Of a DNA stretch of 64,000 nucleotides, positions 1-64,000 are shown one piece after another. How positions within the stretch are numbered: position 1 is the first letter of the stretch; every line of letters starts with the position of its first letter. Both the position numbers and the translations under genes were made by a program. Source of the DNA: Escherichia phage Lindwurm; sequence record NC_134264.1; one strand, given 5' to 3'. The notes beneath the pieces are model-generated. The model did no database searches. It was not told the DNA's origin and saw nothing but the letters and a program-made list of their open reading frames with translations.

Positions 1-1317
1 ATGGAAGTATCAAGACCTTACGTTAACACAGTTGATGTTATTGATTTCGGAATAGATAAACGTTTCTTTCGTCTACCTGTTTCGGGAATACTAGCACAAG
101 AAGGTATTACACCTAATGGTCCTCAAATAGCGATTATCAATGCGCTAGAAGACCCTAGACATCGTTTTGTAACGGCGTGTGTATCACGCCGTGTGGGTAA
201 ATCCTTCATCGCATATACTCTTGGGTTCCTAAAATTGCTGGAACCCAATGTGAAGGTACTAGTAGTTGCTCCTAACTACTCACTGGCCAACATCGGATGG
301 TCTCAGATTCGTGGTCTTATTAAAAAATATGGCCTACAAACCGAACGTGAGAATGCTAAAGATAAAGAGATTGAGTTAGCTAATGGTTCTCTGTTTAAAC
401 TAGCTTCTGCGGCGCAGGCTGACTCCGCAGTTGGACGTTCATATGACTTTATCATCTTCGATGAGGCGGCAATTTCCGACGTTGGTGGTGATGCCTTTAG
501 AGTTCAGTTGCGTCCTACTCTAGATAAGCCTAATTCTAAGGCTCTATTTATCTCTACTCCTCGTGGGGGTAACTGGTTTAAAGAGTTTTATGCCTATGGA
601 TTTGATGATACATTACCTAACTGGGTATCTATTCATGGTACATATCGTGATAACCCACGTGCTGATCTGAATGACATCGAAGAAGCACGTCGTACAGTTA
701 GTAAAAACTACTTCCGCCAGGAATACGAGGCTGACTTCTCCGTATTCGAAGGTCAGATCTTCGATACCTTTAATGCTATTGATCATGTTAAAGATCTTAA
801 AGGTATGCGTCACTTCTTTAAAGATGATGAAGCATTCGAAACGTTGCTTGGTATTGACGTTGGTTATCGTGATCCTACAGCAGTTCTTACTATTAAGTAC
901 CACTATGATACAGATACCTACTATGTATTAGAAGAGTACCAGCAGGCAGAGAAAACTACAGCGCAACATGCTGCGTATATTCAGCACTGTATAGATCGTT
1001 ATAAAGTTGATCGTATTTTTGTTGACTCTGCAGCAGCTCAGTTCCGTCAGGACTTAGCTTATGAACATGAAATTGCATCAGCTCCAGCTAAAAAATCTGT
1101 CCTAGATGGTCTAGCATGTTTACAGGCACTATTCCAACAGGGAAAGATTATTGTAGACGCTTCATGCTCTTCATTAATCCATGCATTGCAGAACTACAAG
1201 TGGGATTTCCAAGAAGGTGAAGAGAAATTATCACGTGAAAAACCACGTCATGATGCTAACTCTCACCTCTGTGATGCGCTGCGCTATGGAATTTACTCTA
1301 TTTCCCGTGGTAAATAA
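1..1317 (+). CDS. terL: terminase large subunit (438 aa)
   Basis: Walker B-like DFIIFDEAA, C-terminal nuclease-like region, position before portal; length matches T5-type TerL as I recall it. Confidence 0.9.
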   Translation: MEVSRPYVNTVDVIDFGIDKRFFRLPVSGILAQEGITPNGPQIAIINALEDPRHRFVTACVSRRVGKSFIAYTLGFLKLLEPNVKVLVVAPNYSLANIGWSQIRGLIKKYGLQTERENAKDKEIELANGSLFKLASAAQADSAVGRSYDFIIFDEAAISDVGGDAFRVQLRPTLDKPNSKALFISTPRGGNWFKEFYAYGFDDTLPNWVSIHGTYRDNPRADLNDIEEARRTVSKNYFRQEYEADFSVFEGQIFDTFNAIDHVKDLKGMRHFFKDDEAFETLLGIDVGYRDPTAVLTIKYHYDTDTYYVLEEYQQAEKTTAQHAAYIQHCIDRYKVDRIFVDSAAAQFRQDLAYEHEIASAPAKKSVLDGLACLQALFQQGKIIVDASCSSLIHALQNYKWDFQEGEEKLSREKPRHDANSHLCDALRYGIYSISRGK

Positions 1318-1431
1318 ATAAGTATAGGATGGGATACTACTCAGTTGGTATCCCATTCCTGCATTTTAAAATCCCCTTTACAAATTCGATACGATTATGT
1401 ATACTATATTCATACAGTTGAGGAGAACACT

Positions 1432-1869
1432 ATGGCAAGCAATATAAAATATAAACGCGATGCTATATCCCTTATGAGAGACGGAATAAAAAGTCAATAT
1501 AAAAAAGACTCTCAATGTGCTATCTGCGGTTGTGCTGAAGAATTAGAGCTTCATCATTACCATACGGTGTCTCTACTAGTTAAAAAATTTGCTAAAGAAC
1601 TCCAACTGGATTTCACTGACGAAGAAATAGTCCTTTCAAATAGGACGGCATTCTATGATCGATATAGGCATGAGCTAGTAGAAGACACTGTTACCCTTTG
1701 TGTACACCATCACCAATTATTACATAAGGTTTACACAAAAGAACCTCCTTTATTTTCTGCTAATAAGCAAAAAGTGTGGGTTCAAAAGCAGAAAGACAAA
1801 TTACAGAATCCTCAAGAAAAGACACAAGTCAAGACTGAAACAAAATCAGGATTCGCAAGGTTCTTATAA
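1432..1869 (+). CDS. small HNH endonuclease (terminase-associated)
   Basis: CxxC...HH...CxxHH motif (CAICGC, LELHHYH, CVHHHQLLH); start moved to ATG 1432 preceded by AGGAG; lies between terminase and portal. Confidence 0.7.
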   Translation: MASNIKYKRDAISLMRDGIKSQYKKDSQCAICGCAEELELHHYHTVSLLVKKFAKELQLDFTDEEIVLSNRTAFYDRYRHELVEDTVTLCVHHHQLLHKVYTKEPPLFSANKQKVWVQKQKDKLQNPQEKTQVKTETKSGFARFL

Positions 1870-3086
1870 TGGGTTTTAAAAGCTGGATTACTGAAAAGCT
1901 AAATCCGGGTCAACGTATTATAAGAGACATGGAACCAGTTAGTCATCGCACTAACCGTAAGCCTTTTACCACTGGACAAGCCTACAGTAAAATTGAGATT
2001 CTCAATAGAACTGCTAATATGGTTATAGATAGTGCGGCAGAGTGTTCTTATACTGTCGGAGATAAATATAATATTGTCACGTATGCCAATGGCATCAAGG
2101 CAAAGACTCTAGACACTCTCTTAAATGTACGACCTAATCCATTCATGGATATAAGCACATTCCGTAGACTTGTAGTCACTGACCTACTTTTTGAAGGTTG
2201 TGCATACATCTATTGGGATGGCACAGCACTTTATCATGTCCCTGCTGCACTAATGCAAGTAGAGGCAGATGCCAATAAGTTTATCAAAAAATTTATATTT
2301 AATAATCAGATAGACTATCGCGTAGATGAGATTATCTTTATAAAGGATAACAGTTACGTGTGTGGCACAAATTCTCAAATTTCTGGACAATCTCGTGTTG
2401 CTACTGTTATTGACTCTCTTGAGAAGCGTTCTAAGATGCTTAACTTTAAAGAGAAGTTCCTCGATAACGGAACCGTGATTGGTCTTATTCTTGAGACGGA
2501 TGAAATCCTGAACAAGAAATTGCGTGAGCGTAAACAAGAAGAATTACAACTAGATTATAATCCTAGTACTGGTCAGTCCTCTGTCCTGATTCTAGATGGT
2601 GGTATGAAAGCTAAACCGTACTCCCAAATATCCTCTTTTAAAGATCTAGACTTTAAGGAAGACATTGAAGGATTTAATAAATCTATCTGTCTAGCCTTTG
2701 GTGTTCCGCAAGTGTTACTTGATGGCGGTAATAATGCGAACATTCGACCAAACATCGAACTGTTCTACTACATGACTATCATTCCTATGCTGAACAAACT
2801 GACTAGTTCTCTTACTTTCTTTTTTGGTTATAAGATTACTCCTAATACTAAGGAAGTAGCTGCATTAACACCAGATAAAGAAGCTGAGGCTAAACATTTA
2901 ACCTCATTGGTTAATAATGGTATTATGACTGGTAACGAGGCTCGTTTAGAGCTGAACCTTGAACCTTTAGATGATGAGCAGATGGATAAGATTCGTATTC
3001 CTGCTAACGTTGCTGGTTCTGCAACAGGTGTATCTGGTCAAGAAGGTGGCAGACCTCAAGGTTCCACCGAGGGAGATAAAGAATGA
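1869..3086 (+). CDS. portal protein (405 aa, T5 pb7-like)
   Basis: Size and position after terminase; start overlaps upstream stop (TAATG). Confidence 0.8.
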   Translation: MGFKSWITEKLNPGQRIIRDMEPVSHRTNRKPFTTGQAYSKIEILNRTANMVIDSAAECSYTVGDKYNIVTYANGIKAKTLDTLLNVRPNPFMDISTFRRLVVTDLLFEGCAYIYWDGTALYHVPAALMQVEADANKFIKKFIFNNQIDYRVDEIIFIKDNSYVCGTNSQISGQSRVATVIDSLEKRSKMLNFKEKFLDNGTVIGLILETDEILNKKLRERKQEELQLDYNPSTGQSSVLILDGGMKAKPYSQISSFKDLDFKEDIEGFNKSICLAFGVPQVLLDGGNNANIRPNIELFYYMTIIPMLNKLTSSLTFFFGYKITPNTKEVAALTPDKEAEAKHLTSLVNNGIMTGNEARLELNLEPLDDEQMDKIRIPANVAGSATGVSGQEGGRPQGSTEGDKE

Positions 3087-3565
3087 TTGATTATAATGGT
3101 CTAAAGACCATTTTTGGTGAAAAACTACCAGAATCTCATATCTTCTTTGCTACGGTTGCTGCGCATAAATATGTTCCTAGCTATGCTTTTCTGCGTAGAG
3201 AATTAGGACTTTCATCTGCGCATACTAACCGTAAAGTATGGAAGAAATTTGTAGATGCATATGGTAAAGCAGTTCCTCCTGCTCCACCATTAACTCTTTC
3301 TAAAGATTTAACTGCTAGCATGTCCGTTGAAGAGGGAGCAGCATTAACACTTTCTGTTACTGCAGCTGGTGGTACTGGTCCATATACTTATGCATGGACT
3401 AAAGATGGCTCTCCGATTCCGGATGCTTCAGGAGCTACCTATACTAAGCCTGCAGCAACTACTGATGATTCTGGAGTCTATAAAGTAACGGTTACAGATA
3501 GCAAGAAAGTTAGTAAACCTTCTACTGCATGTACAGTAACGGTTAATCCAGGTGTTGGAGGCTAA
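3083..3565 (+). CDS. capsid decoration protein with Ig-like domain (T5 pb10-like)
   Basis: Ig-like segment TAAGGTGPYTYAWTKDGSPI...GVYKVTVTD; position between portal and protease. Confidence 0.7.
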   Translation: MIDYNGLKTIFGEKLPESHIFFATVAAHKYVPSYAFLRRELGLSSAHTNRKVWKKFVDAYGKAVPPAPPLTLSKDLTASMSVEEGAALTLSVTAAGGTGPYTYAWTKDGSPIPDASGATYTKPAATTDDSGVYKVTVTDSKKVSKPSTACTVTVNPGVGG

Positions 3566-3568
3566 TAA

Positions 3569-4201
3569 ATGACACAAGCTGCTATTGACTATAACAAGTT
3601 AAAATCAGCACCGGTTCATTTAGATGCTTATATTAAATCTATTGATAGCGAATCTAAAGAAGGTGTTGTAAAAATCCGTGGATTCGCTAATACAATTAGT
3701 AAAGATCGCGCTGGTGATGTAATTCCTGCTTCGGCATGGAAAACATCTAATGCACTTGCTAACTACATGAAAAACCCGATTATTCTTTTCGGACACGACC
3801 ATCGTCGTCCAATCGGCAAGTGTATTGATCTTAACCCTACTGAAATGGGTCTCGAAATCGAATGCGAGATCTATGAAAGTTCTGATCCGGCTATCTTTTC
3901 ACTAATTAAAAACGGTGTACTGAAAACTTTTAGTATCGGATTCCGCTGCCTAGATGCAGAGTGGGATGAAGCTACTGATATATTTATTATTAAAGATTTA
4001 GAACTATACGAAGTTTCGGTAGTTTCTGTACCTTGTAATCAGGACTCAACATTCAATCTCGCTAAGAGTATGAATGGGCATGATTACACTGAATGGCGCA
4101 AATCTTTTACTGCAATAAGTTCTAAAGCTGTCCCAGCTCAAGAACGTAATCTTTCTGAACTAGAAAAACTTGCGATAGCTTTAGGCTACGTTAAAGAATA
4201 A
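3569..4201 (+). CDS. prohead maturation protease (210 aa, T5 pb11-like)
   Basis: Position directly upstream of major capsid gene; length as recalled for T5 pb11. Confidence 0.75.
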   Translation: MTQAAIDYNKLKSAPVHLDAYIKSIDSESKEGVVKIRGFANTISKDRAGDVIPASAWKTSNALANYMKNPIILFGHDHRRPIGKCIDLNPTEMGLEIECEIYESSDPAIFSLIKNGVLKTFSIGFRCLDAEWDEATDIFIIKDLELYEVSVVSVPCNQDSTFNLAKSMNGHDYTEWRKSFTAISSKAVPAQERNLSELEKLAIALGYVKE

Positions 4202-4218
4202 CGGAGAATTATTTAAAA

Positions 4219-5595
4219 ATGACTATTGATATTAATAAGCTGAAAGAAGAACTTGGTCTGGGTGATCTGGCTAAATCTCTGGAAGGTCTGACCGCTGCTC
4301 AGAAAGCTGCTGAAGCTGAACGTATGCGTAAAGAGCAGGAAGAAAAAGAACTGGCTCGTATGAATGATCTGGTTTCTAAAGCAGTTGGCGAAGATCGTCA
4401 GAAGCTAGAAGAAGCTCTGGAACTGGTTAAATCCCTGGATGAGAAATCTAAGAAGAGCGCAGAACTATTTGCACAGACTGTAGAAAAACAGCAGGAAACT
4501 ATTGTTGGTCTTCAGGATGAAATTAAATCTCTGCTAGCAGCTCGTGAAGGCCGTTCCTTCGTTGGTGATAGTGTAGCTAAAGCACTGTATGGTACTCAGG
4601 AAGCTTTTGAAGATGAAGTTGAAAAACTGGTTCTTCTGTCTTATATGATGGAGAAGGATGTATTTGAAACTGAACATGGTAAAGCCCACGTTAAGGCTGT
4701 TAATGGTTCTTCTTCCGTTTCTATGTCTAGCGAAGCATATGAAACTATCTTCTCCACTCGTATTATCCGTGACCTGCAGAAAGAATTAGTAGTTGGCGCA
4801 CTGTTCGATGAACTGCCAATGTCCAGTAAAATTCTTACTATGCTCGTTGAACCAGAAGCTGGAAAAGCTACTTGGGTGGATGCTTCCAAATTCGGTACTG
4901 ACGAAACTGTTGGTGACGAAGTTAAAGGTACTCTGACTGAAATCAGCTTCAAAACTTACAAGCTGGCTGCTAAGTCCTTCATCACTGATGAAACTGAAGA
5001 AGATGCAATCTTCTCCCTGCTGCCTCTGCTGCGTAAGCGTCTGATCGAAGCACATGCCGTTTCTATCGAAGAAGCGTTTATGACTGGTAATGGTACTGGT
5101 CAGCCGAAAGGTCTGTTGACTCTGGCTAGTGAAGATAGTGCTAAAGTTACCACCGAAGCTAAAGCTGATGGTTCTGTACTAGTAACTGCTAAAACCATTT
5201 CTAAACTGCGTCGTAAACTGGGCCGTCATGGTCTAAAACTGAGCAAACTGGTACTGATCGTATCTATGGATGCTTATTACGATCTGCTGGAAGATGAAGA
5301 ATGGCAGGATGTTGCACAGGTTGGTAACGATGCTGTTAAACTGCAAGGTCAGGTTGGTCGTATTTATGGTCTGCCAGTTGTAGTTTCTGAGTACTTCCCA
5401 GCTAAAGCAGCAGATAAAGAATTCGCAGTTATTGTTTATAAAGATAACTTCGTAATGCCGCGTCAGCGTGCTGTTACTGTTGAACGTGAGCGCCAAGCTG
5501 GTAAACAGCGTGACGCGTACTACGTTACTCAGCGTGTTAACCTGCAACGTTACTTTGCAAATGGTGTTGTATCCGGTGCTTACGCTACCGCTTAA
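4219..5595 (+). CDS. major capsid protein (458 aa, T5 pb8-like)
   Basis: Length, N-terminal coiled-coil delta/scaffold-like segment rich in E/K, followed by strong terminator. Confidence 0.9.
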   Translation: MTIDINKLKEELGLGDLAKSLEGLTAAQKAAEAERMRKEQEEKELARMNDLVSKAVGEDRQKLEEALELVKSLDEKSKKSAELFAQTVEKQQETIVGLQDEIKSLLAAREGRSFVGDSVAKALYGTQEAFEDEVEKLVLLSYMMEKDVFETEHGKAHVKAVNGSSSVSMSSEAYETIFSTRIIRDLQKELVVGALFDELPMSSKILTMLVEPEAGKATWVDASKFGTDETVGDEVKGTLTEISFKTYKLAAKSFITDETEEDAIFSLLPLLRKRLIEAHAVSIEEAFMTGNGTGQPKGLLTLASEDSAKVTTEAKADGSVLVTAKTISKLRRKLGRHGLKLSKLVLIVSMDAYYDLLEDEEWQDVAQVGNDAVKLQGQVGRIYGLPVVVSEYFPAKAADKEFAVIVYKDNFVMPRQRAVTVERERQAGKQRDAYYVTQRVNLQRYFANGVVSGAYATA

Positions 5596-5615
5596 TACAG
5601 GCTTTTCAGCCGATA

Positions 5616-5640
5616 AGGAGAGCTTCGGCTCTCCTTTTTT
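5616..5640 (+). terminator. rho-independent terminator after major capsid gene (UUCG-loop hairpin + T6)
   Basis: AGGAGAGC-TTCG-GCTCTCCT followed by TTTTTT. Confidence 0.8.
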
Positions 5641-5654
5641 ATTGGGAAAAATAA
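5635..5654 (+). promoter_or_regulatory. conserved post-terminator motif copy 1 (TTTTTTATTGGGAAAAATAA), abuts ATG 5655
   Basis: Identical 16-mer TATTGGGAAAAATAAA also at 10645..10660; related copy at 14375..14392. Confidence 0.5.
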
Positions 5655-6167
5655 ATGCAAATCATCACAGCCGAAGATTATAGATTATATGGCGGTTTAA
5701 AACGACCTGAATTAGAATCTGGTGTAGAAATGATGATTACTGCTGCCAATGCGCTGATTACGAGCCTTCTAGGCATGGATGATGCTGATGTGGTAGACCA
5801 GTTAATCAATACAAAACCTACACGTAGGAAATATTTTCTGAGCTCACCATCTGCTACCTCCGTAACTAAAGTGACGATTAACGATAATGAGATTGACCCA
5901 GAGCAGTATAAGCTATACTCTGATGGTATTATCCTTCTCAAATTTAATCCTCCAGAAGGTTATATGGATGTAGCATATACACAAGGTGGATTCAATCCAA
6001 TGCCCGAAGATCTTAAGCTAGCAGCATGTATGCTAGTAGATCATTGGCATAAACAAGATTACCGCCAAGCTAAAACAATTGGTGGTGAAACAGTAACCTT
6101 CAATAATACTAAATCTGGTATTCCAGAGCATATTCGTACTATTATTGAAGTATATAGGAGAGTATAA
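5655..6167 (+). CDS. head completion / head-tail adaptor protein (putative)
   Basis: Position after capsid gene; 170 aa; function inferred from synteny only. Confidence 0.45.
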   Translation: MQIITAEDYRLYGGLKRPELESGVEMMITAANALITSLLGMDDADVVDQLINTKPTRRKYFLSSPSATSVTKVTINDNEIDPEQYKLYSDGIILLKFNPPEGYMDVAYTQGGFNPMPEDLKLAACMLVDHWHKQDYRQAKTIGGETVTFNNTKSGIPEHIRTIIEVYRRV

Positions 6168-6934
6168 TGTCTCTTTCCGATCTAGCTAAACAAATTATTA
6201 AAGAGCAGCTAGATACTGCAGGACGATCTGAAAATAATAAGAATACTGTTGTGTACTCTGTTGAAACAGGGCTAAAAGATCCTACCAGAGATGGTACTGT
6301 TGCTCAAGTATCTTTTAAGTTTTCAAAACCTGTATCCCAAGATCTTCTTGATGTTAGAACAGCCTCTATACTAAAAGCTGTATCCTCTAGTTTAGATCTT
6401 TCGGGGGATTTAGGTGCTCTAGAAAACCTAATACAAGCAACTGCTGGTAAAAAATCCTCAGTAGGTAAAAAACGTTCTACAGGCAGAGTACAGGTAAACT
6501 TTGGAGATCCTAAAGACGTAGAGGATGGATACTCAGGTGCAATAACAGGTGCTTCCGGACGTTTCGTGTCTAATAGCAATATGAAGGTTATATTAGAGAT
6601 AGTTGCTAAAGAATACTTAATAAAGGATATGAAAAAGACAGGAGCGCCATTAAAATTTAGAACCGGTCGCTTTGCAAATTCTCTAAAAATTAAGGATGTT
6701 ATGCTTAGAGACGCAGAGACTAGTAAAGGTTCTCCTGAATTGAACGTAACATATAATTATATGACTCGTCCATATTCTGTGTTCAATCCCGCAGTATCTA
6801 CATATAGAAGATTATCTCTACGACCTTATCCTGGCGCTAGAAACCCTCAAAAACTTATTGGTGAGGCTATAGCAAAAGCTGCAAGAGACCTGATTCACTC
6901 CAGATATAAAATTAAGGTTAATCAAGGAACCTAA
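6167..6934 (+). CDS. neck/tail completion protein (putative)
   Basis: Synteny between head and tail tube genes; ATGA start/stop overlap with upstream gene. Confidence 0.4.
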   Translation: MSLSDLAKQIIKEQLDTAGRSENNKNTVVYSVETGLKDPTRDGTVAQVSFKFSKPVSQDLLDVRTASILKAVSSSLDLSGDLGALENLIQATAGKKSSVGKKRSTGRVQVNFGDPKDVEDGYSGAITGASGRFVSNSNMKVILEIVAKEYLIKDMKKTGAPLKFRTGRFANSLKIKDVMLRDAETSKGSPELNVTYNYMTRPYSVFNPAVSTYRRLSLRPYPGARNPQKLIGEAIAKAARDLIHSRYKIKVNQGT

Positions 6935-6937
6935 TAA

Positions 6938-7423
6938 ATGGACCATAGAACAAGTATTGCACAAGCTATGGTTGACCGAATCTCTAAACAAATGGATGGT
7001 TCTCAACCTGACGAATATTTTAATAACCTATACGGAAACGTTTCTCGTCAAACTTATAAATTTGAGGAAATACGAGAGTTTCCGTATGTGGCAGTTCATA
7101 TCGGAACTGAAACTGGGCAGTATCTTCCTTCGGGCCAACAGTGGATGTTTTTAGAACTTCCAATCCTGGTGTACGATAAAGAGAAAACAGACATTCAAGA
7201 GCAACTTGAAAAACTCGTAGCGGATATAAAAACCGTTATTGACACAGGTGGAAATTTAGAATATACTGTTAGTAAACCTAATGGATCGACCTTCCCATGT
7301 GAGGCAACTGATATGATCATTACATCAGTTAGTACAGATGAGGGTCTACTGGCCCCATATGGTTTAGCAGAAATAAATGTAACAGTGAGGTATCAGCCTC
7401 CACGTAGGTCACTTCGCAGATAA
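6938..7423 (+). CDS. tail completion/terminator protein (putative)
   Basis: 161 aa ORF immediately upstream of tail tube gene. Confidence 0.4.
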   Translation: MDHRTSIAQAMVDRISKQMDGSQPDEYFNNLYGNVSRQTYKFEEIREFPYVAVHIGTETGQYLPSGQQWMFLELPILVYDKEKTDIQEQLEKLVADIKTVIDTGGNLEYTVSKPNGSTFPCEATDMIITSVSTDEGLLAPYGLAEINVTVRYQPPRRSLRR

Positions 7424-7449
7424 GTTACAGATTAGGAGAAAATAATTAA

Positions 7450-8844
7450 ATGTCTTTACAACTATTACGTAATACTCGAATCTTCGTGTCTACGGTTAAG
7501 ACCGGTCATAATAAGACCAACACGCAAGAGATTCTAGTTCAGGATGATATTTCTTGGGGTCAGGACAGTAACTCAACAGATATTACTGTTAATGAAGCTG
7601 GTCCGCGTCCAATTCGTGGTTCTAAACGTTTTAATGACTCTTTAAACGCGGCTGAGTGGAGTTTCTCTACTTACATCCTGCCCTACATCAATAAAGAGGA
7701 TCAGAAGCAAATCGTTCCTGACTATATGTTATGGCATGCACTTTCTAGTGGTAAAGCTATTAACTTAGAAGGTAATACAGGGGCACACAATAATGAAGCT
7801 AACTTTATGGTTAACTTCAAAGATAACTCTTATCACGAGTTAGCAATGTTACATATTTATATTCTGACTGATAAAGCATGGAGTTATATCGATTCCTGTC
7901 AGATTAATCAGGCAGAAGTTAACGTTGATATCGAAGATATTGGCCGTGTAACTTGGTCTGGTAATGGTAACCAGCTTATTCCTCTGGATGAGCAACCATT
8001 TGACCCAGATGTAGTAGGTATTGATGATGAAACTTATATGACTATCCAGAGTTCTTATATTAAGAACAAACTTACTATCCTAAAAATTAAGGATATGGAT
8101 TCTGGTAAAGCATATGATATTCCTATTACTGGTGGTACTTTCACTATTAATAACAACATCACGTACCTAACCCCGAATATTATGTCTCGTGTTAATATTC
8201 CAATTGGTTCCTTTACTGGTGCTTTTGAATTAACTGGTTCATTAACTGCTTATCTGAATGATAAATCTCTTGGTTCTATGGAGCTATACAAAGATCTTAT
8301 CAAAACTCTGAAGGTAGTTAACCGCTTCGAAATTGCTCTAGTACTTGGTGGTGAATACGATGAAGAACGTCCTGCGGCTATTCTGGTAGCTAAACAAGCA
8401 CACGTTAATATTCCTACTATTGAAACTGATGATGTACTTGGTACTTCAGTAGAGTTTAAAGCTATTCCATCTGATCTGGATGCTGGTGATGAAGGTTACT
8501 TAGGCTTCTCTAGTAAATATACCAAAACAACTATTAATAACTTGATTGTTAATGGTGATGGTGCTACTAATGCTGTAACCGCAATTACTGTTAAATCTGC
8601 TGGTGATGCTACTACAGTAAACAACTCGGCTACTCTTCAAATGAGTGTTGAAGTTACTCCCTCTTCCGCAAAGAATAAGGAAGTTACTTGGGCTATCACT
8701 GCCGGTGATGCAGCTACTATCAGTGCAACCGGACTGTTAACAGCAGATGCTATTAAAACTGGTGCAGTTACTGTAGAAGCTACTGCTAAAGATGGTTCTG
8801 GAGTTAAAGGTACTAAACAGATTACTGTAACAGCAGGTGGTTAA
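7450..8844 (+). CDS. major tail tube protein with C-terminal Ig-like (Big_2-type) domain (464 aa, T5 pb6-like)
   Basis: Length; C-terminal TAITVKSAGDATTV...VTWAITAGDAATISATGLLTA...ITVTA Ig-like repeat. Confidence 0.85.
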   Translation: MSLQLLRNTRIFVSTVKTGHNKTNTQEILVQDDISWGQDSNSTDITVNEAGPRPIRGSKRFNDSLNAAEWSFSTYILPYINKEDQKQIVPDYMLWHALSSGKAINLEGNTGAHNNEANFMVNFKDNSYHELAMLHIYILTDKAWSYIDSCQINQAEVNVDIEDIGRVTWSGNGNQLIPLDEQPFDPDVVGIDDETYMTIQSSYIKNKLTILKIKDMDSGKAYDIPITGGTFTINNNITYLTPNIMSRVNIPIGSFTGAFELTGSLTAYLNDKSLGSMELYKDLIKTLKVVNRFEIALVLGGEYDEERPAAILVAKQAHVNIPTIETDDVLGTSVEFKAIPSDLDAGDEGYLGFSSKYTKTTINNLIVNGDGATNAVTAITVKSAGDATTVNNSATLQMSVEVTPSSAKNKEVTWAITAGDAATISATGLLTADAIKTGAVTVEATAKDGSGVKGTKQITVTAGG

Positions 8845-8848
8845 TTAA

Positions 8849-9748
8849 ATGTACTACTCTCTAATGAGAGAGTCAAAAGTTATAGTTGAGTATGATGGTA
8901 GGGTATTTCATTTTGATGCCCTATCAAACTATGATATACAGACTTCCTACGAGGAATTCAAGACTCTTCGTAGGACTGTTCATCGTAGAACTAACTATGC
9001 AGACTCTATTATAAATGCTCAAACTCCCTCTTCTATCTCTCTAGCAGTAAATTTCAGCAATACTCTTACGGAGGCTAACTTCTTTGAATGGTTAGGTTTT
9101 GATAGAAAAGGTAATACTTTCTTACTCCCACTATATAGCAATAATATTGAACCTATTATGTTCAATATCTATATAGTAAACAAAGATAATAACTGTGTAT
9201 ATTTTGAAAACTGCTATGTATCTACAGTAGATTTTTCTTTAGATAAGAATATACCAATTCTTAATGTTGGTATTGAGTCTGGGAAATTCTCAGAAGTATC
9301 TACATATAGAGAAGCAGCTTCTATTATACAGGGTGAAGTAATGTCTTACAGCCCAGTAATAGCTTCTACTAATGGTAGCATCTTACCCGGTCTTATTTCT
9401 GCCTCTTTATCTTTCCAACAGCAGTGCTCCTGGAGAGAGGATAAGAGTGTTTTTGATATAAATAAAATTTATAATAATAAAAGAGCCTATGTAACTGAAA
9501 TGAATGCTTCGGCAACCATTTCTCTGTACTACTTAAAACGTTTTGCAGGAGATATGGTTTATAATATAGAACCGGAGACAGATGTACCTTTAACGATAAG
9601 AAATAATAATATTTCTATAGATTTTCCTTCAGCACGTATTACAAAACGCCTAGAGTTCTCAGATGTGTATAGAGTTGAGTGGGATATTATACCTACTGCT
9701 TCTTCAGACCCAGTGAGAATAGATTTCTTTGGAGAAATTAAAAAATGA
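8849..9748 (+). CDS. tail protein (T5 p140-like, putative collar/tube-associated)
   Basis: 299 aa ORF between tail tube and chaperone genes; call by synteny. Confidence 0.45.
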   Translation: MYYSLMRESKVIVEYDGRVFHFDALSNYDIQTSYEEFKTLRRTVHRRTNYADSIINAQTPSSISLAVNFSNTLTEANFFEWLGFDRKGNTFLLPLYSNNIEPIMFNIYIVNKDNNCVYFENCYVSTVDFSLDKNIPILNVGIESGKFSEVSTYREAASIIQGEVMSYSPVIASTNGSILPGLISASLSFQQQCSWREDKSVFDINKIYNNKRAYVTEMNASATISLYYLKRFAGDMVYNIEPETDVPLTIRNNNISIDFPSARITKRLEFSDVYRVEWDIIPTASSDPVRIDFFGEIKK

Positions 9749-10149
9749 TTAATTTAAAAGATATTACTCTTGATACTCGTACTATTACCCTTTCCTACCC
9801 AGGTATGCCGAACTTTAAACTAGAACTTAACTATATGTCTCGTGCTACCTCTAAACGTGTTATTTCTTCTGCTAAACGCGATGAATGGGTTAACGGTACT
9901 TTGGTTCAGGTACAGGATGATGATAAGTTCATTGAAGCCTTCGTTGATGCTGCGATTAAAGGTTGGACTGGTTTGACTGTAGGTGACGTTGAAAAACTGA
10001 TGCTGATTGAAACAGATGCTGATCCTGAGACTGAAGTTCCTTTTAGTCGCGATAATGCTGTAATGCTTATGCAGAACTCTGCTGCGTTTGATTCTTGGAT
10101 CAACCAGACAGTGTTCCACTTAGACACTTTTCGTAGCTCAAAAGCGTAA
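9745..10149 (+). CDS. tail assembly chaperone (upstream ORF)
   Basis: Small acidic ORF directly upstream of tape measure; +1-frame ORF overlaps its 3' end. Confidence 0.55.
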   Translation: MINLKDITLDTRTITLSYPGMPNFKLELNYMSRATSKRVISSAKRDEWVNGTLVQVQDDDKFIEAFVDAAIKGWTGLTVGDVEKLMLIETDADPETEVPFSRDNAVMLMQNSAAFDSWINQTVFHLDTFRSSKA

Positions 10150-10210
10150 AGAACTTCTAGATGCTGTTGCTGATTTTGCAGATAAATGTATTAAAAGCTC
10201 AGCATCTAAA

Positions 10211-10579
10211 ATGACCAAACAACAATATTTAATACTTTGTGAGTCAATGGGTATAGAGCCGGATCCTAAGGCTATGCCCGTTGAACTTGAGGATTTTCCA
10301 CCTATTGTAGCTATTAGTATGAATATTTATAACAGTCTAATTGACTGTTTCATACCGGGTGACTTTCCTATTTTTATAGGTAAGGATAAGGCTGCATTAG
10401 GTGTTTTATTTGATATTTATGGGATTACTGATCCTATAGAAAAAGAATTTGTTCTACACATTATCAATATATTTGATGCTAAAGCTGTAGATGCTGCACG
10501 TAAACGTGCTGAGAAGCATAAACCGCAAAACGGAAGGATTCCTAACGTTAAGCCACATGCTAGGTCTCGCGCACGGTAA
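10211..10579 (+). CDS. tail assembly chaperone, downstream part (frame open from 10124; possible frameshift fusion)
   Basis: No Shine-Dalgarno before ATG 10211; reading frame is open from 10124 and overlaps 9745..10149 by 26 nt in +1 frame. Confidence 0.5.
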   Translation: MTKQQYLILCESMGIEPDPKAMPVELEDFPPIVAISMNIYNSLIDCFIPGDFPIFIGKDKAALGVLFDIYGITDPIEKEFVLHIINIFDAKAVDAARKRAEKHKPQNGRIPNVKPHARSRAR

Positions 10580-10614
10580 AAGTTTCCTCCAATGGGCGTT
10601 CCACGATGAGGCTT

Positions 10615-10645
10615 GGCTCTGGGTGATTTGCCCAGAGCCTTTTTT
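10615..10645 (+). terminator. rho-independent terminator upstream of tape measure gene
   Basis: GGCTCTGGG-TGATTTG-CCCAGAGCC followed by TTTTTT. Confidence 0.75.
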
Positions 10646-10660
10646 ATTGGGAAAAATAAA
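10640..10660 (+). promoter_or_regulatory. conserved post-terminator motif copy 2
   Basis: TTTTTTATTGGGAAAAATAAA, 2 nt before ATG 10663. Confidence 0.5.
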
Positions 10661-10662
10661 AC

Positions 10663-13600
10663 ATGACTGATAAGCTAATACGAGAATTACTAATAGACGT
10701 TAAACAGAAGGGGGCAACTCGTACTGCAAAGTCTATTGAAAACGTATCTGATGCGTTGGAAAATGCTGCTGCTGCTTCCGAACTGACAAATGAGCAGTTA
10801 GGTAAAATGCCCAAAACTCTTTATTCCATTGAGAGGGCAGCAGACAGAGCAGCGAAAAGTCTTACTAAAATGCAGGCAAGCAGAGGCATGCTTAGTGTTA
10901 CTAAATCTATAAATGATATAGGAGCTAAGTTAGATGATCTCGCTATTACAATGATTGAAGTAGCAGATAAGTTAGAAGTCGGATTTGATGGGGTTTCTAG
11001 ATCTGTTAAAACAATGGGTAATGATGTTGCAGCTGCAACAGAAAAAGTCCAGGATAGATTATACGATACTAATAGAGCATTAGGTGGCACAGCTAGAGGT
11101 TTTAACGATACTGCTGGTGCTGCTGGCAGAGCTTCTAGAGCTATTGGTAATACTTCTGGTTCCGCGCGCGGTGCAACTCGTGATTTTGCGGCAATGGCTA
11201 AGATCGGTGGTAGTTTACCTATTATGTATGCAGCTCTTGCTTCCAACATCTTCGTTTTGCAATCTGCATTCGAACAGCTTAAACTAGGTGATCAGTTAAA
11301 TCGTCTAGAAAAATTTGGTGTTATAGTAGGTACTCAGACAGGTACTCCTGTTCAGACCCTTGCTAGATCACTACAAGAAGCTGCTGGATATGCTATTTCT
11401 TTTGAGGAAGCAATGAGACAGGCATCTTCAGCATCTGCTTATGGATTTGATGCCGAACAACTTAATAAATTTGGTTTAGTAGCTCGTCGTGCGGCTGCTG
11501 TTCTTGGCGTTGATATGACTGATGCACTTAACCGTGTAATTAAGGGCGTATCTAAACAAGAAATCGAACTTCTGGATGAACTTGGTGTCACCATCCGTCT
11601 TAATGACGCATACGCTGATTATGTTAAACAGTTAAATGCTGCAAACACAGGTATAACATATAATGTTAATAGTCTTACCACTTTCCAGAAGCAACAAGCA
11701 TACGCTAACGCGGTAATTGCTGAATCTACTAAGCGGTTTGGCTACCTAGATGAAGTACTACGTGCAACTCCATGGGAGCAATTTGCTGCTAATGCAGATG
11801 CTGCACTAAGAAAAATACAACAAGCTGCTGCTAAGTATTTAGGGCCAGTAATTGATGCTATCAACACAGTATTTTATACATCTCAGGCTTCTATATCTGC
11901 TGAGGCAGCTAGAGCTCAAGAAAAAACTAATAGACAGATAGACCCTACCAACGTTGGTGCTGTTGCTTTAAGTTTAGCTGCTTCTGAAGAAGGCTATAAT
12001 AAAGCTCTAGATATGTATAAGGAATCTCTTGATAAGCGTAATAAGCTAAAATCTGAGTTCGATAAACGAATGGAACAAGCAGATTTCTATACAAAACTAG
12101 CTATACGTCAAGTTGGTGAAGGTATTCCTATTGGTCTTGCAGCAGCAGGTGCTTCGGAGGCCAATAAGCAATTTGTAGCAGAAACTGCAGCTATGGGTCT
12201 ACAAGTAACTAGACTTGGTAAGGAAGTAGAGGATTCTACAGAGAATCTCAATGCTTGGAAATCAGCGTATCAAGCTGCTGGAGCCGCTGCTGCAAAGGCT
12301 AGTCCAGAGTTTCAGAAGCAAATTAATCTACAGAGAGATACTACTGATCCTGATGCTGTATACGATTTTAACTCTACTGTATTAAAAGGACTAACTGAGC
12401 AGCAGAAAGCGTATAATCAGACTAAGAAAACTGCTAGTGACTTAGCTAATGATATACAGAACGTTGCTCAGAGTACAGATACTGCTGCTAAAACTAGTGC
12501 TACTTTAGCAGATGCTATAAAAAACATAGAATCTCTATCTCTAGGTACTGGTAAGAGTGCTGATGAGTACGTTAAAAATCTTAACCTAGGCTATAACACT
12601 CTGTCTGAAATGAAAACTGCGTCTCAGGCCTTATCTGAATATGTTAAACTAACTGGTAATGAAACTAAAAATCAGTTAGCAGTTCAACAGAAGATAGCTG
12701 ATGTATATAACCAAACTAAGGATAAAGAAAAAGCACAGGAAGCTGGTAGACGTTTAGAACTCCAACAGTTAGAAGAGCAAGAAACTGCTTTACGCCGTGT
12801 TCTTCAAACAAACCAGGGAAATAAAGCTGTTGAGAAAGAAATTGAAAAAATTCAGCTGGAGAAACTTAAACTCACCAATCAGGGTATGGAAGCTCAGAAG
12901 AAGGTCAAGGATTACACAGATAAAATCCTGGGTGTAGATCGTGAGATAGCTCTCTTAAATAACCGTACTATGACAGATACCCAGTACCGTCTAGCACAGT
13001 TAAATCTTGAATTGACCATTGAAAAAGAGAAGTATGAATGGTATACAAAACAAGCTGATAAGCAGAAAGAAGCTGAGCAATCTAGACGTGCTCAAGCACA
13101 GATAGAGCGTGAAATCTGGAAATTCCGCCAAGATCAGATTGCTTCAATGGCTGCTGGTAGAGAGGAAGAACAGCAAAGACAATTTACTGCTAAACCATTA
13201 ATGGGAAATGCGGAGCGCTTACAGGAACAGCTAAAATTATATGAAGACTTAAAGCAGAAAACATTAGGTAATGCTGCGGCACAAGCGGAATATAATAAAA
13301 AGATAGCTGAAACTAGGGCACAACTAGCAGGTTTAAGGGCACAGAGAAATGCGGAGATGCAAGCTTCTGTTGGATCTTCTTTAGGTGCTGTGTACACTCC
13401 TACAACTGGACTATCTGGAGAAGATAAAGATTTTGCTGATATGGGAAATAGAATGGCTTCTTATGATCAGGCAATTTCTAAACTATCTGAGTTAAATTCC
13501 GAAGCAACTGCTGTAGCTCAAAGCATGGGTAATTTAACCAATGCTATGATTCAGTTCTCTATGGGGTCTTTAGACACTACTTCCACGATCGCAGCAGGTA

Positions 13601-14343
13601 TGCAGACTGTGGCCTCTATGATTCAATATAGTACTAGTCAACAGGTTAGTGCAATTGATCAGGCTATTGCAGCAGAGCAGAAACGAGATGGTAAATCTGA
13701 AGCATCTAAAGCTAAACTGAAAAAGTTAGAAGCTGAAAAGCTGAAGATTCAACAAGACGCAGCTAAGAAGCAGATTATCATCCAAACTGCAGTAGCTGTA
13801 ATGCAGGCGGCAACAGCTGTTCCATACCCGTTCTCTATCCCTCTGATGGTAGCGGCAGGTTTAGCAGGTGCTCTGGCCCTCGCCCAAGCATCCTCTGCAT
13901 CGAGTATGTCGAGTATTGCTGATTCTGGAGCTGATACAACTAGTTACTTAACCTTAGGAGAGCGTCAAAAGAATATAGATGTGTCCATGTCTGCTAATGC
14001 AGGTGAACTATCTTATATTCGTGGCGATCAAGGTATAGGTAGTGCCAACTCTTTCGTTCCTCGTGCTGAGGGCGGTAATATGTACCCAGGGGTTAGTTAC
14101 CAAATGGGTGAACATGGTACAGAAGTAATTACCCCTATGGTTCCTATGAAAGCTACACCTAATGATGAGCTAAAAACCTCATCTAACTCAACTTCAGGAA
14201 GACCTATCATCTTGAATATTAGTGCTATGGATGCTGCAAGTTTTAGAGAGTTTGCTTCTAGTAATAGTGGTGCTCTAAGAGACGCAGTAGAATTAGCTCT
14301 GAATGAGAACGGTGCTAGTTTGAAAACATTAGGAAATTCTTAA
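10663..14343 (+). CDS. tape measure protein (1226 aa, T5 pb2-like)
   Basis: Length, extended coiled-coil/Ala-Gln-rich composition, hydrophobic segment near C-terminus, position. Confidence 0.9.
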   Translation: MTDKLIRELLIDVKQKGATRTAKSIENVSDALENAAAASELTNEQLGKMPKTLYSIERAADRAAKSLTKMQASRGMLSVTKSINDIGAKLDDLAITMIEVADKLEVGFDGVSRSVKTMGNDVAAATEKVQDRLYDTNRALGGTARGFNDTAGAAGRASRAIGNTSGSARGATRDFAAMAKIGGSLPIMYAALASNIFVLQSAFEQLKLGDQLNRLEKFGVIVGTQTGTPVQTLARSLQEAAGYAISFEEAMRQASSASAYGFDAEQLNKFGLVARRAAAVLGVDMTDALNRVIKGVSKQEIELLDELGVTIRLNDAYADYVKQLNAANTGITYNVNSLTTFQKQQAYANAVIAESTKRFGYLDEVLRATPWEQFAANADAALRKIQQAAAKYLGPVIDAINTVFYTSQASISAEAARAQEKTNRQIDPTNVGAVALSLAASEEGYNKALDMYKESLDKRNKLKSEFDKRMEQADFYTKLAIRQVGEGIPIGLAAAGASEANKQFVAETAAMGLQVTRLGKEVEDSTENLNAWKSAYQAAGAAAAKASPEFQKQINLQRDTTDPDAVYDFNSTVLKGLTEQQKAYNQTKKTASDLANDIQNVAQSTDTAAKTSATLADAIKNIESLSLGTGKSADEYVKNLNLGYNTLSEMKTASQALSEYVKLTGNETKNQLAVQQKIADVYNQTKDKEKAQEAGRRLELQQLEEQETALRRVLQTNQGNKAVEKEIEKIQLEKLKLTNQGMEAQKKVKDYTDKILGVDREIALLNNRTMTDTQYRLAQLNLELTIEKEKYEWYTKQADKQKEAEQSRRAQAQIEREIWKFRQDQIASMAAGREEEQQRQFTAKPLMGNAERLQEQLKLYEDLKQKTLGNAAAQAEYNKKIAETRAQLAGLRAQRNAEMQASVGSSLGAVYTPTTGLSGEDKDFADMGNRMASYDQAISKLSELNSEATAVAQSMGNLTNAMIQFSMGSLDTTSTIAAGMQTVASMIQYSTSQQVSAIDQAIAAEQKRDGKSEASKAKLKKLEAEKLKIQQDAAKKQIIIQTAVAVMQAATAVPYPFSIPLMVAAGLAGALALAQASSASSMSSIADSGADTTSYLTLGERQKNIDVSMSANAGELSYIRGDQGIGSANSFVPRAEGGNMYPGVSYQMGEHGTEVITPMVPMKATPNDELKTSSNSTSGRPIILNISAMDAASFREFASSNSGALRDAVELALNENGASLKTLGNS

Positions 14344-14350
14344 AACTGGA

Positions 14351-14377
14351 GGAGGACTTTGAGTCCTCCTTTTCTTT
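14351..14377 (+). terminator. rho-independent terminator after tape measure gene
   Basis: GGAGGAC-TTTGA-GTCCTCC followed by TTTTCTTT. Confidence 0.75.
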
Positions 14378-14392
14378 ATGGAAAAATAAAAA
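14375..14392 (+). promoter_or_regulatory. conserved post-terminator motif copy 3 (TTTATGGAAAAATAAAAA)
   Basis: Variant of the motif, here ~60 nt upstream of ATG and followed by a sigma70-like promoter. Confidence 0.45.
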
Positions 14393-14396
14393 TTTC

Positions 14397-14425
14397 TTGA
14401 TAAAATTTTCTAATACTATTATAAT
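14397..14425 (+). promoter_or_regulatory. sigma70-like promoter upstream of distal tail protein gene
   Basis: TTGATA, 17 bp spacer, TATAAT; then AAAGAGGAGAAATTAACTATG ribosome-binding region. Confidence 0.6.
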
Positions 14426-14452
14426 ATTGTTATTAAAGAGGAGAAATTAACT

Positions 14453-15067
14453 ATGAGATTACCAGACCCATACACGAATCCAGAACTTTCAGGATTAGGA
14501 TTCGAAAGTGTTAACCTGATTGATAATGACCCAGTAATTCGTGATGAGTTACCAAATGGTAAAGTTAACGAAGTTAAGGTATCTGCTCAATACTGGGGTA
14601 TAAATATTTCTTATCCAGAATTATTTCCAGATGAATATAATGTTCTAGATGCTTTTATTCTAGAATACAAAAGGACTGGTAGTTATATAGATGTTATATT
14701 ACCACAATACGAAGCTTTTAGGGTTAGAGGTAATACTAGTCTAGTAAATATACCTGCTGGACAGAAGGGTTCTAATATAACTATGGATACAAAAGGACTT
14801 CTTATCGGTACTCCAAAACCGGGGGATCTATTTAAGCTATCTAACCATCCAAAAGTATATAAAATAACATCATTCAATAAATCAGGCAATACGTGGTCTA
14901 TAAACTTATACCCTGATTTATTTATAACTACTACTGGGACTGAGAAACCAGTGTTTAACGGAATACTATTTAGAACAAAACTCATGAATGGTGATGCTTT
15001 CGGGTCTACATTAAATAATAACGGAACATATTCCGGCATCTCATTAAATTTACGGGAAAGTTTATGA
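14453..15067 (+). CDS. distal tail protein (204 aa, T5 pb9-like)
   Basis: Position after tape measure, before baseplate hub; length. Confidence 0.7.
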   Translation: MRLPDPYTNPELSGLGFESVNLIDNDPVIRDELPNGKVNEVKVSAQYWGINISYPELFPDEYNVLDAFILEYKRTGSYIDVILPQYEAFRVRGNTSLVNIPAGQKGSNITMDTKGLLIGTPKPGDLFKLSNHPKVYKITSFNKSGNTWSINLYPDLFITTTGTEKPVFNGILFRTKLMNGDAFGSTLNNNGTYSGISLNLRESL

Positions 15068-17913
15068 AGAAAATACTAGATAGTGCTAGAAACTACTTAA
15101 AAAATAATAGCAGAATAAAAACTGCTAGTCTAATTTCCCTAGAATTACCTGGCTCTACTGGTACTAGTACTGCTTTTATTTATTTAACTGATTATTTTAG
15201 AGATGTACTATATAATGGTATTTTGTACCAGGCCGGTAAGGTTAAGTCCATTAGCACACATAAACAAAATAGAGATTTATCTATTGGCAGTCTATCTTTT
15301 ACTATTACAGGTACAGCGCAGGATGAAGTACTGAAATTAGTGCAGAATGGTGTGTCCTTTTTAGATAGAATAGTAACAATCCACCAAGCAATTATTACAG
15401 AGGATGGTTCTATTTTACCTGTAGACCCAGACACAAATGGCCCTTTATTATACTTTAGAGGGAGAATTACCGGTGGGGGTATTAAGGACAATATTAGTAC
15501 TTCTGGGGTTGGAACCTCCACAATTACTTGGAATTGTTCTAACCAATTCTATGATTTTGATAGGGTTAATGGTAGATTTACTGATGATGCTTCTCACAGA
15601 GGGCTTGAAGTTGTGGCAGGACAATTAGTTCCATCTAACGGGGCTAAAAGACTTGAATACCAAGAAGATTATGGGTTCTTTCATGCTAATAAAAGTATCT
15701 CTATTTTAGCAAAATATCAGGTACAGGAAGAAAGATACAAGCTAAAGTCTAAGAAAAAGCTATTTGGCTTATCTAGAAGCTATAGTCTTAAAAAGTATTA
15801 TGAGACTGTTACTAAAGAAGTAGATATAGATTTTAACCTTGCTGCTAAGTATATACCAGTAGTTTATGGCGTACAGAAAATACCGGGAATACCTATTTTT
15901 GCGGATACGGAACTACACAATCCTAATATAGTTTACGTAGTATATGCTTTTGCTGAAGGAGAGATAGACGGTTTTCTTGACTTTTCCTTCGGGGATAACC
16001 CTATGATTTGTATGGACTCTAATGATAGCTCTGCTAGAACCTGTTTCGGTGTTAAAAAAGTAGCAGGAGACACCATGCAAAGAATAGCATCAGGAGTATC
16101 TTCTAGTAGTCCTTCTGTGCATGGTCAGGAATATAAGTATAATGATGGTAATGGTGATATAAGGATTTGGACTTATCATGGAAAAGCAGACCAAACGGCT
16201 TCTGAAGTATTAGTAGACATAGCGAAAGAACGTGGGTTCTACCTTCAAAATATGAACGGTAATGGGCCTGAGTACTGGGATGCTAGGTATAAGCTATTAG
16301 ATACTGCATACGCGGTAGTACGCTTTACTATTAATGAAAATAGAACTGAGATCCCAGAAGTTAGTGCTGAGATTCAGGGTAAGAAGGTAAAAATCTATCA
16401 TTCTGATGGTAGAGTAACTGCTAACAACACTAGTTTAAATGGTATCTGGCAAACACTTGATTACTTAACTTCAGATAGATACGGTGCTAACATTACCATT
16501 GATCAATTCCCTCTTCAACAATTGATACAAGAAGCTGCTATCCTAGATATTATAGATGAATCTTACCAAGTATCCTGGCAGCCATACTGGAGATACGTTG
16601 GGTGGACTGATCCATTAGCAGAAAATAGACAAATAGTACAAATGAATACTATTCTAGATACATCTGAATCAGTATTTAAAAATGTGCAAGGTTTGCTAGA
16701 GTCCTATGGCGGGGCTATTAACAACTTATCTGGCCAGTATAGGATTACTGTAGAAAAATACTCTAATACTCCATTAGAGATTAATTTTCTGGATACTTAT
16801 GGTGATTTAGAGCTATCAGATACTACTGGTAGAAATAAATTCAACTCAGTTCAAGCATCTATCGTAGACCCAGCTCTTAGCTGGAAAACTAACTCTATTA
16901 CCTTTTACAACTCTAAATATAAAGAGCAAGATAAAAATTTAGACAAAAAATTACAATTATCTTTTGCAAATATAACTAACTACTATACTGCTAGAAGTTT
17001 TGCAGACAGAGAGCTTAAAAAATCTAGGTATTCTAGAACCCTCTCATTTTCTTTACCATACCAATTCATTGGTATTGAGCCTAACGATGCTATTGCATTT
17101 ACATACGACCGTTATGGGTGGGATAAGAAATACTTTTTAGTAGATGAAGTAGAAAACTCTAGAGAAGGAAAGATAAACGTCACCCTACAGGAGTATGGAG
17201 AAGATGTATTTATCAACTCTGATCAAGTAGATAATAGTGGCAATGATATACCAGATATTAGTAACAATGTTCTTCCTCCTAGAGATTTTAAATATACTCC
17301 TACACCTGGTGGTTTAGTTGGTTCTATAGGAAAAAATGGTGAGTTATCTTGGCTTCCAAGTTTAACTAATAATGTAGTTTATTACTCTATTGTGCATTCC
17401 GGTCATGCTGAGCCTTATATTGTGCAGCAACTAGAAACAAACCCCAATGAACGCATGATCCAAGAGATAATTGGAGAGCCTGCAGGTTTAGCAATATTTG
17501 AAATAAGGGCCGTGGATATAAACGGTAGAAGAAGTTCTCCAGTAACATTATCTATAGAACTTAACTCTGCTAAAAACCTAAGTGTAGTATCTAATTTTAG
17601 GGTAACTAATACGGCTTCTGGGGATGTAACTGAGTTTGTAGGCCCAGATGTAAAACTAGTTTGGGATAGGATACCAGAAGAAGATATAATAGAAAGTATA
17701 TTCTATACTCTGGAGATCTATGATTCTCAGAATAGAATGCTAAGAAGTGTACGTATTGAAAATCAGTATACTTATGACTATTTATTAATGTATAATAAGG
17801 CAGATTTTGCTCTTCATAACAGCGATGCTCTAGGAATCAATAGAAAACTATATTTTCGTATTAGAGCAGAAGGAGATGATGGAGAACAGTCTGTGGAATG
17901 GGCATCCATTTAA
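15064..17913 (+). CDS. baseplate hub / tail-associated protein (949 aa, T5 pb3-like)
   Basis: Length and synteny. Confidence 0.75.
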   Translation: MKKILDSARNYLKNNSRIKTASLISLELPGSTGTSTAFIYLTDYFRDVLYNGILYQAGKVKSISTHKQNRDLSIGSLSFTITGTAQDEVLKLVQNGVSFLDRIVTIHQAIITEDGSILPVDPDTNGPLLYFRGRITGGGIKDNISTSGVGTSTITWNCSNQFYDFDRVNGRFTDDASHRGLEVVAGQLVPSNGAKRLEYQEDYGFFHANKSISILAKYQVQEERYKLKSKKKLFGLSRSYSLKKYYETVTKEVDIDFNLAAKYIPVVYGVQKIPGIPIFADTELHNPNIVYVVYAFAEGEIDGFLDFSFGDNPMICMDSNDSSARTCFGVKKVAGDTMQRIASGVSSSSPSVHGQEYKYNDGNGDIRIWTYHGKADQTASEVLVDIAKERGFYLQNMNGNGPEYWDARYKLLDTAYAVVRFTINENRTEIPEVSAEIQGKKVKIYHSDGRVTANNTSLNGIWQTLDYLTSDRYGANITIDQFPLQQLIQEAAILDIIDESYQVSWQPYWRYVGWTDPLAENRQIVQMNTILDTSESVFKNVQGLLESYGGAINNLSGQYRITVEKYSNTPLEINFLDTYGDLELSDTTGRNKFNSVQASIVDPALSWKTNSITFYNSKYKEQDKNLDKKLQLSFANITNYYTARSFADRELKKSRYSRTLSFSLPYQFIGIEPNDAIAFTYDRYGWDKKYFLVDEVENSREGKINVTLQEYGEDVFINSDQVDNSGNDIPDISNNVLPPRDFKYTPTPGGLVGSIGKNGELSWLPSLTNNVVYYSIVHSGHAEPYIVQQLETNPNERMIQEIIGEPAGLAIFEIRAVDINGRRSSPVTLSIELNSAKNLSVVSNFRVTNTASGDVTEFVGPDVKLVWDRIPEEDIIESIFYTLEIYDSQNRMLRSVRIENQYTYDYLLMYNKADFALHNSDALGINRKLYFRIRAEGDDGEQSVEWASI

Positions 17914-19970
17914 TGATTTCGAATAATGCACCAGCCAAAATGGTCTTAAATAGTATAATGACTGGATATACAATGGCATATGTCCAGCACTCTATATATA
18001 CTGACTATGACGTTATTGGTAGATCTTTTTGGTTAAAGACAGGAGAAAGTATAGATAGACGTGATTATACTGGTATAGATACTTTCTTCGTAATGATTAA
18101 TAACCTGACCCCTTCAACCTCTTATGAGATTCAAGGGGCTTTTTATGATTCTATTATAGATTCTGAGCTACTAGAGGCTAAAATTGGTATCATTCTATCT
18201 AATGAAACCAATTTTAAGACAAAAGAAAAGCCAACAATTGTTGCAGCAAGATCTGAGTCAGAACCTGTAGATGTTGGGGTGGGCTCACCAATAGTTGTTG
18301 TGGAAACAGCAGGTGAAGCGAGCTACTGTACTATTGAGTTAAAAAGTACAGCCTCTGAAGATACCCCATGGGTTAAATATTATATTGGGGCTCTCAGCTC
18401 TACTATTAAATTTGGGGGAGTTCCTATTGGGGATTATAAGATCAGAATATCCGGTCAAGTAACTATGCCTGATGGTGTTACAATTGATTCTTCCGGTTAC
18501 TATGAATTCCCTACTATTCTAACTGTAGCATATAATTTTGTTCCCCCTACCGCACCTATCAATATTGTTTTTAAAGCTGCACGAATTGCAGATGGTAAAG
18601 AACGGTATGATGTTAGAATTGAGTGGGATTGGGAACGCGGTGTTGGTGCTAATGTTCGTGAGTTCTTGGTTACTTATATAAACTCCGAAGAATACGCTAA
18701 GACTGGCTGGGCTAAAGCTCAAAAGATAAACGTTGGTGCTGCTAGAGCTGCAACGATTATATCATTCCCATGGAAAGTTGAACATACTTTTAAGGTATCA
18801 TCAATTGCCTGGGGACCAAATAGGCAGGATATAACAGACTCTACAGTACAGACTTTTATACTAAATGAAGATACTCCTCTAGATAACAGTTTTGTTAATG
18901 AGACTGGTATTGATGTTAATTATGCCTTTATTAAGGGTAGTATGAAAGAGGGAGAAATATGGAGACAGACATTCTTAATTGATGCAGCTACTGGTGCTGT
19001 TAATATTGGTCTGCTAGACGAAGAAGGTAAAGCACCTATTTCTTTCGACCCTATAAATCGTATTGTTAACGTTGACGGTAAAGTAATTACTAGAGATATT
19101 AATGCCGCTAACTTTATCATGACTAACTTGTCTGGTAAAGATAATCCAGCAATTTATACTCAAGGTAAATCTTGGGGGGATAATAACTCCGGTATTTGGA
19201 TGGGTATGGATAATACTTCTGCTAAGCCAAGGTTAGATATAGGTAATGCTACCCAATGGATACGTTATGATGGTGATACTCTTCGTATCTCTAGTGGAGT
19301 TATTATAGGTACTCCTAATGGTGATATAGATCTGGGTACTGGTATGCAAGGTAAGCAAACAGTATTTGTTTATAAGTTAGCAACATCTCTACCTGCTAAA
19401 CCACTAGAACAAGATTATCCGCCTCCTGGTTGGTCAAAAACTCCACCTAACCGTACAGATATGACACAAAATATCTATGCGACTACGGGTACACTTGATC
19501 CAGTTACTAACAAACTTCTTGAAGGTACTAGCTGGTCTGATGTAGTTCAGTGGAGTGGTACTGAAGGTACTATTGGTGCAGATGGTCAAAGGGGTCCTGG
19601 CATGTATTCTTTAGGTATTCCTGGTCTTGGTGGTTGGGATGATGGGCAAGCTAATACCTTTTTCCAGAATAACTTTGGTAGTCCACCAGTTAGATATGAT
19701 GTATTGACTGAGTTTAATAGTAATGCTCCGCAATCCGCGTTTACTCGTCAATGGAATGGTTCCGGTTGGGTTAACCCAGCAATGGTACTGCACGGTGATA
19801 TGATCGTTAATGGTACGGTAACTGCTAGTAAAATTGTTGCTAATAACGCTTTCTTATCACAAATTGGTGTAAATATTATATATGATAGGAACGCTGCATT
19901 ATCTGATAACCCGGAAGCCTACTACAAGATGAAGATAGACCTGCAAAATGGGTACATTCATATAAGGTAA
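17898..19970 (+). CDS. central straight fibre protein (690 aa, T5 pb4-like)
   Basis: Length and synteny; beta-rich repeat composition. Confidence 0.7.
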
Positions 19971-19974
19971 AATA

Positions 19975-20397
19975 ATGAGTACTGAAAATAGAGTTATAGA
20001 TTTAGTAATAGACGAAAATGTACCATATGGTCTAATGATGCAGTTCTTAGACGTTGATGATAGTACTTATCCTCCTACAAATACTCCTGTTAACTTAACC
20101 GGATATTCTCTAAGAGGTACTGTAAAAAATAGCCTAGATGAGAATGCGGAGATATTAGCATCCTTTACTACTAATATTATTGATGCTGCTCAGGGGGCTG
20201 TAGCTATAAGTTTGCCAGTAGAATCTGTGGAAAATATAGGAGCTAAAGCATCTAAAGATAGAGATAAATATAACCCCCGTCAGCGATTCGCAGGATACTA
20301 TGATATAATTATGACTAGAGATGTTATAGGATCTGCAATTAGCTCCTTTCGTATAATGGAGGGTAAAGTATTTATCAGTGATGGAGTAACTAAATAA
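19975..20397 (+). CDS. collar protein (140 aa, T5 p132-like)
   Basis: Small ORF immediately upstream of lateral fibre gene. Confidence 0.6.
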
Positions 20398-22826
20398 TGG
20401 CAGTAACTACTAAAATTATTGTACAGCAGATATTAAATATTGATGATACTAAAGCTACTGCTAGTAAATTTCCTAGATATACAGTAGCTCTAGGTAATTC
20501 TATTAGCTCTATTACCGCAAGTGAGTTAGTATCTTCTATTGAGGCAGCAGCTAAGTCTGCTGCAGCTGCAAAAGATTCTGAGATAGCGGCTAAAACTTCG
20601 GAACTTAATGCTAAGAACTCTGAACAGGAAGCTGCTATTTCTGCTGGAGCTTCTGAAACTTCTGCTACTCAGTCCGCTGCATCCGCTACTCAGTCTGCAG
20701 CATCAGCAACTGCTGCTAAAACATCTGAGGCTAACGCAAAGGCTAGCGAAGTTAGTGCTGCTGAGTATGCTGCCGCTGCTAAAACTTCTGAGACTAATGC
20801 AAAGGCTAGCGAAGTTAGTGCATCTGGATATGCTGATTCAGCAAAAACTAGTGAAACTAATGCAAAAACTAGTGAAACTAATGCAAAAACTAGTGAGACT
20901 AATGCAAAAACTAGTGAGACTAATGCAGCTGCATCTGCTTCTAGCTCTAGAGGATCCAGGGATGAGGCAGAAGTATTCGCAACACAAGCTGCCGCATCAG
21001 CAGCAGCAGCAAAAAATTCGGAAAGTAATGCAAGTGCTAGTGAGATTAATTCAAAAGCTAGTGAAGATGCTGCCAAGCAAGCGCAAGTAGATGCTGCTGG
21101 TTCTGCCAACACTGCATCACAAGCTGTAAACACAATTCAAGGTCTTAAATCAGAGGTTGAGCAGTTAAAAACAGACACACAGGGTATTAAGGATAGTGCA
21201 GTAAGGGAAACTACTGCGTTAAAAGATGCCACCGCTGCATCAGCTGCACAAGCTATAACCACAATTGAAGGTCTTAAATCAGATGTTGAACAGTTAAAAA
21301 CCGACACCCAGAGTATTAAGGACAATGCAGTAACGGAAACTACAGCGCTAAAAGACGCTGCGGCTGCTTCAGCTACACAAGCAAGTAATAGCGCTACCGA
21401 AGCGGGACAACAAGCCAGCAATGCTGCTGGTAGTGCAAATAGCGCTAAGGGTGACGCTGACCGTGCAAATGCAGAAGCAGACCGTGCGGAAGTTGCAGCT
21501 AATAGGGCTCCTGATCTTCAACCATTCCCTGATGTATGGATTCCATTTAATGACTCGCTTGATATGCTTGCAGGTTACTCGCCAGGGTATAAGAAAATAA
21601 CAGTTGGTGAAGATGTTATTACAATGCCTTCTGATAAGGTTGTTAGTTTCTCGCGTGCGTCAAATGCAACATACATAAATAAGCATGGTGAATTTTGTAT
21701 TGCTAATATCGATGAACCCCGATTTGAAAAGCAAGGACTCTTGATTGAAGGCCAGAGGACAAATCACATTACTTTCAGTAATGACCCAGCTTCATTAAAT
21801 ACAGATAAATACCGTAGTGATGTTACTTATAGTGTTGATAAGTATGGTTTTGCATATGCAACGGCGACAGCAAACGAAAAGTCACAAGGTGTGTATCCTT
21901 CATTATTTTATTGTGAAACCGTAAATGCAATCAACTGTCAGCAAAATGAATACGTTTCTTTATCTATACGAGTAAAGGCAAACTTGGATATCTATATCAC
22001 CCCACAATTTTATTTAGTAGGTGAGGATGGAGGTCTTATTCTTGGAGCTAGATCTTTCATAAATTGCGAAACCGGCGAAGTTTCTTCTGTAGTAGAAGGG
22101 AGGGGGACTATAGCACATAGAATATATAGAGAAGACAACGGATGGTTGAAAGTTGAAGCTATGTGTAAATTTGTAGAACGTGGAGGTAGTTCTATTGGAT
22201 CTGTAAATTATTGTCGGAATAATGATCAACCTGCGCAAGTTGGGGATACAATATCATTTTGTACTCCTCAATTTGAAAAAGGTTTTTGTGCATCCTCCTT
22301 CATTATTACGGGAAGCACGCCTGCAACAAGGGCTCTGGATTATGTTACTATACCTGCAAGAAATAATTTCTCAGGGACGAATATTTCATTCCTTGCTGAG
22401 GTAAGTATCAACTGGGATAGCTTTCAATTAGCTAATACATATCCAATGATAATGGACAACAATAAATATGATATAGCCGGAGAATCTTTTGTATCTGAGA
22501 TGATTATATCTACAATGCAGCCCAACGTTTACTTTTTAAATAAAGAAACTGGTAGCCCCATTGGTTCGAATGGAGCTTCGTTTAGCGGGGTAGGCGTCCC
22601 CTCTGTATGGGGGTTTATACATACAAAAAATGGGGATGTAACATCGTTTTTGAATGGTTTTAAGAATATAACATCCTCCGGTTCAACGTGGGAAGGACTA
22701 TCTCCGGATTCCTTGCTGGAGATAGGCGGTAGACCTTCAAATTCAACTAAATTGTATGGTCATATTCGTAACCTTAGAATATGGAATCGAGTATTAACGG
22801 ATAGTCAAATGAGGGAGAGAGTTTAA
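20397..22826 (+). CDS. lateral tail fibre protein, proximal subunit (809 aa), pb1-like N-terminus with heptad/43-aa repeats
   Basis: N-terminus resembles T5 L-shaped fibre as recalled (ITASKFPRYTV, KTSETNA repeats); distinct C-terminal domain. Confidence 0.8.
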   Translation: MAVTTKIIVQQILNIDDTKATASKFPRYTVALGNSISSITASELVSSIEAAAKSAAAAKDSEIAAKTSELNAKNSEQEAAISAGASETSATQSAASATQSAASATAAKTSEANAKASEVSAAEYAAAAKTSETNAKASEVSASGYADSAKTSETNAKTSETNAKTSETNAKTSETNAAASASSSRGSRDEAEVFATQAAASAAAAKNSESNASASEINSKASEDAAKQAQVDAAGSANTASQAVNTIQGLKSEVEQLKTDTQGIKDSAVRETTALKDATAASAAQAITTIEGLKSDVEQLKTDTQSIKDNAVTETTALKDAAAASATQASNSATEAGQQASNAAGSANSAKGDADRANAEADRAEVAANRAPDLQPFPDVWIPFNDSLDMLAGYSPGYKKITVGEDVITMPSDKVVSFSRASNATYINKHGEFCIANIDEPRFEKQGLLIEGQRTNHITFSNDPASLNTDKYRSDVTYSVDKYGFAYATATANEKSQGVYPSLFYCETVNAINCQQNEYVSLSIRVKANLDIYITPQFYLVGEDGGLILGARSFINCETGEVSSVVEGRGTIAHRIYREDNGWLKVEAMCKFVERGGSSIGSVNYCRNNDQPAQVGDTISFCTPQFEKGFCASSFIITGSTPATRALDYVTIPARNNFSGTNISFLAEVSINWDSFQLANTYPMIMDNNKYDIAGESFVSEMIISTMQPNVYFLNKETGSPIGSNGASFSGVGVPSVWGFIHTKNGDVTSFLNGFKNITSSGSTWEGLSPDSLLEIGGRPSNSTKLYGHIRNLRIWNRVLTDSQMRERV
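20844..20927 (+). repeat. 4 x 21-bp perfect/near-perfect tandem repeat inside fibre gene (encodes KTSETNA heptads)
   Basis: AAAACTAGTGA(A/G)ACTAATGCA repeated head-to-tail four times. Confidence 0.9.
21120..21377 (+). repeat. 2 x 129-bp imperfect direct repeat inside fibre gene (43-aa module)
   Basis: CAAGCTGTAAACACAATTCAAGGTCTTAAATCAG... vs CAAGCTATAACCACAATTGAAGGTCTTAAATCAG... Confidence 0.85.
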
Positions 22827-22827
22827 A

Positions 22828-23094
22828 GTGAAAGATATTAGCTTGCAATTTAAAGACGAAAAACATTATCGGGATGTTGTCATTAGTAGTGAGTGGCTTA
22901 AGACAAACTACGGTAAAGTGTTTGTAGATGAAATTGGTTTTGTCCTCATAGTAGATGACCCGAAAAGTAAGACTCCAGTTGTCATTGGAAAAGAGGGCTA
23001 TTATATAAACATAAGAATAATAGGGGACGATGTGGACTTGTCAGATCTTGAACAATTTATTATTAAGAATCCCTGCGTACGTAAATGGGCATAA
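22828..23094 (+). CDS. small protein between fibre genes (88 aa, GTG start), possible fibre adaptor/assembly factor
   Basis: GTG start 7-10 nt after GAGGGAGAGAG; tightly packed between two fibre genes. Confidence 0.45.
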   Translation: MKDISLQFKDEKHYRDVVISSEWLKTNYGKVFVDEIGFVLIVDDPKSKTPVVIGKEGYYINIRIIGDDVDLSDLEQFIIKNPCVRKWA

Positions 23095-23104
23095 GAGGTG
23101 ATCA

Positions 23105-24865
23105 ATGACTACTTATACTAGTATTCCCCAGGATATTACAAAACTTAAAAACGAGTCTCTTAATAAGAATAATAACTTAAGCGACTTAGCAGATCGCGCA
23201 GCTGCGTGGCTAAATGTTCGTCCTATTGGATCTACTCCCCTTGCGGGAGACCCTGTTAATGATTATGATGCTGTAACTAAGCGTTGGGTGGAGAACAAAA
23301 TTAATACTGGTACAGTAGGACCCACAATGAATGGTGTTATGAACTACGGGGTAGGGGATTTTCATCTTCGAGATAGCCGTGCGTATATTCAACCTTATGA
23401 GGTAGTTTCTGATGGGCAGCTTCTTAACAGGGCTGACTGGCCGGAGCTTTGGGCTTACGCTCAAATGGTGGGGGCAATTAGTGATGACATTTGGGTGTCT
23501 GATACCAAACAACGTGGGAAATATTCTACGGGAGATGGTACCACTACTTTCCGCGTCCCAGATCGTAATGGTGTGCAACTAAATTCAATCAAAGGGTTAT
23601 TCGCTCGTGGTGACGGTGGGGGAGATGCTGGTCAAGCTGGTTCAATATCAGAAGCTGCAGCACCCAATATTACTGGTAGTTTTCCTGGCGCTATTGCTGG
23701 TGCGTATGAATCCGCAATTAACGTATATTCATCACAAAAAGGTCTTCCCGGTGCGCTCAATGGGGAAAATGGATTAGGTGTTGATAGGGACGGTTTAAGT
23801 AAATCTGGCACTGTACCTGCACCGGATAATACATACGGATTTAGCTTTGATGCTAGTAGAGCTGACCCTGTTTATGGACGTTATGGAATAACAGGTACTA
23901 TTATTCCAAATAACTTTATAGGTGTCTGGGTAATCCGCGCATCAGGCGGGTTCGTTGCTGCGAATACATCGTGGAGTGTTAAGAACGCCGATAAAAGCGC
24001 ACCTCCGCTCGGCACTGTCGTCCGTGGCGGTGAGGTGGTATCGGAATATTCCAACCCAGAATCTAAGAAGTTCGCCCGTCTGTACTCAAGCTCTGTATGG
24101 GGTTCTCCTAACGCGGCTGTTGTTGAATCTCAAGGGGCAGATATGCACCCATTCAGGTTCTATGAGAACGGTAACATGGACTTCCGAAAGTCCGGTCATG
24201 GAAACGCTTTGGGGATGTATTCTGTCCAGGTCTCCTGGGATCCGTTACTCCGTGCGGGGACGTCCAACTTGGTTACGGGCGGGGTTGATCGTGTGTCGGA
24301 AGGTGCTGGCTCGGATATCGTAGTAGTTGGTTATTCACTTGGTGCGGTTGGCCCAACAGGGTATCCAACCAAAGTAGGATTCCACCAATACATGCCGGGA
24401 AGTCCTGCATTCGGTTCGGCGGTCATTACTGTTGGTGGTGATAACAATAATTGGGCGCGGTACTTCTTTGATATCACCGGGCAGATTTACGGGGCTACAA
24501 GCAACGGCGAGTTCAGCTACACGCGTAACGGTGTATCTGATGAGCGGGTTAAGCATGACATCTCCCCTGTAGGTGTTGATAAGTCGTACTCTAATATTCA
24601 AGGTCTGGAGTTTGTAAAGTTCGTCTACAATAACGACGAGCAGGAGCGCGTCCGGCATGGTGTAATCGCGCAGCAGGCGGAGACTGTTGAACCTCTATAC
24701 GTTAAGACCCGTAAGTACGTGGGTATTAATCCAGGAGAGGTTGTGGAGCAGAAGGAACTGGACACCACGCCGATGCTTCTGGATACCATGCACGTTGTGC
24801 AAGTATTGATGCAGAGAATCGAATCGATGGAAGCTGAGATTGCTGAATTAAAGGCAAGTAAGTAA
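23105..24865 (+). CDS. tail fibre protein, distal subunit (586 aa) with phage tail-collar-type motif and C-terminal intramolecular chaperone (peptidase S74-like) domain
   Basis: N-terminal fibre motif DPVNDYDAVTKRWVE; FRVPDRNGVQ...RGDGGG; C-terminal SDERVKHDIS... chaperone signature. Confidence 0.8.
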   Translation: MTTYTSIPQDITKLKNESLNKNNNLSDLADRAAAWLNVRPIGSTPLAGDPVNDYDAVTKRWVENKINTGTVGPTMNGVMNYGVGDFHLRDSRAYIQPYEVVSDGQLLNRADWPELWAYAQMVGAISDDIWVSDTKQRGKYSTGDGTTTFRVPDRNGVQLNSIKGLFARGDGGGDAGQAGSISEAAAPNITGSFPGAIAGAYESAINVYSSQKGLPGALNGENGLGVDRDGLSKSGTVPAPDNTYGFSFDASRADPVYGRYGITGTIIPNNFIGVWVIRASGGFVAANTSWSVKNADKSAPPLGTVVRGGEVVSEYSNPESKKFARLYSSSVWGSPNAAVVESQGADMHPFRFYENGNMDFRKSGHGNALGMYSVQVSWDPLLRAGTSNLVTGGVDRVSEGAGSDIVVVGYSLGAVGPTGYPTKVGFHQYMPGSPAFGSAVITVGGDNNNWARYFFDITGQIYGATSNGEFSYTRNGVSDERVKHDISPVGVDKSYSNIQGLEFVKFVYNNDEQERVRHGVIAQQAETVEPLYVKTRKYVGINPGEVVEQKELDTTPMLLDTMHVVQVLMQRIESMEAEIAELKASK

Positions 24866-24868
24866 ATA

Positions 24869-24902
24869 AAAACCCCAAAGGGATATCCCTTTGGGGTTTT
24901 TT
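24869..24902. terminator. bidirectional terminator between convergent fibre and dUTPase genes
   Basis: 14-bp perfect stem AAAACCCCAAAGGG/CCCTTTGGGGTTTT flanked by A-tract and T-tract. Confidence 0.85.
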
Positions 24903-24926
24903 ATTATTACTTAACTAATGGGTGGA

Positions 24927-25373
24927 TTATTTACTTCCTGAACTTCCAAATCCACCTTCCCCACGATCAGTCTCCCCTAGTTTATCAACTATTTCAAAAT
25001 TATGCGTTGAGTAGTGCGGTACTACTACTAGTTGACAAAGTCTTTCAAAATTCTCCAGAGTTTGAATTTCAGAACCATAGTTATAGAGGTTCATCTTAAT
25101 AGTTCCACGATAGTCTGAGTCGATCACTCCTGTGGTATTTGCAATCATCAAATGACGTTTACCTAAAGAACTACGAGGAACTACCAAACCGAACCAACCT
25201 CGCGGAATTTCCACCGCGACACCGGTGTCAATCATTAAGGATTTGCCGGGTGCAATAGCACGTAAATCTGCAGCAGGGTTAGTACCAAAGAATGCTCGCA
25301 GATCCATACCTGCAGCATCTTCGGAACCAATCTTAGGCATACAATCTGGATGAGTTAACTTAATTTTAATCAT
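24927..25373 (-). CDS. dut: dUTPase
   Basis: Motifs RSSLGK, GVIDSDYRG typical of trimeric dUTPases. Confidence 0.9.
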   Translation of the reverse strand: MIKIKLTHPDCMPKIGSEDAAGMDLRAFFGTNPAADLRAIAPGKSLMIDTGVAVEIPRGWFGLVVPRSSLGKRHLMIANTTGVIDSDYRGTIKMNLYNYGSEIQTLENFERLCQLVVVPHYSTHNFEIVDKLGETDRGEGGFGSSGSK

Positions 25374-26245
25374 TGTTCTGCAATCTCCAAAATATCTTTT
25401 GTAAACTTATCTAATACATCTTGACCTACAGCAGCAATAGCGTCTACACAGTAGGTTGGTAAATCAACCAGAATTAGGTTTCGGTAAAGCAATTCTTCCG
25501 AAGCATTTAAATTCTGTATATACTTCTGTTTTCCGGGCAAGGGAAGCTGATCAATAATATCCAGAACGTTACCAAATTCACGAATAATATTATACCCGCG
25601 TTTTGCTCCAATACCTTCAACACCACGGATATTATCCCCTAAATCACCCATAATTGCTTTTAGGGAGATAAACTGCTCTACATCGTCAACATTATGATGC
25701 TCATACATATCACGAAGATGGTATTCACGACGTGTTGTGAAAGAGAATCGAGAAACTTTATCAGTTAATAAAGTATCCCAGTCACCATCAGTAGAAATCA
25801 ACCAAACGTGATCATACAGATGTCCAATGAGTTTAACGATATAAGCCGCCATATCATCTGCTTCTACACCACGAATAGTGAATGTTGGGAATGTAGTTTC
25901 ACATAATTCGAAAGCATCTTTCAAGTACTCGAAGAACTGCTCATCTAACGCTTTCTCCTCTTCCGTGCGCTGAGAGTATTTCTCATCTCGATTCCCTTTA
26001 TACTCGGGGAGATGCTCTAAGCGGAATGCGGACTTCCCTTTATCTCCTAAAACTATTGTGGTTCTAGCAGAATAAGATTTTGCTAGAGATTGAATAGTGG
26101 AGACATAACTTGAGGCAAATGGTTTTTTACTATTGTTATGCTTGAAGCGAAAGCCTAAGTTAGTTCCATCGACAATCATTAGGTTACGACGGGAAGCCAT
26201 TTCAGCTTCCTCTTCTTCAATAAATTTTCCCCAGGATTTACTCAT
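25370..26245 (-). CDS. flap endonuclease / 5'-3' exonuclease (291 aa)
   Basis: N-terminus MSKSWGKFIEEEEAEMASRRNLMIVDGTNLGFRF matches T5 D15 exonuclease as I recall it; FEN acidic residues present. Confidence 0.9.
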   Translation of the reverse strand: MSKSWGKFIEEEEAEMASRRNLMIVDGTNLGFRFKHNNSKKPFASSYVSTIQSLAKSYSARTTIVLGDKGKSAFRLEHLPEYKGNRDEKYSQRTEEEKALDEQFFEYLKDAFELCETTFPTFTIRGVEADDMAAYIVKLIGHLYDHVWLISTDGDWDTLLTDKVSRFSFTTRREYHLRDMYEHHNVDDVEQFISLKAIMGDLGDNIRGVEGIGAKRGYNIIREFGNVLDIIDQLPLPGKQKYIQNLNASEELLYRNLILVDLPTYCVDAIAAVGQDVLDKFTKDILEIAEQ

Positions 26246-26727
26246 TATTTAATTAAGTCCTCAACAGATGCATGATGTAGCCACGGCTCAAATAAACCAA
26301 TTACGATTTCCATGTCTTTCTTATTTAACACCATATGGGTACGACTCATTAAGTTGTCAACCATCGGGTCTGAGCTATCCAAAGCTATTAACCACTGTCC
26401 TCTGTCTTTTTTGAATATTAATGCAGGTTTGGAGTTCATCTGCTCACCCTCACGTGAGCACTGCTGCCACCACTTCTCTAGAGTGGATTCACCAACATTA
26501 AATAAATTACTTGATATATTATCATCTTTATACCACTTAACTTCGAAGCAGTATTTACTAATGTGTCCGCTTTGTGGTGGAAGGTAGATGTCACCTTTCA
26601 GTCCGTGGCTCTGGCCAAAAGCACCAGAACCAGGAACACGTTCCCACTCAAGACCTGTACGTTCACGTAAAATATCTCTTACCTGATATTCACCACGTTT
26701 ACCTTTCTCTCTACTATCTACGGCCAT
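26245..26727 (-). CDS. Hjc-like Holliday junction resolvase / PD-(D/E)xK nuclease (putative)
   Basis: KGKRGEYQVRDIL...GSG...GDIY...CFEVK pattern resembling archaeal-type Hjc resolvases. Confidence 0.5.
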   Translation of the reverse strand: MAVDSREKGKRGEYQVRDILRERTGLEWERVPGSGAFGQSHGLKGDIYLPPQSGHISKYCFEVKWYKDDNISSNLFNVGESTLEKWWQQCSREGEQMNSKPALIFKKDRGQWLIALDSSDPMVDNLMSRTHMVLNKKDMEIVIGLFEPWLHHASVEDLIK

Positions 26728-26730
26728 GTT

Positions 26731-28569
26731 TTATTCTAAGTAGGAAAATCCTTCTGCATCTTTTTTGACAGTAATCTTATGAGCTAATGGATGCGTATGC
26801 CCATGAGAAACAATGATAGAATTTAGACTTTCTTCCTCATTTAATAGTTCAACGAGAGTATCAAGTCCTTTAGTATCAATAAAGCTAATTACTTCATCAA
26901 GGAATAGTAAATTAATATTAACTTTACTAATAGATGTTAGTAGCATTCGAATAGCTAACAGAGTTGCTAGGTTGATTCGACTTTGTTGACCAGTAGAGCA
27001 GTTCTCCATACTGGTACGATTTCCATCATTGAAGATTACTACTTGTAATTTTGTTTCATCAAGTTCAAATCCAAGTGCGAACTTACCACCAGTCATAATG
27101 GAAAGGTATTTATTGATAAGCTCTTCAAATACTTTCACACTATGCTCTAGCTTATATCCTACCAGATTCTTTAATGCAGCGATCAGAATATCGAGATCAG
27201 CAACAGCTTCTGATACCTCATCCAGTTTGGAAGTAATCTCAGACATTTCTGCCTCAGCTTTCTCAATCTGTTCTAGTTTCGCTTTATATTTTGCATTGGC
27301 TAATTCGACATTTGCATTATGCTCTTTGGCAATTGCAACCTTAGAACGGCCATCAGCGATTTCCTGTTCTAATTGTCGGATTTGCACCTGTAGGATTTGC
27401 ACATTGAGTTCTTCAAAAGAAGCATCACTCATTGAGTTTTTGAACTCGTCTCTAGCTGTTACTGCCTTATCCAAAGCATCCTTTGCTCTAGTATATGCAG
27501 TGTATTCAAGTTGTTCTTTCTTCAGCTGTTCTAGCTTAGCTTCTAGAGATTGCTTCTCTTTGAACAGAGGATCATATTCTGTTCTAGCCATATCCATTGC
27601 TTTTTGAGCAGCGGTTGTATCCAGATGAGTACCACAAGTAGGACATTCAGTATTTGAAGCTTCTTGCTTGAACTTCTGATAACGTTTCTTGACTTCGCCC
27701 GCACGTGAGGTCACAATCGTTAGGTCACACGTAACACTTGAGATCTCTTCGTTTTGGTCGGTGGGCGCAGGTAAATTTTTGAAAGGCTCGAAAGATTGTT
27801 CGGCAACTTGTACAGCTTTGTCCAAATTACGCAATTTAGTAATATTAGCCTCTTGTGACTTGGCTAATGCCGCCTTAATTTTCGATTCAGTAAGTTCTTG
27901 TGCTAATGGCTCTTCATCAAACTCAGGCACTTCTACAGGTTCCTGCAAAGTTCCCAGATTATTCTTTCCATTAAGGATTTTCGTAATTACAGCCATTTGG
28001 CCCTGCAAATTATTCAAGGTATTTGCTATTTCTTTACGGTCAGCCTTAATAGTTTCTGACATTTCTTTGTACTGTTCTTGATTGAACAAGTTAACAAGGA
28101 AAGCCTTACGTGTTGCATCCGTTGCTTTTAGAAAGTCTAGATTGGAACCCACTGATTGATAAATTAGTTTGGTGAACGTTTGGAAGTCACCTCCCATAAT
28201 CTCTTCAATCATCTTGTATGTTTGAGTTGCCGTGTGTCCACTAATATCTTCTCCATTCTTAATAAGAGTTACTTTAGCAGTTGATTTAACTACTTTATGC
28301 AGTTCGTACTCATCTTCATCTTTCGAGAAGTAAGCGTGCATATCATACTCTTTTTTAGGAGAAGACCAAGAGAACAGAGCATCCTTCTTAATACCACGTG
28401 AGTTCTTATTATAGAATAGTTCTTCAATAACAGTGGCGATGGTGGATTTCCCTAGCCCATTGCCGCCAATTAATTGAGTAACTGGATTCTTATCGAAATG
28501 AATTACGATGTCCTTACCGTAAGACATAACGTTACTAAATTTTAGTGTTTTAATTGTAATCTTTGACAT
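26731..28569 (-). CDS. SbcC/Rad50-like recombination ATPase
   Basis: Walker A GGNGLGKST, long central coiled coil, Walker B LLFLDEV; start moved to ATG at 28569 (MSKITIKTLKF). Confidence 0.8.
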   Translation of the reverse strand: MSKITIKTLKFSNVMSYGKDIVIHFDKNPVTQLIGGNGLGKSTIATVIEELFYNKNSRGIKKDALFSWSSPKKEYDMHAYFSKDEDEYELHKVVKSTAKVTLIKNGEDISGHTATQTYKMIEEIMGGDFQTFTKLIYQSVGSNLDFLKATDATRKAFLVNLFNQEQYKEMSETIKADRKEIANTLNNLQGQMAVITKILNGKNNLGTLQEPVEVPEFDEEPLAQELTESKIKAALAKSQEANITKLRNLDKAVQVAEQSFEPFKNLPAPTDQNEEISSVTCDLTIVTSRAGEVKKRYQKFKQEASNTECPTCGTHLDTTAAQKAMDMARTEYDPLFKEKQSLEAKLEQLKKEQLEYTAYTRAKDALDKAVTARDEFKNSMSDASFEELNVQILQVQIRQLEQEIADGRSKVAIAKEHNANVELANAKYKAKLEQIEKAEAEMSEITSKLDEVSEAVADLDILIAALKNLVGYKLEHSVKVFEELINKYLSIMTGGKFALGFELDETKLQVVIFNDGNRTSMENCSTGQQSRINLATLLAIRMLLTSISKVNINLLFLDEVISFIDTKGLDTLVELLNEEESLNSIIVSHGHTHPLAHKITVKKDAEGFSYLE

Positions 28570-29527
28570 ATTTCGCAGCTCTAGCCAAGATTCTATCAAT
28601 GTCGCCTTGAGATAGCTTCTCGACTTCACGGAAGTAAAGTTCAAGTTCACCTAACATATCAAGATCAACAAGATTTAACTTAGCGTCTTTAGTAACTCGA
28701 TGGTTAATCTTCTTATCTAATAAATCAGAGTCTTTGATAGACTTTAATTGAACAACGTCACCAGTAACCTCATAGACTACACGATCATAATCACTAGGTT
28801 CCATCTCTTCACCAGCTCCGATTGTTTTACGAATCAGTTGTGGTAAATCACCGAGTTCAATCCATTCTACTTTTAATGTATTGGTATCAACGATAAAGCA
28901 ACCATTTGTACCTTTTGTGCGTTCTCTATGGAACGATGTAGTTAATGGAGACCCTGGGTAGAGAAGTCTAGTAGATCCGATAGTCTGGCTATTAGTATAA
29001 GAATGTAAATCGCCAGCAATTACAGTATCATAACAGTTGTACTTAGTTAGATCAATTTCTGGTTTTACATGCGGAGGGATTTCACCGCGAACATGCGTGA
29101 AACATAGTTTTGATTCAGATGGTTTCCACTTAGATTTATGGATTTCATCATATGGAACAATATCAAATTCAGGGGAACGATATGGTTTGGTAATTACTTC
29201 CCACTTCCCACTAGTTACTTTATTAATAACTCCTGCATAGTGATACAGACATGAAATGGTTTTAGTTAGCATTTCATGATTTCCAGTAAAGATTTTGCCT
29301 GGATGGTCAAGTCTTGACATGAACTGTTCAAGCAGTTCTATTTCTTCTGACGACGGGTCGGCAACATCAAGTATATCACCACCAGCAATATGAAGATCAC
29401 AGTTATGATTATGGAATATATCATTTAACCGTTCTCCTAGCATCAGGAAGCGACGCTTCTGCCATTCCTTTGGAACTTTATCTTGTCCTAGTTTGATATG
29501 ATGATCAGCACTAAATAATATTCTCAT
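28550..29527 (-). CDS. SbcD/Mre11-like nuclease
   Basis: Metallophosphatase motifs ADHH, GNHE, GDLH. Confidence 0.8.
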   Translation of the reverse strand: MRILFSADHHIKLGQDKVPKEWQKRRFLMLGERLNDIFHNHNCDLHIAGGDILDVADPSSEEIELLEQFMSRLDHPGKIFTGNHEMLTKTISCLYHYAGVINKVTSGKWEVITKPYRSPEFDIVPYDEIHKSKWKPSESKLCFTHVRGEIPPHVKPEIDLTKYNCYDTVIAGDLHSYTNSQTIGSTRLLYPGSPLTTSFHRERTKGTNGCFIVDTNTLKVEWIELGDLPQLIRKTIGAGEEMEPSDYDRVVYEVTGDVVQLKSIKDSDLLDKKINHRVTKDAKLNLVDLDMLGELELYFREVEKLSQGDIDRILARAAKYVKDYN

Positions 29528-29531
29528 TGGT

Positions 29532-29556
29532 TAAAAAGAAAGGGGCCGAAGCCCCT
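29532..29556 (-). terminator. hairpin (UUCG loop on - strand) between ssb-like gene and sbcD-like gene
   Basis: AGGGGC-TTCG-GCCCCT then TTTCTTTTT on - strand. Confidence 0.6.
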
Positions 29557-29563
29557 CTATTTA

Positions 29564-30337
29564 TTAGTCGTCCAGATCGCTTGCAGCTTCTGTGTCAATA
29601 CCTTTCTGGGAGCCTGCATTGCTATTACCAGATTTGGCATCATCATCTTTATTCTCACGACCCTCCATGAAGGCTTGAATTGCTTCTTTCTGCTCTTCAT
29701 AGGTAGGAACCGGATAGGTTTGTTCCAGAGAAGGAACTTTTTCGAACTTAATGATGTCGCCATCTTCATCACACATAGCTTCACCGATCAGATCTACATC
29801 TGCAGCATATTGCTTAGATTCCGCACTGTTAGGATCTTGCAGCTTAATCTGGAACTGCATAGCAGCAATCTGCTGTACATCATACTCAGTATCGAAACCT
29901 TTACCTTTTTTCTCGATAGAAATATCAATATCAAACGGAGTCGCCAGATTCAACTGCTTCATGATAGACTGGATGCCTTTCAGAATAGTAGCCTTGACTT
30001 CCATTACTTTCAGTTTGTTATCAGAACGGTCGATAACAAAAGCGATATAGTTTTTCTTCGGTTTCAGCGGAACACGATTACCATCTTTATCCAACTCTTT
30101 CTCGAAGAAGCCCATCTCATGAACTGGATCAGCTTTACCACGAACAAAGCTCTCTTTGTCACGGTTAAAACGGAGACATTCGAAAGGAGCTACGTTACCC
30201 TCTTTATTAGTCAGCCAATAGACATAACGTGGAAGAACGCCAGAAACGATACGAACACGAGTGATACCGTTGTTGAACTTCAGGAATTCGATTTTATCGT
30301 TAGAACCGCCAGTAGTTTCGCCCCAAGACTTAGCCAT
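29564..30337 (-). CDS. putative ssDNA-binding protein
   Basis: Acidic C-terminal tail (ASDLDD) and position among replication genes; weak inference. Confidence 0.4.
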   Translation of the reverse strand: MAKSWGETTGGSNDKIEFLKFNNGITRVRIVSGVLPRYVYWLTNKEGNVAPFECLRFNRDKESFVRGKADPVHEMGFFEKELDKDGNRVPLKPKKNYIAFVIDRSDNKLKVMEVKATILKGIQSIMKQLNLATPFDIDISIEKKGKGFDTEYDVQQIAAMQFQIKLQDPNSAESKQYAADVDLIGEAMCDEDGDIIKFEKVPSLEQTYPVPTYEEQKEAIQAFMEGRENKDDDAKSGNSNAGSQKGIDTEAASDLDD

Positions 30338-30614
30338 ATTTTATTTCCTCTTTAAAGATTAATTTCGATTTGTTAATTGCGATTAGTGGGTTAGTGTCGA
30401 TTACTAAACGTGGTATCCATACTGGAACATATTGTATGTCCAAACTAGGATCGTTTGTAAACTTGTATTCGGCATAATTTCGTAGACTTAAAATTCCTAG
30501 ATATTCTGCCAGTTGTCTATTAGACAATTTATTTGGATTATCAACTATTGTTGATTCATTCAAAATGAATGAGGAACCGACCAATAATTGGTGAGCATCA
30601 GGCTCTGTAAGCAT
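30330..30614 (-). CDS. hypothetical protein (94 aa)
   Basis: ORF downstream of tandem promoters; no recognisable motif. Confidence 0.4.
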   Translation of the reverse strand: MLTEPDAHQLLVGSSFILNESTIVDNPNKLSNRQLAEYLGILSLRNYAEYKFTNDPSLDIQYVPVWIPRLVIDTNPLIAINKSKLIFKEEIKYG

Positions 30615-30721
30615 TCTTTTGAATAGCTTAATAATTAGGTCGGAATTTCCTCTAGCTAGTAAGTATAGCTTTTCATAATCGAAGAATTTAATTTTTGTTT
30701 TCTCCTCGAATTTATGTATAT

Positions 30722-30751
30722 ATTATACTAGATTTCGAGAGAATTTAGCAA
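30722..30751 (-). promoter_or_regulatory. sigma70-like promoter (TTGCTA-18-TATAAT)
   Basis: Read on - strand; followed by conserved CATAAATT leader. Confidence 0.6.
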
Positions 30752-30822
30752 CTAAAATTTTTATTTTTCTGCTTCGGACTTTCTTATCAATCCGAAACTT
30801 TCTCTCTCAAATTTATGTATAT

Positions 30823-30851
30823 ATTATACATCATTTATGAGCTATTGCCAA
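30823..30851 (-). promoter_or_regulatory. sigma70-like promoter (TTGGCA-17-TATAAT) overlapping helicase stop
   Basis: Read on - strand; leader CATAAATTTGAGAGAG. Confidence 0.6.
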
Positions 30852-32187
30852 ATGCAATTTTAGCTAATTGAACTGCTTTCTCCGGAGTCATAGTAATAGT
30901 TTTCCACCCGTTATTACGATATACTGCCATACGTCCAGAAGCCTGTCTTAGTCCAGTGCCGCCTTTCATAATTAAATCTACAACAATAGGGTCGAGTTTA
31001 CCATCGACAATACGTTGAACACGTCCTGCAAGCTGTTCAATGAGAGATTCATTATTAATGAGACTTCCCATTATTAAACAAGATAGCTCATTAAGGGAAA
31101 TACCTTCAGAGAAGATACTTTGAGCGGCTGCAAGTACACAAGGTCCACCTTTTGCTATATCTTCCTGAATTTTTAATCGGTCATCTAAGTGGGTTGCCCC
31201 TATAATTTCATGTGTTGTAACACCACGCTGTGCAAGAGCTTCTAGTACTGTTTGGATTAGCTCTGTTCTGTCACTTACAATGAGTACTTTATGCCCCATA
31301 TTCACGTATAAATGTGCTAGATTTATAATAGTCTCTCGATATTCAGGATGGTTGTACACATCATTAGCACGTAATGCCCACGGTACGTTTTGGTTTCCTG
31401 ATAACTCAACAGGCACGGAGTACCTATGGATTGTAGGTGCAACAGTATTATTAACCGGTGGGCTAAAGATCTTATATCCAAAGAAATCTTTGAACATAAC
31501 TTGTAGACCATCTTTTCGTTTTAATGTACCGGATAGTCCAATCTTATAGCGAGCACATGATATTTCTAGGAAGTTAGTGAAAGTTGTAGCCACACAATGG
31601 TGAACCTCATCAACTATAACAGTACCGAATACTTTAGAAAGATTATTCGCATGTTTATTCACTGTTTGAATATTACTGACCACAATTGGTGGATCAATAT
31701 TGTATTTCCCAGAACCTATGATGCCTGGTTCAAACCCAAACCATTTACGAACTTCTGCCGCCCACATCTCACGAATGGATGTATTCGTACATATTACCAG
31801 AGTTTTCTGTCCAAATTTATACGCAAGTGCAAGGGCTAAGATAGTTTTACCAAACCCAGGCTTACCATTAATAATACAGGTATCATCACACTCTTCATAT
31901 ATTGGGAGCTGGTCTTCTTCACGCAGTTTGAACTTAGGTTTTGGTATATCTACTGGAGCTAATGTGCGTTTATCGACTAATTCGTATTTTACTCCTTTAG
32001 CATCTAGTAAATCCAGACGCGTAATAGGAATCCACTTAATCTCTTTGGCAACAACACCACTATTCTTATACATAATAGGGTATTTACTAGTCATTGTCTC
32101 TATGTGATAAGTGGTTTGCTTACTACAATAATCCCAAAGTTCATCATCGGGCTTGAAATAGGCTTTATTAGATATAACAACCTTCAT
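30835..32187 (-). CDS. SF2 DNA helicase (450 aa)
   Basis: Walker A GKPGFGKT, DEVH box (VIVDEVHH); length matches T5 D10 helicase as recalled. Confidence 0.8.
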   Translation of the reverse strand: MKVVISNKAYFKPDDELWDYCSKQTTYHIETMTSKYPIMYKNSGVVAKEIKWIPITRLDLLDAKGVKYELVDKRTLAPVDIPKPKFKLREEDQLPIYEECDDTCIINGKPGFGKTILALALAYKFGQKTLVICTNTSIREMWAAEVRKWFGFEPGIIGSGKYNIDPPIVVSNIQTVNKHANNLSKVFGTVIVDEVHHCVATTFTNFLEISCARYKIGLSGTLKRKDGLQVMFKDFFGYKIFSPPVNNTVAPTIHRYSVPVELSGNQNVPWALRANDVYNHPEYRETIINLAHLYVNMGHKVLIVSDRTELIQTVLEALAQRGVTTHEIIGATHLDDRLKIQEDIAKGGPCVLAAAQSIFSEGISLNELSCLIMGSLINNESLIEQLAGRVQRIVDGKLDPIVVDLIMKGGTGLRQASGRMAVYRNNGWKTITMTPEKAVQLAKIAFGNSS

Positions 32188-32681
32188 AATTTTATTCTAA
32201 GTCTAGGAATTTCAGGCTCCTCTTGATGGACTTGGTAAATAACAGGGCTATTATTTACCAGAATATAGCTTATATAAGCTGGAACATAGGATAATACAAA
32301 TGGATATGGAACTTTAGCTACATAGCATTGGTATTTTCCGTTATAAATTCTAGCTGAATGCAAAACTTTAGAGGTGACAACATCATAGAACGTAGTTTTC
32401 TTCCAGTTAATAAGATTTCCATCAGAATCTATAAATTGGCTACGTTTTGACCCAACTAGTTGAGACAACATTGATATTCTACCTCTAATAGGATAGAGCT
32501 TGTATGGTAATTCTTTCCGTTTCTCAAATAGAATAAGTCTACGTTGAGAAAATGTGCCAGGCAACTTCCTGTTATCTAGCACATATTTATTATATCTTGT
32601 TGTAATTACGGAATAATCACCTTCTTGCTCAATTGATACAAACGCCCGTAAAGCATATATGGGCAATTTGAAATCAAGCAC
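32184..32681 (-). CDS. hypothetical protein (165 aa) between polymerase and helicase
   Basis: Start overlaps polymerase stop, stop overlaps helicase start; no motif recognised. Confidence 0.5.
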   Translation of the reverse strand: MLDFKLPIYALRAFVSIEQEGDYSVITTRYNKYVLDNRKLPGTFSQRRLILFEKRKELPYKLYPIRGRISMLSQLVGSKRSQFIDSDGNLINWKKTTFYDVVTSKVLHSARIYNGKYQCYVAKVPYPFVLSYVPAYISYILVNNSPVIYQVHQEEPEIPRLRIKL

Positions 32682-35241
32682 CGAGAATCCTTCTCACGTT
32701 ATCCAAATCTTTACATACAGCAATAAACTTATCATCCTTGTATTTGCTATGATCTGGATGCTCTTTATCCATTGCAGCTAGTTTCTTATACTCGAACTCT
32801 GCATCAAGTAATACACCCTTGACATAACGAGTATATTCATCATCATCAATACAAGCGATTGATGGGTGCTGTTTCTTCATCTTACCACAAGAATAGTCAC
32901 GAGAACCTCCAGCTTCAGAATCTGAATCAATACCAATCGGGCAACCAGGAATACTGATACCACGGTCTTTCTGAATATTACGAATCAGGATTTCATTGTA
33001 TTGGTCGATCAAATCCTCACGAACAATAGCAACTACGGAGTCGTGAACCAGCATAACAATCTTCATCTCTTGTTCTAGGCCAAGAGAAATGATCTCATTA
33101 TCTGCATCTACAGCACCTAAAAGGAGACTATCAGAAGAAGCAGACTGAATGATTGCGTTAAATCCAGAGCGGATTTCTTCACCCTGAACACCACGGTCTT
33201 CGGAATGGATATTATGCAGACGACGTTTACGCCCAAAGTGGCTATAGATAAATCCATGATTCTTGATCTGGTCGTGACACTTATCAATCCAACGCTTAAG
33301 CTGCGGGAACTGACCGAAGTAAGTTTCAATGTACTCTTTAGCATCTGCAACAGTACACTCTACAAACGGTTCACCTGTCTTAGCAGCTTGTTCCAGAAGA
33401 GCTTCGTTAACAGAATGAGCTACTTTAGCTGGGCCAGAACCATACAAAATACCGAAGGTAATTGCCTTAGCAGCCTGGCGCAGGGCTGGGAATAATTTTT
33501 TAACATCACGAGGTTCGCATTGTAGCTTAAATACCATATGTGCGATGTTAGAGTGGAAGTCAGGGTATTTATCAGGTTCATTTCTCATGTTGATAAATAC
33601 CTGTTGCATATTTCTATCACCAGATAGAACAGCAGCATAATAAACTTCCGCAGTTGTTAAGTCCCATGCGATTACACGATACCCGGGAGGGGCTACTACA
33701 CAACCCTTGATAATAGATTCATCACGAGGTAACTGTTGCAGGTTCAGTTTACCAGAAGAACTCAGACGACCAGAAGTAGTCATATGTTCATGGAAGCCAG
33801 TACGAATGCAACCATCAGCATCAATGCTCAGAAGAATCTTCTCAACGTAAGTAGAGATCAGCTTAGTCAGCTTACGAATCTCTAGTAGGGTCTTAGCAAT
33901 TGGATGCTGCGTAGACAATTCGTTCAGAGCTTCTGCATCTGTAGAGTCTGCTCCAGTATCCGTCAATTTACCTGTTGGAGTTAAGCCAACATAATCAAAC
34001 AGAAGAACACGGAGTTGTTTAACAGAGTTTGGGTTAAACGCTTCGTTCTGATCTTTCTCTAGCTGAACGACTTCTGGGTAAGTATACAGCTTCTCACGGG
34101 CTTTATTCAGATTATGAGTTAACTGATACTGAGCTTCTTTCAAGCGATCAATAGAAATTGGTACACCACGATCCTCAACACGCTGGAGAAATACACAACC
34201 AGGCATTAGAACATCATAATACAGACTGCAAAGTTTTTCATTCTTCTCAATTTTTGGTAAGAAGAAGTTGTGCAAACGTATGGTTGCATCGGTATCTTTC
34301 GCAGCGTAAGGCCACATAATATCAAACGGAATTAAATCATAGGTGAAATCTTCTTTCTTGATTTTATGTGCTTTGCAGTAATCCTCTTTGAACTTATCTA
34401 GTTCGAAGTCATAGTCACCCATATCGGTATACTTCATTGCTAGAGATTTCAAGCCATGAGTACCACGACGTTCATCTAGAACATAATGCTGCAACATAGT
34501 ATCATGGAGCCTGCGTTCTTTATGTGCTTTATCAAAAGTAAGTCCCAGATGGTACTTATAAAAGTGCATATCAAACTTCAAGTTGTGAAAAACAATAGTG
34601 TGGTTTTCACTATCCAGAATTTTCTGGAGATAATATACTGCAACCTCTGTGAGACAATCAGAATCGATATATACACCCTGATACTCTTGGTGAGACATAG
34701 AAACACCAAGCAGATAACCATCTCGACAGTATAGTGCTGAGGTTTCGGAGTCGAATGCGACAGGTCCGATAACCATATTATACACCATCTTGATATATTC
34801 TTCTGCCTCCTCAGGGTCAGTAATAGGACGATAATCACCAGCTTTTGCAACCTTCTCACGACCATTGATAATATCGTGGATATTTTCTACTGTTGCATCG
34901 AAAACTGGTTTCATTTCAGGTTTAAAGTGTAACTGGGCTGGGCTGATACTCGCAATCCAGTTAGCATATCCATTATACTCTACACGTTTACCAGTATAGT
35001 CACCAATGCCTTTCTTACCTGCGAAATACAGGAAAGGTTCAGCACCTACTAGTATAACAAAATCATAATCATTCGGATCAAATGGGTTTTCTGGTGTTCC
35101 AATAGTAATGTGCTTTTTAAGCAAACGACCAGATAACTTCTCGTTACACATATGGAATACATCAACTTCCTCGCCGTATAGCTGGAAATGTTTATCGTAA
35201 CGAGTGTTGTTTAGGGCTTTATCAACTACTGCGATTTTCAA
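32674..35241 (-). CDS. DNA polymerase, family A, with 3'-5' exonuclease domain (855 aa)
   Basis: Exo I FDSETSAL; Pol A motif B RQAAKAITFGILYGSG; motif C LVHDSVV; length equals T5 polymerase as recalled. Confidence 0.95.
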   Translation of the reverse strand: MKIAVVDKALNNTRYDKHFQLYGEEVDVFHMCNEKLSGRLLKKHITIGTPENPFDPNDYDFVILVGAEPFLYFAGKKGIGDYTGKRVEYNGYANWIASISPAQLHFKPEMKPVFDATVENIHDIINGREKVAKAGDYRPITDPEEAEEYIKMVYNMVIGPVAFDSETSALYCRDGYLLGVSMSHQEYQGVYIDSDCLTEVAVYYLQKILDSENHTIVFHNLKFDMHFYKYHLGLTFDKAHKERRLHDTMLQHYVLDERRGTHGLKSLAMKYTDMGDYDFELDKFKEDYCKAHKIKKEDFTYDLIPFDIMWPYAAKDTDATIRLHNFFLPKIEKNEKLCSLYYDVLMPGCVFLQRVEDRGVPISIDRLKEAQYQLTHNLNKAREKLYTYPEVVQLEKDQNEAFNPNSVKQLRVLLFDYVGLTPTGKLTDTGADSTDAEALNELSTQHPIAKTLLEIRKLTKLISTYVEKILLSIDADGCIRTGFHEHMTTSGRLSSSGKLNLQQLPRDESIIKGCVVAPPGYRVIAWDLTTAEVYYAAVLSGDRNMQQVFINMRNEPDKYPDFHSNIAHMVFKLQCEPRDVKKLFPALRQAAKAITFGILYGSGPAKVAHSVNEALLEQAAKTGEPFVECTVADAKEYIETYFGQFPQLKRWIDKCHDQIKNHGFIYSHFGRKRRLHNIHSEDRGVQGEEIRSGFNAIIQSASSDSLLLGAVDADNEIISLGLEQEMKIVMLVHDSVVAIVREDLIDQYNEILIRNIQKDRGISIPGCPIGIDSDSEAGGSRDYSCGKMKKQHPSIACIDDDEYTRYVKGVLLDAEFEYKKLAAMDKEHPDHSKYKDDKFIAVCKDLDNVRRILGA

Positions 35242-35302
35242 ATTTAATCTCCTCTTGGTAAGTAAGTATAACTTCAGTGTTTCTTCTCTAACTTACCAAT
35301 AT

Positions 35303-35331
35303 ATTATATCAAAATATTGGGATAATAGCAA
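35303..35331 (-). promoter_or_regulatory. sigma70-like promoter upstream of DNA polymerase (TTGCTA-17-TATAAT)
   Basis: Read on - strand. Confidence 0.65.
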
Positions 35332-35334
35332 ATA

Positions 35335-35664
35335 CTATTTATAGGTGTGAAGTAATTTACGCATTTCATTGCGATGCTTTTCTAGTACCCGAAATTCTTC
35401 ATCTATACGCAGAAAAGCATCTAGCGCTTTCATAGATTGCTCAGTATTTTCTACAACAGCCCAATCATATGTTAGGTATACCTCTTGACCTGTATCTTTT
35501 ACTTTAAAGTAAATATAAGATGCAGGTAATTTAGGATCACCAAATAAATGGAAATTCTTTCGTTTATTAAGGGACTCCAGTGTTGTAAACCGCTCTAGTT
35601 TAACCTCTTTGTGTGTTACACTATCATACACTGGAACATCCGCATAAATATATACATATTCCAT
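35335..35664 (-). CDS. hypothetical protein (109 aa)
   Basis: TATAAT and GAGGAG upstream; no motif. Confidence 0.5.
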   Translation of the reverse strand: MEYVYIYADVPVYDSVTHKEVKLERFTTLESLNKRKNFHLFGDPKLPASYIYFKVKDTGQEVYLTYDWAVVENTEQSMKALDAFLRIDEEFRVLEKHRNEMRKLLHTYK

Positions 35665-35690
35665 AGTAGCTCCTCAGTTATTTAGGACTA

Positions 35691-36581
35691 TTATACCAAA
35701 TCTTTAAGCGATTCAGCAACTAAAATTTCAATACGTTTTGCTAACATATCAATTTCATCTTTGTTTAAATCACCCGGATCTTTGCCTTCGGGCAGAAGAA
35801 AGTTAGCAACTACAGGTGTTAAACGCGTTTTTGTACGAATTAACTTGGCCAATGCTTGTGCAGCTTTATTACCAGAAGCATCATTATCTAGTAAGATAAC
35901 AACAACTTTTACACCAGCAATAATATAAGGACTGAACTTATCTGCAATGTTATCCGAAGTAAACTGATGTGTACCAAAGCAGCAAGAAGCATAGTCTATA
36001 CCATTATCCTCTAGGTTCAGCATATCAAAGATACCTTCAACTAGAATAAGAACTGGAGTATTATATCGTACAGGGAAAATCGGTGGTGAAACTTGTTTTG
36101 GTTTTACTAAGTATTTAGGAGGGGCAGAACTGTTTATAGAACGACCCAAAAATAGGATATTGCGTCCAACAGCATCTGTGATTGGAAATACAATTCTGCC
36201 TTCCCAGTCTGCTTGGTGTTGGAAAGCAAAATATTTCTTCAAGGTCTTAGAACTTATACCTCGGAAATCACCTTCGAAAAGGTAAGCAGATTCAGGAATT
36301 GCAAGATTCGTTGATCCATTCCTAATCTCTGAAATCTTTTTGCGTACTTGCGATAGCCTTGGGGACTGTAGGTACTGAGTCTCATTAAAATAATGGTAAA
36401 TGCTCGGTATACCTTTACCGAAGCCACAACTCAAGCAGTGCATAATACCTGTTTCAGGATCAATACGCAAACTTGGGTGTTTATCGTCATGATCTGGATT
36501 GAGACAACAGATGAGGATGTCCCCACCTGTGTCTTTATATTCAATGCCTTTCAGATCAAGTAGTTCTGTTATTCTACTCAT
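35691..36581 (-). CDS. DNA primase (DnaG-like, zinc finger + TOPRIM)
   Basis: CLNPDHDDKHPS...HCLSCG zinc-binding motif; TOPRIM-like EGIFD and LLDNDASG. Confidence 0.8.
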   Translation of the reverse strand: MSRITELLDLKGIEYKDTGGDILICCLNPDHDDKHPSLRIDPETGIMHCLSCGFGKGIPSIYHYFNETQYLQSPRLSQVRKKISEIRNGSTNLAIPESAYLFEGDFRGISSKTLKKYFAFQHQADWEGRIVFPITDAVGRNILFLGRSINSSAPPKYLVKPKQVSPPIFPVRYNTPVLILVEGIFDMLNLEDNGIDYASCCFGTHQFTSDNIADKFSPYIIAGVKVVVILLDNDASGNKAAQALAKLIRTKTRLTPVVANFLLPEGKDPGDLNKDEIDMLAKRIEILVAESLKDLV

Positions 36582-38050
36582 ATATCGCTGGCCTGTTCAC
36601 CTGTTGAATTTTCAGCTTTGTCTTTCTTAGCACGTTTAGGTTGAGCCGGCTTATCCTTCTCAATAGGGATAACGAACTCAGCTTCCATTTGAGATATATC
36701 TTCCATTGCTAGGTTGGTAGTGTTATCCATTCGCAGAGTTTCCCAGTTCATTTTAGGCATAAACTTCACGCTATCAGAAGAACGAGTCTTAACGAAGTCA
36801 AACATAATAGCACCTTGACCATTATCAGCTTTTGCAGCGTTAAGATTAGCAGCCATGTCTGCGGAATCAAGAATCCCCTTTGACATACGTGTTCTACCAT
36901 CTTGATCGATCTGGTAAGGAGCTACACCAGCCACGTTATGTTTCTGGCAGATAGATTTGAAAGACGAGCTAACAACCATCTGTTCTTTCCAGTCATACAT
37001 ATCAATGGTTTTAGAGTCTGGAAGTCTGGTTTGGTTAATATAGTCCAGTAAAGCTACTGTAACTTTATCTCCATATCTAGCAACTAATTTATTTAATTCT
37101 ACGTCAACTGTTGTAATAGACAGCTCAGGGTCATAAACAATAATCATAGGAGTATGTAGCTCATACCCTTCTATTAGCTTACTTTCCATATCGTAGAAAT
37201 CACTCATCTTAGCCATTGTGTACTGTTTAACGAAGTTATCGAAAAGCTCTTCACCACCATTAAACATTCTAGCTCTAGTTCTGGCTAATCTCAACAGAGC
37301 TGCACCTTCTAGAGTATTATTACGCATTGCTAGTGCTGATACACCAGCTAACATGGCTAGATTACGCCTAAATACTTCATGTTCTTTCATCTCAATTGAG
37401 AAGTATGGAGCAATATCTCCATTCAAATATTGCTGAACCTGTATGTTTGAACAGATAATGGATTTACCAGTACCACGCCAACCACCAAGCAGTAACGTTT
37501 CTGTGCGAGCTAAACCAATTTGAGCGTCGAACTCATTACAAATACCAAGAGCGATTAAGTTCAGTTTGGTATCTTCTTCTCTCTGGAAAATACGCATGTT
37601 ATCTGCGTTGAATACTTTTCCAGTATTCGTTACTTTCTCTTCTAATTTTAAGTGAAGGGAGGCAACTCGGTTGAGAATTTCTCCCTGATCCAGCATTGTT
37701 AAATCTTGAAGCACGTCTGTTTCTAGAAGCTTCAGGAACAAATCCTGCGTATATTCGGCCTCTAGGACTTCAAGTGCCTGTTCCATGCTCACTTCTGGAA
37801 TTTGAGTGTTAGCTAAGACGACTAGAGCTTGAGAAAGGCGGGCGTTCCTATTAGCTTCAAGCATAAGTGCGTCAATGGACGGCATTGTGTTATATTTTTT
37901 ATAATAATTCTGGACGGCTTGGTAAATTGAGGAGAAAGCGTCATTAAAATGATCTTTATGCAGTTTTGAGAATGTTTCCAATGCTATTTGCTTCTGTTCG
38001 GAAGCTAGAAGCATCTTCAACACTACAGCTTGCACGTTAAACAAGGTCAT
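36578..38050 (-). CDS. DnaB-like replicative helicase
   Basis: Walker A GGWRGTGKS, RecA-like C-terminal domain; start moved to ATG 38050 preceded by AAGGAGA. Confidence 0.8.
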   Translation of the reverse strand: MTLFNVQAVVLKMLLASEQKQIALETFSKLHKDHFNDAFSSIYQAVQNYYKKYNTMPSIDALMLEANRNARLSQALVVLANTQIPEVSMEQALEVLEAEYTQDLFLKLLETDVLQDLTMLDQGEILNRVASLHLKLEEKVTNTGKVFNADNMRIFQREEDTKLNLIALGICNEFDAQIGLARTETLLLGGWRGTGKSIICSNIQVQQYLNGDIAPYFSIEMKEHEVFRRNLAMLAGVSALAMRNNTLEGAALLRLARTRARMFNGGEELFDNFVKQYTMAKMSDFYDMESKLIEGYELHTPMIIVYDPELSITTVDVELNKLVARYGDKVTVALLDYINQTRLPDSKTIDMYDWKEQMVVSSSFKSICQKHNVAGVAPYQIDQDGRTRMSKGILDSADMAANLNAAKADNGQGAIMFDFVKTRSSDSVKFMPKMNWETLRMDNTTNLAMEDISQMEAEFVIPIEKDKPAQPKRAKKDKAENSTGEQASDI

Positions 38051-38132
38051 TCTCCTTTGCACGCTTTCGTGCCTTCTAAATGCAAAAAGGGGAAGGAGCA
38101 TAGCCCCCTCCCCTTAGGTTTAATTTACCAGA

Positions 38133-38900
38133 TTATTCAGCAGCCGCAGCTTTTGCATCCAGTTTAGCACGCTTAGCGGCACCATCATAGTCCTTAGCAA
38201 CCAGACCACGACGAGACAGCATAGATTTAACACCCCGCTCAGACTTACCAGTTTTCTCAGCAATCTCAGCAACAGTCATGTTAACCAGATCCAGACCTTC
38301 TAACAGATCTTCACGAGTTTTAGCACTTGAAGTTTCCTGTACCGGCATAGCAGCAATACGACCTTCACGAAGCAGACTCAGAGCTTTACCACGGATCTGC
38401 TTAATATTGCGACCGAAGTGAGCAGCGATAGCTTCAATAGTAGCACCAGCAACAACCTGATTAACAAAATCAGTTTCTTCATCCGGAGTGAAGGAACGAA
38501 CAGCAGCAGCTTTTTCAGTTGGCTTAACAGAAGCAGTCATTTCCAGACTCAGAATCTTACCTTGTACCTGCTTAGCACCGAACTGACCACCAGCTACAGC
38601 AGCAGCGATTTCAGCATAGGTATACTGACCAGCATGAGCGTTCAGGAAATCAACCAGTTCAGCTTCCTGCTCAGGAGTCCACGGAGATTTCTGCACTTCG
38701 TTAGCTTTTTGTACTTCAAAACCTTCTTTACGCAGTTTAGAGCCAACAGAGCGAGCAGTAACATCTTTGCCGGTTTCCGCAGCCAGTTCAGCAGCGATAG
38801 CAGCTACTTGTTCTTGAGAGATTACAGCAACACCCAGAGCAGTGGCTTTTGCTTTCAGAGACTCGGTTACACCTTCTACGTTCCAGTTCAGTTTAGACAT
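38133..38900 (-). CDS. DNA-binding protein built from four ~30-aa helix-rich repeats (T5 D5-like, putative)
   Basis: Internal repeats (e.g. TYAEIAAAVAGGQFGAKQVQGKILSL / ATIEAIAAHFGRNIKQIRGKALSL / MTVAEIAEKTGKSERGVKSML). Confidence 0.55.
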   Translation of the reverse strand: MSKLNWNVEGVTESLKAKATALGVAVISQEQVAAIAAELAAETGKDVTARSVGSKLRKEGFEVQKANEVQKSPWTPEQEAELVDFLNAHAGQYTYAEIAAAVAGGQFGAKQVQGKILSLEMTASVKPTEKAAAVRSFTPDEETDFVNQVVAGATIEAIAAHFGRNIKQIRGKALSLLREGRIAAMPVQETSSAKTREDLLEGLDLVNMTVAEIAEKTGKSERGVKSMLSRRGLVAKDYDGAAKRAKLDAKAAAAE

Positions 38901-39675
38901 TATTATTTTTCTCCAATAGTTCTTTAATCGACAGGATTTCTATCCCATTCGTTTCGGCTTTCTTATAAGATGAGGAAGAACGCTTCGATTCATCCTCACA
39001 GATTAGGTATTTGACGTCTTTAGTAACGGATTTCTTAACCGTATATCCTAGACCTTCTAAATAGTTTGTTGCATCCGTTCGATTTGCAAAATCTTGCAAA
39101 GATCCGGTAATACATACCGCGATTCCATTTGGCTGGGCAATTAATTCATCTGTAATGATGACGTCAGCTTTAGTGCCCTTAATACCGGTTGAAAATTTCC
39201 ACGGTAGTTCGATAACATCCTTGCCTTGTGGGGAATTTAGCCAGGCTTTATAATTTTCTCCAGCCTTGCCGTCAGCCTTCACATCGTGGAAGCTAGTGCA
39301 ATTTTGGGATAATTTCTTTGCTGCAACCTCTCCAATTAGAGAGATTCCTAAAGAACCGAGAACTGAACCAAAGTCAATGTCTCCGCGAACTTTAGTATTT
39401 AATTCGCTAATTAGCTTAGCGGCAACCTTGCTACCCACGGCTCTAACCAAATCTTCTTCGGTTAGGTAAAATAGTTCTGAAATCTTCGTCAGCTCCAGCT
39501 TCTCAATAGTTTTTGGGCCAAAGCCCTTTAACTTCATTTTTGTACAGAAGTTCTCAATTAACTTACTTGATTGCGCTGGACAGTTGGACTTATTCCGACA
39601 GAATAATTGTCCGTTGACAAGATCTAGCTTAGAACCACAAGAGGGACATTGTGTTGGAATTTCGATTTTCATCAA
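38893..39675 (-). CDS. NAD-dependent DNA ligase, C-terminal subunit (Zn finger, HhH, BRCT-like)
   Basis: CPSCGSKLDLVNGQLFCRNKSNCPAQ zinc ribbon at N-terminus; HhH-like GFGPKTIEKL; own promoter upstream. Confidence 0.8.
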   Translation of the reverse strand: MMKIEIPTQCPSCGSKLDLVNGQLFCRNKSNCPAQSSKLIENFCTKMKLKGFGPKTIEKLELTKISELFYLTEEDLVRAVGSKVAAKLISELNTKVRGDIDFGSVLGSLGISLIGEVAAKKLSQNCTSFHDVKADGKAGENYKAWLNSPQGKDVIELPWKFSTGIKGTKADVIITDELIAQPNGIAVCITGSLQDFANRTDATNYLEGLGYTVKKSVTKDVKYLICEDESKRSSSSYKKAETNGIEILSIKELLEKNNNV

Positions 39676-39702
39676 ATTTCTTCCTTATCAATTTATATAA
39701 AT

Positions 39703-39731
39703 ATTATAGCAAGTATTTAAGCATTTAGCAA
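39703..39731 (-). promoter_or_regulatory. sigma70-like promoter inside the split ligase locus (TTGCTA-17-TATAAT)
   Basis: Read on - strand; followed by AAGGAAG RBS and ATG of the C-terminal ligase subunit. Confidence 0.7.
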
Positions 39732-39874
39732 CTACAATTTTAACTAACTTTGCTTACCCTCGCCATAACTTTCTATCCCTCAACTGAATGATAATAGTAT
39801 ATACCTAAGCGGCGAAAATGTCAATAACCACTTTATAATTCCGATATGGTAGATGGGTAGCAAAGGGTTATGTA

Positions 39875-40846
39875 TTAATCGTATACTCGCTCTACTATGC
39901 ACGGGATTACACCACCAGCACGAATTACTCGAATCTGGCAACCGATCTCTAGATCGAGAGAGTTAATATAATCAACGTTATTAAGGGTCGCTTTAACAAT
40001 TGTAGCATCATCAATAATTACCGGCTCGAAATAACCAACTGGAGTTACTTTACCAGAAGCCCCTACCTGCCACTCAACTTTAGTAAGAGTTGTAATCTCG
40101 CCTTCTTCATCCTCTTTAATAGCGAATGCTCCACGAGGGAATTTATTAGTCCAGCCTTCACGGAAGAATTTGTTGTTGTCATTAATACGAACAACTTTAC
40201 CGTCCGTCGGAATCCATTTAAAGAAGGAACGCACATTAACAACTGTTAAGAAGTCCTCATTCTCTAGCCAAAGCATATCTTTTAAATATGCTTCTGTAAT
40301 ACCTACAGATTCAGCAGAACACTGGATACCGTATGCAACGAAGATTAGACCACCTTCTCCGATACGTTGTACGAAATCATCACTATCTTTGAGGTTAATA
40401 GCACCAGAGGCAAAGTTACGTTTATTTTCTACTTCTTTTGTAATTAGAACTTCACCAGTGATTTGAGTAGGTACTTTTTGGGAAATCTTTTTAGGAATAT
40501 TCAGCAATCTTACGTTGCTTGTGACATCATTCCCTAGAATACCATTACCACGAGTTAGTGCTTGAACAAATTCTCCATTAATATATAACAGAGAAATCGC
40601 ACAACCATCTAACTTATCAGTTTCTACTTGACCTAATGGGTTAAACGGAGGTTTATCCCCACGATTATAATAAACTTTCTGTAAAGAATACATACGATAC
40701 AGATGTGGGATATCTCCTTTAGGCCCAATCTCTTCCTCTATTGGGAATCTTTTAATAAGACGATCATATTCTTCATCAGAGATTAAAGACATTCCCTGGT
40801 AATACGCTTCTTGACAACGTTTAATAAAGTCTTTTACATTAGTCAT
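39875..40846 (-). CDS. NAD-dependent DNA ligase, N-terminal adenylation/OB subunit
   Basis: KxDG adenylation motif (ETDKLDGCA), LigA-type Ia/NTase features. Confidence 0.85.
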   Translation of the reverse strand: MTNVKDFIKRCQEAYYQGMSLISDEEYDRLIKRFPIEEEIGPKGDIPHLYRMYSLQKVYYNRGDKPPFNPLGQVETDKLDGCAISLLYINGEFVQALTRGNGILGNDVTSNVRLLNIPKKISQKVPTQITGEVLITKEVENKRNFASGAINLKDSDDFVQRIGEGGLIFVAYGIQCSAESVGITEAYLKDMLWLENEDFLTVVNVRSFFKWIPTDGKVVRINDNNKFFREGWTNKFPRGAFAIKEDEEGEITTLTKVEWQVGASGKVTPVGYFEPVIIDDATIVKATLNNVDYINSLDLEIGCQIRVIRAGGVIPCIVERVYD

Positions 40847-40877
40847 TTATTTATATCTCTCATCAATTTATATAAAT

Positions 40878-40906
40878 ATTATATAACAAAACTGAGTTGA
40901 AAGCAA
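40878..40906 (-). promoter_or_regulatory. sigma70-like promoter upstream of ligase adenylation subunit (TTGCTT-17-TATAAT)
   Basis: Read on - strand. Confidence 0.65.
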
Positions 40907-40914
40907 ATACATTT

Positions 40915-40948
40915 ATAAAGAAAAAGCCAAGAACTAGGCATTCTTGGC
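40915..40948 (-). terminator. hairpin terminator after PC4-like gene
   Basis: GCCAAGAA/TTCTTGGC stem then T-rich tract on - strand. Confidence 0.55.
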
Positions 40949-41242
40949 TTTGAGTTCTTCAGCTCGTTTCTGTACTTCATGTAAAACCTCAGATTCGCTA
41001 AGAATCTGTGTAAACGCATAGAAAAGCTGTGATGTTGTTTCTAGGGTGTAAGGAAAAGAGAAGCCAGATTTCGTTGGAAACCACTCATCATTAATATCAA
41101 GAAGCCAGTAACGAATACCCATGTATAGATTCCCACGAAATTCAGATACTGTTAATCTTACTTGTTCTCCCTCCTTCTCCCAAAGTATGATGGACTGGTC
41201 ATCAACGTGTCCTTCATAGTTTTGATTTACCTGTTCGCTCAT
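40934..41242 (-). CDS. PC4/YdbC-like ssDNA-binding protein (putative)
   Basis: SEFRGNLYMGIRYWLLDINDEWFPTKSGFSF resembles PC4-type fold signature. Confidence 0.5.
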   Translation of the reverse strand: MSEQVNQNYEGHVDDQSIILWEKEGEQVRLTVSEFRGNLYMGIRYWLLDINDEWFPTKSGFSFPYTLETTSQLFYAFTQILSESEVLHEVQKRAEELKAKNA

Positions 41243-41258
41243 TTACATATCCCAAATA

Positions 41259-41282
41259 CACAAAAAGCCCCATATAGGGGCT
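41259..41282 (-). terminator. hairpin terminator
   Basis: AGCCCC-ATATA-GGGGCT then TTTTTG on - strand. Confidence 0.6.
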
Positions 41283-41292
41283 AATTGGTTTC

Positions 41293-41589
41293 TTATCGGC
41301 CTACTGGAGAAGCACGATCTAACTCTGATTGGAGGCTAGTCACACGACGGACTTTCTCGACAGGAATAAAACGGAAGCTATCATTAGTACGAGAGAAGAC
41401 AAGGATTTCATCATCTTTCGCTTTACGAATACGTTCACGTTTAATACGCTCAGCCAGATATTTATCTTGGGCTGGATCAAATTCCATCGTACCCTGAAGG
41501 TACGTGGTTCCTTTCTGACGAAGTTTCTCGTAATGAAGATAAAACTCACCAAATTTTTCACATTGTGCGATAATTTCAGCTTTGGTCAT
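41293..41589 (-). CDS. hypothetical protein (98 aa)
   Basis: ORF followed on the - strand by hairpin terminator 41266..41282. Confidence 0.45.
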   Translation of the reverse strand: MTKAEIIAQCEKFGEFYLHYEKLRQKGTTYLQGTMEFDPAQDKYLAERIKRERIRKAKDDEILVFSRTNDSFRFIPVEKVRRVTSLQSELDRASPVGR

Positions 41590-41625
41590 AACTGTGTTCC
41601 TTTTGTTGGTGGATTTATCTAAAAA

Positions 41626-42036
41626 TTACTTAGTGATAGCTCGGATTGCTTCTGCCAGATGAGCGGCTGCTTTACCGGTCAGTTTGTCGATAATTGCATC
41701 ATCCAGAAAATCTGGTGCTAGGCCAGCATCAGAGAATGCTGAACGAAGATCGGCGTGGGCTTGGGCTTTGGAAGTACGAGAACCACCAGAAGCTTTTTCT
41801 CCAGTAGATGCGCTAGATTTAGAAGCGGAGCCCGCAGCTTTCTTGATATACAAACCTGCTTTAGTCAGCTTCATACGAAAACCGTTCGGAGTTACACCAT
41901 TTTCCTGGGCAATTTCGCTAACAATTTCCATGCTAACGCCTGGACGTTCATCCTCTGGAAATTGCTCCATACGAGCAACGTATTCGGAAGACATTTTTTC
42001 GAACAGTTCATCAGTCCACTGAGTTGGAGTAGTCAT
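41626..42036 (-). CDS. hypothetical protein with D5-like repeat module (136 aa)
   Basis: Shares the ~30-aa repeat seen in 38133..38900 (EIVSEIAQENGVTPNGFRMKLTKAGL). Confidence 0.5.
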   Translation of the reverse strand: MTTPTQWTDELFEKMSSEYVARMEQFPEDERPGVSMEIVSEIAQENGVTPNGFRMKLTKAGLYIKKAAGSASKSSASTGEKASGGSRTSKAQAHADLRSAFSDAGLAPDFLDDAIIDKLTGKAAAHLAEAIRAITK

Positions 42037-42093
42037 ATTTTATATTTCCTTAATTAAGAATTAAACAGAATAGTTCTTTCAAACTATGAGAAT

Positions 42094-42122
42094 ATTATAT
42101 CAAGAATTATAGGATTAAGCAA
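42094..42122 (-). promoter_or_regulatory. sigma70-like promoter (TTGCTT-17-TATAAT)
   Basis: Read on - strand, upstream of 41626..42036. Confidence 0.6.
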
Positions 42123-42139
42123 CTGAAATTTTTAAGTAG

Positions 42140-42415
42140 TTACTCCACTAGGCCAACAGCGAGCATATCATCGATGCTGGCAACCTCCCAATCGTCCGCA
42201 ATAGCTTCGCATACTGTTAATGCGACAACCTCGCTATACGGATAGTTACCAGCTACCCAAGTATGCTGAGTAACTACATCTGAGTCAGCATCTAGAGTTA
42301 GTAATACTAAGCCATTATTATCATTATCCCAGCTTCTACGATACAGAGTTTTTACTTCCCCATCTTTAAGCAAATCTGTTAGCTTACTCACGGCGTTTTC
42401 CTTTTTCTTTATCAA
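42140..42415 (-). CDS. hypothetical acidic protein (91 aa)
   Basis: ORF with start overlapping upstream gene end. Confidence 0.4.
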   Translation of the reverse strand: MIKKKENAVSKLTDLLKDGEVKTLYRRSWDNDNNGLVLLTLDADSDVVTQHTWVAGNYPYSEVVALTVCEAIADDWEVASIDDMLAVGLVE

Positions 42416-43088
42416 GTTTCAGGGCAGCCTTAACAGCTTCGTTAATCAACGTAATAATTTCTTCACGAGTCCACTTATATCCTAGAGATTTTACGTCAAC
42501 CCCTAGCTTTTCCAGATGTTTAACAGAAGCCAGCTCGTAATTCATATAATGAACGTTCTGTTGTTTGCCTTCTGATAGAAGCCATACACGGTAACAACCA
42601 ACAGGATTATCCATTGCTTTTTTGATTTCACCGATACACTGGTATCCAGGAACCCAAACAAGCTCACCAACTGCAAATTCTTCTGCTACAGCATCATCAG
42701 GAATAATTGGAGGATTCAATGGATCTACAATATCGTTCAAACGAAGCAGAGCACCGTATCGTTCCAGAACAGATTTAACCATTGCTACAGAGCGATAATT
42801 ACGATCGGCAATTTCTTCGAAAGAATCACCAGATAAATACTGCTCAATAACGTTAGCTAACTCAATGCCTTCAATAAGTGTGCCGCGTTTCTTTTTCTTC
42901 ATTTCGGCAACTTGAATCTGACGGTCTTGCCATTCTTCAATCATCCTTTCCATAGTTGGATTGGATGATACGCCGAGCATTTCACATGCTGCTTTCTTAG
43001 TACCACCGTTCTCCAGATGCTCTATAACCTTTTTAAAGACTTCATCGGGGATTTCATGGATATGTTTCTTTCTACGAGAACCAGCCAT
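42384..43088 (-). CDS. putative HTH transcriptional regulator (234 aa), first gene after PN25-like promoter
   Basis: N-terminal HTH-like GGTKKAACEMLGVS; strong promoter and AGGAG RBS upstream. Confidence 0.5.
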   Translation of the reverse strand: MAGSRRKKHIHEIPDEVFKKVIEHLENGGTKKAACEMLGVSSNPTMERMIEEWQDRQIQVAEMKKKKRGTLIEGIELANVIEQYLSGDSFEEIADRNYRSVAMVKSVLERYGALLRLNDIVDPLNPPIIPDDAVAEEFAVGELVWVPGYQCIGEIKKAMDNPVGCYRVWLLSEGKQQNVHYMNYELASVKHLEKLGVDVKSLGYKWTREEIITLINEAVKAALKLDKEKGKRRE

Positions 43089-43119
43089 ATTTAAACTCCT
43101 CTCTCAAATTTATGAATCT

Positions 43120-43148
43120 ATTATACAGAAATTTTTTCCTGAAAGCAA
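43120..43148 (-). promoter_or_regulatory. strong early promoter resembling the classical T5 PN25 promoter
   Basis: - strand reads TTGCTTTCAGGAAAAAATTTCTGTATAATAGATTCATAAATTTGAGAGAGGAGTT, nearly identical to PN25 as I recall it. Confidence 0.8.
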
Positions 43149-43156
43149 ATAAATTT

Positions 43157-43615
43157 TTAATTTGGATAGAGTTCGGACTTAAAATTAGCCCTAACTTTTT
43201 TAGCCTCTTCTATAGTATTGCACTGCTGGTACTTACGAATAGATCCTTTCTGCATTAGCACACAATATTTATCGCCCCTCATGTAAATATTAGGCTCGCC
43301 CAACTTATTGTCTTTACGTACATTAATATTGTGCATTTGCTTAGATCTATTGGAGTCTTCTAGATTCTCTATAAAGTTGCAATCTTTAATCCTGTTTTTG
43401 TGATCTATCTCTTCTGGTATATATCCCTTATGGTATAAGAATACCAACTGATGCTCTCCCCAGTGCCTACGCTTAAACCCTATTCTTATATACCCTTTAT
43501 GTTTACCACCGGCAAACTTACCTACTAGACCCTTCTGTCTTGTTTTCTTCCATTTAAGGTGGCCTGTTTCAGGATCATACTCAAAAGCCTCTCTAACCTC
43601 TTCCTGTGTTATCAT
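43157..43615 (-). CDS. HNH homing endonuclease (152 aa)
   Basis: YDPETG...FLYHKGYIPEEIDHKNRIKDCNFIENL; paralog of 59013..59561. Confidence 0.8.
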   Translation of the reverse strand: MITQEEVREAFEYDPETGHLKWKKTRQKGLVGKFAGGKHKGYIRIGFKRRHWGEHQLVFLYHKGYIPEEIDHKNRIKDCNFIENLEDSNRSKQMHNINVRKDNKLGEPNIYMRGDKYCVLMQKGSIRKYQQCNTIEEAKKVRANFKSELYPN

Positions 43616-43853
43616 TTTCTTTAATCAATTCTCCCAATTCTCTATAGATTTGATCTAACTCAAAAGATATACGTAGTGATACACTTTGCTTTCTCTGCTT
43701 TAGCAACCATGCGCCTATGCCATTTATGGATGCTAGTCTAGCAGGAACCACCCTACATAGCTTCTCCGTAGTATCATAAACAGGAACTTTACGTTCTTTT
43801 ACTGGGAACTTCCTTGTTTCCCATTTTTTATTCTTCACTGTCATTTCTAGCAC
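43593..43853 (-). CDS. hypothetical small protein (86 aa)
   Basis: ORF overlapping both neighbours; weak. Confidence 0.3.
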   Translation of the reverse strand: MLEMTVKNKKWETRKFPVKERKVPVYDTTEKLCRVVPARLASINGIGAWLLKQRKQSVSLRISFELDQIYRELGELIKENDNTGRG

Positions 43854-46617
43854 CTAGCTCTGCCATTGCTTCATCATGCATATGTTTTTCCTCATCAGTC
43901 ATAAACTTATACGGGATTGGCATACACTCGATTTTACAATAGGTTCTGTACCAGTCTACAATATTCTCCGTGTTCATATCCTTACCAATACCCATCATAC
44001 CAAGATACATTCTTGCATATTTTGGGTTAGCACTCTGACCTGTTTTAAGGAAGAAATCTTTCTTCTTACCTTTCAGGGCTTCTATGAATGGTTTGATAGT
44101 GACATTTGAACACTTCTTAATATCTTCCCAGAACATCTCGTGCATTTTATGGAAGAATGCCGCTCGATCATTCGGTTTATCCTTGATATATTGTTCGACA
44201 TGCTCAACTGTTACATCTTTAATAGACTCAAGATGATAGTAGCGAACAAGAAGTAGTTTAGCTTCATACGCATCTGCATGGCGTGGAGCACAATAATCAG
44301 GAGTTGAATACAAAATAGCTTTGATTCGCTCTTCCGTATATTCCTTACCAGCACCTTCGATAGTTCCCCAGCTTTCACTGAAAATATCAATAGTTGCACC
44401 CTGATCAAGCAAGTAATAACGTAAAGTACTAGTATAGTTTCTAGATTCCAGCTCTCTACGACGTGCGTATAATTGCTGTGCTAACTCTAGCCAACCTTCA
44501 TCAATGTTATATTGCTCAGAACCTGCGGAGAATCCACTCGTAGATTTATCAATAAAATAATAAATGTTCTGAGCGCCGCGGTCGCGCCTGATTGCTTGAA
44601 AACGCATGTTTGGCGCTTGGTTGCTGGTTCTAGTAATAACGAATACGTTATCAAAGTAGTTGAAGTCAACGCCACTCGTTACGGATGGACTACATAATAA
44701 GCAATCAATTTGTTGGTCAATCAGCTCATTAGTTGTGTAATCCAGAATACGTCGAATATCTACATCGGATGTAGAATTTGAGTGGATTTCCTTAACTAAC
44801 GCACCCGTATTACGACGCAATGCCATGCCCTTCTCATTCAGTTCATCCGGTCCACAGTCAGATACTAGGATAGATTTCTCACCCATCTCTAGAGAGGTCT
44901 GAAGTGCAACCCAAATACTAGATTCATCAGGGAACTCATAAGCATGGGCTTTTGACAGCATTTTACGGTGATGATTATAAAATGCAACCGGTTTATCAAA
45001 CTCAATCAAAGAACCATATGCTTCAATTGTTTCTGCACTAATATCCCCATCAGATAATATAATGATTTTTGCAGTTGCAAGAATATCCCGAAGAACCTGA
45101 ATACATTCACGACGTTGTTTAACAACCGGGGCGAATAATAGGTCATTCATTACAGCATCACATTCATCGATAAAGATTGCATCAATTTGACCAATAAAAC
45201 TCTTGAACTTATGCAAAGAGTGAATAGTTGTGGACATACGGTCAATAGCACCACGCTTAAAATTAAGCATATCTACAGACTTATCATATTGCCCTGCACT
45301 AAATTTCTTAGCATTTGAAGATACCAGTGCTCGAGTATTGGTAATTGCTAAGAAATTACCTTTAATAACTCCTGAATCTAACCAACGCACAACCGCCGTA
45401 GTTTTACCTGTACCTAGACTTGCTTTTACAAAAGTCATATAACCTTCTGGTGGTACAGTATTTAATTTCAAGAAGTTATCAGTTTCTAGAGAATTAGTTT
45501 CTAGCTTTTTAAGTGGAATACCTTTTAAAACATCAGGTATATCGCGTTTAGAATTATTAACAAACGCTTTCAGAGCCTGTTTACGACCGTTATTAAAGTA
45601 ATCTTGAATATTACGACTATTATCTTTAGTTGCAATATATTCTGATAAGGCTGGACGGATTTCTTTTTCTAGCCATGCAAAATCAACACCATCCTCTAAA
45701 GCTCTGTGATAGAGTTTAGGAATAATACGTAGATACACTCCATCCTCAGCTTCTTCTAGTTCGCTGATAGTTTCCTCTACTTTATCAGAGGCAGCTTTTT
45801 TACCTTTAATTTGGTCGAGTAAAGAGTAAAACTCCTCCTTAAACTCACCTCTAGTTGTTTCATAGTCAACCAGATTATTGGGTAAATTTACTTTAGAACC
45901 CTTAACAAATACCAGACGTGAAGCACCCTCCGCTTTAAACGGATCTACTATACCATCGGTAAATAACGGATCTGCAAAATAATGGAGCTGTACGGAAGAG
46001 TAATAAGCTAAGTCGGCAATATCAAAGCCATACTTTTGTCTACTACTTTCGTTGATAGATGTAAATAAGAATTTGATTTGACCCTGAGTTACTTTAACAT
46101 TAGATTCTAGTATTAAGTGCATTCGGATACCTGGTTTTAGCCCAGCCGAAGACGATGCATGAGCGATAAACCCTGCATCAAGGGGAAACATGTCCTCACT
46201 AATACTATTTAACATTCTAATAATATGTCGAGCCATGCCAACAAGATCAAACTTGTTACAACCACCTGTATCTACAATACCATCCACATCCATTGCAATT
46301 ATATGACTTGGGTTAGATACATTAAAGTTGCCCTTCTTACGTCGCACATTATTTTTAGGTGCAAGACATCGACCTCGTACCGCAACGATATGAGGGTCAG
46401 ACGTTAAACGTCTCATAAGAGGAAGCATTTCTACTAGGGTTTGAGGATCAACTTCATCAATTACATCAAACTTGAAGGGCATTGAAGCTGGTTTACCTTC
46501 AGGATGCTTTGAAGAAAATCTTTTAGCAAAAAGATAGTCTTCTGCTTTAACTTCTCGCCAATTGCCTGTGGCTAAATCGCGATGAAATCCTGCATGACCT
46601 TGTAGGATTGAGAACAC
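43828..46617 (-). CDS. SF2-type helicase / replication origin-binding-like protein
   Basis: Walker A SLGTGKTT, Walker B IFIDECD; start moved to GTG 46617 7 nt after AGGAG (first-start call at 46695 is TTG without RBS). Confidence 0.65.
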   Translation of the reverse strand: MFSILQGHAGFHRDLATGNWREVKAEDYLFAKRFSSKHPEGKPASMPFKFDVIDEVDPQTLVEMLPLMRRLTSDPHIVAVRGRCLAPKNNVRRKKGNFNVSNPSHIIAMDVDGIVDTGGCNKFDLVGMARHIIRMLNSISEDMFPLDAGFIAHASSSAGLKPGIRMHLILESNVKVTQGQIKFLFTSINESSRQKYGFDIADLAYYSSVQLHYFADPLFTDGIVDPFKAEGASRLVFVKGSKVNLPNNLVDYETTRGEFKEEFYSLLDQIKGKKAASDKVEETISELEEAEDGVYLRIIPKLYHRALEDGVDFAWLEKEIRPALSEYIATKDNSRNIQDYFNNGRKQALKAFVNNSKRDIPDVLKGIPLKKLETNSLETDNFLKLNTVPPEGYMTFVKASLGTGKTTAVVRWLDSGVIKGNFLAITNTRALVSSNAKKFSAGQYDKSVDMLNFKRGAIDRMSTTIHSLHKFKSFIGQIDAIFIDECDAVMNDLLFAPVVKQRRECIQVLRDILATAKIIILSDGDISAETIEAYGSLIEFDKPVAFYNHHRKMLSKAHAYEFPDESSIWVALQTSLEMGEKSILVSDCGPDELNEKGMALRRNTGALVKEIHSNSTSDVDIRRILDYTTNELIDQQIDCLLCSPSVTSGVDFNYFDNVFVITRTSNQAPNMRFQAIRRDRGAQNIYYFIDKSTSGFSAGSEQYNIDEGWLELAQQLYARRRELESRNYTSTLRYYLLDQGATIDIFSESWGTIEGAGKEYTEERIKAILYSTPDYCAPRHADAYEAKLLLVRYYHLESIKDVTVEHVEQYIKDKPNDRAAFFHKMHEMFWEDIKKCSNVTIKPFIEALKGKKKDFFLKTGQSANPKYARMYLGMMGIGKDMNTENIVDWYRTYCKIECMPIPYKFMTDEEKHMHDEAMAELGARNDSEE

Positions 46618-47116
46618 AACAATACTCCTGTGTTGGAAATGAAATAAGTTTTCTTTAGGACTATTCAGAAAGAATAGAACAACTGTTACTGTCAATTTCT
46701 CAACAAATTAATTGCAAATACTGAAGTGGGGTGGCAACTTCCACTTTCACGCTGCGCTGCTGCTTTGCTATACCGCACAAATCCTTGAGGATGGCCGCTA
46801 AGCCAGATTTGCTCACCTAATGCTTCATATACTAGCTCATACTAGATGCAATATAACTTACAGAATCACGTCTCGGAGTTTTTCACTCCTCCCGTCTCAC
46901 TTCACAACCACCTCTATCTAGGTTGCTTCGAGGCCTTACCAGGGTTCCTACGGGACGCAGATCGCTAAGTATTCTATTAACTATTTGTTTAAAAACTAAC
47001 ACGTAACAGTTAAAACAACCCTTAATGGGGCAGCCTAACTGTTCCGTATCGCGGATTGTAAACAAGAAAAATTAGCAAAATCAATTTTTACTAATGTCTC
47101 TCAATTCAATATAAAT

Positions 47117-47145
47117 ATTATATCAAGATTTTGGGCATCCTGCAA
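47117..47145 (-). promoter_or_regulatory. sigma70-like promoter (TTGCAG-17-TATAAT) at head of long non-coding leader
   Basis: Read on - strand; transcript would run ~500 nt before next CDS. Confidence 0.55.
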
Positions 47146-47236
47146 GTAAAATTTTCCGGATGGTGCTATCATTGGTCTTGAGTACGGATAAAACCGAGCC
47201 AAAATGACTCGGTAATCAGAGTTCAGCTAATAAAAA

Positions 47237-47629
47237 TCATTCATCATTTAATCCCGGAACATAGATCCCAACACGGTTTAATTGTTCTTTAGCTTCTTTG
47301 AGAATATCTGGAGTGTACTCCCAAATATCATCTTCCACCTGTAAAAGATGGGGCGAACAACCATCATCCGGCACACGACATATGGCCAAACCACGTGGAT
47401 GGAACAAAGAGAAGTTTAGGGCAACAATCAAGCCCATAGCAGACAATTCATTCCAATCCAATTCCCATTCCCCCGCGTAGCCGGATAGGAAAACACCAAC
47501 ACAGGGATCATCTGTTTGCTGCTCAGGAAAAGTGAAGGAGGCTTGTCTTACCCCCAACCAACGTTGTAGCAGCTTCTCCGCACGTTTCACCAAACTAGGG
47601 TCAATCTGACGCCAATATACTTGTTCCAT
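47237..47629 (-). CDS. hypothetical protein, paralog A (130 aa)
   Basis: Paralogous to 47639..48067 (PCVGVFLSGYAGEWELDW...MGLIVALNF vs PCIGLIVQVEEDLEEIVGWKELDEMGLVFALNY). Confidence 0.55.
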   Translation of the reverse strand: MEQVYWRQIDPSLVKRAEKLLQRWLGVRQASFTFPEQQTDDPCVGVFLSGYAGEWELDWNELSAMGLIVALNFSLFHPRGLAICRVPDDGCSPHLLQVEDDIWEYTPDILKEAKEQLNRVGIYVPGLNDE

Positions 47630-47638
47630 TATGCCTCC

Positions 47639-48067
47639 TTAGGCAGTTAAACCTGGGATCATATACCCGAAACGTCGAAGTTTCTGAATCCCCTCATTTA
47701 CTTCTTCCGGTGAGTAAGACCAACCATAACGTTCATTAATCTGAAAACCAGGAGATTCACTAGTTTTATAGTTAACAACTAGGCGATGCTTAGCAGGCAT
47801 AAACAGCTTATAGTTTAACGCAAAAACTAAGCCCATTTCGTCTAACTCTTTCCAGCCCACAATCTCTTCAAGATCCTCCTCTACCTGAACAATTAAACCA
47901 ATACAGGGAGCCTCATCAATATCATCTTTAAAAGCAAAGGAGATTTCGTTATTCTCACACCATATTTTCAAAGAGTTAATAGCCTCATTATACAGGCTAG
48001 CCGGGAGAGTACGCCAAAAGTTAACTAAAATTGGGTTAGCTTCTTTAGAGAATACATTATTGAACAT
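47639..48067 (-). CDS. hypothetical protein, paralog B (142 aa)
   Basis: Tandem paralog of 47237..47629; C-terminal RFGYMIPGLT vs RVGIYVPGLN. Confidence 0.55.
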   Translation of the reverse strand: MFNNVFSKEANPILVNFWRTLPASLYNEAINSLKIWCENNEISFAFKDDIDEAPCIGLIVQVEEDLEEIVGWKELDEMGLVFALNYKLFMPAKHRLVVNYKTSESPGFQINERYGWSYSPEEVNEGIQKLRRFGYMIPGLTA

Positions 48068-48069
48068 AT

Positions 48070-48582
48070 TTACACCTTAAATTGTTGCAAGGATTTACAC
48101 ATTTCAAGATTTGGGCTAAATTCTAGCATATAGCTAACAGCTTTTAAATCTTGAAGATTTATCCCAGTCCTACCGTTGACTATAACCGTTGGATACTGAT
48201 ACATCATAGCACCCGCATCATCAAGCACACACCAATGTTTGAGCTTATGCTTTTCAACGAAGCGAAGAACAGAATTACCCCTAGATAATCCACCCCCAGT
48301 AAAATCCGTTGTACCAAGAAAACGATCGATAAGACCTAATCCGGTCATAATCTGAATGTTCTCCATCTCATTTCTGACAGAGAACCAAGATGATACTCCA
48401 ACAATCATTATTGGAGAAGGACGAATAAAGTCCTGAAAAGCCTTGAGAAGCGGTTTGAAAACCCAATCACTTCCAAAGAAAATCTTTTCATCATCAGGCG
48501 CATGATATTGGGAGATGCTCGAATTGAGCACCCCATCAATGTCTAGAAAAATAATTGGAGTATTACTTATTTCCTGACACAT
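48070..48582 (-). CDS. HAD-superfamily hydrolase (possible nucleotidase/phosphatase)
   Basis: HAD motif I FLDIDGVLN near N-terminus; ~170 aa. Confidence 0.6.
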   Translation of the reverse strand: MCQEISNTPIIFLDIDGVLNSSISQYHAPDDEKIFFGSDWVFKPLLKAFQDFIRPSPIMIVGVSSWFSVRNEMENIQIMTGLGLIDRFLGTTDFTGGGLSRGNSVLRFVEKHKLKHWCVLDDAGAMMYQYPTVIVNGRTGINLQDLKAVSYMLEFSPNLEMCKSLQQFKV

Positions 48583-49378
48583 AAGGTCTACCCTCTAAAT
48601 GAGCTTCTACACGAGCAATAAAATCAGGATCACTGAAAGCATCTACCGCACCTTTACTCCAGTAAGGGATACCGCGTTCTTCCAGCTGGTACATCTCACT
48701 ACGAGTCATACCTTGATAGCTCGGTTCCGCCGCTAGGGCACTATCATAGTAGTTAACAACCATTAGCTTGGCAGCAGTCAAATTAAGAACAGGAAATAAT
48801 TCCCAGTAGAAGTTAATTACTTGGTTAGAGCAACCAACCACAACGATCATATCTTGACTGGTAATACCATCAAAAACATTGTACATTTCTGCGTACGCTG
48901 GAGCATGCTCCCCAAAAAAGATTACATTAGGTTTAACCCATTTATAATCGTCTGGATCAATAGAATTGTACCCTACATCAATAATCCGTTTATTGCTACT
49001 ATTGTAGCTATCAGCTACAACAACCTCTTTTAAATATCCGTGAATGTGCAGAATGTCACTATGTGGAACGCCAGCACGCTCAATAAGGTCATCAACGTTG
49101 GTAGTCAAGTTTACTACTTGGCCTGGATATTGTTTATACCATTCACCAATACGCAAATGCGCAAGATTGGGTTCAACAGTTTTTAGCTCTTCACGACGCT
49201 TGTTGTAAAACATATGGGTTTTATGATAAAAATTACCACGAAAGGCATGAATATTACATACCTCTTCTAGATCATAATCATCCCACAATGCTTTACCGCT
49301 AGCAGTATCAGTACGAAAAGCTCGTACACCACTTTCAACACTCAAACCTGCACCACTAATAATAATTAATCTACGCAT
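48563..49378 (-). CDS. Sir2-like (sirtuin family) protein lacking the zinc-ribbon module
   Basis: GAGLSVESGVRAFR, TTNVDDL, HIHG, PNVIFFGE, VVVGCS motifs; no CxxC pairs. Confidence 0.75.
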   Translation of the reverse strand: MRRLIIISGAGLSVESGVRAFRTDTASGKALWDDYDLEEVCNIHAFRGNFYHKTHMFYNKRREELKTVEPNLAHLRIGEWYKQYPGQVVNLTTNVDDLIERAGVPHSDILHIHGYLKEVVVADSYNSSNKRIIDVGYNSIDPDDYKWVKPNVIFFGEHAPAYAEMYNVFDGITSQDMIVVVGCSNQVINFYWELFPVLNLTAAKLMVVNYYDSALAAEPSYQGMTRSEMYQLEERGIPYWSKGAVDAFSDPDFIARVEAHLEGRPYVSGNK

Positions 49379-49592
49379 TTTTCACCTGTTCTCTGAAGTT
49401 TTGCCCAATACTGTCTAATAGCTCAGCTAATTCTTTATTGCCTTTCTCCATTAAGGTATTAGCAATAACTTCTAGCATAGTAGCACAGGATTCAACACCA
49501 TCCTTATAGCCAGTTTCCCACTGCTGCATTAATGCGTTTTCCAAAGCGTCGTTTAAACCCTTATCTGGTAGCATCGGCTTCGAGAATGCCAT
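49371..49592 (-). CDS. hypothetical protein (73 aa)
   Basis: Translationally coupled ORF in Sir2 operon. Confidence 0.4.
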   Translation of the reverse strand: MAFSKPMLPDKGLNDALENALMQQWETGYKDGVESCATMLEVIANTLMEKGNKELAELLDSIGQNFREQVKNA

Positions 49593-49785
49593 AAAGTTTC
49601 TCCTCTAGTTCCATAACACGATTTTCATAAGAGGCACGCAACTTTTCAATTGCCAGCGCACGCACTGTAACCTCATTAGAATTAATAGCTAATTGGGCCA
49701 GATCTTCTGTTTCCATACGTCCGTTGTAAATTAAGCGATATTTAAGGTGTTTCACATTCTTAGTCATTATTAAACTCCACTGCAA
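49561..49785 (-). CDS. hypothetical protein (74 aa)
   Basis: Translationally coupled ORF in Sir2 operon. Confidence 0.4.
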   Translation of the reverse strand: MQWSLIMTKNVKHLKYRLIYNGRMETEDLAQLAINSNEVTVRALAIEKLRASYENRVMELEEKLYGILEADATR

Positions 49786-50140
49786 CTGTTTCTAGGTCTT
49801 CATCAGAAAAATTAGAGTATACATCTTTAAGGTATTGTTTAATGTCTTCAGTAATATCTTCGTATCCCTCAGGAATACGTTGGTATACTTTTAGTACTCT
49901 ATTATAAACAAATTCAATATCATACTTTATTTCACCCTCATCCTCGTCAAACAAGCAATCTGAGTTATACGGTGATACATCTAGATTTGTTTCTACCCAA
50001 TCACCAATAATTGATGGATATCCAATACCCTCTAGATGGGAATAATCTCCAGTAGATGCAAAAATAGCTTCTCTAAGATCGTCTACGCCAAGATGGAAAC
50101 CACCACATGTAGACTCAACTATATAGGGCTTTAATTCCAT
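49760..50140 (-). CDS. hypothetical strongly acidic protein (126 aa), first gene of Sir2 operon
   Basis: Directly downstream of promoter 50169..50197 with GAGGAG RBS; D/E-rich. Confidence 0.55.
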   Translation of the reverse strand: MELKPYIVESTCGGFHLGVDDLREAIFASTGDYSHLEGIGYPSIIGDWVETNLDVSPYNSDCLFDEDEGEIKYDIEFVYNRVLKVYQRIPEGYEDITEDIKQYLKDVYSNFSDEDLETVAVEFNND

Positions 50141-50168
50141 ACCTTTCTCCTCTCAAATTTATAAATCT

Positions 50169-50197
50169 ATTATATATAAATTTTTGGCTGAAAGCAA
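50169..50197 (-). promoter_or_regulatory. sigma70-like promoter of Sir2-like operon (TTGCTT-17-TATAAT)
   Basis: Read on - strand; leader TTTATAAATTTGAGAGGAG then ATG 50140. Confidence 0.7.
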
Positions 50198-50239
50198 ATA
50201 AAATAAAAGCCAGGTCGACTAGCAACCCGGCTGATTAGC

Positions 50240-52114
50240 TTATTTAGCTCGAATATCCTGATGTTTCACTCTGCCCATCACCTCGTGCTGTTTACCGGGG
50301 TTAAATGGACGAGCACCCGGATTTCCAAGATACCCACAAACTCGACGAGTTACTTCAAGAGTTTCGGGGTCATGATTACCACAGATAGGGCACTTAAATC
50401 CATCTTCGGATGCTATTGTTTCACCTAAGAATCCACATTTACCACAAGAATCCACCGGAGTATTAATACCGAAGTAATGAACCTTACTAGCAGCATAATT
50501 AATAACCCATTCCAATGCATCTGGGAATCGTTTCATATCCGGTAATTCTACATAGGAAATACACCCACCAGAAGCAATCGGAGTAAAGTTAGATTCATAA
50601 TCAAATTTGACGTTAGGAGCAACTTTACGTTCCACATCAAGGTGGTGAGAGTTAGTGTAGTATCCTTTGGACAGAATATCTTCATGCTCCGGGAAATATT
50701 CACGGTCTAGACGACAAAAACGGTCACATAGGGATTCTGATGGTGTAGCATACAGGCTATAACCTAACTTAGTCTCTTCCTTCTTTTGATCGACCCTATC
50801 TCGCATGTACTGCAATACACGCTGAACAAACTTGATGCAGGTCTCGGACATTGTATCTACATCTTTGCCAAACATGAACTGTAGCATTTCATGGCAACCA
50901 ATATACCCTAGAGATACAGAAGCACGGTTATAGAAATGATCGAATACATATTCATCAGGCCCCAAGCGTAACCCAAAGGCTCCTGACATATAGAGGATGG
51001 GTGCAGCTTTAGCTTGAATGTATTTTAAGCGATCAACTCTCCACTCCAACGCTTTTAATGCTGTATCCACACGTAGCTCAAGCAAATCAAAGAATAGGTC
51101 AATATTTCCCTCAGCTTCGATAGCAATTCTAGGCAAGTTTACAGAAACAACACCTAAGTTATTACGACCGGCAGTTTCACCATCTTCTGTAGCAGCTAGG
51201 AATGAACGACAGCCCATAGAAACTTTATAGTCTCCAGTAACTTCTACAACCTTGTCATAACTGATATAATCTGGATACATACGTTCAGCAGTACATTTCA
51301 TAGCTAATTTCTTGATGTCATAATTAACATCTCCTGGTTTCATATTTACGCCATCACGAAGTACAAATACCAGTTTCGGGAAGATAGCTGTACGTTTATT
51401 GATACCTAAACCATCCATGCGTACTTTCAGTATTGCCCTCTGTACTAGACGTGCTTCCCAAGAAGTTCCTAGACCAAAACCAAAGGTAATAAATGGACTC
51501 TGACCATTAGAGTTGAACATGGTATTGATTTCATATTCTAAACCCTGACAAGCGTCATAGACTTCTTTTTCAGTCATCTCCGTAGCCATTACGGATGCTT
51601 TGGCTTCATCCTTAGTCCAACGTTTTGCAAACGCATGATTTTTATCATAGGATTTACGAACATAAGGGGCTAATACTTCATCAAGGCGATCTACAGAAGT
51701 ACCACCATACTGATGGGAGCTAACCTGAGTGATAATCTGAGCAGTAATAGCCGCCGCAGTAGTAATAGAGTTTGGAGTGCTAATTTCAGCATTACCAACC
51801 TTCATACCATTCTTCAACATATCTTCCAGAGCTACCAGACAACAGTTAGTCATGCCTAATGCAGCATAATCAGCATCATGGAAATGAATATCCCCAATCA
51901 TATGAGCATTTCGAATCTGAATTGGCATTTCTTCTAGAATCAGATACTTACTCAATTCACCTGCAAGCATATCCCTTTGTGTAGGGAAACGTTCTGAGGG
52001 TTTATTGGCATTATTAAATAGCAGCTCTTCATCTGCTGACCCTTCGATAATCTCTTTGCAGTTTCTAATTAACGCCTGCATTTCTTTATATTTTAGTTCT
52101 TCGTTACGATTCAT
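50240..52114 (-). CDS. nrdD: anaerobic ribonucleoside-triphosphate reductase
   Basis: C-terminal glycyl-radical motif RRVCGYLG; Cys-rich C-terminal Zn site; perfect consensus promoter upstream. Confidence 0.9.
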   Translation of the reverse strand: MNRNEELKYKEMQALIRNCKEIIEGSADEELLFNNANKPSERFPTQRDMLAGELSKYLILEEMPIQIRNAHMIGDIHFHDADYAALGMTNCCLVALEDMLKNGMKVGNAEISTPNSITTAAAITAQIITQVSSHQYGGTSVDRLDEVLAPYVRKSYDKNHAFAKRWTKDEAKASVMATEMTEKEVYDACQGLEYEINTMFNSNGQSPFITFGFGLGTSWEARLVQRAILKVRMDGLGINKRTAIFPKLVFVLRDGVNMKPGDVNYDIKKLAMKCTAERMYPDYISYDKVVEVTGDYKVSMGCRSFLAATEDGETAGRNNLGVVSVNLPRIAIEAEGNIDLFFDLLELRVDTALKALEWRVDRLKYIQAKAAPILYMSGAFGLRLGPDEYVFDHFYNRASVSLGYIGCHEMLQFMFGKDVDTMSETCIKFVQRVLQYMRDRVDQKKEETKLGYSLYATPSESLCDRFCRLDREYFPEHEDILSKGYYTNSHHLDVERKVAPNVKFDYESNFTPIASGGCISYVELPDMKRFPDALEWVINYAASKVHYFGINTPVDSCGKCGFLGETIASEDGFKCPICGNHDPETLEVTRRVCGYLGNPGARPFNPGKQHEVMGRVKHQDIRAK

Positions 52115-52143
52115 TACACCCTCCTTCTCTAACTAAGACTACT

Positions 52144-52172
52144 ATTATAACTCATTCGAGGGCGGATGTCAA
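52144..52172 (-). promoter_or_regulatory. perfect consensus sigma70 promoter for nrdD (TTGACA-17-TATAAT)
   Basis: Read on - strand; AGGAG RBS before ATG 52114. Confidence 0.8.
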
Positions 52173-52223
52173 CAATATTTTACTATAAAGTTCTGTAACA
52201 TGATCTGAGTCAAAAAATTTTAT

Positions 52224-52252
52224 TTGCCAACCTCTATTAAAAATTGTATAAT
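52224..52252 (+). promoter_or_regulatory. sigma70-like promoter (TTGCCA-17-TATAAT)
   Basis: Divergent intergenic region between nrdD and phoH. Confidence 0.6.
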
Positions 52253-52364
52253 CACGCACTCGTGTATGCGATATAAAATGATTATCTAGTATCACACATC
52301 TCCCGTTAAAAGCAAGCAAATTTTTTATTTAAATGCAATATCATAGGCTTATTTAAAATTGTAG

Positions 52365-52393
52365 TTGCTTTTTACTGTATATATTGGTATAAT
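52365..52393 (+). promoter_or_regulatory. sigma70-like promoter upstream of phoH (TTGCTT-17-TATAAT)
   Basis: Followed by TTGATAAACAAG leader and AGGAG RBS. Confidence 0.7.
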
Positions 52394-52466
52394 ATATTTG
52401 TAAGTTGATAAACAAGATCTTTTTGTTGATCCTCTGTTAGCGAAGTACACTATAGGAGTGTTATTT

Positions 52467-53219
52467 ATGGGAAAAGCACGTCAAAAAAGAGAGAACCGCA
52501 ATGGTTCAAGAAAGTGTGGCAACAAATATGAGAATAACGTAATTCAGGCTGATTTTTCTAATGATTACGCTAACCCAGTTGCTAAATCCCTAGTAGGTAA
52601 AAACCGCGAGCAAAAATCATATATCAATATGATCAAGAACAACACAGTGACTGTGGGTATCGGTGAGCCAGGTACTGGTAAAACCTTTATTCCGTCCGTT
52701 CTTGCAGCTCAGGAACTCGTAGACATTCACTCAGATATTGAGCAAGTGATCCTCGTACGTCCTAATGAACCTCTAGGTAAGTCTCTTGGTATGCTTCCTG
52801 GTGATCTAGCGGAAAAGCTAGAGCCTTGGTTGGAGCCAATAGCTGATGGTATGAAATGGGCCATCGGCGATCATGCATATAAGGGATATGTCGAACGTCA
52901 GAAAATTAAATTTTTGGCTATCGAACATGCTCGTGGCAGAACTTTCAACAACTCCTATGTAATTGTCGATGAAGCTCAGAATATTTCCGTTGAGGCAATG
53001 ATTTGTCTCCTAACTCGTGTAGGACAAGACTGCCGTTTAATTATCTGCGGAGATATAGCTCAGAAAGACATTAAAGGTGACTCAGGTCTAGCACTCCTTA
53101 TGGAAGTCTATGAGAAATACGAAAATGCCCCATTCTCAATGATCGAATTGATTGATAACGTTCGTTCTGTTGAGTCTAAAGCATTCTATGATATTTTTAA
53201 AGACATGGGGAAGGTGTAA
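52467..53219 (+). CDS. phoH: PhoH-like ATPase
   Basis: Walker A GEPGTGKT, Walker B VIVDEAQN; ATG 52467 after AGGAG. Confidence 0.85.
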   Translation: MGKARQKRENRNGSRKCGNKYENNVIQADFSNDYANPVAKSLVGKNREQKSYINMIKNNTVTVGIGEPGTGKTFIPSVLAAQELVDIHSDIEQVILVRPNEPLGKSLGMLPGDLAEKLEPWLEPIADGMKWAIGDHAYKGYVERQKIKFLAIEHARGRTFNNSYVIVDEAQNISVEAMICLLTRVGQDCRLIICGDIAQKDIKGDSGLALLMEVYEKYENAPFSMIELIDNVRSVESKAFYDIFKDMGKV

Positions 53220-53220
53220 T

Positions 53221-53442
53221 ATGGGAAACGTCGTTCATCTGAGCCGTAAAACTAAAATACATCGTACTTCACTGAGTGCTGCTAATATGATTACACGTAA
53301 GGAAGGGGAAGAAAGTCCTAAGACAACCCTAGCGTGGAAAATTGTAACCTCAAATCCAAATAAACCATTCAATTATAACGAGCTGAGCACCTCCATAGAT
53401 ATTCTATTAAAAGAAGTAGCTAGAGCTAAAGTAATTGAATAA
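53221..53442 (+). CDS. hypothetical small protein (73 aa)
   Basis: ATG at 53221 right after phoH stop. Confidence 0.4.
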   Translation: MGNVVHLSRKTKIHRTSLSAANMITRKEGEESPKTTLAWKIVTSNPNKPFNYNELSTSIDILLKEVARAKVIE

Positions 53443-53584
53443 GCTAAAAAGCTAGACTGGTAGTATACAGGGCCTGAGTATGAAAATACTCGGGCCTTTT
53501 CTATCAGAAAATTTTATTTGCCTAATGACCGATAATAAAGTAGAATATTCCTTAAATCCTGATAACTATAAAAAGGAAAGCCAA

Positions 53585-55915
53585 ATGAGCCATCGCATTG
53601 AAAAAGTAATTAAACGTGACGGTACTGTAGAAGACTTTGCTCCTGAAAAACTCAATGGTTGGGCAGAGTATGGTTGCAAAACAGTTGATGTAAGTTGGTC
53701 AGCCATTACTATGGCTGCTCAAAAAACTCTGCCTAAAGGGGTTGTAGATTCCGACACTCTGATGGATGCATTAATTAAAGCTGCTGAAAGTCTTATCAAA
53801 GATAACCCAGCATACGATGTACCAGCAAAGGAATTACGTCTTGCGCAAATGCGTAAACGCCTTTATGACTCTTTCGAACCACCTTCTCTACGCTTCTTCC
53901 ATGACCATATGGTTAGCGTAGGTGCATGGGAAGACATGAGTGCATGGATTACAGATGAGCAATTTGAAGCTCTGAATCAGGTTATCGACCATGATCGTGA
54001 CCGTCTTTTTACTAGTGGTGGACTGAAGCAGTTCTTTGATAAGTATTCCCGTCGTAACATAGCCACTGGTGAAATTTACGAAACTCCGCAGTTTGCCTAC
54101 ATGGGTATGGCAATGGCGATGCTATCTCAACCTAACTGGACAATTCTAGATGCAATCGATCTCTACAACGCAATGTCACTCCACAAAATCAACGTTCCTA
54201 CGCCGCCACTGGTTGGTCTGCGCTCTAGTGACCGTGGATTTGCTAGTTGCTGCCTCGTGGATTCCACTGACACGTTGGATTCAATCGACACCGCCGAGCA
54301 CATCGTCTTCAAAATGGTCGCAGCCAGAGCGGGAATCGGGTATCATCTTGAAAGCCGATCAATTGCTGATCCGGTGCGAAATGGGGCATTCCCGCATTCC
54401 GGAAAACTGCCATATTATCGACACATTGACCGCTCAGTAAAGGCCAATACTCAGCAAACTCGTGGTGGTTCTGCTACAGTGTCTTATCCATACTTCGACC
54501 CTGAAATCATTCAATTGATGCAGGTTAAGCAACAACGTGCTACAGATGAGAATAAAATCGATAAGATGGATTATTCTCTGAGCTTTAACAATCTTTTGTT
54601 AAAACGTTATCTTAAAAACGAAGATATTACGCTAATGTCATACTTCTATGCTCCAGAAGTTCATGAAGCGTTTTATAGTGATGACGAGGCTAAATTTGAA
54701 GAAATCTACGTGGCAGCGGAGAAACGTGTGGCATCTCTTACAAAGATCGACCACGAAGGAAGAACAGTTCCTGCAGCTCCTAAAGTCTCTGCAAAAGAAA
54801 TCCTAGATACTTGGCTACGTATCCGAATGGAAACAGGACGTATGTATGCTCATCACATCGGGGAATCTAACCGTCACGGTAACTTCCTTGATCCGATCCG
54901 TATGACAAACCTTTGTGTTGAAATTACTCAGCCTACACGCCCGTTCCATCATATCACGGAACTGTATAAGACAAAAGAGCAGCTTGATCAAATGAAGCCG
55001 GAGGATATCGGTGAAGTATCTCTGTGTAACTTAGGTGGTGTTGTACTTGGACGCATGGAATCTCTGGCTGAGTGGGAAAAAACTTGCTACATCCTTCTGA
55101 AATTCGTTGATACAATTATTGAAATTCAGGATTATCCATTCCCAACTATGGAGTATACGGCTAAGAAACGTCGTAATGTTGGTATTGGCCTGATGAACGC
55201 AGCAGGTGCAATGGCAGCAGAAGGTCTGGCTTACGAAGGTATTGAAGCTCGTAACTGGATCCACCGTGAGGCTGAAAAACTGTCTTACTTCCTGCATAAA
55301 GCCTCTGTACGCCTAGCTAAAGAACAGGGCGCATGTGAGTGGTTTGATCGTACTAAACCGTCTAAAGGAATTCTGGTAATCGACACGTACAAGAAAACTG
55401 TTGATGAACTGGTATCCGTAGGTCTAGAAATGGATTGGGAGTCTCTGCGTGCAGATATTCTGAAATATGGTATGCGTAACTCTGTTCTGACTGCTCAGAT
55501 GCCAGGAGAAAGTTCTTCTGTTCTGTTAGGTGTTACTAACTCTATCGAACCACCTCGTAAGATTGTATCTATCAAGGGTAGTGCAGTAAATAAAGTAATT
55601 GCAATTGCTCCGGGTGCAACCGATTGGGAAACGTTAATGAGCTATAAACTGGCTTATGATGTAGATCGTATCGAGTGGATCAAGTGGGTAGCAACTATGC
55701 AGAAATTCTTCAGTCAGTCTATCAGTACGAATATGTATTATGACTACACCAAGTTTGAGAATGAAATCATTCCTGGCCCAGTAGTAGTTCGTGATTTCAT
55801 GACTGCTGTTAAGTATGGGTGGAAAACTTGGTATTATGCTAACTTCAATACCGCAAATGGTGGAGGTGCTGGAGAAGAAGCAGCCGGTTGTGCATCCGGT
55901 GGTTGTACTATTTAA
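53585..55915 (+). CDS. nrdA: ribonucleotide reductase class Ia large subunit
   Basis: ATP-cone N-terminus (IEKVIKRDGTVEDF), catalytic-site regions, C-terminal CASGGC; ATG 53585 after AAGGAAA. Confidence 0.9.
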   Translation: MSHRIEKVIKRDGTVEDFAPEKLNGWAEYGCKTVDVSWSAITMAAQKTLPKGVVDSDTLMDALIKAAESLIKDNPAYDVPAKELRLAQMRKRLYDSFEPPSLRFFHDHMVSVGAWEDMSAWITDEQFEALNQVIDHDRDRLFTSGGLKQFFDKYSRRNIATGEIYETPQFAYMGMAMAMLSQPNWTILDAIDLYNAMSLHKINVPTPPLVGLRSSDRGFASCCLVDSTDTLDSIDTAEHIVFKMVAARAGIGYHLESRSIADPVRNGAFPHSGKLPYYRHIDRSVKANTQQTRGGSATVSYPYFDPEIIQLMQVKQQRATDENKIDKMDYSLSFNNLLLKRYLKNEDITLMSYFYAPEVHEAFYSDDEAKFEEIYVAAEKRVASLTKIDHEGRTVPAAPKVSAKEILDTWLRIRMETGRMYAHHIGESNRHGNFLDPIRMTNLCVEITQPTRPFHHITELYKTKEQLDQMKPEDIGEVSLCNLGGVVLGRMESLAEWEKTCYILLKFVDTIIEIQDYPFPTMEYTAKKRRNVGIGLMNAAGAMAAEGLAYEGIEARNWIHREAEKLSYFLHKASVRLAKEQGACEWFDRTKPSKGILVIDTYKKTVDELVSVGLEMDWESLRADILKYGMRNSVLTAQMPGESSSVLLGVTNSIEPPRKIVSIKGSAVNKVIAIAPGATDWETLMSYKLAYDVDRIEWIKWVATMQKFFSQSISTNMYYDYTKFENEIIPGPVVVRDFMTAVKYGWKTWYYANFNTANGGGAGEEAAGCASGGCTI

Positions 55916-55924
55916 TAAAAACAA

Positions 55925-55951
55925 GGAGATCTTCGGGTCTCCTTTTTCTTT
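55925..55951 (+). terminator. rho-independent terminator after nrdA (UUCG loop)
   Basis: GGAGATC-TTCG-GGTCTCC then TTTTTCTTT. Confidence 0.8.
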
Positions 55952-55961
55952 GAAATTTTAC

Positions 55962-55990
55962 TTGCTAATCGCTACCAGATTTGCTATAAT
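55962..55990 (+). promoter_or_regulatory. sigma70-like promoter upstream of nrdB (TTGCTA-17-TATAAT)
   Basis: Direct read. Confidence 0.7.
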
Positions 55991-56021
55991 ATTCCTGAAA
56001 TAGTGAGAAAGAGGAAAATCA

Positions 56022-57167
56022 ATGACTACTTTACTAAACCTGAATTGGGATCATACTAACGCTGACCTTTTCCTGGGAGATTCTCTCGGTATCGCAGATT
56101 ATGTACGTGTAGCACATCCAGAACTAGAGCGTCTGGCACTTCTGCAACGCTCTCAATTTTGGACTGAAACTGAAATCAGTCTGGAAGCAGATAAGAAACA
56201 ATGGCCTAATCTCCCACGGGAAATTCAGGAAATTACACTCCTGAACTTAGCCTGGCAGACTCAAACAGATTCCTTTATCAGTCGTGCTCCTGAAGCAGCT
56301 ATTATGCCGCTTGTAAGTCGTCCAGAATTGGAAGGTATGCTCAAGCAGTGGAGCTACTTCGAAGATCTGCATAGTCGTGCTTATAGCAATATTATTCGTA
56401 ATGTGCTAACTGATCCAGCAGAATTTATTGATTCTGTAACCAAAAACCAAGAAGCATTCGCACGCATCGCTGATTCTGTTGAACTATTCGATGAACTGTA
56501 CCAGTTAGGTCAGTATTTCATCGCAGTACGCGATCATCGTGGCGACAATACATATCCAGAAACTGAGTTCCCTGAAGTTAAACGTGAAACTCAGGCTAAG
56601 CTATTAGATGCTTACTTTGCGATCTACGGTCTGGAAGCAATGCAGTTTTACGCATCCTTTGCATGTACCTTTGCACTAGCAGAGAACGATATTCTGCAAG
56701 GTATTGCTAAAAATCTGCAATTAATCGCTAAAGATGAAGCTCTGCACACTCAGATGTCCAAAGCAATCATCCAGATTATGTTCCAGCAGTTTGACAAAGA
56801 TCTGGTGGATGAAGCAGTGGCTAAAGCACCAGCACAGCTCCTGAAAACTCTGAAAACTGAAATTGAATGGGGTCATTTCATTTTCAAAGGTCGTAGTCTG
56901 ATTGGCTTGAATGCAGAACTTCTAGAAGAATATCTGTACTTTGTGGGGCGTAATGCGTTTATGCACATTGGTGTAGAATGGCCTAGTCATTTACCAGTAA
57001 TCACCAAAAACCCTATTCCGTGGATCATGAACTGGTTGGATACCACTTCTTTACAGCCTGCTCCACAAGAAATCCAGATTGGTGCAGCCTACCGTGTAGG
57101 TCAGGTAACTGAGACCTCTACGGATACTCTAAAAGATCTGGGCAATGAATTTGGAGATTTCTTATGA
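56022..57167 (+). CDS. nrdB: ribonucleotide reductase class Ia small subunit
   Basis: Di-iron ligand motifs (DEALH, FACTFALAE), position after nrdA. Confidence 0.9.
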   Translation: MTTLLNLNWDHTNADLFLGDSLGIADYVRVAHPELERLALLQRSQFWTETEISLEADKKQWPNLPREIQEITLLNLAWQTQTDSFISRAPEAAIMPLVSRPELEGMLKQWSYFEDLHSRAYSNIIRNVLTDPAEFIDSVTKNQEAFARIADSVELFDELYQLGQYFIAVRDHRGDNTYPETEFPEVKRETQAKLLDAYFAIYGLEAMQFYASFACTFALAENDILQGIAKNLQLIAKDEALHTQMSKAIIQIMFQQFDKDLVDEAVAKAPAQLLKTLKTEIEWGHFIFKGRSLIGLNAELLEEYLYFVGRNAFMHIGVEWPSHLPVITKNPIPWIMNWLDTTSLQPAPQEIQIGAAYRVGQVTETSTDTLKDLGNEFGDFL

Positions 57168-57697
57168 TAACGGCATTATATGCAGTTGGGCCGAATGGGG
57201 AGTTCGGCCTCCGAGGTAAACTCCCCTGGGGTTCCTTCAGAGAAGAACTAGATGCTTTCTACTCTCAACTGGACGTGTTGAACCCAGATAACATCATCAT
57301 TGGTGCGGGTACTTATTTAGCACTTCCAGAAGTTGTTCGGCAACGTATGATTGGAGAATCTGACCTCTTTATTCGTGCGGATCGTCCTCTGCCTGATGAT
57401 ATTAAACATGGTATCTATACCCCAATTTCAAAGATTGGGGATACATTACCTACGTTCTTAAAAGATCAGCAGACAGTGGTTTTAGGTGGTGCAACATTAC
57501 TGTACGAAATGTATATTCATGGACATATTGAAAGTGCTTTTGTATCCACAATCTTTAGTACTCAAAAACTAGAGGCAGATGTATATCTGGATAATACGAT
57601 TCTAGATTACAACTATGAATCTACTCGTTTAGTTTACGCAACTGGCGCAAACAGTGATAACAGCCTGCGATTTGTACAGGAATTGGTTACTTATTAA
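57164..57697 (+). CDS. folA: dihydrofolate reductase
   Basis: GKLPW motif, GGATLLYEMY region; located immediately upstream of thyA. Confidence 0.8.
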   Translation: MITALYAVGPNGEFGLRGKLPWGSFREELDAFYSQLDVLNPDNIIIGAGTYLALPEVVRQRMIGESDLFIRADRPLPDDIKHGIYTPISKIGDTLPTFLKDQQTVVLGGATLLYEMYIHGHIESAFVSTIFSTQKLEADVYLDNTILDYNYESTRLVYATGANSDNSLRFVQELVTY

Positions 57698-58536
57698 TGC
57701 AACAATATTTAAAAATTCTAACAGATGTAATTTTACTGGGTGAACCACGTAACGATCGTACAGGGACAGGCACGGTTTCAATTTTTGATTCCTATGCTAA
57801 GTTCGACCTACGTGAAGGATTTCCCGCCGTAACCACTAAACGTCTAGCTTGGAAATCAGTAGTTGGAGAACTCCTATGGTTTTTATCTGGATCTACAAAT
57901 CTCCATGATCTGCGAGTATTCACATTTGGGCGTGACGAAGGACAGTGGACTATCTGGACTCCAAATTATGAAGACCAAGCTATAAGTATGGGCTATGACA
58001 ACGGTAATCTAGGACCAGTATATGGTAAACAGTGGCGTAACTTTGGCGGACGAGATCAGATTCTAGAACTCATTGAGGGTCTCAAGAATAATCCACATGG
58101 TCGTAGACACCTAGTATCTGCATGGAACGTAGCTGAACTGGATAAGATGGCATTACCACCATGTCACTATGGTTTCCAATGTTACGTAAGTAATGATGGA
58201 TACTTAGACCTTAAATGGACACAACGTTCTGTAGACTGTTTTCTAGGCCTACCTTTCAATATTGCTAGTTATGCTTTATTAACACATATCCTAGCAAAAT
58301 TGACTGGATTAAAACCTCGTTATCTCATCTTTAGTGGTGGAGATACACATATCTACAGTGATCATATAGAGCAAGTAGAGGAGCAAATGAAACGTAAACC
58401 ACGTCCTTTGCCAACTCTAGTAATGCCAGAGTTTGTAGATCTCTATGATTTATTAGAGAATAATACTGCGGCTTGGTCTTTCAAGCTGGAAGGGTATGAT
58501 CCGCATCCAGCTCTTAAAGCTAAAATGTCCTCTTAA
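57697..58536 (+). CDS. thyA: thymidylate synthase
   Basis: NDRTGTGT, LLWFLSG, catalytic PPCH motif. Confidence 0.9.
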   Translation: MQQYLKILTDVILLGEPRNDRTGTGTVSIFDSYAKFDLREGFPAVTTKRLAWKSVVGELLWFLSGSTNLHDLRVFTFGRDEGQWTIWTPNYEDQAISMGYDNGNLGPVYGKQWRNFGGRDQILELIEGLKNNPHGRRHLVSAWNVAELDKMALPPCHYGFQCYVSNDGYLDLKWTQRSVDCFLGLPFNIASYALLTHILAKLTGLKPRYLIFSGGDTHIYSDHIEQVEEQMKRKPRPLPTLVMPEFVDLYDLLENNTAAWSFKLEGYDPHPALKAKMSS

Positions 58537-58542
58537 CTTAAG

Positions 58543-58567
58543 TAGCCCTTCGGGGCTATTATATTTG
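58543..58567 (+). terminator. rho-independent terminator after thyA (UUCG loop)
   Basis: TAGCCC-TTCG-GGGCTA then T-rich tract. Confidence 0.7.
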
Positions 58568-58576
58568 AAATTGTAC

Positions 58577-58606
58577 TTGCTTATTAAGTACAATTTCAAA
58601 TATAAT
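58577..58606 (+). promoter_or_regulatory. sigma70-like promoter (TTGCTT-18-TATAAT) embedded in a 12-bp-arm palindrome
   Basis: GAAATTGTACTT gcttatt AAGTACAATTTC spans 58567..58597 and overlaps the -35 element. Confidence 0.6.
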
Positions 58607-58635
58607 ATACTCAATAAGTACAAAAGGATAATAAA

Positions 58636-58698
58636 ATGAGTAGAGAAATTGAATTAGAACAAGCCCTTCTGAATTTACTCCAATTACTTGCAGGGTGA
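58636..58698 (+). CDS. short leader ORF (20 aa) with strong RBS; +1-frame ORF overlaps its 3' end
   Basis: AAAAGGATAATAAAATG with promoter upstream; stop TGA at 58696-58698. Confidence 0.3.
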   Translation: MSREIELEQALLNLLQLLAG

Positions 58699-59020
58699 TA
58701 AAGAAACTATTACTAAGGAACAGGTATTATTAATACTAGACTCTATCACTTCTAAATTCAGGACTTTAGAAGACTACTACTCTGTAGGCAATGGAGATGA
58801 GAAGGTAGAGTTATGTCTAAATCTCCTAGAAGATATGGGTTGGGATGAGGAAGATCAAGTAGGATATTTAGGTATATCTACAGAAATTCTAGAAAATACA
58901 GAGCATGAAAATATACTTGAAGTAAAGAGCAGAAGTGCTATTCGGTATAATACTTATGGTACAGGTATTACAGGAATAAAAGCATTACTTAGTATAGATA
59001 TAGGATGGTTAGATGAATAA
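58688..59020 (+). CDS. hypothetical protein (110 aa; TTG start in track; frame open from 58673)
   Basis: No independent RBS; may be expressed by +1 frameshift from leader ORF or may be a frameshifted gene. Confidence 0.4.
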   Translation: MQGDKETITKEQVLLILDSITSKFRTLEDYYSVGNGDEKVELCLNLLEDMGWDEEDQVGYLGISTEILENTEHENILEVKSRSAIRYNTYGTGITGIKALLSIDIGWLDE

Positions 59021-59561
59021 AAAGTTACCTAGCCAAGAAAGATTAAAAGAATTATTAATCTATGATCCAGATACCGGTATATTTACTAATAAGGTAAGTC
59101 GTGGTAGGGGAGGAAAAGCAGGTTCACCCGCTGGATACCTAAGAAAAGATGGCTATATAACTATTAAGATAGATAAAATAGATTATTTAGCACATAGACT
59201 AGCCTTTCTATACATGACAGGATCAATACCAGATTTAATAGACCACAAAAATAGGATTAGGTCAGATAATAGGTGGATAAACCTAAGAGAAGCTACAAGC
59301 CAGTCTAATAATAGAAACTGTACCGCATCGAGTAAATCTGGATATCTAGGTGTACACTGGAACAAACAATTACAGAAATGGCAAGTACAGGTGATTGATA
59401 ATAAAGGTAAAAATATTTATGGGGGTGTTTTTGACTACTTAGACCTAGAAAGTGCGGTCATAAAGGCTAATGAACTGAGAAAAACACTTCATGGTAGCGA
59501 AGCAGTTATAGAAGATTTCTATACTAACTATTACCCACCAGTAGAGGAACTTAATAAGTGA
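59013..59561 (+). CDS. HNH homing endonuclease with AP2-like C-terminal DNA-binding region
   Basis: YDPDTG...FLYMTGSIPDLIDHKNRIRSDNRWINLREAT; GYLGVHW...KWQ; between thyA and rnhA. Confidence 0.8.
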   Translation: MNKKLPSQERLKELLIYDPDTGIFTNKVSRGRGGKAGSPAGYLRKDGYITIKIDKIDYLAHRLAFLYMTGSIPDLIDHKNRIRSDNRWINLREATSQSNNRNCTASSKSGYLGVHWNKQLQKWQVQVIDNKGKNIYGGVFDYLDLESAVIKANELRKTLHGSEAVIEDFYTNYYPPVEELNK

Positions 59562-60034
59562 GCGTTTTCCACATTTACACAGATGGTGCTTGTAAGTCTA
59601 ACCCAGGTCCAGGTGCTTGGGGTTTTATTGTCTATGATGATAACGACGATCGTTTAGGTTCTAAATCTGGTTATAATCCTAAAACTACAAATAATGAGAT
59701 GGAACTCACAGCTATTGTAGAAGCTCTACGTTGGTCTGTTAAAAAAGATAATAGACCAATTGCTATCTATACTGACTCTGCTTATTGCAAAAACGGCATG
59801 GAAAGTTGGATGTTTTCTTGGCAAAGGAAAGGCTGGAAGAAAGCAGATGGTGAAGTTCCTCTTAATCTAGAACTTTGGCAGGAAGCATTTAAATTAACAC
59901 AGCAGTATATCAACTTTCATAATACTAATCCTACCTTTATTAAGGTTAAAGGACATTCTGGTATTAGTGGTAATGAAGCTGTAGATGCATTGTGTAATAC
60001 TGTTATTACTGAGCAAGAACTTGCCGAGATGTGA
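59558..60034 (+). CDS. rnhA: ribonuclease H (RNase HI-type)
   Basis: YTDGACKSNPGPGAWG, ELTAI, YTDS, HSGISGNEAVDAL motifs. Confidence 0.85.
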   Translation: MSVFHIYTDGACKSNPGPGAWGFIVYDDNDDRLGSKSGYNPKTTNNEMELTAIVEALRWSVKKDNRPIAIYTDSAYCKNGMESWMFSWQRKGWKKADGEVPLNLELWQEAFKLTQQYINFHNTNPTFIKVKGHSGISGNEAVDALCNTVITEQELAEM

Positions 60035-60054
60035 TAAATAAATTAAAAATTTTC

Positions 60055-60083
60055 TTGCTTAAAGCCCTCTAATTTAGTATAAT
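60055..60083 (+). promoter_or_regulatory. sigma70-like promoter of small-protein/NADAR cassette (TTGCTT-17-TATAAT)
   Basis: Direct read; inverted repeat AAAGCCCTC (60061..60069) / GAGGGCTTT (60102..60110) brackets -10 and RBS. Confidence 0.7.
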
Positions 60084-60110
60084 ATTCGTATTGAAAGTGA
60101 GGAGGGCTTT

Positions 60111-60395
60111 ATGCGGATTTATAACTCAAATTCATTAGGATTTAAACCATTGAGAAAACGTGCACAATCACCTCGTCAAATAAGAAAGGCTAATATTGGT
60201 GAGCCAGAGACACGACTTCCACCTCCTCCAGAACAACGTTTAGTTTATCTGGACGAAGAATTAGCGGAACGCGAAAGAAAAGCTCAAGAAGAGATTGAGC
60301 GTAAGAAAATGTGTACTGCTCCAGCCTACTCCAAAGGGGCTTATCAGTATATCTATACAGCCGAGGAGGCTAAAGATGCGGGGCGTAAAAAATGA
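60111..60395 (+). CDS. hypothetical basic/Pro-rich protein (94 aa), coupled to NADAR gene
   Basis: Promoter 60055..60083 and GAGGAG RBS; stop overlaps NADAR start (ATGA). Confidence 0.5.
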   Translation: MRIYNSNSLGFKPLRKRAQSPRQIRKANIGEPETRLPPPPEQRLVYLDEELAERERKAQEEIERKKMCTAPAYSKGAYQYIYTAEEAKDAGRKK

Positions 60396-60841
60396 AGATT
60401 ACCGAATTTAAAGGTACTTATAGTTTCTTATCTAACTTTTATTTATCACCAATCACTTTCGAATACCTAAACGAGATATGGCATGCTGATACTGTAGAAC
60501 ATGCTTTTCAGGCTATGAAATCCGACCAAAAAGATGATGTAGCTCATGTACTGCGCTCCCTAAATGCAGGAGTTGCCAAACGTAGAGGACGTAAATTAAC
60601 TCTACGCTCTGACTGGGATAAGGTAAAAGATGATGTAATGCTAGAGCTTTTACGGTTAAAGTTTGCAATACCTGATTTGAGAGACAAACTGTTAGCAACA
60701 AAAAATGCAACTTTGATCGAAGGAAATACCTGGGGAGATACATATTGGGGTGTTTGTCGAGGCATCGGGGATAATACTCTAGGTGTTCTTTTGATGCAGG
60801 TAAGGTCTGAAATTAAAAGAAGCTTACAGTTAATAAATTAA
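60392..60841 (+). CDS. NADAR (YbiA-like, DUF1768) family protein
   Basis: FLSNF, EHAFQAMK, KFA..LRDKLLAT, YWGVCRGIGDNTLGVLLM motifs align with E. coli YbiA as recalled. Confidence 0.75.
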   Translation: MKITEFKGTYSFLSNFYLSPITFEYLNEIWHADTVEHAFQAMKSDQKDDVAHVLRSLNAGVAKRRGRKLTLRSDWDKVKDDVMLELLRLKFAIPDLRDKLLATKNATLIEGNTWGDTYWGVCRGIGDNTLGVLLMQVRSEIKRSLQLIN

Positions 60842-60849
60842 AAATTCAT

Positions 60850-60878
60850 TTGCTAAACGCTTCAAATTCTCGTATAAT
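60850..60878 (+). promoter_or_regulatory. sigma70-like promoter (TTGCTA-17-TATAAT) with conserved leader
   Basis: Leader ACTTCATAAATTGATAAACAAAAAGGAAAACAAATA before ATG 60917. Confidence 0.75.
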
Positions 60879-60916
60879 ATACTTCATAAATTGATAAACA
60901 AAAAGGAAAACAAATA

Positions 60917-61432
60917 ATGGCTAAGCAGAAAAACGCAAAAACTCAAGCAGCTCCGGCAGTTAAAACTTTCCCGCAGACCGAGGCTAATCGCAAAGCTCGC
61001 CTGGAACGTCACCTGCGTAAGCATCCTACCGATACCCAGGCTGCGCAAGCACTGAATAATCCGGCTCCGATTCGTAAGAAGCCTAAAGCTAAAAATGCCG
61101 CCCGTAAATCCTACAAAATGGTTATGTATGTAGAAAATTACGGACACAAATCTGTCCCAGTTTCCCTGAGCTTCAACGCTGGGGCTGAATTGTTCTCTCG
61201 TAATGGTATGTCTATGAAAGACTATGAGAAGGCAGTTAACCAGAAGCGTAAACCAACAGCAGATGTATTGCGTGATACTCGTGGACAGTTTGGTTCTGTT
61301 AAGCCAAATATCCTTGGCGTAGAGTATAGTAAAGATAATGTTCGTGCTCTGTGTTACGGTGTAGGCATTAAATTCACTGGTGATTCTGCTCGTAAATCTG
61401 CTAAACCAGCTCGCAAGCGTAAAGCGAAGTAA
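60917..61432 (+). CDS. hypothetical highly basic protein (171 aa)
   Basis: Strong promoter and conserved leader; Lys/Arg-rich termini. Confidence 0.5.
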   Translation: MAKQKNAKTQAAPAVKTFPQTEANRKARLERHLRKHPTDTQAAQALNNPAPIRKKPKAKNAARKSYKMVMYVENYGHKSVPVSLSFNAGAELFSRNGMSMKDYEKAVNQKRKPTADVLRDTRGQFGSVKPNILGVEYSKDNVRALCYGVGIKFTGDSARKSAKPARKRKAK

Positions 61433-61495
61433 CAGGTAAATAGGGGCGAAAGCCCCTACAATCGACTAATTCTCTAACTAATCAAGGATATTTTT

Positions 61496-61711
61496 ATGTT
61501 CTCTAAGAAACCACGTTCTGTTACTGAAATCGTTGCTTCCTTTACCACTATCACTGATGAGCTTCAAGCTCGTATTGAGGCTGATCAAAAAATCGCTGCT
61601 GATATTCAGAAACAGCAGGAAGAACTCGCTTTAAAGTTGGCTGAAACCAACAAGAGTGAAAAATCTGCCCAAACTATTAAGGAAAATATCCTTAAACTGC
61701 TGGGCAAGTGA
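61496..61711 (+). CDS. hypothetical coiled-coil protein (71 aa)
   Basis: AAGGA RBS. Confidence 0.4.
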   Translation: MFSKKPRSVTEIVASFTTITDELQARIEADQKIAADIQKQQEELALKLAETNKSEKSAQTIKENILKLLGK

Positions 61712-61752
61712 TTTAGATCAGGGGGCGAAAGCCTCTCTTATTTGGAGAAACT

Positions 61753-61974
61753 ATGCGTAATTTTGTAGCAAAGAATGATTTTAACCGTGCTAGCACCCAT
61801 AAGTCAGCTAGGGATTATACACGACTTTCTAGTCATGAGGTAATGGATCTAGCAGTGGATGAGTTAGACTTAGATGACCTCTATATGGAAGAAAACTGGG
61901 ATGTCAGTGAGGATATGCTTCCTGGTTTTAAAGACCCCAAGAAGTGGGAGTCTATTAAAGAGACAGCTCTTTAA
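61753..61974 (+). CDS. hypothetical protein (73 aa)
   Basis: GGAG RBS. Confidence 0.4.
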   Translation: MRNFVAKNDFNRASTHKSARDYTRLSSHEVMDLAVDELDLDDLYMEENWDVSEDMLPGFKDPKKWESIKETAL

Positions 61975-62002
61975 TAGTTTTCTACACAATAAAGGATAAG
62001 TT

Positions 62003-62704
62003 ATGAAAGTAAAACCATTTGGTATGCTAGATATTGAATCTCTAGGAACTCCAGGAGATTGTGGTACTACTCATATCGCAATGCCTTCTTTCGCTTTTGT
62101 GGCTATGCATGGAATTGATAAAGACCCTGACTTAGTATTTGTTACTTTGGATGTGCAGGATCAGCTTAATTCTGGTGCCAAAGTTACAGCATCTACTCTA
62201 GCATTCTGGATGGATCAGGCTAAACATAGCCCGTCTGCTATCCACATTATGGAAGCTATGAATGAGCGTAATCCAAAACTGATTGCCTTCCAAAATGGTA
62301 AACATCATTGCACTAATAAACTTGGCTCTAACCATGCTGCCTTCTCTATGGCTCAAAATATTATGGAGTTGGCTCTAGGCGAAAATGCTTTGTATTATGG
62401 CAATGGCCCAGAGTTTGATATGACTATCTACTCTGCAAACACTTTCCATGCTGGAACCAATGAAGAAATAGTTCCGTGGAAATTCTGGAACTTGGGTAAT
62501 GTTAGATCTCTTCGTAATCTCTGGATGCAAACTGGCTATAGTTATAAAGCTCTAGAAACCGAAGGTATTAGCTGGGCAATAGCTAAAATGGAGAAGATGG
62601 ACACCATTCGTTATGGGATCTATCCGGTTAAGCACGATCCAGCATTCGATGCCCTAGTTGAGAGCTATTGTGTTGCAGCTATGATCGAAAAAGTGAAAAT
62701 TTGA
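62003..62704 (+). CDS. DEDDh-type 3'-5' exonuclease (putative)
   Basis: Exo I-like MLDIESLGT and Exo III-like HDPAFDA motifs. Confidence 0.55.
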   Translation: MKVKPFGMLDIESLGTPGDCGTTHIAMPSFAFVAMHGIDKDPDLVFVTLDVQDQLNSGAKVTASTLAFWMDQAKHSPSAIHIMEAMNERNPKLIAFQNGKHHCTNKLGSNHAAFSMAQNIMELALGENALYYGNGPEFDMTIYSANTFHAGTNEEIVPWKFWNLGNVRSLRNLWMQTGYSYKALETEGISWAIAKMEKMDTIRYGIYPVKHDPAFDALVESYCVAAMIEKVKI

Positions 62705-62705
62705 T

Positions 62706-62734
62706 TTGCTTCCGGCTCCAAAATTCTGTATAAT
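62706..62734 (+). promoter_or_regulatory. sigma70-like promoter (TTGCTT-17-TATAAT) with conserved leader
   Basis: Leader ATATTCATAAATTTGAGAAAACAATAAAAGGAAAACAAAT before ATG 62775. Confidence 0.75.
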
Positions 62735-62774
62735 ATATTCATAAATTTGAGAAAACAATAAAAGGAAAACAAAT

Positions 62775-62957
62775 ATGCCAGTATCTAAAAATGTTCGTAA
62801 AAATGGTAAGAAAGCTACTCGTAATCTGGGTATCCGTCGTATGGCTGAACGTCAATCAGGTATCCAGAAAATCTTTGATCTGCTAAATCGTGCTAATCCT
62901 AAAATTGATAACAGTAACGATACTGTTCTGCGCACTCTGCTGGCAATTGGTCTGTAA
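62775..62957 (+). CDS. hypothetical small basic protein (60 aa)
   Basis: Consensus promoter and conserved leader upstream. Confidence 0.45.
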   Translation: MPVSKNVRKNGKKATRNLGIRRMAERQSGIQKIFDLLNRANPKIDNSNDTVLRTLLAIGL

Positions 62958-63010
62958 TAGACCAAATTTAAACAAATTCAAATCTCAAACTTCATATAAG
63001 GAAGCAAATA

Positions 63011-63649
63011 ATGACTACTCGTATCTCTAAAACTCGCGCTCTGGCAACTATCAAATCTCTGGAAGCTAAAATCCGTAAAGCTACTGAACAGCAGCTTCTG
63101 ATTGCTGTTGGTGAAGGTAAGGATAAAAACCAGGTTGTAGTTGGCGCTGCAATCGAAGTAGCTGATCTGTCTACCCGTATTAAGACTGATTTCCAATCTC
63201 TACTGGATATGATGTCTCAGCGTGATCGTATCAAATCTGCTCTGATTAAGAGCAATGCAGAAACAATCGTTAAGATTGGTTCTCGTAAAATGACTGTTGC
63301 GGAAGCAATTGAAGCTAAGCGTTCTATGGAGCTTAAAGCTCAACTGCTGGCTAACATGCGTAAGCAGTTCCATGCCGCTACGGTTAAATTTAATACGCAG
63401 AAAGCACAGTTTGATGCTAAATATGAGCGTTTACAGGATAGCATGGCTACCCGCGATAAGAAAACTTCCGAAGATGAAGTTAAAATGCAGCTCAACCTGC
63501 TGGAACTCAAGAATACTCCATTCTTGATTGATCCGCTGGAACTGGAGAAGCTGATTAAGCAGCATGACGAGGAATACCAGGACTTTGCAACAAATGTTGA
63601 CTTTGTTCTGTCCGAGTCTAACGCTTCTACCTTCATTGAAGTAGAGTAA
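63011..63649 (+). CDS. hypothetical protein (212 aa), coiled-coil rich
   Basis: TAAGGAAG RBS; no catalytic motif. Confidence 0.5.
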   Translation: MTTRISKTRALATIKSLEAKIRKATEQQLLIAVGEGKDKNQVVVGAAIEVADLSTRIKTDFQSLLDMMSQRDRIKSALIKSNAETIVKIGSRKMTVAEAIEAKRSMELKAQLLANMRKQFHAATVKFNTQKAQFDAKYERLQDSMATRDKKTSEDEVKMQLNLLELKNTPFLIDPLELEKLIKQHDEEYQDFATNVDFVLSESNASTFIEVE

Positions 63650-64000
63650 TAATTTAAAAGCTAGTAAATCGGTAGACGAAAGCCCAAGCATCTTACCTCG
63701 CACCAGTGGTTGAAATACGAGGTTAAATAAGACCGCTGACCATACTATAAAGTATAATCTATTGGAGATTATGTTTATTACACCAGCCTTTTAAGCTGAC
63801 ACGTAAAAACAAAGCGTCGTTGATATTACCGACACAACTTCAAAGATCAACATTTAAGTATGAAAGCTGAAAAGTTTAAAGAACTCAAACTTCTAAACTT
63901 CTAAAGCTAAAAGATGCAAAGTATTCGTTGATGATTCAAACCCTAGATCAAAGGTACATGGCTCATAAGATATGGCCTGTGGCGCCTCTAGGCTGTTTAT

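Follow-up and report, generated by a model that had tools for sequence, protein, structure and literature searches.

A likely I-HmuI-type homing endonuclease gene in a mobile cassette between thyA and rnhA of T5-like phages

Described relatives of the HNH gene

[quoted passage not shown] The protein encoded at 59013..59561 of the DNA analysed here (a stretch of 64,000 nucleotides, hereafter the window) shares with I-HmuI (PDB 1u3e) the core of HNH_3 enzymes, or His-Me finger group 2, with its DH...N...N motif. An N-terminal beta-sheet DNA-binding region is likewise present in both. However, the gene in the window is free-standing, whereas I-HmuI is encoded inside a group I intron, and the two proteins are only ~17% identical. 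They also differ in their C-terminal DNA-binding module, which is of the AP2 type in the window protein and helical/HTH in I-HmuI. The nick-initiated gene conversion of I-HmuI may by analogy apply to the window gene as well.

HNH_3 combined with AP2 is a recognised homing-endonuclease architecture, placed in group 2 of the His-Me finger classification (PMC5714182). The window protein has the two-domain architecture of the HNH-AP2 homing endonucleases (Magnani et al., 2004; Wessler, 2005; both as cited in PMC5714182), with an AP2 match that lies below the Pfam gathering score. A further comparison is offered by the seg and mob genes of phage T4. These are intergenic selfish nuclease genes that co-convert neighbouring markers in mixed infections, and SegB gives preferential inheritance in such infections (PMC2330249). 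Their co-conversion provides a model for possible hitch-hiking of the open reading frame upstream of our HNH gene (ORF127, see below). The T4 enzymes are of other kinds, GIY-YIG for seg and HNH group 1 for mob, and have no sequence relationship to the window protein.

T5 itself is reported to encode the F-Tfl endonucleases F-TflI, II and IV, reportedly described by Akulenko et al. in 2004. Like the gene studied here, F-Tfl genes encode free-standing site-specific endonucleases of T5-like phages, although our knowledge of their properties is second-hand. A protein annotated as F-TflVIII (Gostya9/DT57C) is 61% identical to the window enzyme, and both end in LEELNK*, overlapping the start of the next gene. 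In contrast, F-Tfl genes occupy other sites, either in the tRNA region or in the early region near a phosphatase gene, and F-TflIV belongs to another HNH group.

The window is, judged from its gene matches, that of a T5-like phage (Tequintavirus), because each flanking gene matches Demerecviridae records at >90% nucleotide identity. Differences between T5-like genomes have been traced mainly to homing endonuclease genes (PMC10644984); T5 has nine of them and phage Stitch none (PMC4319617). The gene at 59013..59561 is of a known kind, and dozens of T5-like genomes already carry it under the annotation HNH (homing) endonuclease. The 'HNH endonuclease' of Salmonella phage Stp1 matches its product at 100% identity and the 'HNH homing endonuclease' of VSe12 at 99.5%, and identical or near-identical genes under these names occur in Stp1, VSe12, SA001, fp01, SSP1 and phiLLS. 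In BF23 the ortholog is hegE (WLW40698.1; 82% amino acid identity, equal length), which lies in the same gene order as in the window, i.e., thy, a hypothetical ORF, HNH and rnh. Nothing substantive differs between the window and the loci of the Stp1, VSe12 and BF23 type, except for a +1 T frameshift of ORF127 that is found in the window alone.

Architecture of the HNH gene and its locus

An earlier note on this DNA listed two related HNH genes, and both open reading frames are present on the strands and at the positions given in Table 1. The motifs that it found common to the two proteins are indeed there in both translations (YDPDTG / YDPETG, FLYMTGSIPDLIDHKNRI / FLYHKGYIPEEIDHKNRI, and N..NL), and BLASTP supports their paralogy (39% identity over 108 aa, E 7e-18).

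Table 1. Features of the window discussed in the text.
Feature	Position	Strand	Basis or remark
Conserved late-region HNH gene, homolog of T5 nicking endonuclease T5p149	1432..1869	+	adjoins terminase large subunit; outside the mobile element
Second, distantly paralogous HNH_3 homing endonuclease gene (copy 2), 152 aa	43157..43615	-	Pfam HNH_3, PHROG 99, BLASTP
Small conserved ORF, homolog of T5p108	43593..43853		
thyA (thymidylate synthase), conserved left flank	57697..58536	+	Pfam Thymidylat_synt, E 7e-94
Terminator-like hairpin of thyA	58543-58558	+	alignments with T5, PH204, phiP4, BF23
Early promoter, -35 TTGCTT and -10 TATAAT	58577-58582 and 58601-58606	+	homology to T5/BF23 elements
ORF127, orphan 127-aa ORF, acidic, pI 4.4	58636..59020	+	phrog_26840; always accompanies the HNH gene at the thy-rnh site
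Free-standing HNH_3 + AP2 homing endonuclease gene, 182 aa	59013..59561	+	Pfam, PHROG, profile, AF2 model
Conserved HNH 3' end, GAGGAACTTAATAAGTGA	59544..59561	+	comparison of eight genes
rnhA (RNase H), conserved right flank	59558..60034	+	Pfam RNase_H, E 2.7e-32

The nuclease assignment is clear. The protein matches Pfam HNH_3 (PF13392; E 9.6e-14) with 51.2 bits, above the gathering score of 24.8 bits, as well as PHROG 99, 'HNH endonuclease' (E 3.5e-64). Its catalytic core consists of D77-H78, N86 and N90. A search of 5.8 billion proteins retrieved 2310 homologs, and in an alignment of 91 of these D77, H78 and N90 were invariant and N86 nearly so. The same D77, H78 and N90 are kept in all five HNH lineages at the thy-rnh site, and also in copy 2. 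A profile of the 91 homologs matched I-HmuI (1u3e; E 2.1e-7), with the DH...N...N motif aligned onto VDHKDGNKDNNLSTNLR.

The AP2-like domain, at about residues 108-163, required more than a single sequence. On its own the window protein scores 13.8 bits against Pfam AP2 (PF00847), below the gathering score of 33.3 bits (E 0.075). The profile of the 91 homologs matched the AP2 domains of WRI1 (E 2.3e-8) and TEM1 (E 3.4e-4), and 53 of the 91 homologs match the AP2 domain individually at E<=0.001. The AlphaFold2 model of the protein (mean pLDDT 91.1) has strands at 114-117, 122-128 and 134-140 and a helix at 142-163 (DSSP). This C-terminal sheet-plus-helix (~108-163) fits AtERF1 (1gcc; TMt 0.75, rmsd 1.7 Å, 60 columns) and also superposes on TEM1 and ERF96. 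In a Foldseek search with the whole model, the best PDB match was I-HmuI (1u3e_M; E 6.9e-4, probability 1.00); the low global TM of 0.38 to 1u3e is expected for an extended multi-domain protein. Hence, the AP2-like tail described in the earlier note is real, as the family profile, the homolog matches and the superposition on AP2 structures attest, even though the Pfam match of the single sequence is weak.

Every HNH copy that we examined has its full length and its catalytic residues, and the dN/dS of 0.08-0.21 indicates purifying selection. From these features, the enzyme is very probably active.

The gene is intergenic, outside any intron or intein. It lies between ORF127 and rnhA, with overlapping stop and start codons, and the flanking genes are intact. 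The earlier note was thus right about its location between thyA and rnhA, but the HNH gene does not stand there alone, because the ORF at 58636/58688..59020 lies directly upstream and overlaps it by 8 nt. The promoter in front of these two genes was assigned by homology to annotated T5 and BF23 elements; the T5 annotation names the homologous element early promoter T5P27, that of BF23 calls it terminator/promoter, and our scan for promoters and terminators showed no enrichment over shuffled sequences. This early promoter, at 58577-58606, would drive both the cassette and rnhA.

ORF127 has few relatives. Among 50,697 phage records it was found in exactly the 35 that bear the cassette. The search of 5.8 billion proteins yielded 37 homologs, all from T5-like phages; the full-length ones have 127-128 aa, and two are short (61 and 68 aa). 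A HMMER profile search of 1.84 billion representatives recovered its own cluster plus one marginal repetitive match (E 5e-5), with no credible remote homolog. The protein has no Pfam or NCBIfam match, and its PHROG family is of unknown function. Its AlphaFold2 model is poor (pLDDT 64), and a Foldseek search of BFVD with this model found its own family alone. With a dN/dS of 0.07-0.25, ORF127 is under purifying selection. In the window its frame is broken by an extra T at 58674-58676, so that the frame that opens with ATG 58636 runs into TGA 58696-58698, and what is left is a 110-aa ORF from TTG 58688 to 59020, which provides the overlap with the HNH start. The corresponding segment has 925 nt in the window and 924 nt in every related record, and these records have an intact ORF127. 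The extra T may represent either a sequencing error or a fresh inactivation.

Allelic states and horizontal spread of the cassette

A megablast search located the thyA-rnhA interval in 232 phage records, in 31 of which at least 80% of it was covered. The cassette of ORF127 and HNH is present in 35 records, ~8% of T5-like phages, for which we used the 441 T5-like records with the terminase region as comparison. A presence/absence comparison across T5-like genomes, as recommended in the earlier note, hence yielded a sporadic pattern for both HNH genes, with 35 records of ~441 for the thy-rnh gene and 34 of 468 for copy 2.

Sequence comparison revealed at least five allelic states of the thy-rnh site. 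In the empty allele of T5, the thy stop codon is followed by the terminator hairpin, T5P27 and a 133-bp leader straight into rnh; Shivani, DT57C and SHSML-45 also have this empty allele (1450-bp spans). The other alleles contain one 93-aa ORF (PH204), a 60-aa plus a 93-aa ORF (phiP4), the 127-aa ORF plus HNH (this window, BF23 and 33 other records), or an HNH gene alone (GEC_vB_N7, with 53% amino acid identity to the window enzyme). The alleles diverge directly after the -10 region, at window position 58611, and rejoin at the rnhA start codon at 59558. We also considered simple insertion of the HNH gene into an empty site. This model was rejected, since most relatives carry other small ORFs here and the site is truly empty only in T5-type genomes.

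The second HNH gene is a different case. Copy 2 (Pfam HNH_3, E 2.3e-10, 40.4 bits vs a cut-off of 24.8; PHROG 99, E 2.2e-42) is a clean insertion of ~455 bp between the small conserved ORF and the D3 promoter, and most genomes without it have a span of 1563 bp vs 2017 bp. In its 3' part (43616-43750), the small ORF differs strongly from its counterparts in genomes with an empty site and resembles that of the HNH-bearing Sw2. A co-converted or target-immune flank usually looks like this. In T5, a different HNH_3 gene (24-26% identity) lies beyond the other end of this small ORF, which makes the region a hot spot. Copy 2 probably keeps a putative degenerate AP2-like tail; the C-terminal family alignment (hhalign) is not independent in this respect, as copy 2 is itself among the aligned sequences.

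At the thy-rnh site, the identity to the window shifts abruptly at the cassette borders (Table 2), which fits gene conversion, as suggested in the earlier note, or horizontal spread. Compared with other HNH-bearing genomes, dS is 0.02-0.18 for the cassette or HNH gene and 0.58-0.77 for thyA. The thyA genes closest to that of the window (94-99%) are from phiP4 and PH204, which lack the cassette. The cassette is thus, on sequence divergence, much younger than its flanks, which is the footprint of horizontal spread.

Table 2. Identity (%) to the window along the locus in four HNH-bearing genomes.
Segment	VSe12	NG_A1	phiLLS	BUCT632
thyA	90.0	88.2	90.1	52.7
Intergenic	99.0	98.0	98.0	97.0
ORF127	99.7	98.4	97.3	97.1
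HNH	99.4	99.6	95.6	98.7
rnhA	95.0	95.0	95.6	96.6

There are also breakpoints within the cassette. The left part of NR01 is window-like (thyA dS 0.15; ORF127 99% at the amino acid level), whereas its HNH (62% aa) and rnhA (dS 1.1) are of foreign origin; a breakpoint thus falls at the ORF127/HNH junction. In BF23 we see this too, with 96.5% nucleotide identity to the window in ORF127 vs 74.9% in HNH. Hence, a single ORF127 allele (>=96% aa, i.e., at least that identity) is found upstream of three HNH lineages that are 100%, 82% and 62% identical to the window enzyme. Nuclease genes reportedly coincide with the borders of genetic exchange (Barth et al., 2023, as cited in PMC10644984 and PMC12639943). 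The cassette mosaic matches this pattern and the published role of homing endonucleases in differences among T5-like phages.

Could such a mosaic arise without a nuclease? Because the cassette replaces other small ORFs in most genomes, ordinary homologous recombination at the conserved flanks could generate the mosaic, with the HNH protein as an inactive passenger or an AP2 DNA-binding regulator. Cassettes without a nuclease (the 93-aa and 60-aa ORFs) indeed alternate at the thy-rnh site too, and a nearby indel, the ybiA-like gene at 60392..60841, has no nuclease either. Yet, D77, H78 and N90 are invariant in the 91 homologs and in all five lineages at the site, every copy is full length and under purifying selection, and the breakpoints fall at the borders of the HNH gene, namely at the ORF127/HNH junction (NR01, BF23) and at the rnhA start (many genomes). 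We therefore regard an inactive or merely regulatory HNH protein as very improbable.

The right border of the variable cassette is the 5' end of rnhA, and many records match the query only from its position 1868, which is 59564 in the window. This 5' end may be the region of the putative endonuclease target. The HNH gene and rnhA are tightly joined here. The Shine-Dalgarno motif GAGGAA lies in the 3' end of the HNH gene, GAGGAACTTAATAAGTGA, at a distance of 8 nt from the start of rnhA, and the HNH stop codon TGA overlaps the rnhA start codon GTG at 59558. A GAGGAAYTWAATARRTGA end, encoding LEELN(K/R)*, was found in eight genes, which represent five HNH lineages and occupy two unrelated sites in the genome. 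One of them is the 61%-identical Gostya9 gene annotated as 'HNH nicking homing endonuclease F-TflVIII', and each of the eight overlaps the ATG or GTG of the next gene. Translational coupling to rnhA is thus built into the 3' end of the HNH gene.

The first codons of rnhA also differ between alleles. Codon 2 is AGC in the window and AGY in all HNH-bearing alleles, whereas it is TCG or TCA in all alleles without HNH; all of these encode Ser. AGY accommodates the ATGA/GTGA overlap of stop and start codons. In BF23, NR01, DaisyDussoix and N7, the next seven codons are much substituted in comparison with cassette-free alleles, nearly all synonymously. Conversely, rnhA of the window is identical to cassette-free alleles from codon 3 onwards, and that of VSe12 likewise looks cassette-free; both phages are recombinant. 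These differences suggest that the recognition site may span the leader and the rnhA start. A target wholly inside rnhA would, given this identity from codon 3, leave the window phage without self-immunity, a point against homing. These junction details are a new, minor addition to what was known of the gene.

Possibly, the mobile unit is an obligate cassette of two genes, with ORF127 as nuclease partner or beneficial cargo and GAGGAAYTWAATARRTGA as a portable adaptor. We consider this extension of the homing hypothesis unlikely. If it were true, ORF127 could act as a partner, e.g., as an inhibitor or self-protection factor or as an aid to specificity, or be a cargo such as an anti-defence protein spread by the nuclease. 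The adaptor would let an HNH lineage land exactly on start codons, leaving the downstream gene unsilenced.

Nicking, homing and the biology of T5-like phages

The earlier note went on to name HNH enzymes of this kind as candidates for making the nicks of T5-type genomes. According to this explanation, the HNH_3 enzymes at 59013 and 43157 would introduce the strand-specific nicks of T5-type virion DNA. Enzymes of the I-HmuI type are natural nickases, and the 'nicking' annotation of the Gostya9 paralog (F-TflVIII, 61% identical) points in the same direction. However, the gene is missing at this site from T5, the reference nicked phage, and is present in only ~8% of T5-like records. Moreover, the nicking (sci) genes sciA and sciB were mapped to the late region (PMC3517423), while 59013..59561 lies in an early operon. 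A role of 59013..59561 as genome nickase was therefore rejected, and we judge it exceedingly improbable for enzymes of this kind.

The earlier note also listed a third small HNH gene beside the terminase gene, which is present and matches a nicking endonuclease in the PDB. The product of ORF 1432..1869 matches 9qgv_A/9qgx_A, 'Nicking endonuclease', over its full length (E 1e-80), with 121 of 145 residues identical. Apart from H42Q, 9qgv/9qgx has the sequence of T5p149, with which the window protein shares 83% identity. Homologs were found in 433 of the 441 T5-like records, often annotated as 'nicking (site-specific) endonuclease'. The assignment of T5p149 as a nickase comes from the PDB molecule name, the GenBank annotations and the phage Key paper. 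Enzymes of the T5p149 type are Cys/His-rich (CAICG...CVHHH), near-universal in T5-like phages and encoded by a late gene beside the terminase gene. T5p149 and the 59013..59561 protein are both of the HNH type, but show no detectable sequence similarity, and a PDB search with the latter gave no match to 9qgv. T5p152, which adjoins the terminase gene, is annotated as 'probable sciB'. Since 59013..59561 is absent from T5 at this site, rare and expressed early, we assign the nicking role to 1432..1869; the earlier note listed the right gene but attached the idea of nicking to the wrong one.

As a separate observation, the published consensus of the major T5 nicks, R/GCGCRGG, occurs four times in the window, always on the plus strand. 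The chance expectation for both strands together is 1.9, and 10 of 100 shuffled sequences reach four, which makes this count suggestive only.

We consider it likely that 59013..59561 is a selfish homing gene of the I-HmuI type, with HNH_3 and AP2 domains, in a mobile ORF127-HNH cassette in the 5' leader of rnhA. The cassette of ORF127 and HNH is lodged downstream of the thy terminator and the early promoter. In our proposed mechanism, for which I-HmuI and T4 seg and mob serve as analogies, the enzyme would bind DNA early in a mixed infection, using its AP2 module and its N-terminal beta-sheet module. Its binding site, long and degenerate, would lie at the thy-rnh junction, or close to it, in a co-infecting phage without the cassette, and the enzyme would nick or cut there. 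Repair by recombination, with the HNH-bearing genome as donor, would then transfer the cassette together with neighbouring sequence to the recipient. The carrier itself would be protected because the insertion and the altered 5' codons of rnhA disrupt its own site. By this analogy, I-HmuI-like gene conversion, initiated by a nick or a break, most likely spreads the cassette in mixed infections.

Strong purifying selection on the HNH gene would also fit a function that is useful to the phage. For instance, the nuclease might be kept mainly because it excludes or degrades competing T5-like genomes, or helps to degrade host DNA. The low dN/dS (0.08-0.21) and the predicted early expression from a T5-type early promoter agree with this alternative. 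Furthermore, expression of the T5 pre-early HNH protein HegG on its own is toxic and leads to compaction of, or damage to, host DNA (bioRxiv 10.64898/2026.04.02.716235), and T4 SegB shows how a nuclease gene can be preferentially inherited in mixed infection (PMC2330249). In contrast, the gene is dispensable, as it is absent from ~90% of relatives, including T5, and the AP2 domain, within an extended DNA-binding architecture, speaks for a long specific site and against bulk degradation. Exclusion of markers, moreover, is the same mechanism as homing. A nuclease kept mainly for phage benefit therefore seems improbable to us, and we retain selfish homing as our explanation.

These results have several implications for T5-like phages. 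The question of the T5 nicks is better directed at ORF 1432..1869 than at 59013..59561. In phylogenies and recombination analyses of Tequintavirus, the thy-rnh and D2-D3 sites should be masked. Finally, the thy-rnh site, which occurs in five allelic states, with one ORF127 allele followed by three HNH lineages and with a switch between Ser codon families, offers a natural series for intron-less homing by an HNH-AP2 enzyme.

The HNH gene and its upstream ORF

The closest paralogs of the HNH gene between thyA and rnhA are found in the phages Gostya9 and Th1, where they occupy an unrelated site in the early region and encode products with 61–62% amino acid identity to the window HNH. They share with it the overlapping start/stop codon architecture and likewise the 3′ end LEELNK* / GAGGAA..TAAATGA. 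The 3′ end thus moves together with the gene.

ORF127, the 127-aa orphan ORF directly upstream (58636..59020), carries one additional T at 58674..58676 compared to all 34 related records. This extra T shifts the reading frame, such that translation from the ATG at 58636 runs to a TGA at 58696. Either the additional base is an error of sequencing, or the ORF was inactivated recently.

Features in the window and in relatives. Coordinates in relatives refer to the sequences numbered L.
Feature	Location	Strand	Remark
ybiA-like gene, 149 aa	window 60392..60841	+	presence/absence among relatives
Second thyA allele	BUCT632 (L008) 4046..4900; GEC_vB_N7 (L013) 1046..1900; vB_Sen-E22 (L014) 1266..2120
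Small HNH adjoining terminase	window 1432..1869	+	homolog of T5 nicking endonuclease
Closest paralog lineage	Gostya9 (L015) 1492..2028; Th1 (L016) 1513..2049
Small ORF, T5p108 counterpart in D2-D3 interval	window 43593..43853
T5 D2-D3 HNH, 166 aa	T5 AY692264 (L009) 1491..1991
Endonuclease gene between nrdA and nrdB	phiLLS (L007) 1885..2385; T5 AY587007 (L004) 6457..6981

Mosaic patches around thyA and rnhA

A second Tequintavirus allele of thyA (855 nt versus 840) has only ~53% nucleotide identity to the window thyA, and high identity returns at the thyA stop codon, adjoining the variable site. Another presence/absence polymorphism, 800 bp downstream, involves the ybiA-like gene and contains no nuclease gene. 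The ybiA-like gene is also present in phiP4 and PH204, and is missing from VSe12, NG_A1, phiLLS, BUCT632 and BF23 (alignment gap 60437–60837). Upstream of frd (dihydrofolate reductase gene), nrdB is 95–98% identical to VSe12 and NG_A1; within frd (57237..57636) identity drops to 78–86%, a further mosaic patch with which no indel is associated.

The terminase-adjacent HNH

The product of the small HNH gene adjoining the terminase gene is 83% identical to PDB 9qgv/9qgx, the sequence of T5p149 with H42Q, and the gene is near-universal (433 of 441 T5-like records). In T5, JLBYU43 and SP15, among other relatives, an additional endonuclease gene of ~720 bp separates the nicking-endonuclease homolog from the terminase; the window lacks this gene. 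The published T5 major-nick consensus, RGCGCRGG, has four matches in the window (411, 15315, 27764 and 33477), all on the + strand and none on the − strand. The chance expectation is ~1.9 for the two strands together, and four matches were reached in 10 of 100 shuffled sequences. These matches are possible nick sites of the terminase-adjacent enzyme.

Other endonuclease insertion sites

Yet another endonuclease gene occupies the nrdA/nrdB interval of phiLLS and T5; in the window these two genes are separated by just 106 bp (55916..56021). A second hot spot is the D2-D3 interval. The T5 HNH in this interval differs from the second window copy at 43157..43615 (24–26% identical) and has its insertion point on the D2 side of T5p108, the small ORF. 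In the window and in Sw2 the HNH lies on the D3 side of the small ORF, while VSe12 has no HNH on either side.

Follow-up and report, generated by a model that had tools for sequence, protein, structure and literature searches.

In the genome of Escherichia phage Lindwurm (NC_134264.1), two short genes that share the four nucleotides ATGA stand between rnh and a DUF7022 gene, the first encoding a 94-aa basic protein and the second a 149-aa protein with the motifs of the NADAR family. What does this NADAR protein do for the phage, and is the small protein its partner? We addressed both questions in a stretch of 64,000 nucleotides from this phage, which we call the window. An earlier note, made from the sequence alone, had read the pair as a two-gene cassette that is plausibly a counter-defence or DNA-repair module, with reversal of guanine ADP-ribosylation by DarT-type toxins among the activities of NADAR enzymes, and the elements on which it built, namely the promoter, the GAGGAGGG ribosome-binding site, the two open reading frames and the ATGA overlap, were all present (Table 1).

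Genomic context of the locus

When positions 59500-61500 were compared with phage sequences by megablast, 440 phage records were matched, all of them T5-like (Demerecviridae, Markadamsvirinae), with Shigella phage SSP1 as the best full-length match (96.9%). The source phage of the window is T5-like (Tequintavirus), and the local gene order reads nrdB - frd - thy - hypothetical - HNH - rnh - small gene - NADAR - DUF7022. Both the 94-aa and the 149-aa reading frames are real genes, kept across hundreds of phage genomes. Two antisense reading frames within the NADAR gene (60513..60743 and 60544..60765, minus strand) were dismissed, as nothing was found in their support, and an Rfam scan of both strands of 58500-62000 returned sub-threshold chance matches only.

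Table 1. Features of the locus and of the Sir2 operon, in window coordinates.
Feature	Position	Strand	Basis
Two DUF7415 genes	47237..48067	-	Sir2 operon
HAD_SAK_2 gene	48070..48582	-	Sir2 operon
SIR2 gene	48563..49378	-	Sir2 operon
AT-rich ATAAATTAAAAATT, copy 1 (14-bp direct repeat), just upstream of the -35	60038..60051	+	repeat search
Sigma-70 early promoter of the small gene: -35 TTGCTT (60055-60060), 17-nt spacer, -10 TATAAT (60078-60083)	60055..60083	+	sequence, T5 comparison
Shine-Dalgarno GAGGAGGG, 4 nt before the ATG at 60111	60099..60106	+	sequence
Small gene, 94-aa basic protein, T5.090 homologue, phrog_4593	60111..60395	+	ORF list, tblastn, PHROGs
ATGA stop/start overlap of small gene and NADAR	60392..60395	+	sequence, ORF list
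NADAR gene, very probably of the adfN type, 149 aa	60392..60841	+	Pfam, tblastn, structure model, conservation
13-bp direct repeat AAAAGATGATGTA, copy 1, inside the NADAR gene; left deletion endpoint	60529..60541	+	repeat search
13-bp direct repeat AAAAGATGATGTA, copy 2; right deletion endpoint	60625..60637	+	repeat search
ATAAATTAAAAATT, copy 2, overlapping the NADAR stop codon; marks the right insertion junction relative to T5	60833..60846	+	repeat search
Promoter of the DUF7022 gene (T5.089 homologue): TTGCTA, 17 nt, TATAAT; T5 P-H207	60850..60878	+	scan, T5 comparison

The second gene encodes an orphan NADAR of predicted YbiA type

The family assignment of the earlier note was borne out. 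Residues 9-142 of the 149-aa protein matched the Pfam NADAR profile PF08719 (DUF1768) with 79 bits (E=6e-22; gathering cut-off 35.1), and the motifs FLSNF, EHAFQAMK and YWGVCRGIGDNTLGVLLM were all found in it. A phmmer search of PDB sequences retrieved E. coli YbiA (2B3W, E=3e-15) and the NADAR 8BAU (E=7e-7). An AlphaFold model built with 45 homologues as input reached a pLDDT of 97.1 and a pTM of 0.91. When this model was submitted to Foldseek, YbiA was recovered as the closest solved structure (2B3W; TM 0.82, 37% identity), along with the Phytophthora NADAR-ADP-ribose complex 8BAU (TM 0.78); the match to the DarT1-associated Geobacter NADAR 8BAT was weak (TM 0.52, E=0.41). The protein is thus predicted to adopt the fold of the NADAR superfamily.

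In PnNADAR, catalysis and ADP-ribose binding have been assigned to E43, K50, E125, R79, W89, R93, D130 and W133 (Schuller et al. 2023, PMC11543638), and the catalytic Glu/Lys of the E-x6-K motif correspond to E43/K50 in PnNADAR and to E88/K95 in E. coli C7 (residue roles: PMC11543638). HMMER alignments point to E36, K43 and E110 of the window protein as the predicted catalytic residues, equivalent to E43, K50 and E125 of PnNADAR, and to R67, W75, K79, D116 and W119 as predicted ADP-ribose contacts. E36 and K43 lie within EHAFQAMK, aligned to the E-x6-K motif of both 8BAU and 2B3W, and E110 lies in LIEGNTW, which aligns with LVE of YbiA and LYE of Pn. Across the 45 homologues E36, K43, E110, W114, D116 and W119 were invariant, and W75 and K79 nearly so. 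Structure prediction and comparison of active sites, both proposed in the earlier note, therefore recovered the NADAR fold and a match to the PnNADAR catalytic residues.

Because a Glu occupies the last-strand position 110, the 149-aa protein is, as judged from its sequence, a NADAR of the YbiA subfamily, neither of the DarG1/BC4488 type (Asp) nor of the T4 gp30.3 type (His). DarG1 (BC4488 subfamily, e.g. Geobacter lovleyi 8BAT) belongs to the same superfamily and performs the same guanine-ADP-ribose hydrolysis, but the window protein has neither an adjacent DarT1 nor an N-terminal extension, and membership among the DarG1 antitoxins was rejected on the lack of a nearby DarT gene, the Glu instead of Asp at position 110 and the TM of only 0.52 to 8BAT. 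Neither a DarT gene nor an ART domain adjoins the NADAR gene, which lies among the genes for RNase H, the T5.090 homologue and DUF7022; it is a phage-encoded orphan in the sense used for AdfN, namely that it has no cognate DarT toxin gene. In GenBank this phage gene bears labels such as 'swarming motility protein' or 'GTP cyclohydrolase II', which were carried over from other annotations and are not findings.

The NADAR protein corresponds to AdfN of Bas32 and Bas33

By tblastn, the window protein was identical at all 149 positions to bas33_0070 of Escherichia phage HildyBeyeler (BASEL phage Bas33) and at 147 of 149 positions (98.7%) to bas32_0066 of Bas32, and protein comparison showed it to be the SSP1 protein as well as the Bas33 protein. 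Two differences, T9A and K104E, both non-catalytic, separate the window and Bas33 protein from the Bas32 NADAR deposited in GenBank. The Bas32 and Bas33 proteins have been called identical (PMC11825919), and the window protein may differ from the published tested construct at these two residues. Between the window and Bas33 the NADAR genes showed 15 synonymous and no non-synonymous codon differences, which indicates strong purifying selection.

Bas32 and Bas33, described by the LeRoux laboratory as 'Markadamsvirinae closely related to T5', encode the NADAR that was named AdfN^Bas32 (bioRxiv PMC11257639; Nat Commun 2025 PMC11825919). On its own, AdfN^Bas32 is enough to neutralise the DarT1 toxin in E. 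coli cells that carry no phage, and on DarTG1 hosts it brings the plaque counts of RB69, T5 and Bas25 back to full titre; it requires no additional phage factor, but it has no effect on DarTG2 and does not reverse the thymidine-ADPr made by DarT2 (PMC11825919). T5 is sensitive to DarTG1 and rescued by AdfN^Bas32 (PMC11825919), and we found no NADAR gene in the T5 genome. The locus order rnh - T5.090 homologue - NADAR - DUF7022 is likewise shared with Bas32 and Bas33; there is no functional difference from AdfN^Bas32, and the window phage has in addition an HNH endonuclease upstream of rnh. Among NADARs, T4 AdfN and others have been shown to be active in vitro; for the window protein we infer glycohydrolase chemistry in vitro. 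A literature search returned no report of the deletion of this NADAR gene in a T5-like phage.

Two further relatives set off the features of this protein. T4 AdfN (gp30.3), like the window NADAR, is a phage orphan NADAR with the E36/K43 pair that counters DarTG1 by guanine de-ADP-ribosylation. However, it is a 208-aa protein with His at the subfamily-defining last-strand position that clusters near DarG1, whereas the window protein is a bare YbiA-type core of 149 aa with Glu (E110). T4 AdfN works well only in T-even infections, whereas the window-type protein needs no phage context (AdfN^Bas32, PMC11825919). E. coli YbiA, in turn, shares the conserved Glu but gave no protection from DarT1 in vivo (PMC11125620), unlike AdfN^Bas32 (PMC11825919).

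We conclude, with high confidence, that the gene for the 149-aa protein is an orphan NADAR gene of the adfN type that counters DarT1, and that it is accessory, inserted between T5.090 and P-H207, and not dependent on the small gene. Host DarT1, of the DarTG1 defence, would attach ADP-ribose to guanine in phage single-stranded DNA, and the NADAR protein, as an antitoxin-like DNA ADP-ribosylglycohydrolase, would strip the ADP-ribose from guanine so that replication can proceed. Counter-defence against DarT-type guanine ADP-ribosylation, as the earlier note had suggested, is correct and has been demonstrated experimentally for AdfN^Bas32, which is 98.7-100% identical (PMC11825919); it is thus already published for the same protein.

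The small gene and the NADAR gene are not an obligate pair

The distribution of the two genes does not agree with the cassette proposed in the earlier note. The 94-aa protein was found by tblastn in 539 records (about 540), 437 of them at ≥80% identity, and the NADAR at ≥95% identity in 94 records; the NADAR gene is accessory, present in roughly one in five (~20%) close T5 relatives. In T5 the order is rnh (T5.091) - promoter - T5.090 - promoter P-H207 - T5.089 (DUF7022), with NADAR absent, and Bas29 and Klebsiella phage Roth50 also carry the small gene and no NADAR. Salmonella phage UTK0009 has a NADAR of 60% identity between rnh and the small gene, i.e. upstream of the latter; this allele is confined to UTK0009 and represents a second, independent insertion. 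In the diverged T5-like contig L008 and the phage-like contig L009, the small-gene homologue overlaps by 4 nt unrelated genes of 71 aa and 129 aa, and no NADAR was found downstream of divergent small-protein homologues. Contig L009 also carries a gp32-family gene. Conversely, the upstream genes that overlap the closest non-T5 relatives of the NADAR (58-61% identity) are small and unrelated, and no T5.090-like gene was found upstream of close NADAR relatives. Overlaps of 4 nt are routine between unrelated neighbours in the window, as for nrdB/frd (57164-57167) and HNH/rnh (59558-59561). Distribution, gene order and the published self-sufficiency of AdfN^Bas32 together rule out an obligate two-gene module.

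The earlier note had also connected the NADAR with the Sir2 operon through ADP-ribose/NAD chemistry. The operon of the window is the equivalent of T5.102-T5.107 and lies ~11 kb from the NADAR gene on the opposite strand. As T5 has this operon without any NADAR, the two are independent and the connection was abandoned.

The small protein is a resident early gene product

T5.090 (92 aa) is 91% identical to the 94-aa protein of the window, which has PPPP at residues 37-40, 21 K+R against 14 D+E and a pI of 9.7, rising to 11.3 in its N-terminal half. When distant homologues (104-152 aa) were aligned with it, conservation was confined to the C-terminal ~45 residues, with the motif EELAERE..AQEEIERKK.CTAPAYSKGAYQYI..GRK. 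The AlphaFold model was of low confidence (pLDDT 68, pTM 0.29) and showed a disordered N-terminal half that precedes a helix at residues 49-66, a hairpin at 70-81 and another, short helix. Searches of Pfam, NCBIfam and PADLOC gave no family match, a Pfam NADase_NGA match of 13.2 bits being noise (cut-off 30.5), and the sole PHROGs result was phrog_4593, of unknown function. A profile of 20 family members retrieved nothing at E≤10 from PDB sequences, and literature searches for 'T5.090' returned unrelated numeric matches only. The small protein is the product of a resident early gene that is conserved and syntenic among T5-like phages and is not NADAR-specific; our best guess is that it folds upon binding a host or nucleic-acid partner.

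Expression of the NADAR gene from the T5.090 transcript

The promoter of the small gene differs by one mismatch from that annotated upstream of T5.090 in NC_005859, and the alignment showed it to be unchanged in Bas33 and Bas29; the Shine-Dalgarno sequence was also unchanged across the three aligned phages. A consensus promoter scan listed the next promoter (60850..60878) but not this one, because TTGCTT agrees with TTGACA at only three of six positions. The NADAR gene has no promoter of its own and is therefore expressed as the second cistron on the early transcript of T5.090; the P-H207-equivalent promoter lies outside the NADAR unit. The sole Shine-Dalgarno-like element near the NADAR start is a weak GGGG at 60380-60383, and translation of the NADAR gene is likely coupled to that of the small gene via the ATGA overlap. 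The protein would thus be made from the T5.090 early transcript, probably through this coupling, and would be produced together with the products of the neighbouring replication genes (rnh, thy, frd, nrd), presumably early in infection.

Anatomy of the insertion, repeats and a decayed allele

The junctions of the insertion were defined by alignment with Bas29 and T5, and place the NADAR gene as an accessory insertion between T5.090 and P-H207. On the left side, homology to Bas29 and T5 spans the small gene and is weaker across its last ~14 codons, where the C-terminus reads IYTAEEAKDAGRKK in the window and VSDEEQAKMVGR in T5. On the right side, homology resumes at about 60838-60842 in the P-H207 region, and the sequence is identical to that of T5 from AAAAATTCATTTGCT onwards. 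The small-gene allele of the window (≥95% identical over 94 aa) was found in 95 records, against 94 for the NADAR; the allele tracks the presence of the NADAR, and the recombination unit therefore extends over about 60350-60842.

The AT-rich repeat ATAAATTAAAAATT occurs twice in the 64-kb window (0.02 matches expected by chance). Its two copies flank the block of small gene plus NADAR, each just upstream of a promoter -35, and belong to repeat family D1, in which promoter regions of 49 nt are 73% identical. In UTK0009 the 3' end of the NADAR gene joins directly onto the ATAAATTAAAAATT motif of the T5.090 promoter. With low confidence, we suggest that exchange may have taken place through such similar AT-rich elements upstream of promoters. 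A different repeat bounds a deletion: a related T5-like contig has a decayed NADAR allele from which 96 bp are missing in frame, with the two copies of AAAAGATGATGTA as endpoints.

Alternative explanations

Could the T5.090-like protein and the NADAR nevertheless form a functional module, in which the basic, disordered protein targets or regulates the hydrolase on phage DNA? The ATGA overlap under one promoter would suit such a module, as would the basic nature of the small protein and the co-variation of its C-terminal allele with the NADAR, although the latter arises because one recombination tract spans the 3' end of the small gene. We regard this module as very unlikely, since most T5-like phages (T5, Bas29 and Roth50 included) have a T5.090 homologue without NADAR, the NADAR is upstream of the small gene in UTK0009, the overlapped downstream slot is taken by unrelated genes in L008 and L009, close NADAR relatives overlap unrelated upstream genes, and AdfN^Bas32 alone is active both in E. 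coli without phage and during infection by RB69 or Bas25 (PMC11825919). A different account of the pairing is that the position after T5.090 is a hotspot at which coupled accessory genes are swapped, perhaps via AT-rich early-promoter elements, or that the small protein tunes AdfN in its native setting. It draws on the small protein with its helix and beta-hairpin motif APAYSKGAYQYI…GRK and on accessory slots occupied by the NADAR, 71-aa and 129-aa genes, and we consider it unlikely.

The substrate of the enzyme could also be other than, or wider than, ADP-ribosylated guanine. A mainly housekeeping role as a YbiA-like riboflavin-intermediate N-glycosidase, or the degradation of soluble ADP-ribose-derived immune signals instead of DNA adducts, would be compatible with E110 and with YbiA as the closest solved structure, and in the Iyer/Aravind survey phage NADARs were proposed to act mainly on soluble ADPr derivatives (PMC9503650). 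NCBIfam TIGR02464 (riboflavin-intermediate N-glycosidase) does match, but its 66.8 bits remain below the equivalog cut-off of 73.7 bits, and no rib gene was found among the genes around the NADAR. Moreover, the same protein directly neutralised DarT1 and DarTG1 in vivo (PMC11825919), and its patchy accessory distribution and decayed allele suit conditional anti-defence use better than core metabolism, so that either substrate assignment appears very unlikely. Possible, albeit doubtful, is a broader spectrum against ADP-ribosyltransferases in which, besides guanine-ADPr, the enzyme would remove cytidine-ADPr or the RNA-base ADPr left by YarT-like and pierisin-like toxins. YbiA-type NADARs act on riboflavin intermediates and remove cytidine-ADP-ribose (PMC12945103), and DarT1 may therefore not be the sole target. 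The antitoxin of the non-DarT ART YarT is itself a YbiA-family NADAR (PMC11125620), and AdfN^Bas32, unlike T4 AdfN, is not restricted to the DNA of its own phage, but its failure to reverse DarT2 thymidine-ADPr speaks against such a spectrum (PMC11825919). An adfN-type NADAR that counters DarT1 thus remains our preferred reading.

Implications for T5-like phages

The enzyme family, the chemistry and the anti-defence role of this exact protein are already published, and we claim no new biology for them. Our additions are modest: we map the insertion against T5, give its prevalence as ~20% in close T5-like phages, describe the second, independent insertion in UTK0009 and the decayed allele, and show that the gene upstream is no partner of the NADAR. 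The correct name for this phage gene is adfN. We predict resistance of this phage, in contrast to T5, to E. coli, Salmonella and Shigella hosts that carry DarTG1, a prediction that would be useful in picking T5-like phages for therapy or biocontrol.

Variation and probable decay of the NADAR gene

The NADAR protein of the window is the same as that of Shigella phage SSP1 and of the BASEL phage Bas33. According to PMC11825919, the NADAR proteins of Bas32 and Bas33 are identical, whereas we observed two residue differences, T9A and K104E, between the deposited sequences of Bas32 (L013 1495-1944) and Bas33 (L002 2501-2950). In a 107-kb T5-like metagenome contig (L014 2501-2854), the NADAR occupying the same slot lacks 32 aa in frame (residues 49-80), including R67, W75 and K79, which are predicted to contact ADP-ribose. 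The deletion is bounded exactly by 13-bp direct repeats, AAAAGATGATGTA, and the L014 gene is probably a decayed allele that arose by repeat-mediated deletion. In GenBank, the same NADAR gene is variously labelled 'swarming motility protein', 'GTP cyclohydrolase II', 'DUF1768 domain-containing protein' or 'hypothetical protein', and small genes adjoining it are wrongly named 'tail length tape-measure protein' or 'tail fibers protein'; these misnamings are annotation-transfer errors.

Coordinates, in the window, of the features discussed
Feature	Position	Strand	Remarks
Sir2 operon	47237-49378	minus	SIR2, HAD_SAK_2, two DUF7415 proteins
HAD_SAK_2	48070..48582	minus	'Swiss Army Knife RNA repair' HAD domain
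SIR2	48563..49378	minus	
HNH_3 homing-endonuclease gene	59013-59561		4-nt overlap with the rnh start
Inverted repeat, upstream arm GCTTAAAGCCCTC	60057-60069		-35/spacer region of the T5.090 promoter
Inverted repeat, downstream arm GAGGGCTTTATGC	60102-60114		Shine-Dalgarno/start region
Direct repeat AAAAGATGATGTA	60529-60541 and 60625-60637		bounds of the L014 deletion

Elements surrounding the NADAR gene, and the Sir2 operon

The HNH_3 gene is present in the window and in SSP1, and none is found at this position in Bas33, Bas32 or T5; its presence or absence upstream of the RNase H gene rnh is a mobile-element polymorphism. At the promoter and start of the T5.090 homologue, the small gene directly upstream of NADAR, lies a 13-nt inverted repeat with 92% complementarity, which is kept in T5 and whose upstream arm should fall outside the transcript. 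Further upstream, the intergenic region downstream of thy contains an AT-rich palindromic stretch (58539-58624), with sub-threshold Rfam hairpin-type matches on both strands and several promoter-like matches overlapping one another. The T5 counterpart of the Sir2 operon is T5.102-T5.107, in which T5.105 bears a Sir2 label in the T5 record whereas its window homologue scores as HAD_SAK_2.

Related NADAR genes in other contexts

A second allele of NADAR, with 60% identity, is found in Salmonella phage UTK0009 (L004 2489-3265), where rnh precedes it and the T5.090 homologue follows. The 3' end of this gene (…AAT TCA GTT GCT TAA, stop included) doubles as part of the T5.090 promoter, providing its -35 (TTGCTT) and its upstream element. 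Seen only in UTK0009, this allele is an independent acquisition at the adjacent intergenic site. Phage-like metagenome contigs L016 (4001-4871) and L015 (4001-4826) encode NADARs that share 58-61% identity with the window protein, each then overlapped by a downstream gene, which in L015 encodes a YAcAr domain and in L016 a macrodomain matching PADLOC DarG (E=2e-22). With its NADAR and macrodomain genes in tandem, L016 appears to carry an anti-DarT1 / anti-DarT2-type module.
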